A DNA stretch of 64,000 nucleotides, taken from assembly GCA_951804945.1 (NCBI GenBank), contig OX638156.1, positions 40,238,001 to 40,302,000 of the forward strand, written 5' to 3'. Origin of the DNA: Podarcis cretensis (taxonomy: Eukaryota). Each line of letters starts with the position of its first letter. Position 1 is the stretch's first letter. Positions 1-64,000 of the stretch are shown piece by piece. Under the pieces are notes generated by a model that saw only the letters and a list, made by a program, of their open reading frames with translations, did not search any database and was not told the DNA's origin. The translations under genes and the position numbers were made by a program.

Positions 1-20
1 CATCTCAACTGGATTTCTAC

Positions 21-140
21 CTTCATAGGCTGAGCTAGGATTCCTGTGGGTTGGGTTGAGTCATTGGTTGGTAAGAAACCAGGAACATTGCGTGCAAATT
101 CTTCATAAACAGCTAGCTGCTTTGGGTCCACTCCACCAAC
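21..140 (-). CDS. CNOT1: CNOT1 coding exon 34
   Basis: AG/GT-bounded 120 nt, [40 protein letters not shown]; gene continues beyond window start. Confidence 0.95.
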
Positions 141-242
141 CTTAAAAGAAAGTAGGAAAATTTGGATAAATAGAAGATTCCAACAAGGCCTCCCCACTGA
201 TATTGTGGCATTGATCATAATTTTAATTCTCTTATTTTGCAC

Positions 243-347
243 CTTCAACCTGATCTGTTCTGGCATCCGTTCAGCCTGGTAAGTCAATACTACAGGATCA
301 CAGTACCTACGACCCTCTTGCCTGGCATGTTTTCTGAGCTCAAATTC
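243..347 (-). CDS. CNOT1: CNOT1 coding exon 33
   Basis: 105 nt, [35 protein letters not shown], canonical splice sites. Confidence 0.95.
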
Positions 348-429
348 CTGGAAAAAAAGAAGAAAAAAAGATGAATGACTTGGTAATCACATGATTTAAC
401 TTTTAACTGAAACTCTGCAACATACTTAC

Positions 430-570
430 AGTGGCCAGCCTCTTGTCCATTTCAGGGCCTGCTTTTTCTACAGCTGTCTTCTGAATGAAACAGCATGCCA
501 ACTCACAGTTATCTTGGGCTAACTGTGCTGCTGCCTGCTCCATCATCTCCCTCTGCTGTGGTGAGGCTGC
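430..570 (-). CDS. CNOT1: CNOT1 coding exon 32
   Basis: 141 nt, [47 protein letters not shown]. Confidence 0.95.
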
Positions 571-2142
571 CTATTTTAAAAAGCAAGCCATTAAAAAAGG
601 ACTATGCCCACAAAGAGCAAATACTCATAAGGTCAGTTACAGATGTTCATAAATATGGCATCGCTTTGTATGGAGTTAGCATAAAGTAAACCATCAAGCA
701 AATTACATGCTTCATTCAAAATCTACATATAAACAAAAGGGAAAAAATCTGCCAAATAATTAGCATGTGCCCCACATTACATACTTCTAGTGCAATTCTA
801 TTTATGTGCTTTTTTCTGAAATAAGTTCCAGGCATAGGACTGAACTCACTTATCATAGGTGCCCTCTAAATGAAGTAATGGGATATTTTCCCTCATTAGT
901 ATACACAAATGCAAAAACCAATGTACTGGAACTAATGGCTTTACTAAACCACAGCAAAAAATCTTTAGTAAAAGATCCTTCAGTAACAGGCTGCCCTTAT
1001 TTCTTCTCGTTTCTTCTACAAATCAAGAAAAATTATCTTGATTAATGCTGTCTGACAAATCAACAGAATTCTTATCTGCTAATGGCAAGACTCTTGTAAA
1101 GCCATTACTCATACCATTCCTTAGTGCTGCAAGGTTTTATTCAGCGTCAATATCAAAACGGGCATTCTCATGCCTGTTATAATGCCAAGAAAAGTGAACA
1201 TAAGAAGATTCACTCCACGAAGAACTAGCGCAGTTACAGCTGCAAGGCTGTGTGTGTTTGTTGTAAACTTCACTTGCTTCCATAGCCTTTATTTGCAAGT
1301 TGTTGCTGCATCAACCATGGGCCACATAGCAAGTGTTCAGAAAGTCAGGCAGAATTGTTTCACAGATGAACTAAAGCAAATGCTAAAGTCTACTTATTGG
1401 CCACAAGTCTAAACTACAGTTTAACAAAATGTGAATGAGCCTGCTAGCCATGCCCTTGTCCCATCACTCCTCCTCTCCTCTTGCATGGCTGAAAAGAAGT
1501 GCAAAAGTTTTCACTTTCTTTTTTAGTTGATCACAGGTTCCTGCTTCATCTGAACCTGGAATTGTGGTTTAACACTAACGATGGTTAGTTTAATAACAAG
1601 CCAGCTGCGAAAACAATATCCACTGACAATATCCCTATCCACTGTTATTTTATAGAACAATGGATCCCCCCCCCCCCCGGAAAATACAGCAGAAGTTCTC
1701 CACAGCATGTCACTGAAAAAGCAAAGGGAAAGAACAACGAAGAGGACAACTTGAGACTGGATTTAACAATGGGTTATTAACTTCAATCAATGGAAAATGG
1801 TAACAGATGAGACGTGGTCTTCAGAAATCTTCAACGCACAATTCATAGCTCAGGATGCAAACAACAGCTGCTGAGTGGAGGCAATAATTATCAGGACTGC
1901 AGAAGGCAGAAGGTGCGCGCGCGAATCCTTTCCTTCACCTCACTTCAAATCTAGTTCGGTCCGCATTCTCATCACCTTTCTATACTATGGAATCTGAGCA
2001 GGGCATTAAGATACATCATGAAACTAACTCCTGCCTGCAGAGAAACAGAGTACTGCCAAATCTTGCTAGAATGTAATGCCACAAAACATGGGTTTAACTT
2101 ATTCTGCTTCAAAAAAAAGTCTCTTATAAACTGCAAACATAC

Positions 2143-2439
2143 CCGCAATGCAGTGGCAAAGCTGTTCTTCAGGTTGGTAGCTATGCTCATCAACAAAGGC
2201 TCCCTACAGGTGATCATAGCCATACCAGCAGTCAAATTCCTCATCATGTGATGTGCTGCTACACGCATGCGTGACTCTTCTGAATCTAGTGCAAAATCCT
2301 TCCTCACTATCTGCTCACACGTAGTCATGGCAATTTTAATGGACCGATCCACCACAGGATGTACAAGTTCTTGGACTGCACGCTCTATGGCTTGGCGCAC
2401 ACACTGCTTCAACTGTGGATGGGCCTGGAACAATGGAAT
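2143..2439 (-). CDS. CNOT1: CNOT1 coding exon 31 (DUF3819 / CNOT9-binding region)
   Basis: 297 nt, [49 protein letters not shown]...ATALR. Confidence 0.96.
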
Positions 2440-2564
2440 CTGAGAAGGCAAAACAACCAAGAGTCAATGTCAACTTTTTATACACCATTGAAAGAAAGCA
2501 TAAAATTATCCCTTCCAACCTAAAGGTGGAAGTCTTCTCAAAGTGACCAGGTCTAAAAGCTTAC

Positions 2565-2695
2565 CGTTGGATTGAGTGTAATGTGTGGAGCTAGCCCTCC
2601 CAGGGAGTAAACATTGATGTCATGGTAACTGTACTGTGGTTGTGGGGGAACAGTAGCTGTGCAAGTGGTGCTGGTAGCTGGTGTTGTAGAAGCAG
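2565..2695 (-). CDS. CNOT1: CNOT1 coding exon 30
   Basis: 131 nt, [43 protein letters not shown]. Confidence 0.94.
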
Positions 2696-3171
2696 CTGAG
2701 AAAATACAAGAGCAAAAAGGAGAAAAGTTTTCAGAGTATGTCCTAACATAGATTCAATACTACAAACTTGTTTTATAGGAAACAAAAGAATTTTGGCAAC
2801 CAATATGACAGTGTTTGCTCAGGTCTAAAGTCATGCTGATAAGTCCAACAACGCTATTATCTTTGATATCAGAGATGTCACTTGAAAAGCAATCTGGAAT
2901 TAGGTGAACTGCTCAGGTAGAATGAGTACTAGAATTTACTGTAATATTCCTATTACCAGGGCGTGGGAGGGTATCTTGTGAAACGTTACTCTACCCAGGC
3001 CTAAACTGAATTCCCTGTATCCAGGTTTGCTAAAACAGTTGTAGTGGTAATAATATTAAGAGTAAGAGAGAACAGATAATAGAAAGAAGATTCCTTACTA
3101 ACTGCCCTGTGAGGTGCAGGCTATATTTGTATGATACAAGGATGACTGTATGAATCATCCTTGACACTTAC

Positions 3172-3349
3172 TAGTGGTCGTAATTGGTGGAAGCTCTTCT
3201 GGTTGTTTTACATCTTTCTTTGGAGCAGACAGCTGTTCATCCAAACTTTTCAATCGATCTTTGTCTTTTAGGAGGTTCCCAGGTTTCAGTTCACTGATGT
3301 CAAGGGCAAGGTTCTTGCAGAGCACTTCAATTTCAAACTTCAGATTCAG
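3172..3349 (-). CDS. CNOT1: CNOT1 coding exon 29
   Basis: 178 nt, [34 protein letters not shown]... Confidence 0.95.
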
Positions 3350-3631
3350 CTGCACAATATTTAATGATTTCAGGTTTAATAATGTAATTATTAGTTATGT
3401 ATACCTGCTATATAAATCTTAAGAAGTTCCGAAGAGCTACATGCTTCAAGGCAAATATTTTGAATGAGGTGAAAACCATTGGAACATGTGTAATTTTCTG
3501 GAAAAAGTCTATTCTCATTAAACTGGCTACAGCTCACTAGCTAAGCTCAAATCTTCAAACAGATGCATTGTAACAAGTTGTTCAAAAACAAAGCAATGCG
3601 GAGGAGCTCAAAGCAGCAAACTGAAACTTAC

Positions 3632-3709
3632 TTTTAAGTCATGTTCCTGGTGCAGCTCTGCTAGTACATTCATAATAGCCATGGTCCAAGGATTTGGAGG
3701 CCGGAAAAC
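3632..3709 (-). CDS. CNOT1: CNOT1 coding exon 28
   Basis: 78 nt, [26 protein letters not shown]. Confidence 0.95.
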
Positions 3710-4175
3710 CTACAAAAAGAGTGGAATGATAACGTTAACAGTCCTGTTTCAAAAAGGGGGCTAGAACATCATTTAAATGGTGTTAGCAAAACAATGGAAA
3801 CACGAGGCTGTAAACTTTAAGCCAAGGAGGAGAACCCAGTGGCCTCCAGATGCCGATGGCTGCCAGCTATCATCAACACTTACCACAGGGTCCCACCTCT
3901 GCTTTGAACTAACACACATGACACAAAATATATGCAAGAGTCTGGAAGTGTCATCACCTCTGTCCACCTACTTCCCTGCCCATGCCTGCCAGTCAAGAAG
4001 TAGCAAAAACAAAAACCCCTGTCCCCAGTACTAAACTAAGATTCATCTGAAAGTCCAGTTGTTTTCTCTATATTCAATGGGAGGAGCACTGTCCTGTGCG
4101 TTGGCTTAGGCTGCCAAGGGTCTTGGACTAATCCCATCTACTTGTTTGTCACAGGACACTGTACATCATACTTAC

Positions 4176-4286
4176 CACACTTCTCACACTGGATTCCAAA
4201 ACTTTGGCAACAAATGGCACGACATACAGAAGTTCTTGCTGTCCCTTAACATAAGCCTCCAGCAGTAAGGATTTCACATCCAAGTC
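4176..4286 (-). CDS. CNOT1: CNOT1 coding exon 27
   Basis: 111 nt, [37 protein letters not shown]. Confidence 0.95.
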
Positions 4287-4485
4287 CTAAAATAAAAGGA
4301 GTATAAATTAAACCCAGCAATGGGCAGTCTCATACCCACAAATCAGATTCCTTTCTTTTGTAAATTTTCTACATAGCTTTCCCCCCTAATTATAAAAAGG
4401 CACCAAAAATTGAGCTGATTTAAGCATGCACTGAAGTTTCTAGCCTTAAAGCCAGTTTATGTTTTTCTCCTCCACCCAGTCTCAC

Positions 4486-4602
4486 CGTGTGCAAGATGGG
4501 TTTGTTTTTAGCCAGTGTGATCATCCCCAGCCAGTGACCCAGGTTCTTCAGCAAGGACCGGTCTGAAAAGTTGGCAGCAGCTTTATCTGATGTGAGTAGC
4601 AC
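4486..4602 (-). CDS. CNOT1: CNOT1 coding exon 26 (MIF4G / CAF1-binding domain)
   Basis: 117 nt, [39 protein letters not shown]. Confidence 0.96.
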
Positions 4603-5236
4603 CTGAAGGATTTTTATTCCAGAGAGATGAAATCTTAGTTAACAGGAAACTATGGTAAATCCATGAAAGTGTATTAACCATCTTCTTGTAGAATTAGACT
4701 AATGTTATTTCAAACAACAAACAACAAATTTTAATTGGTCAACCAAATACAGCCTACAGCTATAAAGCAGAAAAAGAAAAGGAGAGAAGTAAATAAACAA
4801 TCTCAGAAATATATTAAAACATATGTGATAAAATGCTTATAATATAGCCTGTGTATGTCATTATTAAACTAGTTTATAGACTGCTTCAAGGCATAAAGTC
4901 ATCAAAGCAGTACACAAGGTAAAAACAGAATAAAACAAAACATGAGCTCTAAAAGCAGAAAAATCAATTTAACCAACTGAAAACAGCAAAATGATGTGGC
5001 GTACTTTACTCTCTGTGATCTTGCTCAGGAGATCACTTCTCCTAGAAAGGCAAACTACTTATTTGGGAGTCAATTGTTTGGGTCCCTGAAGGACAACAGG
5101 AAACAATGCTCTGGGGCCCATCTGTAGCACAGAAACAGTAATCAAGGTAGTCCACCAACACATTACTTTGGTGATCAAGTTCAATTAGTTTTCAAAATAG
5201 CAGCATCTAGCTCTGTTCATTGTTTTATTGCAGCAG

Positions 5237-5238
<2 letters not shown>

Positions 5239-5280
<42 letters not shown>
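5239..5280. repeat. (GCA)14 trinucleotide microsatellite
   Basis: Pure run seen directly; reads CUG on the CNOT1 pre-mRNA. Confidence 0.95.
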
Positions 5281-5282
<2 letters not shown>

Positions 5283-5416
5283 ATCTTATGAAGGTGGTGG
5301 TATAAATGGGAGAAAGTATTTTTTATTTTAGTTTTTTGCTTTGCAGTGCCTCCCTGAAAGCAAATATTTTTCAGTTAACATTCATGTCACAAAAAAGAGC
5401 AACTGGGAACACTCAC

Positions 5417-5596
5417 CTTGATATTTCTGTAGGTTTCGTTGAGAACCATTTTGTTGAATTCTGGATTCTTAAGTGTGTCAAGGAAATTTGAATAAAGGCT
5501 GTGGAAGTTTGGCTCAATACTAACTCTCTTCATCACAAGGTACTGTGAAACCCAAGGCATGAACTCCTCTTTCACTGTTTCTTTCAGTTCCTCAAC
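5417..5596 (-). CDS. CNOT1: CNOT1 coding exon 25
   Basis: 180 nt, [60 protein letters not shown]. Confidence 0.96.
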
Positions 5597-5910
5597 CTGG
5601 CTCCATAAACGTGTTAAAGGGAAATGGATCAATGAAACATAATGTTCGTGACACTCACAGGCATTCGTTCCAGTGAAAATATTCAGTTACCAAAACTTGC
5701 AACCTAACTAGCACCACACCACTAATTGATTTGCTTACTTCAATTAACCATTTATTTCCTACTGTAAAGCAATTTATTTCTTCCTCTCCTGCTAACTCAT
5801 CATGAACAATGCTGTGTGGACTCTGAGCTAGAAATATTATCAGCCAAGAAAACCAGAGATCTCTAGAAATCATGCAAATAAAATAGATTTGCATAATACT
5901 ACTTCTCTTG

Positions 5911-6003
5911 ATTAATAATAATGATTTTATTATTTATATCCTACCCATCTGGCTGGGTTTTCCCAGCAACTCTGGGTGGCTTACAGCATATATTAAAACA
6001 TTG
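5911..6003 (-). mobile_element. Short 5'-truncated L2 3' tail
   Basis: cccatctggctggg..cccagc.actctggg.ggct matches the 3' end of the L2 at 22680-22735; AAT-rich tail. Confidence 0.75.
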
Positions 6004-6566
6004 TAAAGTGTGCCAAAGCGTTATTTTGCTAGGCTTCTACCACGGTTTGGAAGCCATAAATGAAAAGAAACTTATATCAAGTAAAATATGATTAAGGTAA
6101 GCCGAGTCTGGCACCCAACATCACTTTTTATGTTCAATTAGAAATATGGAGAGCCAATTATGCAATACAGAGACCCGATCGAATAAATGTGTACGCAATG
6201 CCTTTTTTTCCATTAAGTAGTATCAGTTGCAGATGATAAAATGTCCCTGCAGAAATCTGGCAGCAGATAAGGTTTAAAGTTTTTGACCTTTTGGTAGGCA
6301 AATCTGATCACATTTTCCCAATATATGAGCAGCTAAAGGACTACCAAAGGCACAAAAGACTATCCCAAAATTATTTTAGATTTTACTTATTATATGTTAA
6401 TTCGTTATATTTATTTGATGTTTACAATTCTAAAATTTTGGAAGGCTGCTAAATAAAAGAACCTTTGGCATGCATACATAGGCATAATTCTAGTTAGTTC
6501 TCTACATGTATAAGAATCACTCAAGGAACATAAATTATCAGGACTAAAATGTTGTGCGACACTTGC

Positions 6567-6707
6567 CTTCTGAGTCATGTTGGATTGCGACAGGTTGTTG
6601 AAGATAAAAGCAATCTTTTCCTGCACGTTTTCAGGGGGTTCAACAATTCTCTCTGTTTGATCTGTGGCTACTAACAGGGTGTCAATGTTGGTTGTATTAA
6701 TAGAAGG
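6567..6707 (-). CDS. CNOT1: CNOT1 coding exon 24 (GC donor)
   Basis: 141 nt, [47 protein letters not shown]; donor AAG|gcaagt. Confidence 0.93.
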
Positions 6708-7387
6708 CTGCAGAACAAGAAAAATGATTTGAGGAAGTGAGTTGATTCAGTTAATGATACAACAGACCATCATGGACTTATGCTATAGCATAAACAATAT
6801 TTCACAATTCAGTTACAAAAGGGAGACAACAGTTATACATGCAAAAAGGAGTGTACATTTAGTTTATGTGTTAGTGAATGATAGGAGTTAACTTAAGCTT
6901 GGGAATCTATAAGACACGAGGAGTAAGATTTTTGCTCACATGGGCAACTGAATAGTGAAAGGAAAAAATGACTTCATTAAACAAAGTGGAAATTCATGGT
7001 ACAAGAAACAACAGCCAGAAACGGAAACCCAGCAGGATTCCTTAGTTGAAACCGGCCCACTGAAAACAGTTTGGAAGAACTAAGAGTGAGAATAGAAAGC
7101 AGGAGAAGCAGCTAACGTCAACACAGGGAAGGAAACAACTGCTTGATATTTAATAGCAAAACGACAGAAAAAACAAAAATGGCCAGGTAATTATCCAGAC
7201 TTGGCATACAAGAAAAACAAATCCTTTTTATTAGAGTGTAACTGTGGTTACAGTATCAGAGGTTTTGCATGTGATATGTGTATGCTATGAACATTAGATG
7301 GGGTTTATCTTCCTTGTTTTACTCCTAAGAACTGATGCATGCGTAATCTCATTCTACTTCCTCCCGTAAAATGGCTCATGTACTTAC

Positions 7388-7618
7388 TGGCACATCCTTC
7401 TTGAAGCTGACTCGACCCACTGGAGTGATTGTAGTCTTTGCCACAGTAGTAGTGGTAGTAGAGGTGGTGACTATAGTGCTAACTTGACCAGCAAGAGGAG
7501 TTTTTGCCGGAACCTGAGCCTGGGCCTGGGCCTGGGCAAGTGCAATACTTCCAGGGGTGGTGATTGACCCCTGCATCTTCACAGGAGGATCTCTAGACTG
7601 CTGTCCATATTCAATGTA
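7388..7618 (-). CDS. CNOT1: CNOT1 coding exon 23
   Basis: 231 nt, [37 protein letters not shown]...SFKKDVP. Confidence 0.95.
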
Positions 7619-8719
7619 CTATAAGAGACAAGAAGTATATAGCTCTTAAAAATCACATTCAACCACAGGTATGTAACAAATCTTACAACTGCCTTCTAGA
7701 ACTACTCCCCAAACTCTTGGCCTTGAAGTTTGTGGCACAAATGAAACTCCATAAATGGCCTGAAATCAGCAACAAAAGACATTTTACATATTTTAGAAGT
7801 TTCCTTTTTGTCTTGGATCAATTAGCAATTCCAATGTTAACCCTGAATTTTCCACTCCATCCTCTTTCTTCCATTCTGTAGGAGCAGAAGTAGCAGGAAC
7901 TAGATCCAAGATGTGCCCTGCTTCTGCAAGGGAAGGTAAGCCTTCCTTGCAGACTTCAATGAGAGCAAAAAGTAGTAAACACTGAAGTAATCCAGGGATA
8001 GAAATATTCCAAATCCTACAGTCTAGATAAGGACAACAAATTTCCTGCAACCACTGATGAAGCCCATTTCCACAGATGACACACGATGTTACAACTAAGA
8101 GACTAATGCTGTCATTTCTGAAGCAAAGGTGTAAGAACTACAATTGCTAAGACTTTCAGTGTTATTAATCACATTTAAATATTCAATACTGCATATAAAA
8201 TATAGAAATCCCCACTGATTGGTGTGTTACTAACGTAGAGATCCTAAACCAACATTGCTTTTAGTGTTTGGACTACAGCCTTTGGATCAGACCTTCAGAA
8301 TCCTAATTCCACTGTCCCTGGTTTTGTTTGCTTTCAGAAGGTCTGGGCAGACAGACTGCTGTGCCTAGCGGTATGGATTTATTTGCTAGGAAAGACCATG
8401 CACAACCCAACCATATAAGAAGCTGCTTGGCAAGGATTAAAGTAATTGTCAAATGAACACTTCCAGTGGCAAAGGGCTACAGGTCTCCTTGAAAGGAGGT
8501 TTACAGAAAAGCGGACATGCATTAAGATTAACCTGTTTCTCTCCTCTCAGATGCATGGGCTACTCACACTCAAGTTTTCCAGATCCTTTTGAACCTTCTA
8601 CTGAATCGACCCTGAAGCATGAAACTAATGGAACGCTGAGGTTTTTCAATATGCAAATACACCTAACTCAATTCAGATGTCCTCCCCCACCCCTCACTGT
8701 CCATGCCTTTAACACTCAC

Positions 8720-8798
8720 CTCCTGCAGGTGATGAGGGAACTGTATAAAGTGACTAATAGAAGCCAAGTGCTGACAATACTGGGGATAGTCCTTCAAT
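8720..8798 (-). CDS. CNOT1: CNOT1 coding exon 22
   Basis: 79 nt, [26 protein letters not shown]. Confidence 0.94.
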
Positions 8799-8994
8799 CT
8801 GTCAACAGTAAAACTATCCATTAGTAGGAGAAAACAAATGGCCTGATCAATACATTAATGGTTAAATCTTTGGCTTAACTGATATTGGATCTGCAGTAAA
8901 GATTTCTGGTTCTACCAGATGCAAGCTAGTTAGCAAAAGTATGAATGCTATTGATGTAGCCAGTGATTCCAACTATATGCTGCCAAGGCATAGG

Positions 8995-9230
8995 CACAAG
9001 AAGAGCCTGCTGAATTAGGACAAAGGCCCATCTAGTCAAGAACTCTTGTTTTCATAGTGACCATCTAGATGCCCATGGGAAGCTCACAAGCAGTACCTGA
9101 GCACAACAGCACTCACTCCACATGCAGTTCCCAGCAACTTGTATTCAGAGGCACACTGTCTCCAAAAATGGAGGCAGAACATAGCCATTGTGGTACCTAG
9201 GAGCTATTGGTGGCTTTCTCCTCCAAGAAT
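8995..9230 (-). mobile_element. CR1-type LINE 3' end fragment
   Basis: aagaagagcctgctg...ggcccatctagtc.ag motif typical of squamate CR1 3' UTR; related copy at 55917-56100. Confidence 0.6.
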
Positions 9231-10882
9231 ACTGTATATTGCAAAGGGGCCAACCTACCAAACAGTAAGACTTAGATCCGCATTTATGGGCCACCCCTAC
9301 AGATTGGGTTTTTAGAAAAGGGTAGCTAATAGCACAATCAATTTGTCAATATAGCTCTCATAGTTCCCAATAACATCTTTGGAAGAACCACAGCAGTCTT
9401 CTCAAGGGACATATGGCAGACATATGCCTCTTTACTAAATACACAGCTTGTTGTTGCTCCCCTCTAACCCCCTCTAGAACTCCCTACCCTGTTGGCCCTC
9501 TTTCTTCTGCAGCTCTCCCTGCAACATTCTAAATGCAGAAACAGTTTTTAATGCAGAACATTCTGCAATTTAAGGCTAATATAGGTACAGAATCCAATTT
9601 GCAAAATTCAGCCATAAAAATGTTTTGATAACTAAATAAGTCAAGAAATCTCAGTCTTGAAGGCTAACTTCAATTTCAGAACTATGTTTGTTAGAACACC
9701 TGTCTGCTTAGATATACTTTAAAGATAGGAATCCTTATGCTCTCTCATTTTATCAGCTAGATAGCTGTAAAACTATGACAGCTTTTTGAATGAAAATTTC
9801 TACTGAACAAGAAACCAATTCAATATACAGCACTGAAAGGAAGAACATTACAGAGCAATAATGGATAAAAATTACAAAGTCTCTCAGTAGGGATATTAAA
9901 CAAAACCCAAGTTGCACTGATGTTCCAAAGATGTACTAAAGTTCTGCGAATCTCAAGCTTTCATTAAAAACTTGTAGCAGTTATGATTTCAGAAATTATC
10001 CTGAACATGACAAGTTTTCCCACAGGGGTATGAAGCTATGTATCTTGCTCCAAAGATGAAGGAGATAAGGAACAATATGCAAACTGTCTGAAAAAGATAG
10101 AAGGGTGCAGAATCACAGAGTGCTTGCCACAGGATTCACAGGGGTGGCATGGAGGAGTACACAGAGGTAGTGTGAAAGGAAGAGGAGAGGAAACTGACTA
10201 CTGGGATGTGGAATGGTCACACTGCTGTGGAGAGAGGAGAAATGGACTCAGACTGGTTTCTACTGTGCAACAAAGAAGTAGCTACTTACCAGCACTTTTG
10301 ACATGTTGGCATCTGGTAAGTGAGGCCCCCACTAGTTGTTTCTAGAGGGCCATGAATACTGCCTTGCAAAATGGATGAAAGTTAAGCTTTCCATTGTAAC
10401 GAATCTTGGGAGAGTGACCTTGCATGACCCAGACGTATAAAGTACAATCCAGTCAAAAGTTATTTCAGTGGGAAAGAGGCTCCTCCCATTTATACCAATG
10501 AGACAAAAATGGGCTCGACTTTAGCTGGATTGCTCCTAGTCTTTGTAAGTCTACAAGGCAGCTTCACTTCCAGTAACACTGATTTGCTTTCTCCTTTTTC
10601 CCCCAATAGCAATATTAATATATATGCCACCTGATACTTTCAGAGCCATTTTAAGGCAATTTCTATTCAGATTCAGACTATAAGTAATTTACTTCCTTTT
10701 CATTTATTTTAAAATCTGCATTCCCGAAGGTTCTATTTAATTTATGCCTCTACTGTGAGACACGTTCAATAACTGCAATATACTGTCAACCTTGTATTGG
10801 AAAGCTAAATATATTGCTGAAGTAGGCATATAGTTATGAGATTCCCCCATGCAGTTTGGAAATATTATAAAAACACACTCAC

Positions 10883-11169
10883 CTATTTTTAAATCTATCT
10901 AGTGCAGCAATACCAAAATAGTACATTTTGGATGTAAAAGGCTTTCGTAAGGCTTCAAGAACATAGCGCAAGGCCAGGCCCAGCGCCATATATGTAACCA
11001 GTCCTTTCTCTATTATCCCACCAAAGAGGCAGGCTGTTATGTGCAGCTCTTTATCGGGGTACTGGGGGAAAAACCGATATTCCTCAAACAAGTTCCTCAG
11101 CATACAGTTAAATACTTCGCGTTCTCGTTTAATGTTGGAGTCCTTAAACCTCTGTAGCATTTCTAACAC
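10883..11169 (-). CDS. CNOT1: CNOT1 coding exon 21 (TTP-binding HEAT domain)
   Basis: 287 nt, [53 protein letters not shown]... Confidence 0.97.
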
Positions 11170-11990
11170 CTGTAAAGAAATCAGAATGTTATGAAGAGAC
11201 TCAATTTATTATGCTTAGCCCCTGGAGCACCTACACAAAGTAAAGTTCGCTGAGAAAACGAGTAAAAATTTTGCTAGGGAAAATCTCACATGTATTATTT
11301 ATTTCTATTCTGCTTACTTGCCAAAAGGGTTTCTCCAGTTAACATGCTTGAATCAGAACACGAAGAACAAATAATACTTGCTACATGCACCTGACCTCAT
11401 TCACTGAAGTTCATGTCCTTATGCTGGGTTTTGCACGTTTATATTCTGATGATTGTAACACCGTAAGTGCAAAACATTAAATAGTGTGTCCTAATATTGC
11501 CTAAAATGTGTTCAGAAACGCATTCTAAAAAGGGGAGACTCTAATTTGATCCAATTTAGTGTGCTGGGTCACCCAGACATTTAAGGTTCAACAACTGCAG
11601 CTTTCTTTGCTAAGTAGCACTTTGTTGATTTAGGAACAACCCCCTCCCCTCAGGAGAAGTGTTCACCCAACAGAGGCACAAATCAAATTAAAGTGAAGTA
11701 TAACTTTTCCCCACTGTGACATATAACAAGCAGAAAAAACTTTCAGAATAGTTATCTTTCCACTGGACCCAACTTAAAACATCCAAATTTCACTTGCACA
11801 AAAGTTGTCTGCAACTTGTATGGACATACATTTTGGAATTTTACAATTTAAATTTCCCTTAAACTGCAACCAAACAAAAAGCAATGTTGCAAGTACCTAC
11901 TTTCTCAAATTTTCCATAAGACTGAAAAGAAAGTATACAGCAAGGAAGAAGGGCAAGTTGAGAGAGATGCCATTACTACCCACAGCTCAC

Positions 11991-12115
11991 CTCGTCTACA
12001 GACATAGTTGGATGCGGTGGGTGATTATAAATACGCTGAAAATAGCTGTTGGCTTCATCATCAATCTCTTTGCTAAAGTGCTGATTTGCCTCTGGCCATA
12101 CCTGAGATAAGTCAG
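11991..12115 (-). CDS. CNOT1: CNOT1 coding exon 20
   Basis: 125 nt, [41 protein letters not shown]. Confidence 0.95.
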
Positions 12116-14709
12116 CTGTTGAAAAAAGTAGATACTAATTAAATAAATACACAAAATGGAGGGGAAATGTATTAATTTCATAATCACAGATACAATGCCA
12201 AGGGAACAGAAGCAGTTTGGAATATTTCAGTAGATTTCATGATGATGCAGTCTCACTCATATTATGAGCTCAAAGAGGTTGCTTTCCTGTCACTGTAGTT
12301 CTTTGAGCGGTCCTCCGTTCAGTTACATATATGGATTTGTGTGCCTTTGCAAACCAAACTTGTAGAGATAGGACACGGAAAGGTTTTTGGCAAGATGCCC
12401 TGTCTCAGCTACCAAGGTGCTTGCCAGCAGGAGGTAGCTGCCCAAAAGAGACCAAAGAAGAGCAACACCAGCAGAGGGAGAAAGAAGTGTGTGATTGCAC
12501 ACATGACCACTCAAAGAGCTACAATTACAGATAAGCAACCCATCTTTCTTCTTCATGATCAGTGTGTGGTCCCACATACGGAGACTAGCAAGCTGTCTTA
12601 CCTCAGGGTGGGAAAGGTACTGTCAGGAAAACAATATGTTAAGTACAGTCCTTTCAATGACAGCATCCACTCAAACTTGCACATCAAAGGGGTAACCATT
12701 TCACAGAAAGCAAGGTTGCAAGGCTGTGAATGTAGTTACTTCCCATGTCAAATGTGAACAGATTACTGACAGGGACAGCAAGCAAGCTACTTTATAGAAA
12801 ATCTGATAGTCATGCAGACCTAGTAAGAAAGTTGTTGAGTTGGGATTTGGGTACAATATAAAAAGAATTTAAGTTCCAGTTAAGATGAAACACCAAGACC
12901 ACCTTCAGCGGGCGGGACAGATCAGATCAAGCTGTATCACAACAAAGGATCAAGTGCACATAATCTTGATCAGTGAGATTGGAGTTGGAGGAAGAACTTT
13001 GGGCGGGGGGTGGGGAGTATTGGCAAGAGGAAGGCAGGAAGCATAATAAGTTGGGGACAGCCACCCCAATAAGGAAAGAAAGAAGTTCCACAATGGGAGA
13101 CTGCTGCATTGCAGAGGGGGTTATTGCCATGAATTCATGACAACTTGGGCAACAGTCAACAGCACGTTGTTCACCCAGGAACATTTCCTCCATCTATAGA
13201 CAGAAGATTAAACCCATCTTCCCAGCATTTCTTGAAGAATGCTCGCTGTGCTGTAGGTGTGAGAGGAGAAGAAACTGTGAAACAACTAAAAAGAGGATAC
13301 ACTAGGAGAGAAGAAGAAAATAAAGCTGAAGCTTGGCAAAGCAAGGAAAAATAGGGCCAAGTTCTGGTATAAATGGGAGGAAGCAAGCTCCAAAAGCTGC
13401 TGCTGCAGTTAAGAAGGCACTGAGCAGGAAAGAACGAGGTCTGCATCACCAAAATGTGGCACAGCTCTAAAGGGTTCTGAATGGTGTTTAGCTCAGGCAT
13501 GTAACACATATGTGGGACTGCAAGAATTTTAGTTGGAAAGGGCTGGTTTAGTTATGAGAACATTATTCTGGAAGCCAGGAAAGCAAATCTCAATGACTGC
13601 AGAATTAAAGTATCATTCATCCCTAGATTAGCATATTGGGCAGGATGCAACAAGCACTCACAGCATGCTGAACATTAATGTGCAGGTACACTTTCAAACT
13701 TCTTCAGGCAAAGCAAGAGATTAGAGATCATCTCTGTTCCACAGGCTCACATTAAGGTGTTTGCAGGTAGCTATGATTATCAAAACATAATGGCCTTGCA
13801 AACTATAGATGTACATTCTCACTACTTAAGTCTTCCCTACCCAGAAGAGTCCTTTTATCTATTCCTGACACCAAACACCAAGCATTCCACATTCAACTGG
13901 CCACCTAACCCCTTGTTGACCCTCTAAAACCCACCACCCTAATACCAATGCTAGCATATTTCTACACCTTTCACCTATTTTCTGGCCGTTGCCTCAGTCT
14001 GGTTTACTGGGAAATATTCAGCAGCAAGATTTGAAAGATGCTGCCTACTGCATGTGTCATCTTCATGATTCAAAGTAGTTTCCCAACCCCCACAACCCAG
14101 ACATCCATAAGCTGAAAAAAATCACCAAAGGACACGAAAGGTACACTTTGAGTGAACGAGGGTTAACATACAAATACAAGTAGCATAGATTCAATGAGCT
14201 GGCCAAAATCAATTTCTGGGCAAGATTGCAACGTCACTAAAAAGTGGCAGGGACTATGTACACAATGCCACTTTCCCATCAAACTGAGGGACATTTTCCT
14301 AGTCTAATATCACAAGATTGGTCTTGAGGACTATTGTGAATAATTCTATGAAGTACTCACATGAAAGCTGTTGGTTCATGAAGCCTGATAAACCACTTGA
14401 TCTGTGTTGGTTTAAACCTTAAATTACTTGGAACCCATAACTGTACAAGGTTAAGTTTTTGGCATCAGTAGCTGGGAGCACGATTAGCATGGTAAAGCCA
14501 AGCAGGTTTTAATTTAGTCACCACAAGAATGGGAGACTGCCTGGAAGCCCAACATAAGCTGCTCCAAGATTCCTGGGAGAAAGGCTAGATATTGGGGAGG
14601 GCAAAGAAGGCTCCTTAGAGACCGCTGCCAGCCCCCACCCTAGAGGGAAAACTCACATTTACCGCACATCCACAGTCACACTTCACAATCAGACAACATT
14701 ACCACTTAC

Positions 14710-14853
14710 AAGGTTTCATCTTACTCTGCTGGAATGTAGGCTGGTTCAGTCCTGATGTACTCAGTTTTCTTGGCACAAATGGGTCATTATTCACTGCAGG
14801 GAGGCCAAGGGCCCCAGTTCCTATGCCCAGACTACCTGTTGTAAGACCACCTA
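14710..14853 (-). CDS. CNOT1: CNOT1 coding exon 19
   Basis: 144 nt, [47 protein letters not shown]; tandem acceptor and tandem donor. Confidence 0.9.
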
Positions 14854-15127
14854 CTGAGAAAAATAAAATTATCATTTCAGTTATGTTTACAAATGCTGGC
14901 AGACATTATAATTTGTTTGCTGTTCCCACCCTGAATAGTGTCAACATGGTACTTCCACTCGGCCCACTGAAATTAATTCACAGAACTAATATCATGTCCA
15001 CTGGTTTCAATGGGTTTACACTGAGTATACTAAGTTGGATACAATTTGAAGTGCTTGCCCCAGCCAGAATTATAGGAAAAGCAGCCACATTCCTCCCATG
15101 AGTACCAGCCCCTTTACACAAAAGTAC

Positions 15128-15332
15128 CTGGAAGCTGTGAAGAGAGTCCGCTAATTCCACTGAAAGGTGTATTCTGGTTTTGTGTGGAAAGTGGTGGAAA
15201 TGCTTTTGCTGGTGACTGTGGAGTACTAAAAGCAGAACTCAAGTTTGGAGGAAAACCTGGCATACTCTGTGTGTGTGGAACTGCTGAACCACCTAGGCTG
15301 AGAGATGCCATCCCAGCAGCAAGTGGATCAAT
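15128..15332 (-). CDS. CNOT1: CNOT1 coding exon 18
   Basis: 205 nt, [48 protein letters not shown]... Confidence 0.94.
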
Positions 15333-15893
15333 CTGAGGATAAAATCAATATTCAAAGAGAGACAAGGGGTTATTTTCTATATCAATCAAACTTCATTCAG
15401 ATCAGCCTTGCCAAAATCAGTTAAGACCACACATCAATTCCTTACACTTTGGGTCTACTCTTACAGACCCGTTAGGCATCCTCCACCTTCAAAACGCATG
15501 CAATGCAAGGTATTTCTGTATAACCTTTTAAAACTAAACATCATCTTGTGGTTTGGGGGGTTGGGCTGCACAGTAATAGTTTGTTCTAGAGCCCAAGCAA
15601 CCACTTAGCTTTAAGAGCTAACTTTTACAAAAAGCTCTGAGAAACTTATAGAAGAAAGCTTAGAATCCTTACAATGCTACTGTCACTGTTTGCTTGTTAG
15701 TATCACACAATTTCTTTTTATTAATGAAAAGTTGCTCAATTAATCTTTAGTCTGCAGAATGGTGCCAAATTAAATCATGAAAGTAAATCATGAAAGGCTA
15801 TTATATCTACCACCGAATATAGTTACTAGAACCAGGTCTTCCTCCCTATTAAACCTGGAAGAAGCAGTGACAGTGTGTGGTGGTGAACAACTA

Positions 15894-16029
15894 ATATGTG
15901 CCTTGTTTTTAAAAGAGCAGCTCAGCTGAGAACTGAGGAGCCCCAGTTATAACAAGTCCTTACAATCTAGCACCATTGCTTGACCCAAGAAGCCATGAAA
16001 AAGACGTGTCAGGTTCAAAGATGGTGCTT
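15894..16029 (-). ncRNA. SNORA50: H/ACA snoRNA SNORA50 (SNORA76 family) in CNOT1 intron 17
   Basis: Minus strand AAGCACCATCTTTGAACCTGAC...GACTTGTTATAACTGGGGCTCCTCAGTTCTCAGCTGAGCTGCTCTTTTAAAAACAAGGCACATAT closely matches human SNORA50A as recalled; CNOT1 is its known host; 136 nt, ACA box 3 nt from the end. Confidence 0.9.
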
Positions 16030-16159
16030 AAACTGCATGGTTTCAATTAATATGTTTGAATTACATTTGATTATGAATAAAAAAATAAGTTTAGAGACAT
16101 ATAAAAAGGCACATCTTCCCATTATTATGCTACTTTGGTTTCTTTCAGCATCCACATAC

Positions 16160-16310
16160 CTGTACAGGAGAGATAGCATCTAGGCTACTAGCACTTGGTG
16201 GACGTCCTTTGGGCATAACTCCAGGTGGTGGCTGCCTGGCTTTGTTCATGACATTGCTGCAGTTGGCTACCATAGTTAGAATAGTTTCTGACAGCTCTTG
16301 AGACACACTT
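16160..16310 (-). CDS. CNOT1: CNOT1 coding exon 17
   Basis: 151 nt, [50 protein letters not shown]. Confidence 0.95.
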
Positions 16311-16506
16311 CTAATGAGAGAAGAAATGATTTTTACTTGCCAATAAACCCCCCCTTTTATCTAGGTGCATTTTTAGAACTAGGATAGCACTAGCACTGCC
16401 TGGAACACAATGTCCCAACTAAACCAGAGGAAAGAGCTCCCCAACCTGCCAAGACCAGAAAAACTATCACCTGGCTTGTTTCAACTGATCAGCCAATATA
16501 TATATA

Positions 16507-16871
16507 AAAGGTAAAGGTAAAGGTACCCCTGCCCGTACGGGCCAGTCTTGACAGACTCTGGGGTTGTGCGCCCATCTCACTTAAGAGGCCAGGGGCCAGC
16601 GCTGTCCGGAGACACTTCCGGGTCACGTGGCCAGCGTGACATCGCTGCTCTGGCGAGCCAGAGCCGCACACGGAAACGCCGTTTACCTTCCCGCTGGTAA
16701 GCGGTCCCTATTTATCTACTTGCACCCGGAGGTGCTTTCGAACTGCTAGGTTGGCAGGCGCTGGGACCGAGCAGCGGGAGCGCACCCCGCCGCAGGGATT
16801 CGAACCGCCGACCTTTCGATCGGCAAGCCCTAGGCGCTGAGGCTTTAACCCACAGCGCCACCTGCGACCCC
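16507..16871 (-). mobile_element. Full-length Sauria SINE (Squam1)
   Basis: tRNA-like head with A box (TGGCGCTGTGG) and B box (GGTTCGAATCC), (ACCTTT)n tail, CpG-rich and therefore young. Confidence 0.9.
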
Positions 16872-17373
16872 TTATTTAACTGAAGGACAAACTTGCCAAC
16901 CAACTAACAAGGTATTACAAACTCCAGAGACAAGTGAAAAATAGCCCTGCGGGGTTATCTCCAACTCTTTTACATATGCTTTTAAGTACAACCTAAACAT
17001 ACAAAATCCTACTCATTACACAGCACTGCACCTTGGCAAAGGCAAAACACTCTGTCCAAAGGCTGCATTTGCCAAAGCCCTGATTTTATACTTCCTAATA
17101 ATGGCCCCAATGCAACTAGTAAACTAGGATTTATTTAGTACTTTTCCAAAATGCTCAAAGCACTTCCCAAACAGACACATTACAAACTTTACACCAACCT
17201 TGCCAGATAGGCCAGTGCTACAGAGGATCTGGAGGATGAGAAGGTGGCTGAGAAATGGCAGCTCACAAAGGCCACCTAGTGAGCTCATAGCCAAGTTCCC
17301 AGTTTGTAAATTCACCTTCTTAACCACTATTTATGAGACTGTCAGCCTATCCCAAAAGATGTCATCTGCTTAC

Positions 17374-17525
17374 CCAGCACAAGCCTGCAGGCAAGCCAGC
17401 ATAGTTGCCAGTGTCTCTGGAGGAAGCTGAGCACTTTTGGGCTGGTCTTTCTCTGGGGCAAGGCCACCTAAGATAGAGGGGCACCTTCTCTTTAGGAAAG
17501 TCATACAGGCTTGGATGAAAGGCTC
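17374..17525 (-). CDS. CNOT1: CNOT1 coding exon 16
   Basis: 152 nt, [51 protein letters not shown]. Confidence 0.95.
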
Positions 17526-17757
17526 CTAGGGAAGGAAAAGTGCAAATTTCAGTGGGATACACACACACTTAACAATAGTTCAAGAATGTTAACAAAATTA
17601 TGATATAGAAAATACTGGGTATTAGTTCAACATTATCACTCAAGAGTGCATGCTGAAAGCAATTTTTATAAACTGCAGGGAAACATTTTTTTTATAAAAA
17701 GAAGTGACTGTTACCACCAAAAAAATTGCAAAAATAATTAAGAAAATCCTGCTTTAC

Positions 17758-17880
17758 CCCATGCTCCCGAATTTTATCTGTGAGCCATTTGTCTAGTTTG
17801 AGGTATTCCCGTCGAGAGGCAAGTGCAGCAAGGTCAATAACAAAGGCAAATGGAGTACCATTTAGCAGCATTGACAACGC
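17758..17880 (-). CDS. CNOT1: CNOT1 coding exon 15
   Basis: 123 nt, [41 protein letters not shown]. Confidence 0.96.
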
Positions 17881-19188
17881 CTAAAGAAAGAGAGTTAGAA
17901 AACTGCTAGTCAAAGTATCAGGCTACGCTTCCCTCAGAATTACCCTACACACATACACCCTCCCCCACCATATCTATATATTATTCAGTTCCCAACATTT
18001 TTTTCTGTCACACAGAACATGACAGAGACAGCAGCCAGCAAAGCAGCTTCCAGGGTGGGATTCCTCCTCCTGGGAGAAGAATATATCGGACACATTGCTT
18101 TTCCTTCCAACCTAAGAATTTGAAGTGGGGGGGGGGGTGGAAGGAGATGTGGAAGACCACAGGCAAGGCAAAGCCACTGAGGGTGGGAGGCTTCACAGCA
18201 AAGTGACTTAAGTAATTCTTCTCTCCCTATTTTCTGATCTATAGGTGGCAGGCACCCTGTTGACGGTAATCCTCACCACCCTCGTGGCCATTAAAGCTGG
18301 GTGGGCTGTGCGCATTATCTGCAAGTGGGACTGCTCACTCTTCCCTCCTTCAGCAGTTACGGCTCTTTCTATGGTTGGGTGGAACAGGCCTAGAAACTGC
18401 TTGTGCAAGACTGGAGGAAGACCGGAGAACCAACCCCTACCTCACCACTTGGCAGTTTGGTAAAGCAGCTTTTATGGGTGGTTTGAGCTCCTATTACTGC
18501 TGGAAACCCAACATTATCCTGCCCATTAAATTTCAGAGGAATATACACTACACATTCATTTCAATTGCAAGGGCTCTTGTACAAACTCCAAGGAAAAAGA
18601 GGTTGCTTCCCCCTGGAGCTTGAGGCAATACACTGATACCTTCTGGTGACAATACACCTTGCTTGAAATAAGCAAGTAATTATGGGCCTTCAGTAGTGCT
18701 GAACCAAACTTAACCAAATTGCCACCCTGGGCTCCTTTGGGAGAGTTATAACATGAATGCTGACCCAGTAGTGTCTAGTAAAAGCTATAGAGTTATGATA
18801 TTCAATGCCACAAAAATCTCGCATACTTTATTGATGAAGAGGAAAGACAAACATACAACAGCAGTGACACTTTGCAAGTTTTTAAGAGTCTCTGGAGTTG
18901 CTCTAATGCAAGATCGTAAAAACAAAAAAGAAAATTACAGCTCAGGATCTTAGTAACTCTGCAGATGGAAAAAATTACTTTAGCAAGTCACAAATTTAGC
19001 AACACAGCTTCATATTAAGCGAAGAGATGAGTTTCTCTTCCTACACATAACCTCTTCCTGTCCTTAGAATAAACATGTCCTCTGATGTGATACTTATTTT
19101 CCTCCACTCCCAAACCCTGCATCTCACACAACCCCAACACTAAAGTCAAAGCACTTTCCACAGAATTAAAATATAGAATCAAACTCAC

Positions 19189-19308
19189 CTTCAAGTCTTG
19201 GGCCACGTCTAGAATACGTGATAATTTTGCTTGGTCGTACTGTTCCCCTCGCATGTACCATTCTGCCATAGCATGCATGATGAGCTGGCGAATTGAAGGA
19301 GACTGGCC
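19189..19308 (-). CDS. CNOT1: CNOT1 coding exon 14
   Basis: 120 nt, [40 protein letters not shown]. Confidence 0.96.
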
Positions 19309-20311
19309 CTAAGGAAACATCAACTGAATTTCAGATTACTACATAAATTACCTAGCTCTTAAAGAGCAATTAAACCGGCACATGGCAAGTCCCTTGCTGC
19401 TCTGGAACACTGAAATCACAGGTTCCAATTCAATGAAAACAAAAGTAGCAGGTGGAAGAGGGTTTCAGCTTATTTCTCCTCTCCCCCCCCCCCCCCAGTT
19501 CTAGGTACCTTGCTCCTCCAACCCTTTAGCCTCCACAACTTGCCCCTACCATACAGCCAGCTTTGCTCCACCAGCAAATGTGATAGAGCCTTATTACAAT
19601 AACAAATCAAATCACCAACCCATTTTCCTCTTTGCTGCCTTAACTTTCAGGAATAACAATGGAGATGCCAAAGATTGGCTCCACTTTTAACACATTTATG
19701 CTCCATCTCTCCATAAAGGCACAAAAGAACAATTAAGTGGCTGATGCATAATAGCATAGCAATTTATTTCCATGGTCAGGTAGGCAAGGTATATTATTTC
19801 CTGAGGTTACAGAACTGCAGCAGGTCATACTGCATATAAATGCAGGATCTGTAACAATTAAACTTGGCAGGGGGAAAAAGGCAATAGCACATGTGTATTG
19901 TCTCTCCAAGACTGCATGCAACTGCTGCATGAAACAATTTTTAACTAGGGAAAGGAGAGGGACAGGGACAGGGGGTTGCTACTGCCAGTCTCTACCTCAG
20001 TGTGTTTATTCCAATCCAGCTGTTACAGGCCACCCAAACACTAATATAGGACTGACCCCTCTCTGTTCCTGGGGCAGATTAAAATGAGGGCTATCTGGAA
20101 GTCATAAGTATATTTATACTGAGGTCAAGCTGTCTGGATAGCTTCACAGTTGAAAAATAGTACAGGTACATAACAAAAATCACCTCACACCCAGGACAAC
20201 TCTCATGGAGCAAAGATCAATCAAATTTCTATCCCACCCTTCTTTCAGGAGCATAACACAGTGGCAAGTTTAAACTCTGTTGTCAAAACAAAACCATTGT
20301 AATGCCCTTAC

Positions 20312-20552
20312 CTGCCCATGCCATGCATAATGCAGAATGATGGCAGAGTTGGGATGGTTGCCAAGAAAAATGGGCATAAGTGTGGATATGAGTTCATGCC
20401 GCAAAGTATGCCAGGAAGTGTTGATCTGTAGTAATGCCAATACCAACATATCTGGACAGTGCTTGATAGGGAAGCTGAAGAGCTGCTTAACTTGCTCATA
20501 CTGGCCAACCTCTGCCAACCGCAACAGGGACTCAATCAAGTCCAGGCTCTTC
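20312..20552 (-). CDS. CNOT1: CNOT1 coding exon 13
   Basis: 241 nt, [42 protein letters not shown]...YAWHGQ. Confidence 0.96.
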
Positions 20553-21120
20553 CTAACAAATAAGGGGGGGAAATGCAATATTGTGAATCAGTTGACAGGA
20601 TTCTGGATTGATGTCTGTTACACCAAGCTAATATGGGTATCAAATGAGGTAATTCTAAATTCTGTTACACTCAACAATATTTGAAATAACCAAACTTGGG
20701 GAAATAGATATCAAAGTCAACTTCCATCAAGTAGCATGCAGAGTGGTCAGAACAGTCCAAAGGCCTGCCTAGAAATCAAGATCCAACCTTCACAAACCAG
20801 ACCACAGCAAAAATATAATCAGTGTTTAGTTCACAGCAACTTAATACACATGGCTAATTTAACATGTTGCTCTCATTATCTATGCAACTATTTACAGACT
20901 AGCAAATGCAGCCAGTGTCTGGGGGAGACCCCTCTGCTGAACTAATGGGCCATCCCTGCTGCACACACATCCTCTCAAGTGAGAAGCACTTGGTGACTCA
21001 AAACCTTCTTACCAAAAGGCTGTCAGAAAAGCAAGAAAGGGGTATCAATCATGAATACTCTGGCTCATCATTTCAGAATGTTGAAGGAGCTGTATTCCCA
21101 AGAAAAATAATACTGTTTAC

Positions 21121-21248
21121 CATGTGGCAATTTCTCGATTGTCATCCTCGGGAGGGGCTTTCAAAATATCCGTGGCAACAGTATGACAGGGGTAGTCAGC
21201 AAAACAGAAGATCTCTGGATTAATGAGGGAATGCTGGATGAATGAGAG
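21121..21248 (-). CDS. CNOT1: CNOT1 coding exon 12
   Basis: 128 nt, LSFIQHSSLIQ-frame check gives [43 protein letters not shown]. Confidence 0.93.
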
Positions 21249-21558
21249 CTGCAACAAAATTACATCACTGTAAGAGTCATTTCATATCTACATTCATGTT
21301 ACACTGTCTTGATGAATTTCCTCCTAAGCAATCACCACCCCTCCCTCTCACACTTATGCTATTATGATTGCTTTTCCAAATAACTTTCTGAAAGTTCTAA
21401 GATTCAGTCTTCTATAGTCTGATCGCTACCTGTTACAGTAATTGCAGTGTATTAAAGGATGTATCACATTCTTCATAGCAACTGTTGTCTTAGTGAGCCC
21501 CAAAGCCAAAATTCAACAAAAAACTGAAAGAACATTTTTTAAAAGTTCTATGGTAATT

Positions 21559-21824
21559 ATGAGCTCCCGTTGCTCGGTCCCTGCTCCTGCCAACCTAGCA
21601 GTTCGAAAGCATGAAGTGCAAGTAAATAAATAGGTAACACTCTGGCGGGAAGGTAAACGGTGTTTCTGTGTGCTGCTCTGGTACGTCAGAAGCGGCTTAG
21701 TCATGCTGGCTACATGACCCAGAAGCTGTACGCCAGCTCCCTTGGCCAGCAAAGCGAGATGAGCACCGCAACCCCAGAGTCGTCCGCGACTGGACCTAAT
21801 GGTCAGGGGTCCCTCTACCTTTTT
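21559..21824 (+). mobile_element. 5'-truncated Sauria SINE
   Basis: Body and tail match the copies at 16507 and 34811; tRNA head missing. Confidence 0.88.
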
Positions 21825-21883
21825 AACCAATGTGGCGGTAGTGAGAGAGAAAGCATGAAAAAAATCTTCTCCTTGATTTTTAC

Positions 21884-22054
21884 CTGTCCTTCTGCATGTT
21901 TCCAAGGTCTGTATATGAGATCAACTGGGAAGACATCTAGCCCTAGCCCTCTCTGGACACCATACACCACAATCTGTAAGCCTTTGCTATCACGAATTTG
22001 AAATCCAGGGTGGTCAAGTTCATAGGTTACTTCCTTGAAGTTCAAATTTGGGTT
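21884..22054 (-). CDS. CNOT1: CNOT1 coding exon 11
   Basis: 171 nt, [57 protein letters not shown]. Confidence 0.96.
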
Positions 22055-22628
22055 CTGCAGAGTAAAACAAATAGTGGTGCAACTTATGGAGGCAAAAATA
22101 AAGAGCATGCTTTCACATTTCTCCTTATACAACTTAGAAACAATTCGTAAGATATGAAGCAGGCCATTAGCTCATCTAGCTCTAGCTCATATATTGACTG
22201 CTACTTTTGACAACAGCTCAACCACAGAGGGGGAATGGGGTTTTCCAATTCTCTTTACCCATTTTTAAAGCAAGGTTGCCAACATGTAAAACATGAACTC
22301 TAGCACATTCCCCATAGTAAGTCTGTGAATATAACTCTGCAGTTAATTTTTCCTTTAATATGGTTCATGTGAGTCGTCAAAATGATGAATAGTCATTATA
22401 TATTTTAAGTTAGTCATTTAAAAAAATAGTAATCATGTAAAAATTGGTCCCACAAGCATTCAAGAGTTATATGCAGAATGAGGTGTTATATTTTCCCCCA
22501 CACAGAAATGTCTATCAATCTTTCTACTCCCTATGCACCACTCAGAGCAGTTTACAGCATTTTAAAAACAGGGTACTACATAGAAAATATATTTAAAAAC
22601 ATGAAATACAACAGAGGATGTGTCCCTT

Positions 22629-22629
22629 A

Positions 22630-22677
<48 letters not shown>

Positions 22678-24885
22678 TTATTATTTGTACTCCGCCCATC
22701 TGGCTGGGTCTCCCCAGCCACTCTGGGCGGCTTCCATAAAAACCAAAAATACACTAAAATATCACAGATTAAAAACTTCCCTGAACAGGGCTGCCTTAAG
22801 ATGTCTTCTGAATGTCAGGTAGTTATTTATTGCTTTGACATCTGCTGGAAGGGCGTTCCACAGGGCAGGCGCCACTACCGAGAAGGCCCTCTGCCTGGTT
22901 CCCTGTAGCTTTGCTTCTCGCAATGAAGGAACCGCCAGAAGGCCCTCGGCGCTGGACCTCAGCGTCCGGGCAGAATGATGGGGGTGGAGACGCTCCTTCA
23001 AGTATACTGGGCTTTAAAGGTCAACACCAGCACTTTGAATTGTGCTCGGAAACATACTGGGAGCCAATGTAGGTCTTTCAAGACCGGTGTTATGTGGTCT
23101 CGGCGGCCGCCCCCAGGCACCAGTCTAGCTGCCGCATTCTGGATTAGTTGTAGTTTCCGAGTCACCTTCAAAGGTAGCCCCACATAGAGCGCATTGCAGT
23201 AGTCCAAGCGGGAGATAACTAGAGCATGCACCACTCTGGCGAGACAGTCCGCAGGCAGGTAGGGTCTCAGCCTGCGTACCAGGTGGAGTTGGTAGACAGC
23301 TGCCCTGGATACAGAATTGAACTGCGCCTCCATGGACAGCTGTGAGTCCAAAATGACTCCCAGGCTGCGCACCTGGTCCTTCAGGGGCACAGTTACCCTA
23401 TTCAGGACCAGGGAGTCCTCCACACCTGCCCGCCCCCTGTCCCCCAAAAACAGTACTTCTGTCTTGTCAGGATTCAACCTCAATCCATTAGCCGCCATCC
23501 ATCCTCCAACCACCTCCAGGCACTCACACAGGACCTTCACCGCCTTCACTGGTTCTGATTTGAAAGAGAGGTAGAGCTGGGTATCATCTGCATATTGATG
23601 GACACCCAGTCCAAACCCCCTGATGATCTCTCCCAGCGGCTTCATATAGATGTTAAAAAGCATGGGGGAGAGGACGGAACCCTGAGGCACCCCACAAGCG
23701 AGGGCCCAGGGGTCTGAACACTCATCCCCCACCACCACTTTCTGAACACGTCCCAGGAGGAAGGAGCGAAACCACTGTATAACAGTGCCCCCAGCTCCCA
23801 GCCCCTCTAGACGGTCCAGAAGGATGTTATGGTCGATTGTCTCAAAGGCCGCTGAGAGATCCAGCAGAACTAGGAAACAACTCTCACCTTTGTCCCTAGC
23901 TCGCCGGAGATCATCAACCAGCGCGACCAAGGCAGTTTCAGTCCCATGATGAGGCCTGAATCCCGATTGGAAGGGATCCAAATGGTCCGCATCCTCCAGG
24001 CGTGCCTGGAGTTGTTCAGCAACCACGCGCTCAATCACCTTGCCCGAGAAAGGAAGATTTGAGACTGGGCGATAGTTGGCCATACTGGCCGGGTCTAAAG
24101 ATGGTTTTTTAAGAAGCGGTTTAATGACCGCCTCTTTCAGCGGATCTGGGAATGTTCCCTCACAGAGGGAAGCATTCACCACCCCACAGAGCCCATCGCC
24201 CAGCCCTTCCCGGCTTGCTTTTATTAGCCAGGATGGGCAAGGATCCAGGAGACAGGTGGTTGGTTTCACGCGTCCAAGCAGCCTGTCCACATCCTCGGGG
24301 GTAACGGATTGAAATTGATTCCATGCAACTTGACCAGACAGAGCTCTAGCACTCTCCCGCCCCGGCACTGCTCCCACAGTGGTGTCTAGCTCCTTCCGAA
24401 TATGAGTGATTTTATCTGCAAAAAACTTTGCAAAATCGTTGCAGGAGATCTTGGGGTCTTTACAAGACCCCGGTGGTAAAGGTGGTTCCGTTAAATTACG
24501 AACCACCTGAAAGAGTCTCCTGCTACTATTTTCTGCAGATGCAATAGAGGCGGTGAAGAAAGTCTTCTTCGCCGTCGCTATCGCCACTTGGTAGGCTCGA
24601 CGTTGAGCTCTAACCTGTGTCCGGTCAGATTCGGAGTGAGTTTTTTGCCACCGACGCTCTAGCCGCCTCAGCGATTGTTTCATCGCCCTCAGCTCCGAAG
24701 AAAACCACGGAGCTGTCCGGGCTCCATGCAATCGGAGAGGGCGCTTCGGAGCCAGACAGTCGATAGCCCTGGTTAACTCCGCATTCCAGCGGGCCACCAG
24801 GGAATCAGCTGAAAGGCCATCAACATGGGATAAAGCATCCCCTACCACTCTCTGGAAACCATTTGGATCCATTAAGTGGCGGGGG
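22629..24885 (-). mobile_element. 5'-truncated young L2-clade LINE: RT part of ORF2, 3' UTR and (ATT)n tail
   Basis: 624-aa ORF 22998-24872 with NYRPVSNLPF, QSGFR, LDLSAAF, GVPQGSVLSP, YADD and QNAAARL motifs; C-terminus continues in another frame (22762-23001); microsatellite tail 22629-22677. Confidence 0.93.
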
Positions 24886-25493
24886 AACTAAAACACTGCT
24901 AAATACTTGCTAAGGATTTGTCACCAGTAAAGAACAAATAAAGGTGTGCTTTAATGATACCATATCTCTAATCAGCACCACCTGCAAAGTCCTGATCAAA
25001 GTAGAATAAATCTTACATCATTTGCAATGTAAGCATGGAGCCAAACAAAGCTGTTCAGAATACACATGCTATGTCATCCTCAGTTGACCTTTGAGAAAAT
25101 AGTGACTTGCCAGTTCATCAGGGACCTAGTTACAGTGATGACAATCTAGTACCAAATGAACCTCTCTCCGGTTATAATCATCTCTAGTGAAAATCATGTT
25201 TGCTGATTATCCAATAGCCACACATACAGTATACAGAGCTTGCCTGTTAATACTGTTGATCAGTTTTTCTAAGTTTAACCTACATGTTTTACAACCAAAT
25301 GCAGCAGAACCCACCACTTAGCATTTCCAGCTATACACACATGGCAAAATATACACATGCTCAAATATAACCAAACATATGCAGTTTCTTTCACAGAAGT
25401 GACATCCGTACAGGAAATCTATCATACATGAAACAGCCCTTAAGTTTCTGGCATTCAGTTTTTCCTCAAAAGGTCAGATTGTGATCAACATAC

Positions 25494-25604
25494 CAGCTCT
25501 TTAAGCACGTCAATCAGAACCTCCACATTCCAGGTATGGGACTGTGTTCCATCATTTTTATCTCTTCCATCACTCCAAATTCCACTTCCCGGAGCAGAGA
25601 TGGA
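25494..25604 (-). CDS. CNOT1: CNOT1 coding exon 10
   Basis: 111 nt, [37 protein letters not shown]. Confidence 0.95.
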
Positions 25605-26708
25605 CTGTAAATTAAGCATGTAGGTTTAGAATTCCTGTGACGTCGGTTGTGTAGATGGATTTAGTAGATCAAGAAATAAGATCAAGTGAAAGAATGGAGT
25701 TTGAATTTTACGATTGCAACACATTTATTACTGCAGATCAGCAATACTTAAACTGTATTCTATAATGCACTGTCTGCTTGTCCCTTAACAATAAAATAGA
25801 GGGAAAGGCTTTATGAGCAAACAGTAATAAACAGAATTAAAAACAAAACCTCTTTTTTGTGAACATTGGACAAAAAGCAGGAGCATGGAGTACTATTATG
25901 ATTGTCTCTCCTGAGGAACGGAGCAACCAGGAGCAACCAGGCAGGGGCACATATTAAGGGAGACTTAGATAATCTGATCCAAGTTTTTCCACAATCCCTT
26001 AAACTTGGCTCAGTAGCATACCAGAAGCCAGTGCAGTCCTTTCAGCAATAGTGTTGTCAAAATTTTTCTCCCTCCTGCAACCTTGCTACAGCATTCTGCA
26101 CCAGCTGCAACTTCCAGACATGCCTTAAGAAAAGTCACAAGCAGGGCACACTGCAGCAATCCAATTGGGTGGTGTATGAACTATCATGGCCAATCTATCA
26201 TGATCCAGGAACGACCACAGCTGTCGTATCAAATGAAGCTGGCAGAAGGCACTCCTATCCACTGAAGCCACTTAAGCCTTGAGTAACAACAATGGATTTA
26301 GTGCAGCCCCACCCTACTGACCTATTTCCTGCCCACCCGGAGAACCTCCATCTTTCAAGCTCAGTTTATTGGCCACCCTCTAGCCCATCACTGCACCCAG
26401 GCACCAGTTCATTTGCACAGCCACACTGAATTAAGATGGTACAGAGAAACAGAGTTGGATATTATGACACAGCACTTCCAAGTCCCCTTATAACCCCCCA
26501 CCACCACCACCAACAGGTTACACAGAGCTGTTAAACAGCATTTGGCATAAAATGCTGAAGTGCTGGAAGTCATTTAACCTTTCAGTCATGCTTGTTGCTC
26601 AAGATCATAGGAATTAAGCGGCTCCAAAATCTTCTGTGTAAACATCATTCAGTAGTTCTGTTTAAGTTATATTCAGTTACAACACCTCTCAACACAGAGG
26701 ACACTCAC

Positions 26709-26835
26709 CTGCAAAGGAATGCCGTCTGCCAATCCCGAGTGTGTTCGAGCCATCATTCCCAAAACTCTGGCAACCTGGGCAGCAGTGACCTCTCCCACAC
26801 CAAACTGAGTGATGATGTTGCGACATTCCTCCACA
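26709..26835 (-). CDS. CNOT1: CNOT1 coding exon 9
   Basis: 127 nt, [42 protein letters not shown]. Confidence 0.95.
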
Positions 26836-27239
26836 CTAAAAAGGTAAGTCACAATGACCTCCACAAAACTTAGTATACAATTGTTTTCTATCAAGTATGT
26901 CTATTTTAGGGAGTATTACTGATACTCAAGTCAGTACATTAAGCTGGACTAGGGTGGAATCTACGTGCATATAAAAACCATTCTGAAAATACTTTTTAAA
27001 AAAGCGTTTTAAAAAATACATTGAATTTTCCATAAGGCTCACCATCGCCGCCTAGTGTGACATTGTATATTGCACTTAAAACACACTAAAAGTTTTACTT
27101 GCAGCTGTATAGCTGTCCTGCAACCTCCAACAGCCTTCTCAATTGACATAACTTGTCCTTTCATTTCAATGGGGCTATTCAAAGTATGACTTAAGAGTCA
27201 GGACATCAACTCCAAATTTCAGTTAATTTATCTACATAC

Positions 27240-27408
27240 CTTGTACAAAAGCCATAGCCAACTTCCTGCATGAAGTCTGCAAGAGAGCTCTCCATCATTG
27301 TTTTTGCTATCCCTCCAGAATCAGGCAGGATCCTGTCCATTAGAATGTCCCGTTTTTCAGGGTATAGGAGTGGTGCAAGCACCACAGGGCAACGTTCCTG
27401 GGGAAAAT
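27240..27408 (-). CDS. CNOT1: CNOT1 coding exon 8
   Basis: 169 nt, [55 protein letters not shown]. Confidence 0.95.
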
Positions 27409-28287
27409 CTGAGATCCCAGAGTATTTTAGCATTTCAGAAGTACCAATGACCAACACAGAATCCCAATAATCATGTTTCATATTGTGAAAATCATGTTAT
27501 GACCAAAGGAGTTTTGAATAAAAAGGTGTTTAAGATCACTATCTTGGAATTCAGAGACACAGAAAGCAATTTATTTTATACCCCAACTTTTGGCCTATTT
27601 ACTGTCCTACTGTGACAGTACAGCTATTTAGATACTATATGACCTTAGTTGCATACCATGATGAGCCATACTTAATACTTTACCATGAACATGTCTCGCT
27701 TGGCCCCTCTGCTCCTTCCCACACACGCTGGGAGGAAGCAAACAATTATCCCAGGGCTTAATATTATGACCAAACCAGCAATTATGGTTCACGTTGCTCT
27801 CAACAAGTCAATTATTGCCCATTAAGGTGTGTGCACAGTAAACTATGGTTTACTATGTTGTGCAAACTGGGCCTCACAGTACTGCCTCCATTACATCCTC
27901 TGGACTGTCACAGCAACATTCTAAAGCACCTTGAAACTGCCACAAGTTTAAACAGGAAAGGGAAGGGGAAGGCTAAAATAGTAGGGCCAGAGAAGCCCAG
28001 ACCAAAATTTCAGAGGGGTGGAAAGCATCAATTTATATCCAAGCCCCATCCCATTTCTAAGAGGAGTGCCAACAATAATACCCATCTAAAGTTGTGATAG
28101 CCAAACTTCTACCAATTATAGTATCTGAAAGACATAATGTATAGACAATCCTATAAGGATCTGCATTAAGATAATCGTTTCAGGATCCTCGTTTCTTTTC
28201 TGGATTGCCACCAAATGTTTACCCCCCACAAAAATTTATTCCTTTTAGAAATGGGTTTCAAATAGATGTATCAAATACAATACTTGC

Positions 28288-28491
28288 CTCTACGTAATGT
28301 TTTGAGAAAAGCGTCAATCTGTTCCTGTCCAACCCCAAAGGCTCCCTTCTGTCCAAAAAGAAGATGGGATAGGAGGAGGTGCAAGACCTCTATTGCAATA
28401 TCTTGGAAGCCACCTTCTTGATTTCCACTGACGTCTGCGTCAATGTATGAACGCAGAAGATCAGGAAGTTTCTGTTTAATAAACTGAGCAG
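28288..28491 (-). CDS. CNOT1: CNOT1 coding exon 7 (GC donor)
   Basis: 204 nt, [67 protein letters not shown]; donor GAG|gcaagt. Confidence 0.93.
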
Positions 28492-28492
28492 C

Positions 28493-28495
<3 letters not shown>

Positions 28496-28535
<40 letters not shown>
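28496..28535. repeat. (GA)20 microsatellite
   Basis: Seen directly; forms the polypyrimidine tract of the exon 7 acceptor. Confidence 0.95.
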
Positions 28536-28539
<4 letters not shown>

Positions 28540-29538
28540 GAAAGCAGTTAACTAAATTGCTTTTTAAAAAAGTTTATGCATATGCTCTTCTGGTTTATCA
28601 ACAGCACTTGCCAACTGCTCTGATCGTCACACAATAAGTGTGACAGTATATAGACAGTTGCATACTAGAACAACCGGTCAGAATAACTCAGCACCACCCT
28701 GCCTTGGAATGCAACCTCACTTGATGCCACCTTGCATTTCCTTACACTGTTTGGTACAAGCACAAGAAAGCAGGAGTGGAAGCTGGTACTTCTCCGGGCA
28801 TACATGCTTGGCTTTTTCACCAATTTCACTTTTTCCTGCTTAGGTTGCACCTAAAACCTGCCCACCCTATCATGACTCTACTCAAATTCTAATGGTGATC
28901 CAGCTATAACTTCTATTACACCCTAAGAATTTTTACTTCCAAATATACTTCACACAGGACTAACAAGTGGAAACTCAGATTAATGGAAAAAATGTTGCCT
29001 GTAGTTACCTCATTTAATTAAGAAAGAAGGGAATATTTTGGATCAGTGACCCGCAGATCAACTACTTTCAGAGTCCAGGTCGATAGAACTGACATAAGGA
29101 AGCAGATTTCATATTTCTTAATTACCTCTTAAGATTTTTTGGGTGGGTGTGTTGTATTAGATTTATATTGTGAGCTCAGAGCAGCTTACATATGGTTCCC
29201 ATGTTGTCTTCCCTTTCTGGAAGGGCTCAAGGAGAGCTGTATCTTATGTCTTCAGAACATTCTATTAGCCACAAAGATCAGGCAAGATTTTCAAGATCTG
29301 GGGTGTTTCCCCTCCCTCCAAACATCAGCAGAGGCAACTACAAGGATGATCCTTGAATGAGCTAACTGGACCTTGCACTGTGGTCCCTTCTGGCCCTTGG
29401 ATTCTACAACTTAAGCAACTAGATCCAGGAGAAGGATGAAAACTAAAGTCTCTTATAGACAACTCAGGAATCAGATTATACTAAAACTGAAGTAAAATCT
29501 GGTATGTGTATCTATAATACTATACAAATTTATCTTAC

Positions 29539-29593
29539 CAAAACCTCGTAGATCTGGGTTGAAGGAGTTTAGCAAAGCAAGGCCAAAAATAAC
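29539..29593 (-). CDS. CNOT1: CNOT1 coding exon 6
   Basis: 55 nt, VIFGLALLNSFNPDLRGF. Confidence 0.93.
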
Positions 29594-29899
29594 CTACAAA
29601 TAGAAGAAAGAACTGCATTATCACCTATCACATACATAGTCCAGCTGTCTGGCAACTAGACTGGCAAAGACAAACACCAGGGCTGAACTCTACTGTCCTC
29701 CCCACAACTTTCCTCATCCCACTGAGAGTTAAAAAACCCCCCACTATGGATGCCCATGAGGTGGATTAGGATTTGGAGGATGACGTTCTTGGCAGCGCTA
29801 CTACTCTAAAGCAAGATGGACAGGAAATCATTGTGACTAATGCTACACCTTATTTAATATGGTTGGAACATTTCCAGCTGTTAACCTTCCTCAGATTCT

Positions 29900-30870
29900 G
29901 TCAGGATGTCAGTCCCTCCATAGGATTCCTATTGGGGCCAGTGCTTTTAATTTGTTTATAAATGATCTATATTTTGGTAGCCAAGTTCATAGCCAACATC
30001 AAATTATTTGGGGCATTAAAACAAAATGGTGCTCCACAAGATCTTCTCCAAACTGGGTGACTGGACATTTTAAAAGTAAATGCAGTTCAGCTTAAAACAA
30101 GTGAAAAGCGATAAACAAAAGCCTAAAAAAAACACCGATGAGATCCAAACTGAGAGAGTGACTAGGAAAAAGATCTTGGGAGTTGTGATGGACAGTTTCA
30201 TGAAAATACTGGTGTAGAGTGCAGCTGTTCTGAAAACAGCAGATTATATGATGATAAAAGTGTTAATGTTTTATGCTTTTCTTTATATTCTGTTGTTATT
30301 GTTTCTGCTTGTTTTTTAATGAAGAATAATTGTTGATGTTACAAATTATAAAACCAATAAAAAATTATTTACAAAAAAATGAAAACAGCAGATTTCATGC
30401 ATACAATTAGAAAGGAAATAATAATTAAAACTATCACTGTCATGGTGCCTTTAAACAAATCTATGATTTGCCTGTGTTCAGAGTAGCGTGTAGAATTCTG
30501 TTCACCACACCTCAAAAAGCATATTGTAGAGCTACAAATGGTGCAGAAAAGGGCAATTAGCTTGAGCAACTGAAGGAACTGCCTAGTGAGAGAGTTTCAA
30601 TGACTGGGGCTAGTTGGGGGGTGAGGTGGTGGTAATGACATGATAGAGGTCTATAAAATTATGCATGCTGTTGAAAAAGTCACTGGACAAATATTCATTC
30701 TTCATTCATAATACCAGAACTCAGGCTCAGATAATGAAGCTGAATGTTGGGATATTCAGGTTGGACAAAAGGAGGCATTTCTTCACATAAAAAGCATGCA
30801 ACGATAGCCAACATTTTTAATGGTCAGACTAAAAGGGGATCAGACTACTTCATGGAAGATAAATCTATGG
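29900..30870 (+). mobile_element. Decayed CR1-type LINE fragment
   Basis: CR1-like stretches (gatcttgggagttgtgatggacag, gacatgatagaggtctataaaattatgcatg); boundaries approximate. Confidence 0.6.
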
Positions 30871-30881
30871 ACTTAACCCAC

Positions 30882-30950
30882 CTCTTGAACCTTGCTTAAT
30901 TTGATAACTTTGCTCAGCTGAGTGAATAGATGGGGTGACGGCTTAAGACT
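30882..30950 (-). CDS. CNOT1: CNOT1 coding exon 5
   Basis: 69 nt, [23 protein letters not shown]. Confidence 0.94.
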
Positions 30951-31387
30951 CTGAAAGAAACAAGTTATATATGAAATGCTTATGTTTACAGTTTAACAGA
31001 ATACTATACCAAGACAAAGATTCTCTGTGTCATAAGTTCCTCTACAGAAAAAATAAAATCAACTTCTGCTCATTAGTGGTACTTCCCAACCTCTCTGAAG
31101 ATAATATCATTTGTTGCCGAACTACCAGTATTCTCCAATTCCAGCATACAAAGTTCTGTAAATTGCTACAGAAGCCCCAATGAGGAGTGGGTGTTGCAGA
31201 GCAAAGAAATGTAAAATAAGTCAATTACCTGGATATTTTACGAATACAGAATTTACATGACATAAATCTTCAAAACTCCTTTGTAATAATGAACATAGGT
31301 GTACATTTTGTAAAATTAGCTCACTGACACCTGAATAGGTTTTTCTTTAACATTATTGTTAACAGCACTTTAAAACTGCATACAAAC

Positions 31388-31486
31388 CTTTTGATAATGC
31401 AATGGATTTTCAATAGCATAGGACAGCGTCGAAATAAAATTTGGCTTTGTAATCAATGATGCACACTCCTGGATCAGAAACTGCGT
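31388..31486 (-). CDS. CNOT1: CNOT1 coding exon 4
   Basis: 99 nt, [33 protein letters not shown]. Confidence 0.95.
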
Positions 31487-32784
31487 CTGAAAAGGAAGGA
31501 GACAGCTGTAGCAAAAGTTTTGGTTTGGTTTGGGGGAGGCACCTATTATCTAGTTACAAGATATTACCAGGATTTTGTTTCTGTAAACATAATATATATG
31601 TCCATGAAAGTACTTCAAATTGTCTTCTTACTATAGGATATGTTCAACAAATATTTTGAAATCATAAAGATGAGATGGCAGATTAAACTATTTTGGTTAG
31701 TCTTTCAAGAAGATGAACGCAATTCACAATTCTTAGTCATTATTGAGTATGCCCAGCACAACAAACATCATCTGAAAACTGTATCCATAGTAACAAAATA
31801 GAAGCTAATATTAAGAAATATTTTACAGACAAGCCAAACAAGTGACTTGACTTGACTTGTAACTAAACTTGTGACTAAAATTCAAGTTACTGAACTCAGT
31901 TACTGAGTAATTCAAAGCTTGAGAAAAAGGAAGTTCCATCACACAAGGCCTTAGGAACAGCAGTATTCAAAAGTAGCTCAACTCTTCTATTTTTACATTT
32001 CCTGAAGTTCACAAATCTAAAATGTGTTGGGATTATTTACATTTACAAGCCACCTTAGAAGTACTCGGGGATACAGTTATTTCTATTTATGAATAGCTTC
32101 CTATGAAGCCTCCTGAAGCAATTAATAATACCAACAATTAACGCATATATGAAACAGTTCAAATACAACACATACACAGACTTGGCATTCAGATATGGCA
32201 CTTCTATGCAACTTTTGTACTCATAAGTGGGCTAAGCCAATCTGGAAAAAAAGCACAGGTGTTCTCTGGAGTAGAGCCTCTTTTAAACTCTCCCAGAAAG
32301 ATGTGCTTACCTGACTCCCTTCCAGATTTCTACAGGGTAACAAAAACAATGTTTTAGGAAGTTTTTGAACTAACTGCTGGACAGAAAATCAAGCTATATT
32401 TTAAAACTTAGGAACACAGGAACCTGTCTTATACAGAGTCAAACCACTGGTGCATCTAACTGGCAGGCACCTTTGTAGGGTTTCAGGCAGGAGTGCTTGG
32501 CATACCTGCCTGGAGATGCCTCTGGAACATTTTATATGAAAGGTTTGTGCTCTGTCAATGAGCTATAGGACATTTAAAAGTAGTGTTCTGTTGTAAATCT
32601 GCTGCCTGTTTTAAATGTATCCATATGTATGATGTTTTAGTAATAGTTTCAATGCTGCTTTTACTGTATGTATTTTCACAATGAATTTTGTAAGTCACTA
32701 CAAGATGGAAGCATTGTAGAATAAAAAAATGTAAAAATTAAAAATCAAGAAACTAATTGGAAATTCTTTAAGGACAAAATTTAC

Positions 32785-32892
32785 CTGATGGAAATCTTTA
32801 CCGCTACTTTTACCATCGCCACTGAAATCCACATGCGAGAATAGACAGCGTAGTAAATGCCTGTCTGCCTCAGGGCCGTGCCGATTCACAAT
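32785..32892 (-). CDS. CNOT1: CNOT1 coding exon 3
   Basis: 108 nt, [36 protein letters not shown]. Confidence 0.96.
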
Positions 32893-34810
32893 CTAGTTGC
32901 AAGAAAAACAAAAGAGCTGAAGCGAGGTACCATAGCATTTGTAACTACATAGAATCACAGAACTGTAGAATTGGAAGGGACCCTGAGGATCATCTAGTCC
33001 AACCCCCTGCAACACAGGAATATGCAGCTGTTCCTTATGCGGATTGACCTTCAACCTTGGTGTTTATCAGCACCATGTTCTAACTGAGTGTTTCTACCAC
33101 TTTCAGCTGCAACTCTTAAGGAGCAGGAGCCACACAGCTTTCTGCCAGGGTCCATGCTAGTAGCAAAAAGGAGAAAATAAGGGAAAGTCACAGAGTGTCC
33201 AGGTCACATTAAACTACAGTTTAAACAAGTTTTGGTTTAACATGACTGAACAGTGTGGTGGTAAACACTGCTCAAATCACTGCACAGCCTTAGTTAAAAC
33301 CTTTTAACTCCTGTTCTGAACCAACCACAGTTATTGGACCATTTTTATAGACAGTCCCACATACAATGCAGTGCAATAGTCTAAATGGGAAGTCAACAGA
33401 GGATGGGCAATTGTGGCCAAGGTATCACCACTCAGGCAAGGTCAAAGCTGGTGTATCCACCAAAGCTGAGAATAGGTAATTTGAGTTGTAAGATCATTTG
33501 AGCCTCCAGTGCTGGATCAATAAGCACCCCCAGCTGGACACCTGATCCTTTAGGGAGAGTAGAACACCATCTAGAACAGGCTGAATACTATTCACCTGGA
33601 TAGATAAACCAACCAAATAGGGCACACCAACTTTTCATACCAAGTGGACAGCAATGGTAATTTGACAGAGCCCATGGGCTGCACACTGCCTTGTTGCACA
33701 CATAGGAGCATGGCCAAAATTGATGCTGCCCCCCCACCCTGCCAGCCTTCACACTGCCTTCGTAAAGCTGCCTAAGTGAGGCGCCAGGCTTTGGAAAGGA
33801 GGCATGAAGCTCTGTAAGGGTCCTACAGTTCTCCCACCTCCTTCCTCCCAAAGCCTTGTTAGCTCTTTCCCAGCTTTGGGAAGGAGGTGGGAGGACTCTT
33901 AAGACATGGTTACAGCCCTCAGTCTTCCTTCCCAAAGCCCAGCTCCTCACTTAACCAGCTTTGGGAAGGCAGTGTGAAGAATGGGGTGGGTCTGTGTCAA
34001 ATGTTGCCGAGGGCTGCCAAAAAAAGCCTCAAGGGCTGCATGTGGCCCTTAGGTCATGCAATGGACCACCCTGAATCAATCAATACCTCTAATCTTCTGT
34101 GACTATGGGCAAGAGGGTTTCCACTTGCACAGCAGGGCTTTCCTTGCGCTCCTCCTCCCACTATCCCCAAAATTGGCTGCAAGGGGAGGTCAGAAGAATC
34201 CCCGAAACAGTGCACAGGAAGAAGGAGGAGGCTCATTCCATCTGGCAAGCTGCATTGCTTGTACTAATAGGGACATTCATCATAGTGTGATGTTCAATTC
34301 CACCCTGAACCTCTGTTTTTAAGAGTTCATCCAGTTCATTGCCATGCCCAAGCAGCGTGCACAGCCTCACTTGCATGTGATGAGCAACAAATATAAAGCT
34401 GAGTATCATCTTCATTCCGGTGACACCTTCAACCAAATCTTCAGATGATCTTTCTCAATGGTTTCATCAAGATGTTAAACAGTGTGGGCAGATGAATAGA
34501 ACTCTGCAGAACAAGCATCAAGCAGTACCTCCCAAACTTAAACCAGACAGCTGAACTGAAAGGACATTATTATTAATGGCACTGAACACTACTGAGAGGT
34601 CCAGGAGAATCAACAAGGTTCCATTTCCCATCTGCCAGCAAAGATCAGCCTACAGGATGACCAGAGTAATTTTTGGCTCCAAACCAGGTTAGAAGCCTAA
34701 CAGAAATGGATCTGGGTTAGGAACATTTGGCCTTCCTGATGTTGTTGAATCACAACTCCTATTATACTGTGGAACCATAAGAGGGACAGACAATTCAAAA
34801 CTTATCTGAT

Positions 34811-35163
34811 AAGGTAAAGGTAAAGGGACCCCTGACCATTAGGTCCAGTCGCGGCAGACTCTGGGGTTGCAGCGCTCATCTCACTTTATTGGCCGAGGGA
34901 GCCAGCATACAGCTTCTGGGTAATGTGGCCAGCATGACTAAGCCGCTTCTGGCAAACCAGAGCAGCGTACGGAAATGCCGTTTACCTTCCTGCCAGAGCG
35001 GTACCTATTTATCTACTTGCACTTTGACGTGCTTTTGAACTGCTAGGTTAGCAGGTGCAGGGACCAAATGGGAGCTCACCCCGTTGCAGGGATTCGAACC
35101 GCCAACCTTCTGATTGGCAAGTCCTAGGCTCTGTGGTTTAATCCACAGCGCCACCCGCGTCCC
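34811..35163 (-). mobile_element. Full-length Sauria SINE
   Basis: A/B boxes, (ACCTTT)n tail, probable TSD atctgataa (34804 and 35168). Confidence 0.9.
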
Positions 35164-35415
35164 TACAATCTGATAAAGCACCTCTCAAATAATTTTTCCC
35201 TGCCTAAAGCTTCGTAAAGGACACTGGAAGCTTATTACTGAGCAGCGGAAGAAGAGAAAGCAGCTTTTTGCCAGTGCTGTCTTTTGATAATGTGTGTGCA
35301 ATGAATCACATATTGGCTGTGTTTGCACATAAACTGTGGCTAATGTTATTTAACAGACCATGACTCACCTCGCAGACAAGCAAACAAGTCACAGCTTGTT
35401 TACTTCATATCAGAG

Positions 35416-35557
35416 CAGGTGCAGGGAACTGTGGCGCTCCAGATGTTGCTGAACTACAACTCCCATCATCCCTGACCCTGGCCACTAGCCATGCTTACTG
35501 GGACTGACGGGAGTTGTAGTTCAGCAGCATCTGGAGGGTCAGAGATTTCCGACCCCG
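35416..35557. mobile_element. Palindromic hAT-type MITE
   Basis: gaactacaactccc...gggagttgtagttc internal inverted repeat with CAGG-type termini. Confidence 0.8.
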
Positions 35558-35913
35558 TTCTAGATAATCAGATTCATCTAAGAATAATTAGAATGAGCAG
35601 GCCCCTACTCTCTTGACAACCTTGTGAGGAAGGATTTATTTACAATTTTCTATTTTAAAAAATACTTACAGCCCCACACATCATGAAAAATGGACATGGA
35701 AATTTTATACAAAATATCAGTTGAAAACAATATCTAGTTCATTAAAATCCTAAGCTAAATTCAGAAAACTAAACAAAATCACAAGAGCAACAAAACAGGA
35801 GTGCAGCAATACAGCAGAAGGGAAAGCATCCACTTGCCTGAAAGGCTTGGTAAAGAAGCATGTCTTAACTTGACACTGAAAATGTTACAATGACACACCC
35901 CAGAAGAGAAATA

Positions 35914-35955
<42 letters not shown>

Positions 35956-36010
35956 TTATTACTTATACCCCACCCATCTTGCCGGGCTTCCCCAGCCACT
36001 CTGGGCGGCA
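35914..36010 (-). mobile_element. L2 3' tail with (AAT)n microsatellite
   Basis: Matches the L2 3' end at 22630-22730. Confidence 0.8.
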
Positions 36011-37769
36011 GCCCTCTCATTTGTCACCAGTATTCAGTTGTTTGGGGCTTTTTATATTAACATCTTAGACTGGGCTCAGCAGCAAATTGGCAACCAGCAC
36101 AAAATCTTTCAGGACCAGCAGTAACACCCAGCAGTAACCTAGCTAGCTGCTATATTATGCACCAGTTGCAGCTTCCAAACCATCTTCAAGGGGAACCCCA
36201 TATAGTGCACTGCAATAAACTGATAAGGAAACATTAGCCGCTGGCCTATAGTTAATATCATCTGGATCCAGGCTGGGCCGACTTGTAGCTTCTTTTAAAG
36301 AAGATGCAACGGCTCATTTTGTCAATGAAGAAAGAGCAAGCGTGAGCTGAAGCACAGGGGGTTTCCTTATATCTTCTGCTGTGAATTCATTCAGCTTCTC
36401 TGCATTCACCTTTTCTTCCTTTAGACAGCTTTTGACTCCTTTACTGTTCAAAGGTCCAGCTGTCTCCCTAGATGGTCTCTAACTACTGAAGTATTTTGTA
36501 GTTGTTGATTTTTGTTTTTAGCAGCTGTCATCCTCAAATTCTTTTTTTGCATTGCTTATTGTCTGCTTGCAATATTAAAGTCTTATTTCCCCCTCCTACG
36601 TGCATATTTTATAGTTTTGTTTTTCATGTTTTAATTTTGGTCTATTATAATTGTTCTCCATATTATATACACTATAAAATGAAAATTTAAAACTTTACAA
36701 AAGAATCAGTTATTTAAAGACCTTAAACACAAAAGTTAAAAGGCATTTGAAAGTTGGATGTAAACAAGGATCAAAGTAGCATACTTCTAAGTAGTAATGA
36801 ATATAAGACACTTCAAGTGAAGAAGACCAGAACACACCGTTAACCAAAAACCCTCTACCAGCTTCAAAAGTTTGCAGGAAAACTAGGGCAGCAACAACGT
36901 GGGCATATGGTGCCACAAAGATGTTGCCCTGAAGTAATTGTTTTTCAGGTCACTATACTTCATGCTACACTTCTTCCACATTCACTTTTTCACATCTCAT
37001 GCAGGTTGAGAATTAAATAACATTACTAGCCACACTGGGCAGGGAACTGTAAACCTGAAGGTTCACTTCACTGTTTTCACCATCATTTCCACCACCAGTA
37101 CCAGCCTCAATTCTTTTCCCCCTTTTTTTAAAATCTAACCATTCAAAAAAGGAATGCAGACCTGGAGGCAACAAAAAGAAAGAGGCGACTACTTTTGTAA
37201 CTATGAAAAATACAAGCTAGAATGAACAATTTTCATTTAATAAGGAAAACAGACAGTAATAACATTTGCAATAAATTCACCCTAGAATGAACTAAGTATT
37301 GCCAATTTAATTTTGCATTAAATTACTACAAGACATTGCAAGAAGCTCAGGACAGGCTGATTTTAAATACTCAAAAGAACTCTGTTATAAACATGGAAAT
37401 GAGCAATAACTCTACAGGACCACTGAGTAATTAAAGCCAATGTCGTAAATCAATTCAGGTACAAACAAAAAAAGATGAAATAACAGGATAAATAACATAT
37501 AAAACTACTTAACAGTTTAATAAACTTGACAATTGTCAACTCCCAGCAAGCAAAATATAGTAAGATCTTAGTGGCCTGTGGTGTTTTGCACTACAAATCA
37601 CATCAACCAGTTAACATGGTCAGTGGTCAGAGCTGTAATCCACAACATCTGGAGATTACCAGGTTGGGGAAGGTTGTTCTAGCAACTAAACCAATCAAGC
37701 AGTGAGAAGAGGGAATATAAACAGTACAAACTAAGTTGTGGATACCCTTTTCATTTCTTTTTTTTTAAT

Positions 37770-37973
37770 NNNNNNNNNNNNNNNNNNNNNNNNNNNNNNN
37801 NNNNNNNNNNNNNNNNNNNNNNNNNNNNNNNNNNNNNNNNNNNNNNNNNNNNNNNNNNNNNNNNNNNNNNNNNNNNNNNNNNNNNNNNNNNNNNNNNNNN
37901 NNNNNNNNNNNNNNNNNNNNNNNNNNNNNNNNNNNNNNNNNNNNNNNNNNNNNNNNNNNNNNNNNNNNNNNNN
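37770..37973. other. Assembly gap (204 N)
   Basis: Run of N. Confidence 1.
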
Positions 37974-38062
37974 TTTTTTTCCAGTTAGCCTATATAATCA
38001 ATTTATGCTGTATGTTCAGCTCTTCTTTCCCAGTATTCTCACTCTGTTCTGAACCATGGCAC
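37974..38062 (-). other. CNOT1: CNOT1 exon 2, visible 5' UTR part; start codon and first ~34 codons probably inside the gap
   Basis: Strong acceptor tttgtcttgcag|GTGCCATG; no MNLDSLSLALSQ-coding sequence found elsewhere between exons 1 and 3. Confidence 0.7.
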
Positions 38063-38567
38063 CTGCAAGACAAAACAGAAATGATTATACATAATCTATT
38101 TGCTAGTGACTGGTCATGTATAACTAAACAATCGTAAATGTAATGATGGTACAGGCCAGAGTTTTATGGGAAAACACTTGCTTTGCAAGCAAAAGGTTGC
38201 AGATTTGATAAGGCTGTTAAAGGCAGTTTGAACTATAGTTTATTTCAGGGGTCAGGAACTAGATCCGGCCCCGAGGGCTGAATCCAAAACTGCCACACCA
38301 TCTGTGAACCACCTTCAACTGAAGAATCAAAGAGCACTCAAAGTACACTCTGGATACTTTCCATCCCCAAATTTAATTAAAATTGGGACTGCAGAGGAAG
38401 TTTATTCCGCAGAAGAATATTCTGCTACTTACCCTTTCAAAAGGAGGGCTTGTATTTGACATTGAATTTCAATTCAGCAATGAAAGCGAGTCAAGGATCA
38501 TCTGCATTTGGGAGCTAAAAGGAACAAGTGGCAGATCACGGTAATGCTCCCAACTGTTTCTCTAGAG

Positions 38568-38705
38568 CAGCGGTTCTCAACCTGTGGGTCTCCAGATGTT
38601 GTTGGACTACAACTCCCATCATCCCTAAGCTCTGGCCTTGCTAGCTAGGAGTGATGGGAGTTGTAGTTCAACAACATTTGGGGATGCACAGGTTGAGAAA
38701 GGCTG
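38568..38705. mobile_element. hAT MITE with perfect 8-bp TSD
   Basis: TIR cagcggttctcaacctgtg / cacaggttgagaaaggctg, flanked on both sides by CTCTAGAG. Confidence 0.9.
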
Positions 38706-39652
38706 CTCTAGAGCCACAGCAGTACCTGCCCCACACCTGAAGTCATAGGTGAGCGTGGCATGGGAGAAAATGGTATTGAAAATCAATCTGGGGCTACAGG
38801 TAGGCTTGTGGTTATTCAAAGCCAGCATCATAAGCCACAGTCTGAAGTTGCCCTATTCAGACAAACCAACCAGAGTTAAAACTAACCACATTTGGCCCTA
38901 GTTTGGGCATAACAAGCCACTCCAAGGTGGAATAAAAAACAAGTGCTTTTGACTTCCTCCTCTAGGTTGCACTGGAAGAGGGAAGTAGTGCACAAGCCAA
39001 AGAACACTAAAATCCCTGTTTAGTGTATTGTCCAAATACAGTCAATGAGTCCAATCGGAGCAAAAGACTATTTTATTCAGATCTATAGAATTATGAATAG
39101 TCTTCACTTGTTAATGAGAACACAGGAGTTTATTTACACTTTCAACAGCATGACGTGTCATTTATAAGATGTGTACCCAAGTGCCAAATCCCAATTATTG
39201 TTTTAAGCAAATATACAATTTTAAAAAATAATTTTAAATGATCTGTTCATTGGCATTTGCCTCTCTTGACGGAAGCTTATCATTAGGATTGTAGATTCCT
39301 TAATAGGTTATTGTCCTGCCAATACAGATTCCAAACTTATGCAATGATAAAATTGCTTCATGTTTACAAGGCAATCTTGAAATCTTCACCAGTTTTGCTT
39401 TCAGTTTTTACAGGCCGCTTCCAAGACCAATGCGGAAAAGATTGCAAGGCCTGAAATTCTGCTGAAGAAAGATGATCATTCGGTAATATATGGAGAGAAG
39501 TGGAATTGATTTGTGGATGGACTGAATATGGGACAAAAGCAGAAAAAAAGAGTCAGAGAAACAAATTTCATCCTGATGAAGTGGGCAACAGAGGAAGTGT
39601 AAATGAGGATTGGTAGACGGGAGGAAAGATGAGACATTTGGCTGTGGATGTA

Positions 39653-39867
39653 CAGTGGTCCCTCCGGATACGAACTTAATTCATTCCAGGGGTCCGTACG
39701 TACCCCAAAAAGTCTGCATCTAGAGGCGCCACTTCTGCGCACACACGCGGTGCGACATAACACTTCTGCGCATGCGATGAAACCTGAAAGTATACACTTC
39801 CGGGTTTGCTGCATTCGCAACCCAAAAGTTACGTTACCTGAAGGTAACGTAACCTGAGGGTCCACTG
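39653..39867. mobile_element. Tc1/mariner (Tigger/pogo-like) MITE
   Basis: TA-cagtggtccctc ... gagggtccactg-TA TIRs with TA TSD. Confidence 0.85.
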
Positions 39868-41707
39868 TACTGGCAACAATGACACATCCCAGTGGAAATA
39901 TCAGAGAAGTGATGTGGGATTGGAGGGAAATAAATATTTTTTTGGGGTACAGCTGTACAGCATTAGCATACCAGTGGTAGCAAAGCCACAGTATGTGATG
40001 AGGTTACCCAAAAAGAATGCACCTAGAGAAATAGCAGAGGGCCAAAAACAAAACCCTAAGGGATCCCTACAAACTGAGAAAGCAGAGGAAGACATTCCTC
40101 TTGTGTGTTAGAAGTCTGACTGGCCTCAACTAGAAGTCAGTCATTTGGTGTCACTGGTGTCCCATGCTGTGGAACACTTTTGCAGCAATGATTTGGCAGG
40201 CACCCTTACTTTTGACTGTCAAGCATCTCTTAAAGACTTTTTAATGCCTATGCAATTGCTTAGCATTTTCTTGAGCAGCCAGTCATTTTAATGATTGTTC
40301 TGTACTGCTTTTAAAGGATTGCTATAATGTTGATGTATAAAACCCCAATGTTTTCTGAGAGCAACATATATACACTTTTCTAAATAAGTAATGATTAGCC
40401 AGTTAGGAAGAGAATCAACTGAGGACAGAATCAAGGACCTAGGGCTTAAAGGGAATCACAACTTAATTGTGATCAGCTGTATCAAGGGGTGGCAGAGAGA
40501 TTGAGGAAGATGAGAACTGAACAGAAACCTTTCCACTTGCCAAATAAATTATTTTCATGAAATAAACTATTTTCTGAAGAAGTGTGCATGCACACAAAAG
40601 CTCATACCAGTAACTAACTTAGTTGGTCTCTAAGATGCTACTGGAAGGGATTTTTAAATTTTATTTTCATGAGGGTAGCCAATATTGGTGAAATACATAG
40701 TGGGTAGTCAAAGTCTATCAAGGTTAGCCCAAATTCAGCTAGGGAACTTTTAGCATTTAAGCAGCAAGGTTTAAGACAAAGGAATCAGCTAGCTACACTA
40801 CAATTTAGATTACAACTAAACTGCTTTCAGCAACTTAAGCATTAGCCACTCTGCACAGATACTAACCAACTGGTAGGACTACCACTCAAACCACATTGTG
40901 ACACACAGTGGCACAAAGCCACCTTAAATAAATATATAAATCTAATTATCTAAAAGGCAGAATTCATAACAGCATATTAAAAAATCATGATGAATATGTA
41001 AGATAAAACAAATTTAAATGTTTCAAAAGGGGGAGGGGGAGGAAGGGTGAAAGGAAGAGCTTCTTGAAAAATGAGAGCAAGATGAGAATTGCACTCAAGT
41101 GGGAAACAAAACATGAGTGGCCAACATAAACTGAACGAAATGTCTAAATGAGCATGCAGCAGCTTCTGCCCCACCCATATTAGTTTATTGCCTCACACGC
41201 AGTATCAAGGGTAAAGGTCAGCAGTACCTGTTGTGTACGTTGAACAAATGGAACTACGTACAATGTTGACGGATGTTAAATGCTTTAACCTGTATGAGTT
41301 AAATATGGAACATCCTGAATACAGCTCAAAAATCACGTAACTTAGCACTAAAGTTTGCCACCTACCAAGGATTACAAGGTAGAGCTAACTACAATTGTGC
41401 TGCAAAGGAAGCAAATACTTTTGCTGAATTTGATTGGGATCCTAAAGCTGAAAGAGCTGTTCCTCAAGATGGTCTAGCTAATTCATGGTAAAGTGAGATT
41501 TGAACCAGCAACTTCCTAATTCATCGGTCTGCTAAATCCACTCCTTTACACAAGAATTAGGCCTAAGTTGTTGGATCCATTATTGCCTCTAACTTGAGCC
41601 AAACCACAGCTATCATGGCCAGTAGCCACTGAAAGCCATTCAAATGGGTTGCCATTAGTCTCCTGTAGAGCAGGTTTCAGTTTAACTATGCACTGTGTGA
41701 AGAATTA

Positions 41708-41933
41708 CAGTGGTACCTCTGGTTGTGAACGGGATCTGTTCCAGAGGCCCATTCGCAACATGAAAAGCCCGCAACCTGAAAGTGCCATATCTGCGCAGGT
41801 GCACAGTGTGATTTGGCACTTGTGCACATGCGCGAGCAGTGAAACCCAGAAGTAACCCTTTCCGGTACTTCCGGTTCGCCGCGGGATGCAACCTGAAAAA
41901 ACATAACATGAAACGTAACATGGGGTATGACTG
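41708..41933. mobile_element. Tc1/mariner (Tigger/pogo-like) MITE
   Basis: TA-cagtggtacctc ... ggggtatgactg-TA. Confidence 0.8.
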
Positions 41934-42570
41934 TACTTCCTTTTGCCAATCCTGAATCTTCCAACACTAAGCTTCACTGCATGTTCATGAGTTCTAGTGC
42001 TATGACACAGAGAGAAAAACTTTTCTCTTCCCACTTTATCCATGCTGTGAATAATTTTATAAACTTCCATCATATCACACCATATATTTGTATAATGGCG
42101 CTATGATACTGAAAGTTTTATTTTAATTTTTCCGCCCTAGTATGCCTTTTCCACAGCTGCTGCACACTGGGGTAGACATCCTCATTGAGTTACCTACTAT
42201 GACTCCAATGGCTCATTCCTGGTCAGTCACTGCCAGTTCAGACTCCATGAGCATAGATGCATTATTATTTTTTGCATCACACTTTGTACGCACTGAATTG
42301 CATTTGCCATTTTACAGTCCATTCACTCAATTTAGAGAATATTTTTTGAAGCTCTTGAAAATCTTTTGGGCACCTCATTGCTCACCCCTATCTCTAGATC
42401 CTCTATGAACAAGTTAAAAGGCACAATATCAATCCTTGGAAAACTCCACATCACCTCTAACTATGTTTACTGACATTCTTAAAGAACTCTTAATAGCTTC
42501 ATAAGACAAGAGTAGTCTTTGCAGAAGCTATGCAGGCTCTACTTCACTAAGTCTTGTTCTCCCATATGCT
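41934..42570 (-). mobile_element. Decayed CR1-type LINE fragment
   Basis: ORF-track peptide MMEVYKIIHSMDKVGREKFFSL...RFRIGKRK resembles the CR1 ORF2 C-terminus. Confidence 0.7.
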
Positions 42571-42949
42571 TAGTTATTTTCTTATTAACAACACTTTAGA
42601 TCACTTTTTTTTGGCACAAGAAAAGTCCAAGCCCATATAGGTGAAACCATGCGGTTCACATGAAAAGATAATGGTTTCAGTTCTGTAACATGAAGACAAG
42701 CAAATAAATCATTCTTCAAGTTACCAGAAAGCATTATTCCAGTGCCTGTCTCACCTGCCAAAAGAAGCCCGGCCAAACTGGCACCAGACCACAGACTTTT
42801 GCCAGAAATAAGATCCCACTACCTCCCCGCCTATCCCCGGTAAAGTAAGGATGTTTATAGGACGTTTGAAACAGATAGAGCACCTATAAGCAGATTCAAG
42901 TCCGTCGTGGATCAGAGATAGGAGGAAAAAAGAACAAAAACGGGAATTA

Positions 42950-44420
42950 AGCTCTTTCTCCGCCTGTATTGTAGCAGCCTCTGACCGGTATCCTACAAGA
43001 CGATTCGGGAGCGGCTGAGGAAGCCCAAGGGCGGCGCACACCTGGGGCTGGCGGGCGCCTCGACGTGGATTAACTAAAGCCTCTGAACAAGCAACAACGC
43101 TTCGCGACCCGCCTCGTTCGCTTCCACAAGAAGTAGCCCAAGTCACTTCCGGCTTCGGAGGGCGGGCAGGACAGGCCAACGGAGCGGACGGGGCCCCTCA
43201 CCCTTTCTCGGCGGCCCAATTGGGACAGCCTCCTGGGGGCAGGCAGGAGCCCGCCGTTGCCGCGAGCGACCCTCGGCTTTTATTTATTCCGCGGCCGGAC
43301 TCGCCTTCGGGGCGCAAGAGGGGAAGGAGGGAGAGAGGGGCAGGGGGTCTCCGGGAGGCCTCCTCGCCCCACCACAGGGAACAACACGTGCAGGGACAGG
43401 CGAGCTACGGGCAGGCCCAGCTCACCACTCCTTTGCTTAGCGCTTCAGCGCCGGCTACGCCGGGAGAGACGCGGGACGCAGGCCGCCCACCGCTACCGCC
43501 ACTACCGCTCGGCCTCCCGGTGACTTCCGCCAGCGCCGGCCTTGCCGCCTGGAGCGAACGGCGCGGTTCTCACCTGGGGCGGGCCGGGGGCGAGGGTCTC
43601 GGGGCCGGGGCGGGCGCCTGGCTGAGCCGCTCGCGCTTCTCTAGCTACCTCCTCCGCTGGTTCCCAAACAAAATGGCGCCGGGAGTCGCGCGCTCACGTC
43701 GCGGCCCTTCTCTTCCCGTCTTCCCCTGCGACGGACGTAAGGCCAGGGGGCGGGGGCTCCTCGATCTCGCTTAGCTCGCCCGCGCGAGGAAGCCCTGGCC
43801 CAATCGCAGGCTGTGTCCAGCTCCGCGCTCGAGCCCGCCTCCCTGCTTTCGTCCAATCCCCACCTCGAGGAGCAGCGCGATATTATTTTTCCCCCTTTGC
43901 GTCTGCGTAGGGACGAAGGCCAGGTTACCCAATCCGTGTTTGGAAGTGGTTGCTGGAAGGCGGCGCAAAGCGGAGGAGATGGCTAGGGGGCGCTGCAGAA
44001 CTATCGGCCGACAAGGATTGGTTAAAGGCAATATTGAGCTCAGCTCGGCCAATCATAACGTGGCGCCGCGAAGGGAGCGTGTCAGCTACGACCAATAACA
44101 GTCGGGCGCGGTTGCTGTGGCCGAGGAGCCAGGCGTGAGGCGCGATTCCTTGGGAAGTGTAACGGGGCAGCTAGGAGGTCGACGAGCACTCCACCCTGGA
44201 AGGAAGCGCATGCGCACGGGCTTCCCGGAGAGCGGGGGTGCGCCTGAGGCAGTTGTGCAGCTGCTAAGCGGGTCTTCGCAGCCTCCCTTCGGAGCCGCTC
44301 CGGCGCCTGGCTTGTGTGTGTGTGTGGGGGGGGTCCTCTCGGAAGGCCGCTTCCCTGGGGCTTCTCCGCGGGGCCGGAGTAGACGGGGCTCTGAGGTGGA
44401 CCTAAGTGTTGGAGAAGCAG
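42950..44420. promoter_or_regulatory. CpG island promoter of CNOT1
   Basis: Dense CpG; YY1 motif aaaatggcg at 43670; CCAAT/ATTGG at 43800, 43853, 43929, 44017, 44049, 44092; NRF1 GCGCATGCGC at 44206; GC boxes. Confidence 0.9.
43574..43680 (-). other. CNOT1: CNOT1 non-coding exon 1 (TSS approximate)
   Basis: GGCGCCATTTTGTTTGGGAACCAGCGGAGGAGGTAG resembles the human CNOT1 5' end as recalled; donor CCAG|gtgaga. Confidence 0.75.
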
Positions 44421-46716
44421 CATCCTGGGTGGGGGAAACCACGTGCCATTGGGGTCTGTTTCCTTCAGGAAAATAAAAAGGGCAACTGAGAGCGAACGTG
44501 AAAGAGGTGCTTAAAACCACGGCGGTGCGGTGGAGAAAGTGGGCAAAGAAGTCTCCCCCCCCCCCGTAACGTGGACCCCCGCCAGTGAAGCTAAATGTTG
44601 CAAGATTCAGGCCCGACCAACTCGCTGCTACTTCCTCCTCGCCTAATTAAAGTGTTTTGCGCGGCCCACAACTCTGAGGGCTTTAACAAATCTGTTTAGG
44701 TAGATTCGTGGAGAAGGAGAATGGATACTAGCCAGGGCAGCTGTGTGCAGTGCTGCCAGTAGTGAAGGCTGAGAGGCCTCCAAGTAGGTTAGTGGACAGC
44801 ACAAGTGTGTTGCCTTCATGTGTCTGCTTTGGGGCTTCTGGCAGGCATTGGATTGGCCACTCTGAAAATAGGTTGTTGGACCAGGTTGATGGCCTGATCA
44901 AGCAGTGCTCTTCCAATTTATTTAATTTGTATACCACCCATAGATCTTGGCAGTCCTCAACATAAAATCACAATGTACAAAACACAAAATATGTAATAAA
45001 AATAAAATCAAAGACAACCCAATAATATTTCCTTCCACAGCGCATTTTAAAAGGGCACCGGATGTCAGTTGGCCAAAGGCCTGGTTAAAGAGGACCATTC
45101 CACAAATGGGAAGCCATTGCAGAAAAGGGCCATTCTCGTGTTGCCACTCCGAACCTCTTGTGGAGGGGCCTTCCAATGATCTTAAGAAGTCTCTTTGTAA
45201 ACTTCTGATACGTAACAAGAATGGATGTTGGTATTAATCTTCCCCTGCTGCCATTTTCCTAGCAAAAATTACCTGGGGTAGGGTATCCTTGCACAGACCA
45301 GAGTTTTAATCCTAGGAAATAGGTTGTTTTAAATCCCAGAACTGCAATCCTGATCTTTCTCCCCCTTCCCCAAAGTGAGTTGCAAAAAAGCATCATTGCA
45401 TATGGTTTGGCTCTGCAGAGTAGGACATACTGGGTTTTTGGACTACATGCCATTCTGTGCAGCTTCACACAGTCAATTAAGAGTTGGCTGAAAGCCAAGG
45501 ATGACTGAGCAGAGAGGAGTTTTTCTGCCTGGAGATATGAGACCTTGGATACAGCTCTACCATTGGTTGAGGTCTCACACAGGCATGATGACTTATGACC
45601 TTACTGAGTGGATAGTTTGTTGGTCAGTGTGGTGTTCTGAGAGTCGTTTGGAGTTTGTTAAGAGAGAGCTAGTTAAGATCTGTTTCTGTTCTTGTATATA
45701 GTAACTTGTAGAGTCTGCTGTAAATAATAAACACCTCTAAGTAACCAAATTACTGGTAGCAGTGTCTTGTTCTTGCTTCGTCCATTCTGCCTGCAACTGA
45801 TTGCTTTCTGGAACTGCGTATGCTCTGCTAAGGTCTGGCTAAGGTCCTGCAACAGGTCAATGTTGCGAAACACCAATAGGACACTGGTAGTTTTCCCTGT
45901 AACGCTCTTGCTGTTCGTGGCTTTGCTCTTCAAGGGCTCCAGCCAAGTAGGCAGAACTTTGTAAAATCTGTTTTGGCAGCTTGTGAGCCTTTTAGACCTC
46001 AGGTTGGAGTGGAAGAGGATTTTTTGTCATATCATGAAAAGCTGGGTAGAGTTGAGACAATCCCTGCCCCTCCTTCTGCCCCCATGGCAATCGGATGACC
46101 AGCCTGGTCCTACCCAGTGATGGAGCAGCCTCAGAGAGCTTGCTCCTTTCCCACAACAACAAAAAACACTGTTCCAACTGCCTGTTGCTCTTTGGCAAGG
46201 GAAGAGCAAGCCATTTTGGCCCTATGTCACCAACCAGACGATGAAGAGCCAGTTGCATACTTGCATCACTCTTATGTGAGGAAAGGAGCATAACCTCAGC
46301 TGGATGTGGAGGCTTTTGTACAAGTTACGCTCTGTTCTCTCAACGTTAGGCTAATCTTCCCTGTTTCTCTTGCTTTCTTTTAGTTGGTAAGTCAAAGGGA
46401 AGGGCCTGCTACTTTTTTTTATGTAAGCTGCTTTGTGAAACAATATTCTGAAAGTAGTATATAAATATAATAAATATATTCAGGTAGGGTTGCCATATTT
46501 CAAAAAGTAAAAACCAGGACACCCCAAAAGTTGTTGAGGTTTTTTATATACAAAAACATGATGTATGGCAGCCCTAGAATCAGGTCATGTTATAGGTTCT
46601 CTACCACAGAGCGGGGTTGGGACATTTCTGTGTGATGCCCCCCCCCAAAAGTGCCATAGACATATCTGTTCTCCCTGCCCTGCCAAGATTGACCACACAC
46701 CCAAGAGATTACATGA

Positions 46717-46722
46717 TTTAAT
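46717..46722 (-). terminator. Probable poly(A) signal of the CTSA-like gene
   Basis: ATTAAA ~150 nt after the stop codon, followed by GU-rich ttgggtgtgtggtc. Confidence 0.5.
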
Positions 46723-46867
46723 AAGCTTTTGCAACTATTCAATCATAAGAAGATAAGTATGTACATAGCTTCAATTATGTTACTATGTTACAAAGTATTG
46801 TGTACTATGTGGAATACTATTTCCCCACAACTTTTCAGTGACATTTACTATTTTAAAATGCATTAGA

Positions 46868-46954
46868 TCAGATGTAGCTGGCTTTGGAGAGGAAGCATTC
46901 AAACATCTTCTGAGCTTGTCCAGGCTTATACTGTGGAACCATGTGACCAGCACC
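46868..46954 (-). CDS. Cathepsin A-like serine carboxypeptidase, coding exon 11 (catalytic His, stop)
   Basis: GAGHMVPQYKPGQAQKMFECFLSKASYI*. Confidence 0.92.
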   Translation of the reverse strand, partial: GAGHMVPQYKPGQAQKMFECFLSKASYI

Positions 46955-47220
46955 CTATATATGAGAGGGAAGATGCTTTAGAAAAGAGCTGAGAAAGCAC
47001 ATCTGAAATAATTTCCCCCTGCCTAAAACATTGTGAAGGATACTGGAAGCTTATATTGAGCAGAGCAAGAAGAGGCAACATCTGTGTAAAGGAGAGAATG
47101 CAACTTTTCGCCAGTGCTGTCTTGATAATGTGTGTGCAATTAATCACATATTGGCTGTGTTTTCACATAAACTGGGGTTAATGTTATTTAACAAACAAGC
47201 CATGTATTGCTTATTTAGAG

Positions 47221-47350
47221 CAGGTGTGGGAAACCGTGGCCCTCCAGCTGTTGCTGAACTACAACTCCCATCATCATTAGCCATGCTTGCTGGGACTGAT
47301 GGGAGTGGTGGTTCAGCAACAGCTGGCAAACCAAAGGTTCCCCACACCTG
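47221..47350. mobile_element. Palindromic hAT-type MITE
   Basis: TIR caggtgtggg / cccacacctg with internal inverted repeat. Confidence 0.85.
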
Positions 47351-47701
47351 CTTAGATCTTATTTTGTTTTCTAGCTACTCTTGCGTCATGCCTTCCCAGC
47401 TTGAGGAGCATCTGGGGTAACAGGTAGGGAAAACAACCATAGTTAAGCAGGGTTGTTAGGTTCATAAGTAATGTTAAACCATAGTTAGAATAAGCCATGA
47501 TTTTTAAGCCAATACCGAGCCATGGCTTCACATTGTCATTTGCTGATAGAAAATAAACAGGCTAGTTTGCTGATATGTTTTCACATGTTCAGGCAAACCA
47601 CAGTTACGGTAAACAAACCATAGTTTAATGTTACATGAGAACCAGGCCTTTGTTACAGGGCCCAGGATTACACCTAAGCCCTTTTAATAATGGGTCTCTC
47701 C

Positions 47702-47754
47702 AGCTTGAGAAGCCATTGCCTCCAACGTGTTAGCTTGAGAAGCCATTGCCTCCA
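47702..47754. repeat. Direct repeat of 23 bp (period 30)
   Basis: agcttgagaagccattgcctcca occurs twice, followed by degenerate tcttgaaaacc units. Confidence 0.85.
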
Positions 47755-48074
47755 TCTTGAAAACCATCTTGAAAACCTCTATCTTGAGAGCCATGTCATG
47801 CTTAAAAAATAACTGAGCCCATATAATGTGTTTTCTAAACAAGCTTTTGGCTCTGCTCCTGCTTTAAAGTATTGGCCGTTAGTGTTGCTCTTCCTGTTTT
47901 TGTGTTATCCTGCTGTTTATAAACTTGTCATTTTGTCTTTTAATTATTAGCTTGTTGCTGATTTTTACTTAAAATCTGCTTTTGAGTAACACTGTTGTAC
48001 AGGGGAGAAGCAGGGCATAAATCTTTTAAATAATGAAAAGTATAATGCCCACTGGCTCCAATTAAATCACTGAC

Positions 48075-48164
48075 CTTTACGGTGAGAAATGTGATCTTCT
48101 CATACTCCTTGAAAAATCCTGCAATCTGATCATTGAAATACCAGGGCTGGTAATCATTTAGCAC
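48075..48164 (-). CDS. Cathepsin A-like coding exon 10
   Basis: VLNDYQPWYFNDQIAGFFKEYEKITFLTVK. Confidence 0.92.
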
Positions 48165-48504
48165 CTGTGGAATTAATGAAAAAGAAGGTCACAAACTGGA
48201 AACAGACAAGAGACCCAATATTAGTGTACATACTAGTCTATCGCAGATGCTCCAAAACTGGCTCTTAGTAGACTTATTACTCCAGATCATGTTTTGCTAA
48301 CTTTCTCTTCATCTCTGCCCATCCATTCTAACTTCTTTTCTAAATGACAGCTTGGTTATGTCTTTAACAACAACTGCACATCTGTCGGTATTGGAAAGCT
48401 GGGTCCTAAAAGGCAGGATCAGCTGTGTCTTCCCACATAAATTAAGGAGCAATAGGTTTTCAATACAGCACTTAAGATATCCATAGTTCAAAGGAGTTAC
48501 TTAC

Positions 48505-48667
48505 AGTCTGATTTAAAGACTCAACAAACTTTTCAGCCCCCAAGAAGTTGCAGGCCATGTCCACGTCTCCATTATAAACCAATGCTCGTAGGTCCTGAGC
48601 CAGCAGATACTTGTAGAAGGGAGTCATGTCTCTGTACACCCTTTGGTAATGAGAGCTAACCTGTGTA
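48505..48667 (-). CDS. Cathepsin A-like coding exon 9 (catalytic Asp)
   Basis: TQVSSHYQRVYRDMTPFYKYLLAQDLRALVYNGDVDMACNFLGAEKFVESLNQT. Confidence 0.93.
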
Positions 48668-50100
48668 CTGCATGGAGAAGAGAAACGCATGGGGGGTGGG
48701 GTTCAAGGAGCTTGGGCCCCTCATCCCTTCTCCCCTTTGTTTCACCGGTAAGATCAACCAAGGGTGCCCTTTTGATGCAAAATCCAAGCTGCCAAGAACA
48801 TGCAAGTTGGGGTTCTCATTGACTGCCAACAGCCACAGAATTCCTTTCCTGCCCCTGCAGGCCTATCAGAATATGAGCATGAGCCAAGGCCATCCACCAC
48901 CAAGTGGTTTCAAGAGGAAATGATGCTGAATATACAAACCCATGTACTCTATACCTTGCCCCAGAGGAAGAATAATAAATAAGCTGGGGAGAAATAAATG
49001 TTCCCAACCTTAGCGGTCCACAGCTGAGACAAATATCCTCTATAATTTAATCCAGTGATGTCTGGAAGGTAGTTTGTTTTACAACTGTTTTCAGAATTCT
49101 CATACAATTGAGATCCAACTTATTAGTTCCAGCCAAAACCTCTTAATGCCCAGTAGTAGCAGTTAGTTGTTGTATTCATTGTCTCTTTTAAGGAAAACCA
49201 TCTAAGCCACAATAAGACATTTTAATGGGAAATGGTGGTAAGCATCAGTACTATGCTAGGTGTGAACAAGCGTGAGGATTAGCCATGTGGAAAACCTTAC
49301 CTATGGAGAAGTTATTTTTTCAAACAAATTTCCTGAACATGTAATATCACTTCTCAGTGAGACTGAAATACCCAAATAAATAATGATAAGGTTTTGCACA
49401 CCCCTCCAAATGCCCAACAAAAATACCACAGAAGACTATTGATGACTGCATGTCAGTAAGATGAACAAGGAGAAGAAAGGTCCATTTGTCACCTGAAAAA
49501 GTTCTATCGGATGACTCACTATGCATGCAACCCCAACAGAGAAGCAGGGGAAAGATTTATTCAATATCATAAAGGACTTATGCCACATCTTACAAGATGA
49601 CTGTAACATGATTGTTGTTCTCCCAGGACTATCGGTATTGGAGATCTGTCAGCTCACCCGAGGGGTCTTGAAGAAGCAAGGTAGTCAGTACATCAATAAA
49701 ATCTTCAGTTCCCTTCACTTGATTTCATATTGTACATCCATGCAAAAATTATCTGGGAAAGGAGACTACCCTTGCAGATAATTCTGACATCACTTCCCCA
49801 GCTTCCAGGCTTAGGGCAAGAAAGTATGGGCAGAGTGAAACAGGTGCTTCACGTTAGAGGGTTGTCAAAACAAAGATGGGGAAGCTGTTTTTGTTGCAGT
49901 CTGCATTTTCATTTGATCTCAGTCCTAGTACATACCCATATGTTATCAAGCTCTGGCAACCTGCAGTGCATCAGTACTGTACCAGCGGAGAAACACCACT
50001 TTTCCACAAAGCCTTGCCAGGCCACTGCCCTTCATTACCATTCCATTACCAAACAACTTTTTCATGCTTCTGAAGAGCAGAAACATTTGATGGGAGTCAC

Positions 50101-50228
50101 CTGCAGAGCTCCCAGTCTGGGAGAGTGCTGGGGATGTGGAGAGCCTGCCGGACTTCATCCTGGTTCAGCCACACATACATAGCAGTGGCATTTATACAAT
50201 GTGGCACTCCTGGGATGGAGCCAATTTT
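50101..50228 (-). CDS. Cathepsin A-like coding exon 8
   Basis: KIGSIPGVPHCINATAMYVWLNQDEVRQALHIPSTLPDWELC. Confidence 0.9.
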
Positions 50229-50531
50229 CTGAAAGTGAAAGCAAAGAGAAGGCAAGATGAGGTTGAATTCTTCTGGGAAAAGCTGGTGCAAGATACCAGC
50301 ACCTTGCTTTGCCAGACCTAAGCCTGATTCAGCAAGTGGCCCATAGTTCATTTATAAATGGATGAATCATGCCTTCCCAGCATAAACTTTTGGGAATAAA
50401 TTTCCATACTGAATATTAATGCTTAAGAAAATTGGTTTTTTTTTTGGGGGGGGGTTAAGTTTGCCAAATTCACAGAATCACTAGAGCCACCTGAGTGATG
50501 TAAATGTGATGAAGATAGCCTATCAACTCAC

Positions 50532-50681
50532 TCGCACTGGAACATCAAACTGGTAGTGGTGGAAGAGGCTCGACAGATCGGCTTCATAACGCTCCTGGTA
50601 GTGTGCTCCTCCCCAGCAAGATGCGTAGAGGTTGTACACATTAAGGCCAATTCCATAAAGAATTCCATAGGCTTGTGATAT
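50532..50681 (-). CDS. Cathepsin A-like coding exon 7
   Basis: ISQAYGILYGIGLNVYNLYASCWGGAHYQERYEADLSSLFHHYQFDVPVR (GLNxYNLY motif). Confidence 0.88.
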
Positions 50682-51490
50682 CTTGAGGATGGGAACAGGG
50701 AAGAAGAGGATAGAAGAGTTAGCTACGCTCTGAGTTTATGTGCAGAAAGAGGAGAAAGGAAACAGATGTGTGGAATTCAGTAATATTTATAGCTTTTGAG
50801 GGTCATCAGTTTATTTTTATGGGTTTATTATCAAATTTATATCTTGCCCTTCTGCCCAAAGGAGCCCAGGGCAGCTAACAACAAAGCAATAAAACATATT
50901 CCAAAATCTTAAAAACAATTCCAGTACAGATGCAGACTGGGATAAAGATAACCAGTGAAAAGACAAGAGATTGCACCTGTGTAATATTCAAGGGGAGGGG
51001 ATTCCAAAGGGTAGGTGCCCCAACACTAAGGACCAGATTACTACATTGTGCAAAATAGACCTCATTATAAGACGGTATCTGCAGGCAGCCTTCACCTACA
51101 GAGCACTGTGATCAACTGAATATATAAGGGGTGGGATTATCAGGAATCCTAGTTCCAAAGTGTATAGGGATTTATGCACCAAAACCAGCACATTGAACTT
51201 AGCCTAGTAACTACGTAATTAGCACCCATTGCAATTATTTCAATGGTGTGGTAACACGTTGGCAACATCCTAATGCTGTTCAGAGAATTTGGTGTAGTAG
51301 GTGCTATGGGCACAAAATAGGGCAGAGACATTTCCAGAAGACTTTACTAAACCCATAATCTACCAGTTCAGGCCAAAACACATTATTGCATAACAATTAG
51401 AACATTCTAGTTTGTGGCCAGGTGCAAATGGAGTTTGCAAAGTCCACACTACATGAGTTAGTATCAAGGATTTTCAGTCCAGGCACTCAC

Positions 51491-51575
51491 TGCTGTGATA
51501 CAATCACTGTTCATGTTGCTGGAGAAGTTGCAAGTTCCTTCATCACAGCAGTTTTCGTTCAAGGAGGCCCACAAG
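51491..51575 (-). CDS. Cathepsin A-like coding exon 6
   Basis: 85 nt, LWASLNENCCDEGTCNFSSNMNSDCITA. Confidence 0.92.
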
Positions 51576-52204
51576 CTATAAGGCAGGAAAGAAGGCGGTA
51601 AAGTGTCAGGTAGAGGGAAGCTTATTCATTTTTATTCAATCATTACATTTGTATACCACCCTTCACTCAAAATCACAGGGTGGTTCACAACTTAGAAGCA
51701 CAAAGTGTGTGTGAGCACACACACACACAGGCTCCCCTGCCCAACAAAGGAGAACAGATAGTTCAAACAACATTGACAGATATCTGTCCTGTGTTCCCTG
51801 GAGATGTCAACAACCTCCCTAACTATTCTGCCTACAGTTTGTGCAAGTTAAGCTTTTCTTTCTGTCCTCTCTTCAGTGGAGATAATTGCTAATTTTATTC
51901 ACTGACAGGAAACAACGGCTTCCCCTTATTTAGCACACCTTTGACTCACTTGCCATCCAACCACCTTGCTTGCCAGTTTCTTGTTTCTGATGTACTCAGT
52001 GATGCATGATAAGGGCAAGACCCTTTACTACAGTCTCCACTCTCCTTTTTTGCTTCTCATTTGATCTGGCAAATGGAGAAGGCGGGGACAATTCTTTTAG
52101 AGGCCAGGTGTGAACTTGGAGCTACCAGTTGTTGACTTGTATGGTGGGAGATTTACCTGTGGCCACTTGCTGACCCAACTCCCCTTGTCCTCTTCTGTAC
52201 TCAC

Positions 52205-52296
52205 TCATCTCCAAACACTCCATGGTAGTAGGCAAATTCCATCAGTGTCTCGTCATTGAGGAAATAGCTCAGCATGCCATTGCCAACCCCAAATCC
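52205..52296 (-). CDS. Cathepsin A-like coding exon 5
   Basis: 92 nt, GFGVGNGMLSYFLNDETLMEFAYYHGVFGD. Confidence 0.93.
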
Positions 52297-52756
52297 CTGA
52301 GGAATCAGATAACAAAAGATCATGCCAAGAAAGGAGTTGTATGAAATTGGATGATGGGATAGTTAGTTGAAAGGCTATAATTAGAACAAGGCCTGATGCC
52401 AGGTTTGAAGATAGCAGGCAGAGGAACTGTAGTGTCTAGTGCCTCTTGAGATACAGCACAACTGGATGTGGGGCAATGGCACCGGACATTCAGAGGCAGC
52501 TACCAAGCAAGGCCTTCAAAGTGAATCCACCTCCCCAATTCCAGGCATGTCCTTTCCATGTGGCCTGCTTTGGATGTGAGAGGAGTGAGGCCTTCAGGGC
52601 TTGTTGTCATCAGGGCAAAATCTGCATTAGTGGCTGCTGCTTGTGGGTTGGCAGTGCTCACTCATTGCCCCTAAATGTGCCATTTGGCCTACATGGAAGA
52701 TCTTAGCTCTCCTGGTTTCCCAGTGACTCTGCTTCCTGTACCGCGATTGTGTTTAC

Positions 52757-52915
52757 CTTCAGGTTAATGCCTGCTGATCCTTCCGCAATCTTGGCAGTGA
52801 GAGTGGGGACATAGATTCCACCATAACTTTCCCCAAAAACATAAAATTCGTTGTTTGCAAAGTCTGGGAATTTAGCAAAGAAACTCTGGAGAGCCTGGTA
52901 GTTGTCCTCAGCTAC
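52757..52915 (-). CDS. Cathepsin A-like coding exon 4 (catalytic Ser, GESYGG)
   Basis: VAEDNYQALQSFFAKFPDFANNEFYVFGESYGGIYVPTLTAKIAEGSAGINLK. Confidence 0.94.
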
Positions 52916-53420
52916 CTAAAGTAGGGAGAAATTTTGACCCACCTCTTAGCTTTGGTGCAAATCATAGGACAGAGTTTGATGTGCATATCATGTGCGGCTG
53001 CATTAAGAAACACACTCCTGGCATTATCTTCCCCCACCCCACCCCTCTGCTCCTCATCCGTCAGGAGTATATGACAGAAATCTTGATTTGTCTCAATGAA
53101 CATCCAAATAAAGACTTCTCCTACCTGTAAGGCAAATGGAATCTGTCCCAACAATACTTACAAACTTTGTGAGCTGATCCCTCACAGCCCAGACAGCTGT
53201 GTAGGAAGTCTATATTGCCTCTGGATAGAACCATGCCATACATTTAAGGCACAGCCAATGCACATTTACAACACATGGCTCCCCCAAAGAATGCTGATAA
53301 TTGTAGTTTCTTCCTCAAAGAGCTGCAGTTCCCAGTGCCCTTAGCAATCTATGATTCCCAGGATTCTTTAGGGGAAGTCGTATGATTTAAATGTGCACTG
53401 GCTGTGTTTTAAAACCGTAA

Positions 53421-53717
53421 CTGAGGTCCAGCTCAGAGGGCCTTCTGGCAGCTCCCTCATTTTGAAAAAGTGAAGTTACAGGGAAATAGGCAGAGGGCCT
53501 TTTTGGTAGTGGCGCCCACCCAGTGGAACACTCTCCCATCCGATGTCAAAGATATAAACAATTATATGACTTTCTGTAGACATCTGAAGGCAGCCCTGTA
53601 TTGGGAAGCTTTTAATGTCTGATGTATCATGTGTTCTTTTATACTCTGTTGGAAGCTGCCCAGAGTGACTGGGGCAACCCAGTCAGTTGGGTGGAGTACA
53701 AATTAATTATGATGATG
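53421..53717 (+). mobile_element. L2 3' fragment
   Basis: Diverged reverse-complement match to 22680-22960. Confidence 0.8.
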
Positions 53718-53892
53718 TATGGTGTGGTTCTGCCCTATATTACTGCCACAGGACTAACAACCTTCCCCCATCAGCTGCTACCATCACCATTCCATCTATT
53801 GCCCCACCCACCACTGGCATGTATGAATCACCCCCATTTTGTTTACTAGAGAATGCGGTCCGTAGGCCAGGAACAAACAGCAAATTACCTAC

Positions 53893-54024
53893 CTGGCTGT
53901 CATTGATAGGGCTGTCCTCTGTGGCATAGGAATAGCCAACTCCAGCCGGAGATTCCATGTAAAGCACGTTGGCTACCTTGTTCCAGCTGTTGGGGTTCAG
54001 GTAGAGTGTTGCATCGTCATTCAG
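53893..54024 (-). CDS. Cathepsin A-like coding exon 3
   Basis: [44 protein letters not shown]. Confidence 0.93.
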
Positions 54025-54558
54025 CTACACAAAACCACAAGGCAGGCAAAGCGGGTTACTTTGGGGATGTGAGGTATTTGCAGCATGCTGTTCACTAAAT
54101 CTTCCATATCAATTGCCTCCAAGCACAGTCTCAGATTCCCAGTCCTTGAGAAATCAGGCATCTGTGAGTTGGTCTGGGCATTATTGCAGGATTGTCATAC
54201 ATCCAAGATTCTCCCGGACACATACAGAATACTGCAGTTGGCAGCAGTGTCCAGGTGGAAATCAGGAAAATGTCCAAGAAAATCCCCAAAAGCTCAACAA
54301 CTTTGGGCAAAATTAAAACAACATAGAGCCTCTTTGCACCTGGCTCTGATGATCTCATAGTAAGTAAATAATGTTGCCTCTGCACCTGTATATAGCACCT
54401 TTCCCTCCTGACAGAATGATCCCAGGCAGCCTCCACAACTTTGAGATGAGATCAAGAGCTTCAGGCCCAGTTGAATCCCAACTACCTGATCCACAACCCC
54501 TTTCTTGTCCCATGTTTCTCTTCTTTCCCATCAGCATACAGAGCGGCCACAGACTCAC

Positions 54559-54670
54559 ATGGAAAGGTCCATTCTCAGCCAGGAGGCCTTCCATGGAACT
54601 ACAGCCTGGTCCCCCATTTAGCCAGAGCACCACGGGGTCAGTTGCTGGGTTGCCCTGAGACTCCACAAAC
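54559..54670 (-). CDS. Cathepsin A-like coding exon 2
   Basis: 112 nt, [37 protein letters not shown] (S10 [10 protein letters not shown] motif). Confidence 0.95.
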
Positions 54671-55265
54671 CTGTCAGGATAGAAAGGGAGAGAGCAAACA
54701 CCCTGATGGATATGTTTAGAGGAGGCCCAAAGAATGGAGACCCGAGGAAGATACCTGATGCAGTAGCAGACTTTGGGCTCTCAAATTTCAGCGGCGCCCT
54801 GTGTGACGCTAATATTTGGTGCAACCTCGCCTCTTATGCTTTGTTCTACAGCATTGTTTTGGTGAACCCTGCAGTGTGGCACCCAGTGTGACTGCTCTGG
54901 TTGTGCCACCCTAAAACTGCCTTTGCCTGATGTTGCAGCAGTCCTATAGCTAAGCATGCCTGTGCTGAGTGAGGGGCTGCATTGGGAACATGGAAGGAAG
55001 AACAGGGGCATCATCATTGAGGGTGTAAATAAATGTGGTGTTAGCTGGTGGGACTAGTGGGGCAGAAGGGAGAGAGACTAATAGTAGGCAGAGAGAGGTG
55101 GAACCACAGCCAGCAACAGGGAGAGCCAGAAAATTTTGTCCCAAGTGAGTTCTACAAGATCAACCCTGAGACTGAGGAAGAGGAAGGTGGCAAGCAGGGC
55201 TACTCCCTGGGCCCGTTGTAAATCATAAGGCAGGCAGTTGTGACATAGCTAAGGTTGGTGGGGCT

Positions 55266-55267
<2 letters not shown>

Positions 55268-55309
<42 letters not shown>

Positions 55310-55425
55310 TTATTATTTATACCCCGCCCATCTGGCTGGGCCTCCCCAGCCACTCTGGGCGGCTTCCATAGAAAGCAAAAATACGGTAAAATATCACACG
55401 TTAAAAACTTCCCTGAACAGGGCTG
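55268..55425 (-). mobile_element. Young L2 3' tail with (AAT)n
   Basis: Close match to 22630-22793; gggctgt at both junctions. Confidence 0.85.
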
Positions 55426-55730
55426 TGCCGCATTTACGCTAGTGAACCAGCCCCCACTGAATCAACCTTTTCCTCCATGCAGCTACCTTATGGGCAGGAA
55501 TCCAGGAGAGAGGCAGGCAAGGAACTACAACATCCAACATGGCAGCCTGCTCCTACTGGACCTGCCTCCCTCCTGCCCCCACCCCCGCCCCTCTGCAGGG
55601 CCATGGATCACCACCAGAAATGAAACAGCTTCTGTTTTCATAATGGTCTTATTGTTATTGCACTTTGACTTTATTTGTAAGCTGCCTTGGGGGGAATTTG
55701 TGCCTGTAAAGGGAAGACACAAATTATTAT

Positions 55731-55772
<42 letters not shown>
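55731..55772. repeat. (AATC)n tetranucleotide microsatellite
   Basis: About 10 units seen directly. Confidence 0.95.
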
Positions 55773-55916
55773 GCTAATGTTACAAGCAACCAACTTATTC
55801 TTAGGCTGCCCCACACAGCTAGTTCCAGGGCAGTAGAGAAGCATAAACGTTTCTGTAAGCTGCAGCTCATCCAGAACATCTTGGCAAAGGCAATTGCAAC
55901 AAACGATTAGCAAGAG

Positions 55917-56100
55917 CATAAGGACATCAGAAGAGCCTGCTGGATCACACCCAAGGGGGCCCATCTAGTCCAGCACCCTGCTCTCATAGGGGCCAACCCA
56001 AGGGAAACCTGCAGGCAAGACCCAAACACAAGAGTGCTCTGCCATCCTGCAATTTCCACCAACTGACATTCAGAAGTGTTGCTGCTGCTGCCAATGGTGG
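55917..56100 (-). mobile_element. CR1-type LINE 3' end fragment
   Basis: agaagagcctgctggatca...gcccatctagtccagca motif, similar to 8995-9230. Confidence 0.6.
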
Positions 56101-56291
56101 AAGTCCATGAAGCAGCTGTTGTCTGGATGTCAGCAATGTGTCTAGCCAGGATTAGCTTTTTAGCTCTTAATTCATGAGCAATTGGAAGCATGCATAGGTC
56201 AGCCAGCACATACCCAAAAGCAACAAACAGTTCAAATGAAGAGGAGACATGAATATTAACTCAATCTCTGGCTCTCTGGCTCTCTGCTTAC

Positions 56292-56464
56292 CAGTAATGG
56301 AAGTATTGGCCAGATCCTGCCTGGAGATAGCCGGACCATTGCTGGAAGGTTGGCATCTCAGACAGTCCTGGCAGGGAAGTGATGAGATCCGGAGAAGCAT
56401 CTGTCCCTGAGCAGAGGCCAAAGGAGACACTGAAGACGGCGCACAACCTGAACAAGAAGTGCAT
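56292..56464 (-). CDS. Cathepsin A-like coding exon 1 (signal peptide)
   Basis: accATG Kozak; MHFLFRLCAVFSVSFGLCSG then DLITSLPGL...WSGYL...HYW; donor TG|gtaag. Confidence 0.88.
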
Positions 56465-57299
56465 GGTGCTGTTTTGGGACAGGCTGCCATAGAGTGGTGG
56501 TGTTGCAGGGCACCTTATATCATGCTCGGCCTGTGTACTCTGATAACAAGCCAACAGCATAATCTTGTTTCTTGATTACTAGAGATAATGGGAAGGCGGG
56601 CAGCGTGGCTCAATGTACCAGCAAAACACAAGCCAGGCTTCTATGGAAGGAAATGTCACTTTGAAATGTCACCTTCACCTTATTTAGCCTAACAAGACTT
56701 CAGATTAGATTGACCAATTTGGCTAAGTCTCTGGCTTCAAGGTAAATTATGATCAATCTTTTCCAAGAATTGGTACTGATACGGTTAAGTGACACTTCCT
56801 TAATGGAATCTCTCAAAATCTAAGAAGCAGAAATATCTAGGCATAGGCCCGGACTTAGGTTTGATGAGGCCCTAAGCTACTGAAGATAATGGGGCCCTTT
56901 ATATGTGATATTTTAGGGAGCAGGCTAGCAGGCGGGGCCTATTACTTACATCATAGGAGCCTACACAACACAAAACACTCTTGCTGTATGTAGATTTTAT
57001 TTTTTTAATCCTTGGATTAGCTCTTTTTGAAACCTAGGTCTCCCAGACATTTGGAAAAAAATGGATAACCAACTAAGGATAACAAACTATTTCATTTGGA
57101 CAGGTAAGAAAAGCTTAGATGTAGAAATAATACAGTACTGTAAGCTGTTGCTCAGTGACAAAAAAACAGCACAGTGATGTATGAGTCCCCCAATCTGAAA
57201 CTTTTCTTTGATGAAGTGTATCAACGACGACTGCTGATTCACTTACAGAAAGACTTGAATCTTTACTGGATCAATAGAGATGGACTGAATTATAGAATA

Positions 57300-58500
57300 G
57301 TGAATCACCTCTGGTTCTAGTAGCCTTAAAAACCAGCACTTAATTCAGAAATGGTAATTAGCCACTTAAAAGCTGGGTCCAGCGCCTCCATTATGTCAGT
57401 GCTCTTCTATTCCAACTTCACAACTATCTTAGCTAAAACCTGATGTATCACCTGGAAAAGTAAGGGTACAAGACACTTGGGTGATCTCATCTGGTGGAAG
57501 TTGGTATATTGGATCTCTAGCAGACTTAAGTAACAAGTTTGAAAAATTAGGTGGTTTTATTCATAACCCAGCTGAATTTCACTTCTCCATCAGGAGTCAA
57601 GCTTTTCCAAAATATAAGGTACCCTTTCAGTTATGTGGAGCACATCACCTGAGACCGACTTCTGACTGTATGAAGAGATCCCGTTGAACAGTGCGGTCTT
57701 TGTGGTGGCCCAGGCTGATCTCCCTGGTAGATATGCATTGGCTCAATCCCACATGGTAACCATCTCCTAAGTGTGTATGTGTGGGCCAGCTCACAGGCTG
57801 GGTCCAGAGTTTCTAAAGTGCAAAACACGTCTTCTCAAAGTCATGGAAACTTTCCCTCCTGGCCTGAAATGCCCTCTTCTATTGATGTGGTGGATGCTGC
57901 AGACTGTGGCTGCCTTCTCCAATTTGTTTCATCCAGCTGTGCCGGAAATATTTATATTTGAGGGTGGACTAGAAGTTTTGGATGCTGGAATCATGGTGTG
58001 CAAGCTTGAGATGGGCTGAAGACCAGCAGTCTGGTTCCCCCTCTCAGTAAGATGTTGCCCAGGTTGAGAGCTTAAATTCAGTCAGGAGTGCCAGGCTGGC
58101 TTGCCTGATGCCACCAGTCTGCCCAAGCCAGACAAATGATGGGCTATGGCACAAACACCCCACTTGGAAGGAACCTGAGGTTCAATGGTGGATTCACAAA
58201 TTTACCCATTCAAGCCTGGCAGATGCTGGAAGGCACACAGATGAGGTTGCCTTGCCCCTTATTGAACACAAGGTGGGTGCTTTGGGGTGACATCTGGTTT
58301 TCTACTCAATCATATTCATTTCTCTCCAAATCCATCAATTTGGGAAAGTGAATGCCATCTATCAAGTTATCTGATCCTTTGAGGGTCTTTGTGTACCTCT
58401 CAGTCCCTTCAAGAAAGTTCACCTGGATGAAACTGAGGAACCCATCTTCAAGTGGAAGTGAGACTCAGCAACACCTGCTCTTAATCAGCCCCACTTTTCA
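57300..58500 (-). mobile_element. Possible highly decayed DIRS-like retrotransposon remnant
   Basis: Interrupted minus-strand peptides HINRRG, YLPGRSAW and LLFQVIHQVLAKI loosely resemble DIRS RNase H/MT motifs; many stop codons. Confidence 0.3.
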
Positions 58501-58961
58501 CCTTTGGAATTTCCCCCCTCAGTGTGAGGTGGAACAAATAAAAAAATACAGTACAGTAAGATAAAAATAGCAGTGACCCACACAAGCTCTAAGTAGGGTT
58601 TTCAAGGTTGCTGCCTCCTATTTTCCAGGCAAAATATTTTCTATTGACTCAGCACATTTCCTGCCCTTGGAAAAGCTTGTTGCCAGTGCAGTTTGAGGCC
58701 AAGCAGATCCTACCAAAAAGGGTAGCACCAAACAAGGCACAAGTGAGGAATACAGCTGTGGTTTGAGACAGGTTTCTTGATGCAAATTATACAAATCTCA
58801 CCATGGTGAATTTAAAAGACAGGGTCCTTTGTGGGAAGAGGATATAAAAATACATAAAAATACGAGATGGGGAAGCTGCCCCCCCTCACTCAAAGCCATT
58901 CACAAAAACTATTCCATGCACACCTCCAAACAAAGGTGACTCTGTTGGCTCAAACTATGTA

Positions 58962-59187
58962 TAGTGGTACCTCAGGTTAAGTACTTAATTCGTTCCAGAG
59001 GTCCGCTCTTAACCTGAAACTGTTCTTAACCTGAAGCACCACTTTAGCTAATGGGGCCTCCTGCTGCCGCTGCACCGCCAAAGCACGATTTCTGTTCTTA
59101 TCCTGAAGCAAAGTTCTTAACCCAAGGTACTATTTCTGGGTTAGCGGAGTCTGTAACCTAAAGCGTATGTAACCTGAGGTACCACTG
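58962..59187. mobile_element. Tc1/mariner (Tigger/pogo-like) MITE
   Basis: agtggtacctcaggtta ... taacctgaggtaccact TIR with TA flanks. Confidence 0.88.
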
Positions 59188-61458
59188 TACATGGCACTAA
59201 ACCAAAGTCGTATACATAATAATGTTAATTTATTTAGGCCGTGGCAGCTCAATGGTATCCCCAATCTAGACACTCACCAGGAACAACTTAAAATCTAGGA
59301 TGCTGGAAGAGAAAAATCCCCAAGTCGGCTTACATCTACACCACTGTAGTTGACACTGGCTGAGGATTTGCAGTCCAAAACATCTGGAGGGCACCTGGTT
59401 GCGGAGCCTGAGAGGCCTGCTCCAGCTCTCGCATTTTAGTAGCATTTCTGCTGGTGACTTTGACTGGTTTTATTTTTCTTTGTACTGACTTTCTAAACAG
59501 TGGTTCTTGTGATCATGACCCACAGAGTTCTGTGCAGAAAGGCGGAACATAAAAACAGATATGAAATTAAAGGGCCTGCAGCAAAGGATCTGGTTATGTA
59601 TAGGAATATGTTATGCAAACATTAATCAAATGCAATTTGTTTCATAAAGATTAGATAAACAGAAACTGTAAGTCAATGTTACCCTGCATGGATGGCCCAC
59701 ACCAGTTTCCCTAGTGCTGCCACTAGAAACTGTCTTCTCTCTCTCCACTTTCCAGATCTTGGAGAGGGGCAAAACTATTTTGCTCCAACTATGCTGCATC
59801 ACTCAATGAGCAAAAGAGAAGCTGGGAAGGGTTGCTCAATAGCTGGCAGTTTGACAAAGAGATGGTTCCTGCAAGGAAGAAGGTGAAGGTGGGTAAGGGA
59901 GTTTTGGGCTTCTCTGTCCCTCTGCAGGAGAACCAAGCTATGAAGCCACCTAGAACTGGATCTGCATTAATGGGCAGGAATCAAAGCACAAGCAACCCAG
60001 AAGTTGGAATTTTCCTTTTTAATTCTTATTTCCATGGTGACATTGTCCCATTAAAACCCAAACTTCACCACCACCGCCCACCCTGGCACACAAGATTTGA
60101 AATGGGGGCTGGGAGGGTGTGTTGCACCTCCCCCCCAAAAAAAAATCTTCAAAATTAGTGTATAATTGACATTGAGAGAGAGCCTGGACTTTAGCCCCAT
60201 CTGCCAGGACATAGAGACCTTCTAAAAATCTGCTTTGTAAACATCAGAACATGCTACAAAATGCCACATTGGAACAGATACGAATGGGATCCTGCAACAG
60301 AAGGTGTGGCCCTGAGATGTCGCTGTACTAACAGAGTACATCATCATCCCTGACACTTGGGCCTGGCTGGTTGCACAGGCCGATGAGAGCATCTGGGGGG
60401 CGGCTACAGGTTCCCCCACACAAGGCAAACCTGTGATACAGCCCCAGAATCTGGCATCAACTTAATCAAATGAAAACATAAAAGGAAATAGGTCTCTGAC
60501 AACTGAGAACCAAATGAATACTGTGGGTTAAAACATGATTGGATGGAGCAGAGACACCGCCCAGCAAAGGAATAGAGTTTGTTCATGCGGCATCTGAATC
60601 TGGTGAATCTCACCAGAAAGGAGGGGAAGGAAGTAGTCAGGTGACAGGAAGGAAGGACCTGTGTGAATTTGATGCCAAGGAAATGCCCTCAAATGTAGTC
60701 AAATATTCCCTTTTCCAATGTATGTGTATCTAAAACTCAAGGATCTTTTCCCTCAGTTTTCATTTTCAAATATAAAAAGTAAAAGGATAGCAACAATATA
60801 AAAACAAATAACTTCCTCAATAAGCACCAAGTCCACAGGCCAGCCTTTACCAACAGGGTGCCTACCAAATGTTTCAGAGGGAAACTCCCATCTGTCCCAA
60901 CATCATACGGCCGTACTAGCTGGGGCTGATGGGAGTTGTCATCCAAACCAGTCACCAGGCTGGAGAAGGCTGCCTTAAAGTAATTAAGCTGTAGTTCACA
61001 CTGTGCAGTCATGTCATTATCAACCACATGACCTTTGCTACATCACTGGTCATGATACAAAGATGAGCCCCCTGGGCACATAAATATAGAGCAGAAGTTG
61101 TGTAGTGAATGGCCTGGGTCCTCTTACACACGTGTGTGGAAGGCAAGGGCAAAAGGAGAGTCCTTTTTGAGAGCGATGTCCCAAAAGGCAAAGAGGAATT
61201 CAGTTTGTGTTCAGAGTGTGAAGCTGCATGCACAGCAAGTGGCCCTGTGGGGACTTGACTGATCTATCAAGAAGAAAATGGGAAAGAAAATGGAAATCAA
61301 AGTCTCGGAAGAGGCTCCCAACAAACAAAACAGGAGTAGCACAATCACCGGGGGAGAGTGGAGGGAACGGTTGCCTCCTGCCGACACGAGACATTCCTAA
61401 AAATTGGAATTCAAGAATCCAGAGGAGGAAAGGCACCCTCCGAGGGCAGTTGTAGGGA

Positions 61459-61561
61459 TCACTTCTTGAGATCCATAAAGATAGCGTTGGTAGTTGTCTG
61501 TCCAAAGATAAATGCTCCAAGGATAACCATGAAGACGCCGTAGCTCACCATCGCCCACCAG
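61459..61561 (-). CDS. SLC38A7: SLC38A7 (SNAT7) last coding exon
   Basis: 103 nt, [33 protein letters not shown]. Confidence 0.92.
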
Positions 61562-61673
61562 CTATGGATAAAAGAGGGGAGACTGGCATGAAGCACACAT
61601 GATTCCATAACCACTGACCCCACATGGATGAACTGGGCAAGAGGAGGCAGCAAAGAAGAAGCACAGCTCTTAC

Positions 61674-61728
61674 CCGGCTGGTCTGGCCTCTTGTATTTCG
61701 GAGAGCTTGGTGTGGATGAGGCAGAGTC
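61674..61728 (-). CDS. SLC38A7: SLC38A7 coding exon
   Basis: 55 nt, [17 protein letters not shown]. Confidence 0.9.
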
Positions 61729-62477
61729 CTGGCAAGGAAGGAGCGGAGGAAAACGGTGAAGGAAAAAAGCAGCAGAAGGAACCACCAAGGCATTTTTTTT
61801 GCAGCCATCTAGATCTCAGAACAATGAACAGTTCTAACAAAGCCAGTGTTACGTTCAACAGTTTTGAGCAATATCAGGTTCTTGTTGGTGTGCAAAGGAA
61901 GTATGTCTTGAACATTTTAGTGAAAGAAGATCCACCACTGAGGTGGCTGCAGAAAAGTCACTGTGCAGAAGAAAGTTGGTTGTGTGGGCTAACAATCAAT
62001 TGCTAATTTATCCAAAGGAAGTGGGTGTGGGAAGGGTGGCAACTCAGGCTGAACTTATAGAGAAAGAGAATTCTGGCTAGGGGAATATTCTGGCCTATCC
62101 AGAGCAGGTACCTGCGAGGCGAGGTGAGCCAGGCTGGTAGTAAAGACCACCAAATAAAGTTCCAAAGGAGCCATCTGCTCTGCTAAAAGCAGAAGTGAAC
62201 TGAGGTCTTCTGAGTCCCTCTGTCCTGATTTCCCCTCCTAAGCGAGACTCCCCAGCCTGAGGGCAAGTGCTTCTCTGCCTCTCTGTATCCTTCTGCCTGA
62301 AAAACTCCCCCTGCCATTGGGCAGGGACCCTGGAGTGGGAGCACCTTGACTCATCAGGGAAATCAAGCTGGGAGAGGCACCTCCATGGGTCCCTGCTCAC
62401 AGCCTCAGCTTCAGATCGCCCCACCAAAAGCAGAATAAGAGCCCCCCTGTTACACACAGTCAGCCAGGGAAAACTAC

Positions 62478-62677
62478 CTGGGAAAACAAAGATGAAGCAG
62501 GCAGCCAGGCCCCCAATGAGAGAGATGACTTTGCCAATGTCAGGAATGAACAAGGCCAGGAGGAGGGTGAGGAGGAACCAGCTGACCGTCTGCAAGAGGC
62601 GCCGCCTCCTCTCCCGCACGACGTCTTCTTCAACCGCCTCCCCCTTGTAGCGCAGCCAGAGGCCTTCCAGCACAGCC
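62478..62677 (-). CDS. SLC38A7: SLC38A7 coding exon
   Basis: 200 nt, [66 protein letters not shown]. Confidence 0.95.
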
Positions 62678-62812
62678 CTGGGCAGGAAGCCAAGACAAAA
62701 GGAGGAGTTAGGGGTTGCCCTCTGCCACTGCAACACCCCAAGCAAGGACTGCACAGCAGCAGGAGAGGCTCACGCCAGCCAGCCCCACCAACCCCTCCCG
62801 CTCCACGCTCAC

Positions 62813-62960
62813 CGGCCACAGAAATGCAGGATCGGGTAGGAAGTGAGAACGCAGACGATGATGGAAACCCGGGCAATGGCGACTGGGATGTCGTTGGAGG
62901 GGTAGGACATGAGCACATCCTGTTCCACACTGGACCCAAACGTCAAGTATCCACAGACTC
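62813..62960 (-). CDS. SLC38A7: SLC38A7 coding exon
   Basis: 148 nt, [49 protein letters not shown]. Confidence 0.95.
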
Positions 62961-63086
62961 CTGGCAGGAAACAGGAGGAGGAGGAAGAGGAAGAGAAGAA
63001 GATGAAGAAGAAAGAAGGGAGATCAGTCTCCCTTTTGTGGCTCAGAAGAGGCGATTGAACGCTTCCTCTTTTTTCATCCCGCCTAC

Positions 63087-63201
63087 CTGTGCCCGTGTAG
63101 ACAAAAAGAGCGATGACCATGGCTGCTGTCACAACGGCCCCCCATGGCTTCACCTCTGGTTGCTTCATGCTGTGGAAGACGGGCACGCTACTGACGTGGC
63201 A
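63087..63201 (-). CDS. SLC38A7: SLC38A7 coding exon (upstream exons lie beyond the window end)
   Basis: 115 nt, [38 protein letters not shown]. Confidence 0.95.
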
Positions 63202-64000
63202 CTGCCAGGGAGAAGAGGAATAGGAAAGGGTTGTTAGGTGTGGAAGAGGAGGATGCAAGTTTTCTGATCAGCCTTTGTGATTACTTGCACAGGAGATCCT
63301 TCTCCCAGACTTGTTCTTTGGGCTAGTGCAGTTTTTCCACACATATGTTTTCACAGCTGGAGACCAAACAGCCAGTCAACAAATTCAGCAAAAAGTAGCC
63401 TTGACCAGCCTGGTGCCATGAACATCTGGAGGGAGGATGCAATAACAGGGCCTTTGATTTTCCCTTAAGACGGTTGAAGGATAAGAACCACCTCTGCCTC
63501 ATTCCAGGACCCACGTAACTCACATTATCCCTTTTTAAATGCTTTCTGAACCAAATTCCATCTTAACTTTTCCTAGGACAGCTGTATTTGTATTCTACAG
63601 TAATCCATTTCCCCTTATCCCTCATCTGGAGAAGGGCGCGCAGGCTCCATATGAGCACCTCAAAAGCTTTTGTCTGTCTGTTCACACCTTATTCAACCTT
63701 TCTTGCAAGAGGTTGAAGCTAGTGTACTTAGGATATCACATCCTACTTATAAAAAACGGACAGAAAAACACAAGGCTACATACCATAAACACCATAGAAA
63801 AGAAAACACTACAGTTTCATCCAAGATAAAAATGAATTAAACTTGAAACAAAGGTCAGGGTTTAGATTGATTGTTCTGTCTCTCTCCCCATCCCATTGCA
63901 CCCCCCGTGTCTCCAAATAGAGCTGAGAAAGACCCCTGAATGAAACCCCAGAGAGACCCTGCCAGTCTGGAGGGCATCAAGCTAGCATAGAAAATATTGA

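Follow-up and report, generated by a model that had tools for sequence, protein, structure and literature searches.

An intron of a CNOT1-like gene carries a fragment of the neighboring serine carboxypeptidase gene, copied from 12.2 kb away on the same contig and enclosed between half of one MITE and a full-length member of the same family. The cassette is genuine and old; it is present as a single copy, is fixed in the relatives sampled and is not mobile. It is likely that it originated as a single-copy capture in a palindromic MITE (MITE A), made by break repair primed on a sister MITE (MITE B) 12 kb off and not by a transposase. The original prediction had offered two routes to such a structure, a Pack-like transduplication and a local capture by template-switch repair; the latter is supported, with two copies 12 kb apart, and nothing speaks for the former, given the count of two copies and the damage to both termini.

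Genomic setting

The window, that is the whole 64,000-nucleotide stretch under analysis, belongs to an assembly of 1.51 Gb (1,507,627,055 bases, 51 contigs). The CNOT1-like gene on its minus strand matches Pfam CNOT1_1st under the cut-off (E 0.013), and its exon translations agree with CNOT1; a search by motif in the readable sequence did not find its first coding exon. The cassette lies in an intron of this gene, upstream of an exon at ~32.8–32.9 kb. The serine carboxypeptidase gene, also on the minus strand (~46.9–56.6 kb), is recognized by Pfam Peptidase_S10, holds all three catalytic motifs (GESY, NGDVD and AGHMV), and has another exon whose best PDB matches are the lysosomal protective protein, or cathepsin A (E 6e-14). 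A domain search also places an amino-acid transporter gene on the minus strand of the window. The labels used here for the organism (lizard), the SINE (Sauria), the LINE (L2) and the MITE (hAT) are provisional and independent of any repeat library. The features of the recipient site and of the donor are as follows.

34351..34713, minus strand: segment of the old LINE (L2-like, provisional label) on the 3' side of the breakpoint, DPF..GF.PG onward, from blastn and translation
34710..34713, plus strand: remnant of the left target-site duplication (TSD), ATCT, which keeps 4 of the 8 bases; 4 more, together with the first 3 bases of the MITE (terminal CAG), are lost
34714..34765, plus strand: left arm of the recipient MITE A, model positions 4–55, 21% from the family consensus
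34762..34778, minus strand: captured piece of the last exon, 17 bp, encoding MVPQY, identical to 46926–46942
34779..34812, minus strand: captured intron, first piece, following a 20-bp deletion
34813..35167, plus strand: SINE inserted later (Sauria-type, provisional label), its 9-bp TSD perfect (34804–34812 and 35168–35176)
35168..35415, minus strand: captured intron, second piece, homologous to about 46987–47220
35416..35557, plus strand: full-length MITE, donor-like to about 35527, with a right tip more distant from the donor
35558..35565, plus strand: target-site copy on the right, agreeing with the inferred ATCTAGAT at 7 of 8 bases
35558..35630, minus strand: segment of the old LINE on the 5' side of the breakpoint, FLDESDYL, from translation and genomic copies
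46868..46954, minus strand: last coding exon of the donor gene, GAGHMVPQY..., 28 codons and stop, Peptidase_S10 positions 397–419 (E 2.7e-5)
46926..47220, plus strand: donor tract that was copied, unique, 29 bp of exon and 266 bp of intron
47221..47350, plus strand: donor MITE B, in the same orientation, a perfect-ended hairpin (-47.6 kcal/mol, z -10.6)

The captured tract

When 34300–36000 was compared with the window by blastn, the single non-repeat match joined 35170–35534 to 46989–47326 (E 1e-63), and excision of the SINE at its TSD leaves a cassette that is colinear with 46926–47350. This bears out the earlier alignment of 35170–35415 with the last intron of the gene. Over the whole unique tract (290 bases in the copy, 295 in the donor) there are 37 mismatches in 253 aligned sites, a divergence of 14.6% (identity 85.4%, K2P 0.164); the copy has gaps of 20 and 22 bases, the donor of 27 and 6. 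The 20-bp deletion in the copy sits between two AT repeats and removes the splice acceptor together with the G-A-G-H codons, so that the copy lacks acceptor and His codon as had been stated.

The piece preceding the SINE (34762–34813) has an alignment score to the donor of 34; 630 other 101-bp tiles of the window have a mean of 15.8, a standard deviation of 2.7 and a maximum of 28. From a sharp start at 34762/46926, the homology extends to the right end of the MITE. At the left junction (34762..34765), the last four bases of the half MITE are the first four of the captured tract; they fit the donor at 46926–46929 exactly and the consensus of the MITE arm end at 3 of 4, a microhomology of 2–4 bp. 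The result is 290 bp of unique DNA flanked on one side by model positions 4–55 and on the other by a complete element of that 138-bp family. The SINE, which has 9.7–18.9% mismatch to 29 other matches, must be later than the capture, as previously suggested, because its insertion doubled bases belonging to the copy, and the donor has no such SINE.

The split LINE and the target site

The cassette cuts the LINE exactly between TAT-CTA and GAT-CCA (YL and DP). By blastn, the segment 34351..34713 is 63–74% identical both to 8 genomic copies and to the RT-bearing LINE of 22998–24887. Contiguity was assessed in 8 other genomic copies picked by their match to the left flank, in 6 of which the alignment reaches the breakpoint. 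For L004, L007 and L011 the right flank's best local alignment begins within 1–3 bases of the left flank's end, while L005 and L008 have similar but weaker sequence past the breakpoint that the aligner placed elsewhere; in L009 and L010 the alignment ends before the breakpoint. The right-flank scores are low (26.5–42.5) and within the range of chance, and it is the position of the alignments that serves as evidence. On these alignments the LINE is contiguous across the cassette, which is placed, as the original prediction had it, precisely between the FLDESDYL and DPF segments. In the remaining copy (L006:1633, on C2 near 9335116), the same-family LINE stops at the same GGATCT position and unrelated sequence follows; insertions or breaks may recur here.

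The intact copies L004 and L008 read ATCTAGAA at the target site, and the right flank of the cassette (35558–35565) reads TTCTAGAT. Seen in full, L004 reads AAATGGATCT then AGAAAATCAG, and the window reads AAATGGATCT, the cassette and TTCTAGATAATCAG. A single TSD may enclose the whole unit, its right 8-mer kept at 7 of 8 bases and its left half lost at 4 of 8. The target preference of the family was taken from the 10 of 29 MITE copies with a TSD match of at least 6 of 8 bases, where T4 occurs in 19 of 20 sites, A5 in 17 and A7 in 12, giving NNNTANAN. The 8-base site in the LINE agrees with this preference at T4, A5 and A7. The site had been assigned as a hAT target; it is indeed typical of the family, though the preference is looser than the proposed NTCTAGAN.

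The MITE family and the two ends of the cassette

The MITE profile (138 bases, built from 29 genomic copies) has 7 matches within the window and 52 in 400 kb, the latter covering 40 stretches chosen by round coordinates, 6 of which lie beside the window, with several subfamilies pooled, for a density of ~130 matches per Mb. Three MITEs that were folded form hairpins with arms of 54 bases (z -10.3 to -12.8). An 8-bp TSD is kept at 6–8 of 8 bases in 10 of the 29 copies (mean 4.7 of 8), and from this TSD length and the CAG termini we take the palindromic MITE to be a hAT element. Elsewhere in the window, a MITE of a different subfamily (38568–38705; other tips, same core) has a near-perfect 8-bp TSD, and further degraded matches lie at 37587–37656, 60305–60417 and 60860–60944.

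A left-half MITE had been reported at 34712–34761. It is present, at 34714–34765, the earlier start having counted two bases of the target site. As the half MITE consists of model positions 4–55, its end is the end of the palindromic arm, with the junction at model positions 52–55. The full MITE has the left flank of the donor and the LINE target as its right flank, and so has no TSD of its own. Both outer termini are damaged, the left lacking model positions 1–3 and the right being one base short.

The likeness of the full MITE to the one at 47221 had been noticed and was understated, since over about its first 105–110 bases the element is a copy of that MITE. The cores of the two differ at 12 of 99 sites, and none of 406 pairs among the 29 other copies is as close (pair mean 21.8%). 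The closest of the 29 to the donor MITE is at 13.3%, and one of them, all of which were picked for likeness to the copy, is slightly nearer the copy (11.4%) than the donor is. Further, a 1-bp deletion near the left tip is common to the full MITE and the donor MITE and occurs in 1 of the 29 other copies. Because of the same left junction, this shared deletion and the low number of core mismatches, the donor MITE counts as part of the captured tract, and copying was probably primed by it. Descent of the core from MITE B is well supported by these comparisons.

Conversely, the right tip of the full MITE differs from the donor at 11 of 30 sites (Fisher p 0.005 against the core; p = 0.07 when a 5-base run of differences is treated as one event), as would be expected if the tip belongs to MITE A, and it is likely that this tip is the recipient's own right end. 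Tips are more variable across the family (mean 28.7%), and 14.5% of pairs are at least as far apart as copy and donor. The copy and the donor MITE share 3 derived substitutions, as many as 11 of 36 others share with the donor and not above background; shared substitutions were dropped as proof of descent from MITE B as not significant. A subfamily link between the half MITE and the right tip through position 5 (G in both, T in the donor) was also set aside, as left and right agree in merely 19 of 36 copies, and by eye the half MITE pairs with the right tip no better than with the copy's own left tip. A switch point inside the MITE is moderately supported by the sequence, and its exact position is not well supported because tips vary family-wide and the count of shared substitutions is at background.

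Another MITE of the family (L076:331-520, C13:30000331-30000520) is interrupted close to the end of its left arm by ~45–60 bases of other sequence, and a copy of the arm-end motif stands on either side. This may be a further and smaller fill-in at that fragile position.

Origin of the cassette

In the sequence of events that we favor, two MITEs of the same orientation would first have inserted, MITE A in the LINE and MITE B in the final intron of the carboxypeptidase gene. Later, MITE A would have broken at the end of its left hairpin arm, such a break on the loop side being the likely trigger. The right broken end may then have invaded MITE B through right-arm homology, and synthesis would have run leftwards through MITE B and 295 bp past it into the unique flank, after which the new strand could have been joined to the left broken end at the 2–4 bp of microhomology. 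Decay, the SINE insertion and fixation would have followed, all before the sampled species split. Both the break at the loop side of the hairpin and the direction of copying are inferred, and the microhomology, at 2–4 bp, can be chance. Repair synthesis that starts from homology at one end and closes on microhomology at the other is the simplest single event to yield half of MITE A, the flank of MITE B, the core of MITE B and a junction on the side of MITE A.

The same product could have been reached with no double-strand break, by a replication fork that stalled in the hairpin-forming MITE A, jumped by microhomology to 46926, copied the flank together with MITE B and returned to MITE A via right-arm homology. 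This product is identical to that of break repair, the strong hairpin and the microhomology at the left junction suit it, and stalling or template switching of forks has been put forward for some Pack-TIRs, the terminal-inverted-repeat elements holding captured DNA described by Tan et al. (PMC8277862). However, a template hairpin would be expected to stall the polymerase at the base of its stem, and the junction lies at the arm end beside the loop; PMC8277862 links this route to multicopy, distal cases. A stalled fork is the unlikely, if best surviving, alternative to repair of a break.

A transposase might have moved the tract into the LINE by composite or end-bypass transposition, using a left end from one MITE and the right end from MITE B. 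In favor of this, the cassette has a left MITE end on one side and a right one on the other, and its target site is typical of the family. The donor, however, is intact, with no MITE or TIR at 46926. Such transposition would need a second MITE in the coding exon, the loss of its right half and restoration of the donor, and the right tip is less like the donor than the core is. We regard this route as quite improbable.

A small segmental duplication, or a relic of an old tandem carboxypeptidase gene beside which a half MITE lies by chance, has in its favor that MITEs are dense (the 52 matches in 400 kb) and that the donor tract carries its own MITE, which is the ground given in PMC8277862 for leaving such cases out. 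Against it, homology is confined between the right end of a MITE and the half MITE, beyond which LINE sequence lies on either side; a plain duplication would need to terminate just where a MITE ends and to arrive next to a half MITE, all within one target site. By blastn, the rest of the gene (45.5–57.5 kb) is not echoed in 28–44 kb save for repeats. Peptidase_S10 matches were found at four loci (C8, which is the gene of the window, C6, C2 and C12), with no extra exon in the intron that holds the cassette. The contiguity of the LINE largely refutes this explanation, and we give it very little credence beside repair of a broken MITE A from MITE B.

Copy number and presence in relatives

A genome-wide search with 35170–35410 returned two matches, itself and the donor (E 3e-44), and the reciprocal search also two. 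The search skips common words and its counts are lower bounds, with two candidates raised each way. Two matches had been named beforehand as the sign of a local capture, and the captured DNA is not the high-copy repeat that the prediction had allowed for. The 17-mer at 34762–34778, whose identity to the MVPQY-coding bases of the last exon was confirmed by an exact scan, occurs at 2 places in 1,507,627,055 bases (0 for a reversed-pattern control). No third copy of the left junction was found genome-wide, a weak test in that the short query missed even the donor. That both outer ends are MITE ends would fit a member of a mobile Pack-MITE family; however, neither the intron, the 17-mer nor the left junction turned up a third time, the source lies 12 kb off, and both ends are damaged (3 bases on the left, one on the right). 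Three DNA searches and the exact-pattern scan of the genome having given no third copy, a mobile family was rejected and is most improbable, unless diverged copies slipped past the search filter.

The C6 paralog was compared as an alternative source gene. Its 10 kb, a stretch without the last exon, have no DNA likeness to the captured tract past two 10-mers (E 0.53), and on that comparison it was ruled out as the source.

The junctions were checked in 8 runs, under eight organism labels, of 24 runs listed. Contigs bridge the LINE, half MITE, exon piece and SINE in 7 of 8 runs (none listed for X10), the SINE, intron and MITE in all 8, and the MITE tip and LINE in 7 (none listed for X14). The whole cassette is spanned by none of the contigs listed, as repeats break them. 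The most distant runs, X12 and X5, are about 3% different (20 letters in about 635); X15, with 0–1 differences, may come from the assembly's own species or sample and may not be independent. All 8 runs hold the cassette, and neither a pre-capture allele (intact MITE A, empty LINE) nor a pre-SINE allele is among the joints listed. An assembly artefact, for which the want of a listed contig across the whole cassette might speak, is next to impossible given the 14.6% divergence and five large indels between copy and donor and the unique junctions bridged in independent runs (7/8, 8/8, 7/8).

In relative order, the LINE (26–37% from other copies) precedes the MITE insertions (pairs at 21.8%), which precede the capture (12–15%); the SINE came after the capture and then the sampled splits (3% or less). 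It is from the copy-donor divergence of 12–15%, below the pairwise divergence of the family, that the capture is placed after MITE insertion.

Relation to known captures

The statement in the original prediction that such capture is seldom shown in vertebrates is outdated. Tan et al. 2021 (PMC8277862) count 370 Pack-TIRs, spread over 55 of the 100 animal genomes surveyed; 208 are hAT and 4 multicopy, and the rate is about 2 per 10,000 elements. As reported there, 56.9% lie within 15 kb of the parent, microhomology is found in 67.6% (median 2 bp), breakpoints are skewed towards the interior of the TE, and the uncaptured TE is present in outgroups for 91 of 97 primate cases. The sole lizard genome surveyed gave 0 cases, from 77 annotated DNA TEs. 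The cassette shares with the single-copy, gap-filling Pack-TIRs of PMC8277862, as characterized there, more than 100 bp of non-TE DNA between two ends of one TIR family (its 290 bp lie within the 100–5000 bp of the definition), a single copy, a hAT-type element, a parent on the same chromosome within 15 kb, a breakpoint inside the element, possible short microhomology and capture after insertion. Its 12.2-kb distance, single copy, internal breakpoint and, if not due to chance, microhomology match that profile.

There are also differences from those Pack-TIRs. The parent here abuts a MITE of the same family, which was copied too, leaving half a MITE, filler and a whole MITE; and there is one microhomology junction, the other consisting of about 100 bp of MITE-to-MITE homology. 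The authors omit TE-linked parents, with filters of no TE within 100 bp of the parent and 90% identity (PMC8277862). This locus fails both, as its parent ends in MITE B and its identity is 85.4%. It works like a Pack-TIR, yet would fall outside the set of that survey, whose filter is operational. Pack-MULEs and plant Pack-TYPE elements, as treated in PMC8277862, likewise hold gene fragments between TIR ends, and the plant elements are often multicopy, with distant or interchromosomal DNA unlinked to the parent. The present capture is, in contrast, single and local, with damaged ends.

One-sided invasion or long-tract gene conversion completed by end joining is known, as is abortive gap repair at Ac/Ds and P elements. 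Gap filling at P elements is summarized in PMC8277862. In such repair, as is proposed for MITE A, an end copies a homologous repeat, enters the unique flank and is joined at microhomology, the difference being that those breaks were induced in experimental systems and this one is a fixed germ-line fossil. Events of this type are known; what differs modestly here is the priming, in that the donor itself abuts a MITE of the same family. No squamate case and no parent-linked form was found in the literature searched, a weak sign of absence since few subscription papers were covered.

As one locus, the cassette is a clean fossil of repeat-primed repair in which the order of events, the donor and both junctions can be read. 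We can suggest only tentatively that palindromic MITEs act as break sites and as mutual repair templates, leading to recurrent captures of half a MITE, a neighbor's flank and the neighbor's MITE that are filtered out as segmental duplications, with this locus as the first described squamate example. The configuration matters only if it is common. Should that be so, counts of TIR duplications in animals would miss a homology-primed, transposase-free route, and that route would scale with MITE density.

Function and neighboring elements

No function is evident for the cassette. Its captured coding content is 17 bases without their acceptor in an intron of the CNOT1-like gene, and it is proposed to be an inert intronic relic. 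It had been described as not exonisable as it stands, which is correct for the native acceptor; the SINE, though, supplies in antisense a pyrimidine tract and AG at 34806 (minus strand), 27 bases before the captured ATG. This acceptor-like site is in frame with MVPQY and opens 38 codons to about 34690, a frame that runs from the captured MVPQY through the half MITE into the DPF frame of the LINE and then a stop. The first donor-like site (7/9 consensus) is 435 bases further along. Acceptor-like sites number 20 per 10 kb in this intron, with 34806 no better than background, and the ATG base at 34778 differs in one relative. With no near donor, common acceptor-like sites and a variable 34778, exonisation through 34806 is unsupported.

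The C6 locus (C6:912924-920000, L082) has GPGCS, GESY and NGDVDMAC exons similar to those of the gene in the window (46868–56575, minus strand), and judged by these exons the cathepsin-A-like gene adjoining CNOT1 is a second cathepsin-A-type gene. An intron of the CNOT1-like gene holds a young LINE fragment (22998–24887, minus strand) with an unbroken 629-codon frame that includes a reverse transcriptase domain (RVT_1, E 1e-36). A young repeat with an (AAT)n tail is present in 5 copies in the window (35909–36009, 22629–22793, 55267–55425, 53421–53703 and 5913–5985), at 79–95% identity.

Follow-up and report, generated by a model that had tools for sequence, protein, structure and literature searches.

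How did a gene for a second cathepsin A-type carboxypeptidase come to lie between CNOT1 and SLC38A7 in a lizard, and does its product share the protective role of cathepsin A (CTSA)? The human genes known in peptidase family S10 are CTSA, CPVL and SCPEP1, and it is on this basis that the gene is described as absent from the human locus. Judging from sequence, we consider it likely that this CTSA-like gene, found in the stretch of Podarcis cretensis DNA analysed here (the window; 64,000 nucleotides), is an intact, spliced S10 gene and a sister of CTSA, encoding a probably tissue-restricted acidic exopeptidase that is predicted neither to protect GLB1 nor to activate NEU1.

The CTSA-like gene and both of its neighbours are on the minus strand. 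CNOT1 was identified by the Pfam domain DUF3819 and SLC38A7 by tblastn with the Hemicordylus SLC38A7 protein, in agreement with the neighbours originally named; the exons beyond SLC38A7 we take to be GOT2-like, judging by their motifs. The data give no link between the function of the CTSA-like gene and the transporter SLC38A7 beside it. A splice search with 11 candidate exons gives 11 GT-AG exons (GT..AG ends at 10/10 introns) that join on the minus strand into 1371 nt and 456 aa with a single terminal stop. Alternative in-frame splice choices are also present in this search, and the 456-aa model was chosen because RNA joints and the 456-aa orthologues in the databases pick it; the 11 in-frame exons of the original prediction are confirmed on all three counts. 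The features of the locus are as follows.

43200..44200, minus strand: CpG island (CpG observed/expected 0.95), taken as the promoter of CNOT1, the downstream neighbour
61459..63207, minus strand: 3' coding exons of SLC38A7, the upstream neighbour (tblastn)
56515..56520, minus strand: candidate TATA-like box, read from sequence, some 50 bases before the ATG
56292..56464, minus strand: exon 1, with the ATG, the predicted signal peptide and the equivalent of the GLB1-binding loop of CTSA; junction present in contigs
54559..54670, minus strand: exon 2, with a ten-residue motif (oxyanion and carboxylate-binding region)
53893..54024, minus strand: exon 3, covering two CTSA exons, with sequon NDS136, which aligns with one of the sequons of human CTSA
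52757..52915, minus strand: exon 4, GESYGG, catalytic Ser169 at 52828-52826
52205..52296, minus strand: exon 5, Tyr216, equivalent of the dimer-core Tyr224 of CTSA
51491..51575, minus strand: exon 6, a segment of the cap rich in cysteines, with sequon NFS239
50532..50681, minus strand: exon 7, covering two CTSA exons; first half of a shortened activation linker
50101..50228, minus strand: exon 8, carrying the proline-rich linker end and sequon NAT314, which aligns with the second sequon of human CTSA
48505..48667, minus strand: exon 9, covering two CTSA exons; Asp378 at 48567-48565, Arg353, sequon NQT396
48075..48164, minus strand: exon 10, without the 4-5-residue loop of CTSA at human residues about 427-431
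46868..46954, minus strand: coding part of exon 11, His432 at 46945-46943, TGA stop

The product contains every motif and sequon that had been claimed for it, namely the catalytic triad Ser169-Asp378-His432 in GESYGG, NGDVDMAC and GAGHMVP, respectively, and NDS136, NFS239, NAT314 and NQT396; the ten-residue motif of exon 2 is at residue 74. A signal peptide is predicted by eye from hydrophobic residues 3-18 and small residues before 21, and the C-terminal end of the 456-aa product has neither a membrane anchor nor an ER-retention tail. An in-frame ATG further upstream fits the 488-aa RefSeq start but sits upstream of the TATA-like box; orthologues are mostly 454-458 aa long, and the contigs cannot show which start is used. 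The product is 99.3% identical to Podarcis lilfordi CAI5781991. The last codon of exon 7 reads Arg in this assembly and Pro in three sequencing runs and in other Podarcis.

Multiple observations place this protein in family S10. The Pfam profile Peptidase_S10 (PF00450) matches the 99% identical P. muralis orthologue with an E value of 3.6e-134 (448.7 bits versus a cut-off of 21.9), and the window exons themselves score above that cut-off; the Ser-Asp-His triad, the Glu before the Ser and the WLNGGPG motif are all present. For the Anolis orthologue, the structural model (pLDDT 81.7) shows an alpha/beta-hydrolase core and a cap domain and has a TM score of 0.84 to human CTSA (1IVY). Among the clade rows, Ser and Asp are kept in 36/36 and His in 35 (with one gap), and Glu168, Asn76 and Arg353 in 36/36, while overall identity to the lizard product is 78% in Anolis and alligator and 67% in tree shrew. 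Carboxypeptidase activity at acidic pH may be expected from this conserved active site.

A family-wide search of the genome detects four S10 loci, on contigs C8 (the CTSA-like gene), C6, C12 and C2. The loci on C12 and C2 match much more weakly; we assume these to be CPVL and SCPEP1, which likewise belong to family S10, and they stand outside the trees. The canonical CTSA is on C6 between NEURL2 and PLTP, complete with 14 exons and represented by spliced contigs; the CTSA synteny (NEURL2, PLTP, ZSWIM1/3) belongs to this gene and is not found around the CTSA-like gene, whose product shares 46% identity with the CTSA of the same lizard. The presence of a separate canonical CTSA in the same genome means that the CTSA-like gene is a paralogue rather than a translocated CTSA. 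The notion that it is the sole CTSA moved elsewhere, or a dying pseudogene, for which nothing speaks beyond homology to CTSA, can be dismissed for practical purposes given the C6 gene, the open frame and an identity of 65-99% among amniotes. Origin by retrocopying is ruled out too, because 9/10 introns agree with those of CTSA in both position and phase. No second local copy was found in the 154 kb around the gene, and a shark query detected no member of the fish and shark sister clade (see below) in this genome.

Transcription is indicated by spliced contigs from four lizard runs (four studies), which contain 9/10 joints in runs X1 and X9 and 7/10 in X2 and X3; these are four of 23 listed runs, none on record as RNA and with no tissue recorded. 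The junction of exons 4 and 5 appears solely as a loose end in X1. The gene is thus not a silent one, and the original reading of an intact, ancient CTSA paralogue holds. Spliced-contig depth is about 3300 in one run and 3-11 in the three others, compared with 54, 53, about 620-1500 and 68 for CTSA in the same four runs, figures that cannot rank expression, X1 moreover having been found by means of the CTSA-like gene. The promoter is CpG-poor (CpG observed/expected 0.22-0.25) versus 1.15 for CTSA.

CTSA/PPCA (PDB 1IVY, 7KDV) is the best match among solved structures by both sequence (E value 7.8e-137) and fold. The two proteins have in common the triad, eight aligned cysteines, two glycan sites, the dimer-core tyrosine and nine intron positions; the CTSA-like gene differs in its separate clade, three fewer introns, CpG-poor promoter and more acidic product. 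In the trees, the CTSA-like clade (support 100) does not group with vertebrate CTSA, and a single vertebrate clade of the two that excludes invertebrates is rejected by AU tests with 43 rows (p 0.0034) and 25 rows (p 0.00008), in quick searches with long branches, without amphioxus or lamprey and with several invertebrate rows picked after a FastTree look. Patella, Littorina, Apostichopus and Clavelina have the loop at human residues about 427-431, which Glandiceps, Amphiura and Lytechinus lack, both types occurring among echinoderms; it is also missing from 60/60 rows with data of the CTSA-like lineage. Since vertebrate CTSA has this loop in common with mollusc, tunicate and sea-cucumber proteins, and since a single vertebrate clade is rejected, the split from CTSA probably predates vertebrates.

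The chromosomal map admits another origin. NDRG genes occupy four loci, on C6, C7, C8 and C13, and each of these contigs also carries M10 metalloproteinase genes. The window has an NDRG gene at a distance of about 50 kb, and CTSA an MMP gene at about 140 kb; NDRG and MMP genes are thus on both C6 and C8, by family-level assignment, as expected of paralogous segments. Together with the nine common introns, this could mean that the CTSA-like gene is the ohnologue of CTSA, with the 16q-like and 20q-like chromosomes having kept one copy each after whole-genome duplication and the protein trees misled by rate differences; the enzymatic function would be as we propose. We regard this as rather unlikely, because both taxon sets tested reject vertebrate monophyly, the loop is distributed among invertebrates with both types in echinoderms, and reciprocal losses from an older linked pair yield the same map.

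The closest relatives of the CTSA-like clade are the fish proteins named 'CTSAb' or 'cathepsin A-like' and the shark 'lysosomal protective protein-like' proteins, which form its sister clade (support 95-99) and likewise lack Lys43, a GLB1-contacting residue of CTSA, and the loop. The fish gene is a separate paralogue, for both genes occur in bichir, gar, bowfin and a mormyrid; in bowfin and alligator gar, the records of the two paralogues show longest contigs of the same size, which suggests local duplication. The zebrafish gene si:ch211-122f10.4 is presumably a member of the sister clade. Its product is labelled as an active serine hydrolase (PMC9786740), and PMC13664112 reports ctsa as single-copy in its fish set. 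The rockfish paper ascribes CTSAb to whole-genome duplication (PMC9409823); the present trees would place the CTSAb split much earlier, the rockfish protein being tied to the sister clade by genus and length (459 aa).

With respect to the protective role, PMC8115914 gives Glu34, Lys43 and Arg48 as the GLB1 interface of CTSA, with Lys43 mutants blocking the complex. In the lizard CTSA-like protein, these residues are replaced by Leu27, Glu36 and Gln41. Lys43 is found in 23/23 CTSA rows, 0/34 CTSA-like rows with the residue and 0/26 sister-clade rows. Glu34 is missing in 34/34 CTSA-like rows with the residue and also in 5/22 such CTSA rows, and the position of Arg48 is Arg or Lys in 18/36 CTSA-like rows; given this overlap, Lys43 alone separates the two groups cleanly. 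Conceivably, lizard GLB1 could use a different interface. As for NEU1, a CTSA mutant with glycans at both human 427-429 and 477-479 fails to activate it (PMC10198634); in 22 CTSA rows the loop near 427-431 is 10-11 residues long, compared with 6 in 34/34 CTSA-like rows with data, the NEU1 surface being mapped by this one combined mutant only. Alternatively, the protein might duplicate the protective role, binding GLB1 and NEU1 as CTSA does, and have disappeared as redundant from lineages in which CTSA was enough. The database name implies this, and repeated loss, the same fold, the dimer-core tyrosine (33/36 CTSA-like rows) and both retained human glycan sites would allow it. The charge reversal at Lys43, the loss of Glu34, the missing loop at the NEU1-linked surface and the non-housekeeping promoter make it improbable.

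We propose instead that the CTSA-like protein would enter the ER by its signal peptide and that the two glycans in common with CTSA could carry mannose-6-phosphate and direct it to lysosomes, with secretion into an acidic lumen as the other possible route. The protein probably dimerises, and Ser169-Asp378-His432 would cut off C-terminal residues at acidic pH, as in CTSA. The activation linker is about 14 residues shorter (median Cys-to-Cys distance 41 versus 54 in CTSA) and proline-rich, and its last part contains 0-3 basic residues versus 1-7, mostly 3-6, in CTSA; model confidence is low in this region. Such a linker might mean either that there is no classical zymogen or that another protease opens it. 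Release into a digestive or exocrine lumen, in gut, gland or skin secretions, instead of a lysosomal site, is a possibility that we view with some doubt. The signal peptide, the lack of an anchor, the low pI (4.46 versus 6.23 for lizard CTSA), the TATA-like, CpG-poor promoter and, as a weak hint from runs of unrecorded tissue, the uneven contig depth are consistent with it, but the enrichment of the zebrafish gene mentioned above in lysosome-rich enterocytes (PMC11906160) favours lysosomal protein digestion.

Orthologues range from coelacanth and gar to tree shrew and include lizards, crocodiles, monotremes, marsupials, ten afrotherian genera (elephants among them) and armadillo. In birds, turtles, amphibians, primates, rodents and laurasiatherians, none was found among the best 120 of 5226 matches of a word-indexed search, which also missed the coelacanth orthologue that turned up later. 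The expectation that the gene was retained in non-mammals does not hold, several mammals having kept it and birds, turtles and amphibians yielding none. The pattern suggests repeated losses, and we infer that the gene was lost several times, including in the human and mouse lines. Contamination of the tree-shrew record from a listed afrotherian finds no support, as the record is at most 88% identical to any compared row and forms its own branch among placentals.

Going further, we tentatively entertain an overlooked fourth vertebrate S10 lineage, split from CTSA before the protostome-deuterostome divide: a natural 'cathepsin A without the chaperone job', possibly self-active and serving digestion or secretion in particular tissues. 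Reptiles, marsupials, elephants and tree shrews would have kept it, whereas birds, most teleosts, laurasiatherians, rodents and primates would each have lost it independently; a human remnant would then be expected between CNOT1 and SLC38A7. The likely human loss would be hidden from human-mouse-dog comparisons if all three lack the gene. A natural pair in one genome that parts the two jobs of CTSA, peptide cutting and GLB1/NEU1 protection, points to the surfaces of the protective role lost in galactosialidosis. Furthermore, tree shrews, marsupials, reptiles and some fish may have an extra cathepsin A-type activity of relevance to peptide-hormone and prodrug work in these animals. The literature searched, which excluded subscription journals and most supplements, contained no study of the CTSA-like clade and no mention of six 'lysosomal protective protein-like' accessions. 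The RefSeq and UniRef entries automatically given this name (e.g., XP_028595262.2 and XP_006148543.2), annotated in many genomes, are the orthologues themselves, under a name that was carried over from CTSA and probably misleads.

The S10 carboxypeptidase gene predicted between CNOT1 and SLC38A7 is real: its eleven exons, separated by introns with GT-AG boundaries in all 10 cases, form a 1371-nt frame that encodes 456 aa, the sole stop being terminal.

Exons of the S10 gene (splice model, window coordinates)
56464-56292, minus strand, exon 1
54670-54559, minus strand, exon 2
54024-53893, minus strand, exon 3
52915-52757, minus strand, exon 4
52296-52205, minus strand, exon 5
51575-51491, minus strand, exon 6
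50681-50532, minus strand, exon 7
50228-50101, minus strand, exon 8
48667-48505, minus strand, exon 9
48164-48075, minus strand, exon 10
46954-46868, minus strand, exon 11

Ser169, Asp378 and His432, together with four sequons, occupy the positions originally predicted, and the closest database proteins, Podarcis 'lysosomal protective protein-like' entries, are ~99% identical to the product, which assigns the window to a lacertid lizard. An N stretch (37770-37973) falls outside the gene. The last codon of exon 7 (50532-50534) specifies Arg in the assembly and Pro in contigs of three sequencing runs and in other Podarcis proteins; this Arg, either an allele or an assembly error, creates a dibasic pair in the linker. 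The 488-aa RefSeq models for Podarcis muralis and Zootoca start from an in-frame ATG farther upstream (56288-56575, minus strand); this ATG sits upstream of a TATA-like box, and the models may be extended too far. Within a CNOT1 intron lies a 629-aa open frame resembling a LINE reverse transcriptase (22998-24887, minus strand).

Searching sequencing runs with exons 4-8 gave 23 hits, none of them recorded as RNA; the best RNA-guessed runs contain about one-fifth of the query words, the share made up by exons. In contigs from four runs of four studies, introns are skipped at the predicted sites; X1 and X9 show this for 9 of the 10 junctions, X2 and X3 for 7. The exon 4-5 junction is represented only by a loose contig end with letters matching the end of exon 4. 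Spliced-contig depth, which cannot rank genes, is ~3300 in X1 and 3-11 in the other three runs for this gene, and 54, 53, about 620-1500 and 68 in the same four for canonical CTSA; because of this limit, and because X1 was found with the gene itself, the contrast is a mere hint of tissue-restricted expression. The promoter type, with a CpG o/e of 0.22-0.25 and a TATA-like box, agrees with such expression; CpG o/e is 1.15 at the CTSA promoter and 0.95 at CNOT1. A single short GATA-type motif directly upstream of the TATA-like box (56540-56546) is a candidate element.

The gene is not CTSA itself. Besides the window (G000:C8:40238001-40302000), a second match lies on contig C6 of the same genome, where canonical CTSA was rebuilt as a complete 14-exon, 486-aa gene with junctions spliced in the same runs; a family search places four S10 loci in the genome. 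Neuralized, LBP/BPI/CETP and ZSWIM1/3 domains flank the C6 gene, and the NEURL2-CTSA-PLTP neighbourhood, known from human, is found there. The two proteins are 46% identical; 9 of the 10 introns of the window gene coincide with CTSA introns in position and phase, whereas the tenth falls in the linker, where the alignment is poor; CTSA has three extra introns. The order around the window gene is NDRG, CNOT1, the gene itself, SLC38A7 and GOT2-like, the order of its neighbours matching that on human 16q21. The same adjacency is seen in another lizard family: two RefSeq models of Hemicordylus capensis, each of 854 aa (P0272, P0275), run SLC38A7 together with exon 2 of the orthologue, owing either to read-through splicing or to an annotation artefact. 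The CTSA clade holds two Hemicordylus genes (P0157, P0163), and a protein of the frog Hyperolius (P0341) sits on a long branch on the CTSA side of the tree.

Orthologues, assigned by tree or by cluster membership, occur in squamates (lacertids, skinks, an anguid, a cordylid, iguanians and many snakes), four crocodilians and fishes (coelacanth, bichir, gars, bowfin, osteoglossomorphs, clupeiforms and characiforms). They are also present in platypus, echidna, eight marsupial genera, ten afrotherian genera, armadillo and the tree shrew Tupaia chinensis (458 aa, full length); the proposed retention in non-mammals is therefore wrong. No orthologue of bird, turtle, amphibian, gecko, laurasiatherian, rodent or primate origin was among the best 120 of 5226 matches or in ten full clusters, although database searching did recover the CTSA of birds, a turtle and geckos. 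Given that the search yielding these 120 matches missed the coelacanth protein, such absences mean 'not found' rather than proven loss. Human and mouse are not known to carry the gene. If laurasiatherians truly lack it as well, its retention in the tree shrew implies at least two losses within boreoeutherians. In the Latimeria orthologue (P0334, P0475), Cys replaces the Tyr following the catalytic Ser; these models look incomplete or mis-spliced.

The orthologue clade (support 100) has as its sister a clade of 'cathepsin A-like' proteins from sharks and ray-finned fishes. The fish sister is probably already listed as CTSAb; rockfish CTSAb, attributed to whole-genome duplication in PMC9409823, probably belongs to that sister clade. 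In quick tree searches, unrooted by CPVL or SCPEP1, without amphioxus and lamprey, and with invertebrate rows drawn from a profile search and picked after a first tree, vertebrate CTSA joins mollusc and sea-cucumber proteins (SH-aLRT 97), apart from the window-gene lineage. Constraining all vertebrate rows together is rejected both with 43 rows (p-AU 0.0034) and with the 25 left after removal of 18 long-branched or redundant ones (p-AU 0.00008). A 4-5-residue loop agrees with this separation: all 22 CTSA rows with data carry it, as do the Patella, Littorina, Apostichopus and Clavelina proteins, but it occurs in 0/60 rows of the orthologue and sister clades; Glandiceps, Amphiura and Lytechinus proteins lack it. 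The split from CTSA probably predates vertebrates. The contigs of both genes bear NDRG and MMP paralogues, as a vertebrate genome duplication would leave, but the AU rejection and the loop indel make it unlikely that the two genes are such a duplication pair; an older linked pair followed by reciprocal loss reconciles the pre-vertebrate split with the paralogous contigs.

Automatic annotation lists the orthologues of dozens of genomes under a name taken over from CTSA; in the open-access literature we found no paper on the clade, its distribution or its function. The gene adds a member to the known S10 family, with predicted differences from CTSA that are simple to test. The surfaces tied to the protective role of CTSA appear to differ. 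PMC8115914 places Glu34, Lys43 and Arg48 in the core salt bridges of the GLB1-CTSA structure and reports that the complex is blocked by substitutions at Lys43. These sites are Leu, Glu and Gln in the window protein and Glu, Lys and Lys in lizard CTSA. Lys43 is found in 23/23 CTSA rows and Glu34 in 17/22, against 0/34 for each among the orthologue rows that have a residue at the site; Arg48 fails to separate the two groups. CTSA of two snakes, a monitor and two geckos (P0199, P0202, P0152, P0185, P0188) lacks Glu34 and keeps Lys43. The loop missing from the window protein lies at 427-429 of CTSA, one of the two sites (with 477-479) that carry added glycans in a single CTSA mutant unable to activate NEU1 (PMC10198634).

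The catalytic machinery is intact throughout the clade, the modelled Anolis orthologue matches the human CTSA structure (TM 0.84), and both human CTSA glycan sites are present in the window protein. We infer that the product is an acidic carboxypeptidase that has a signal peptide and would be routed to lysosomes or an acidic lumen. CTSA requires removal of an excision peptide (PMC8115914). The matching Cys-to-Cys segment has a median length of 41 in the orthologue clade versus 54 in CTSA, and its linker ends in a proline-rich stretch with few basic residues; given these features, activity of the uncut chain and opening by another protease are about equally likely. The sister clade presumably includes zebrafish si:ch211-122f10.4. 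Its product was labelled by a probe for active serine hydrolases (PMC9786740), and it is enriched in lysosome-rich enterocytes (PMC11906160); these data, on the zebrafish rather than the lizard gene, offer a lead toward gut protein digestion.
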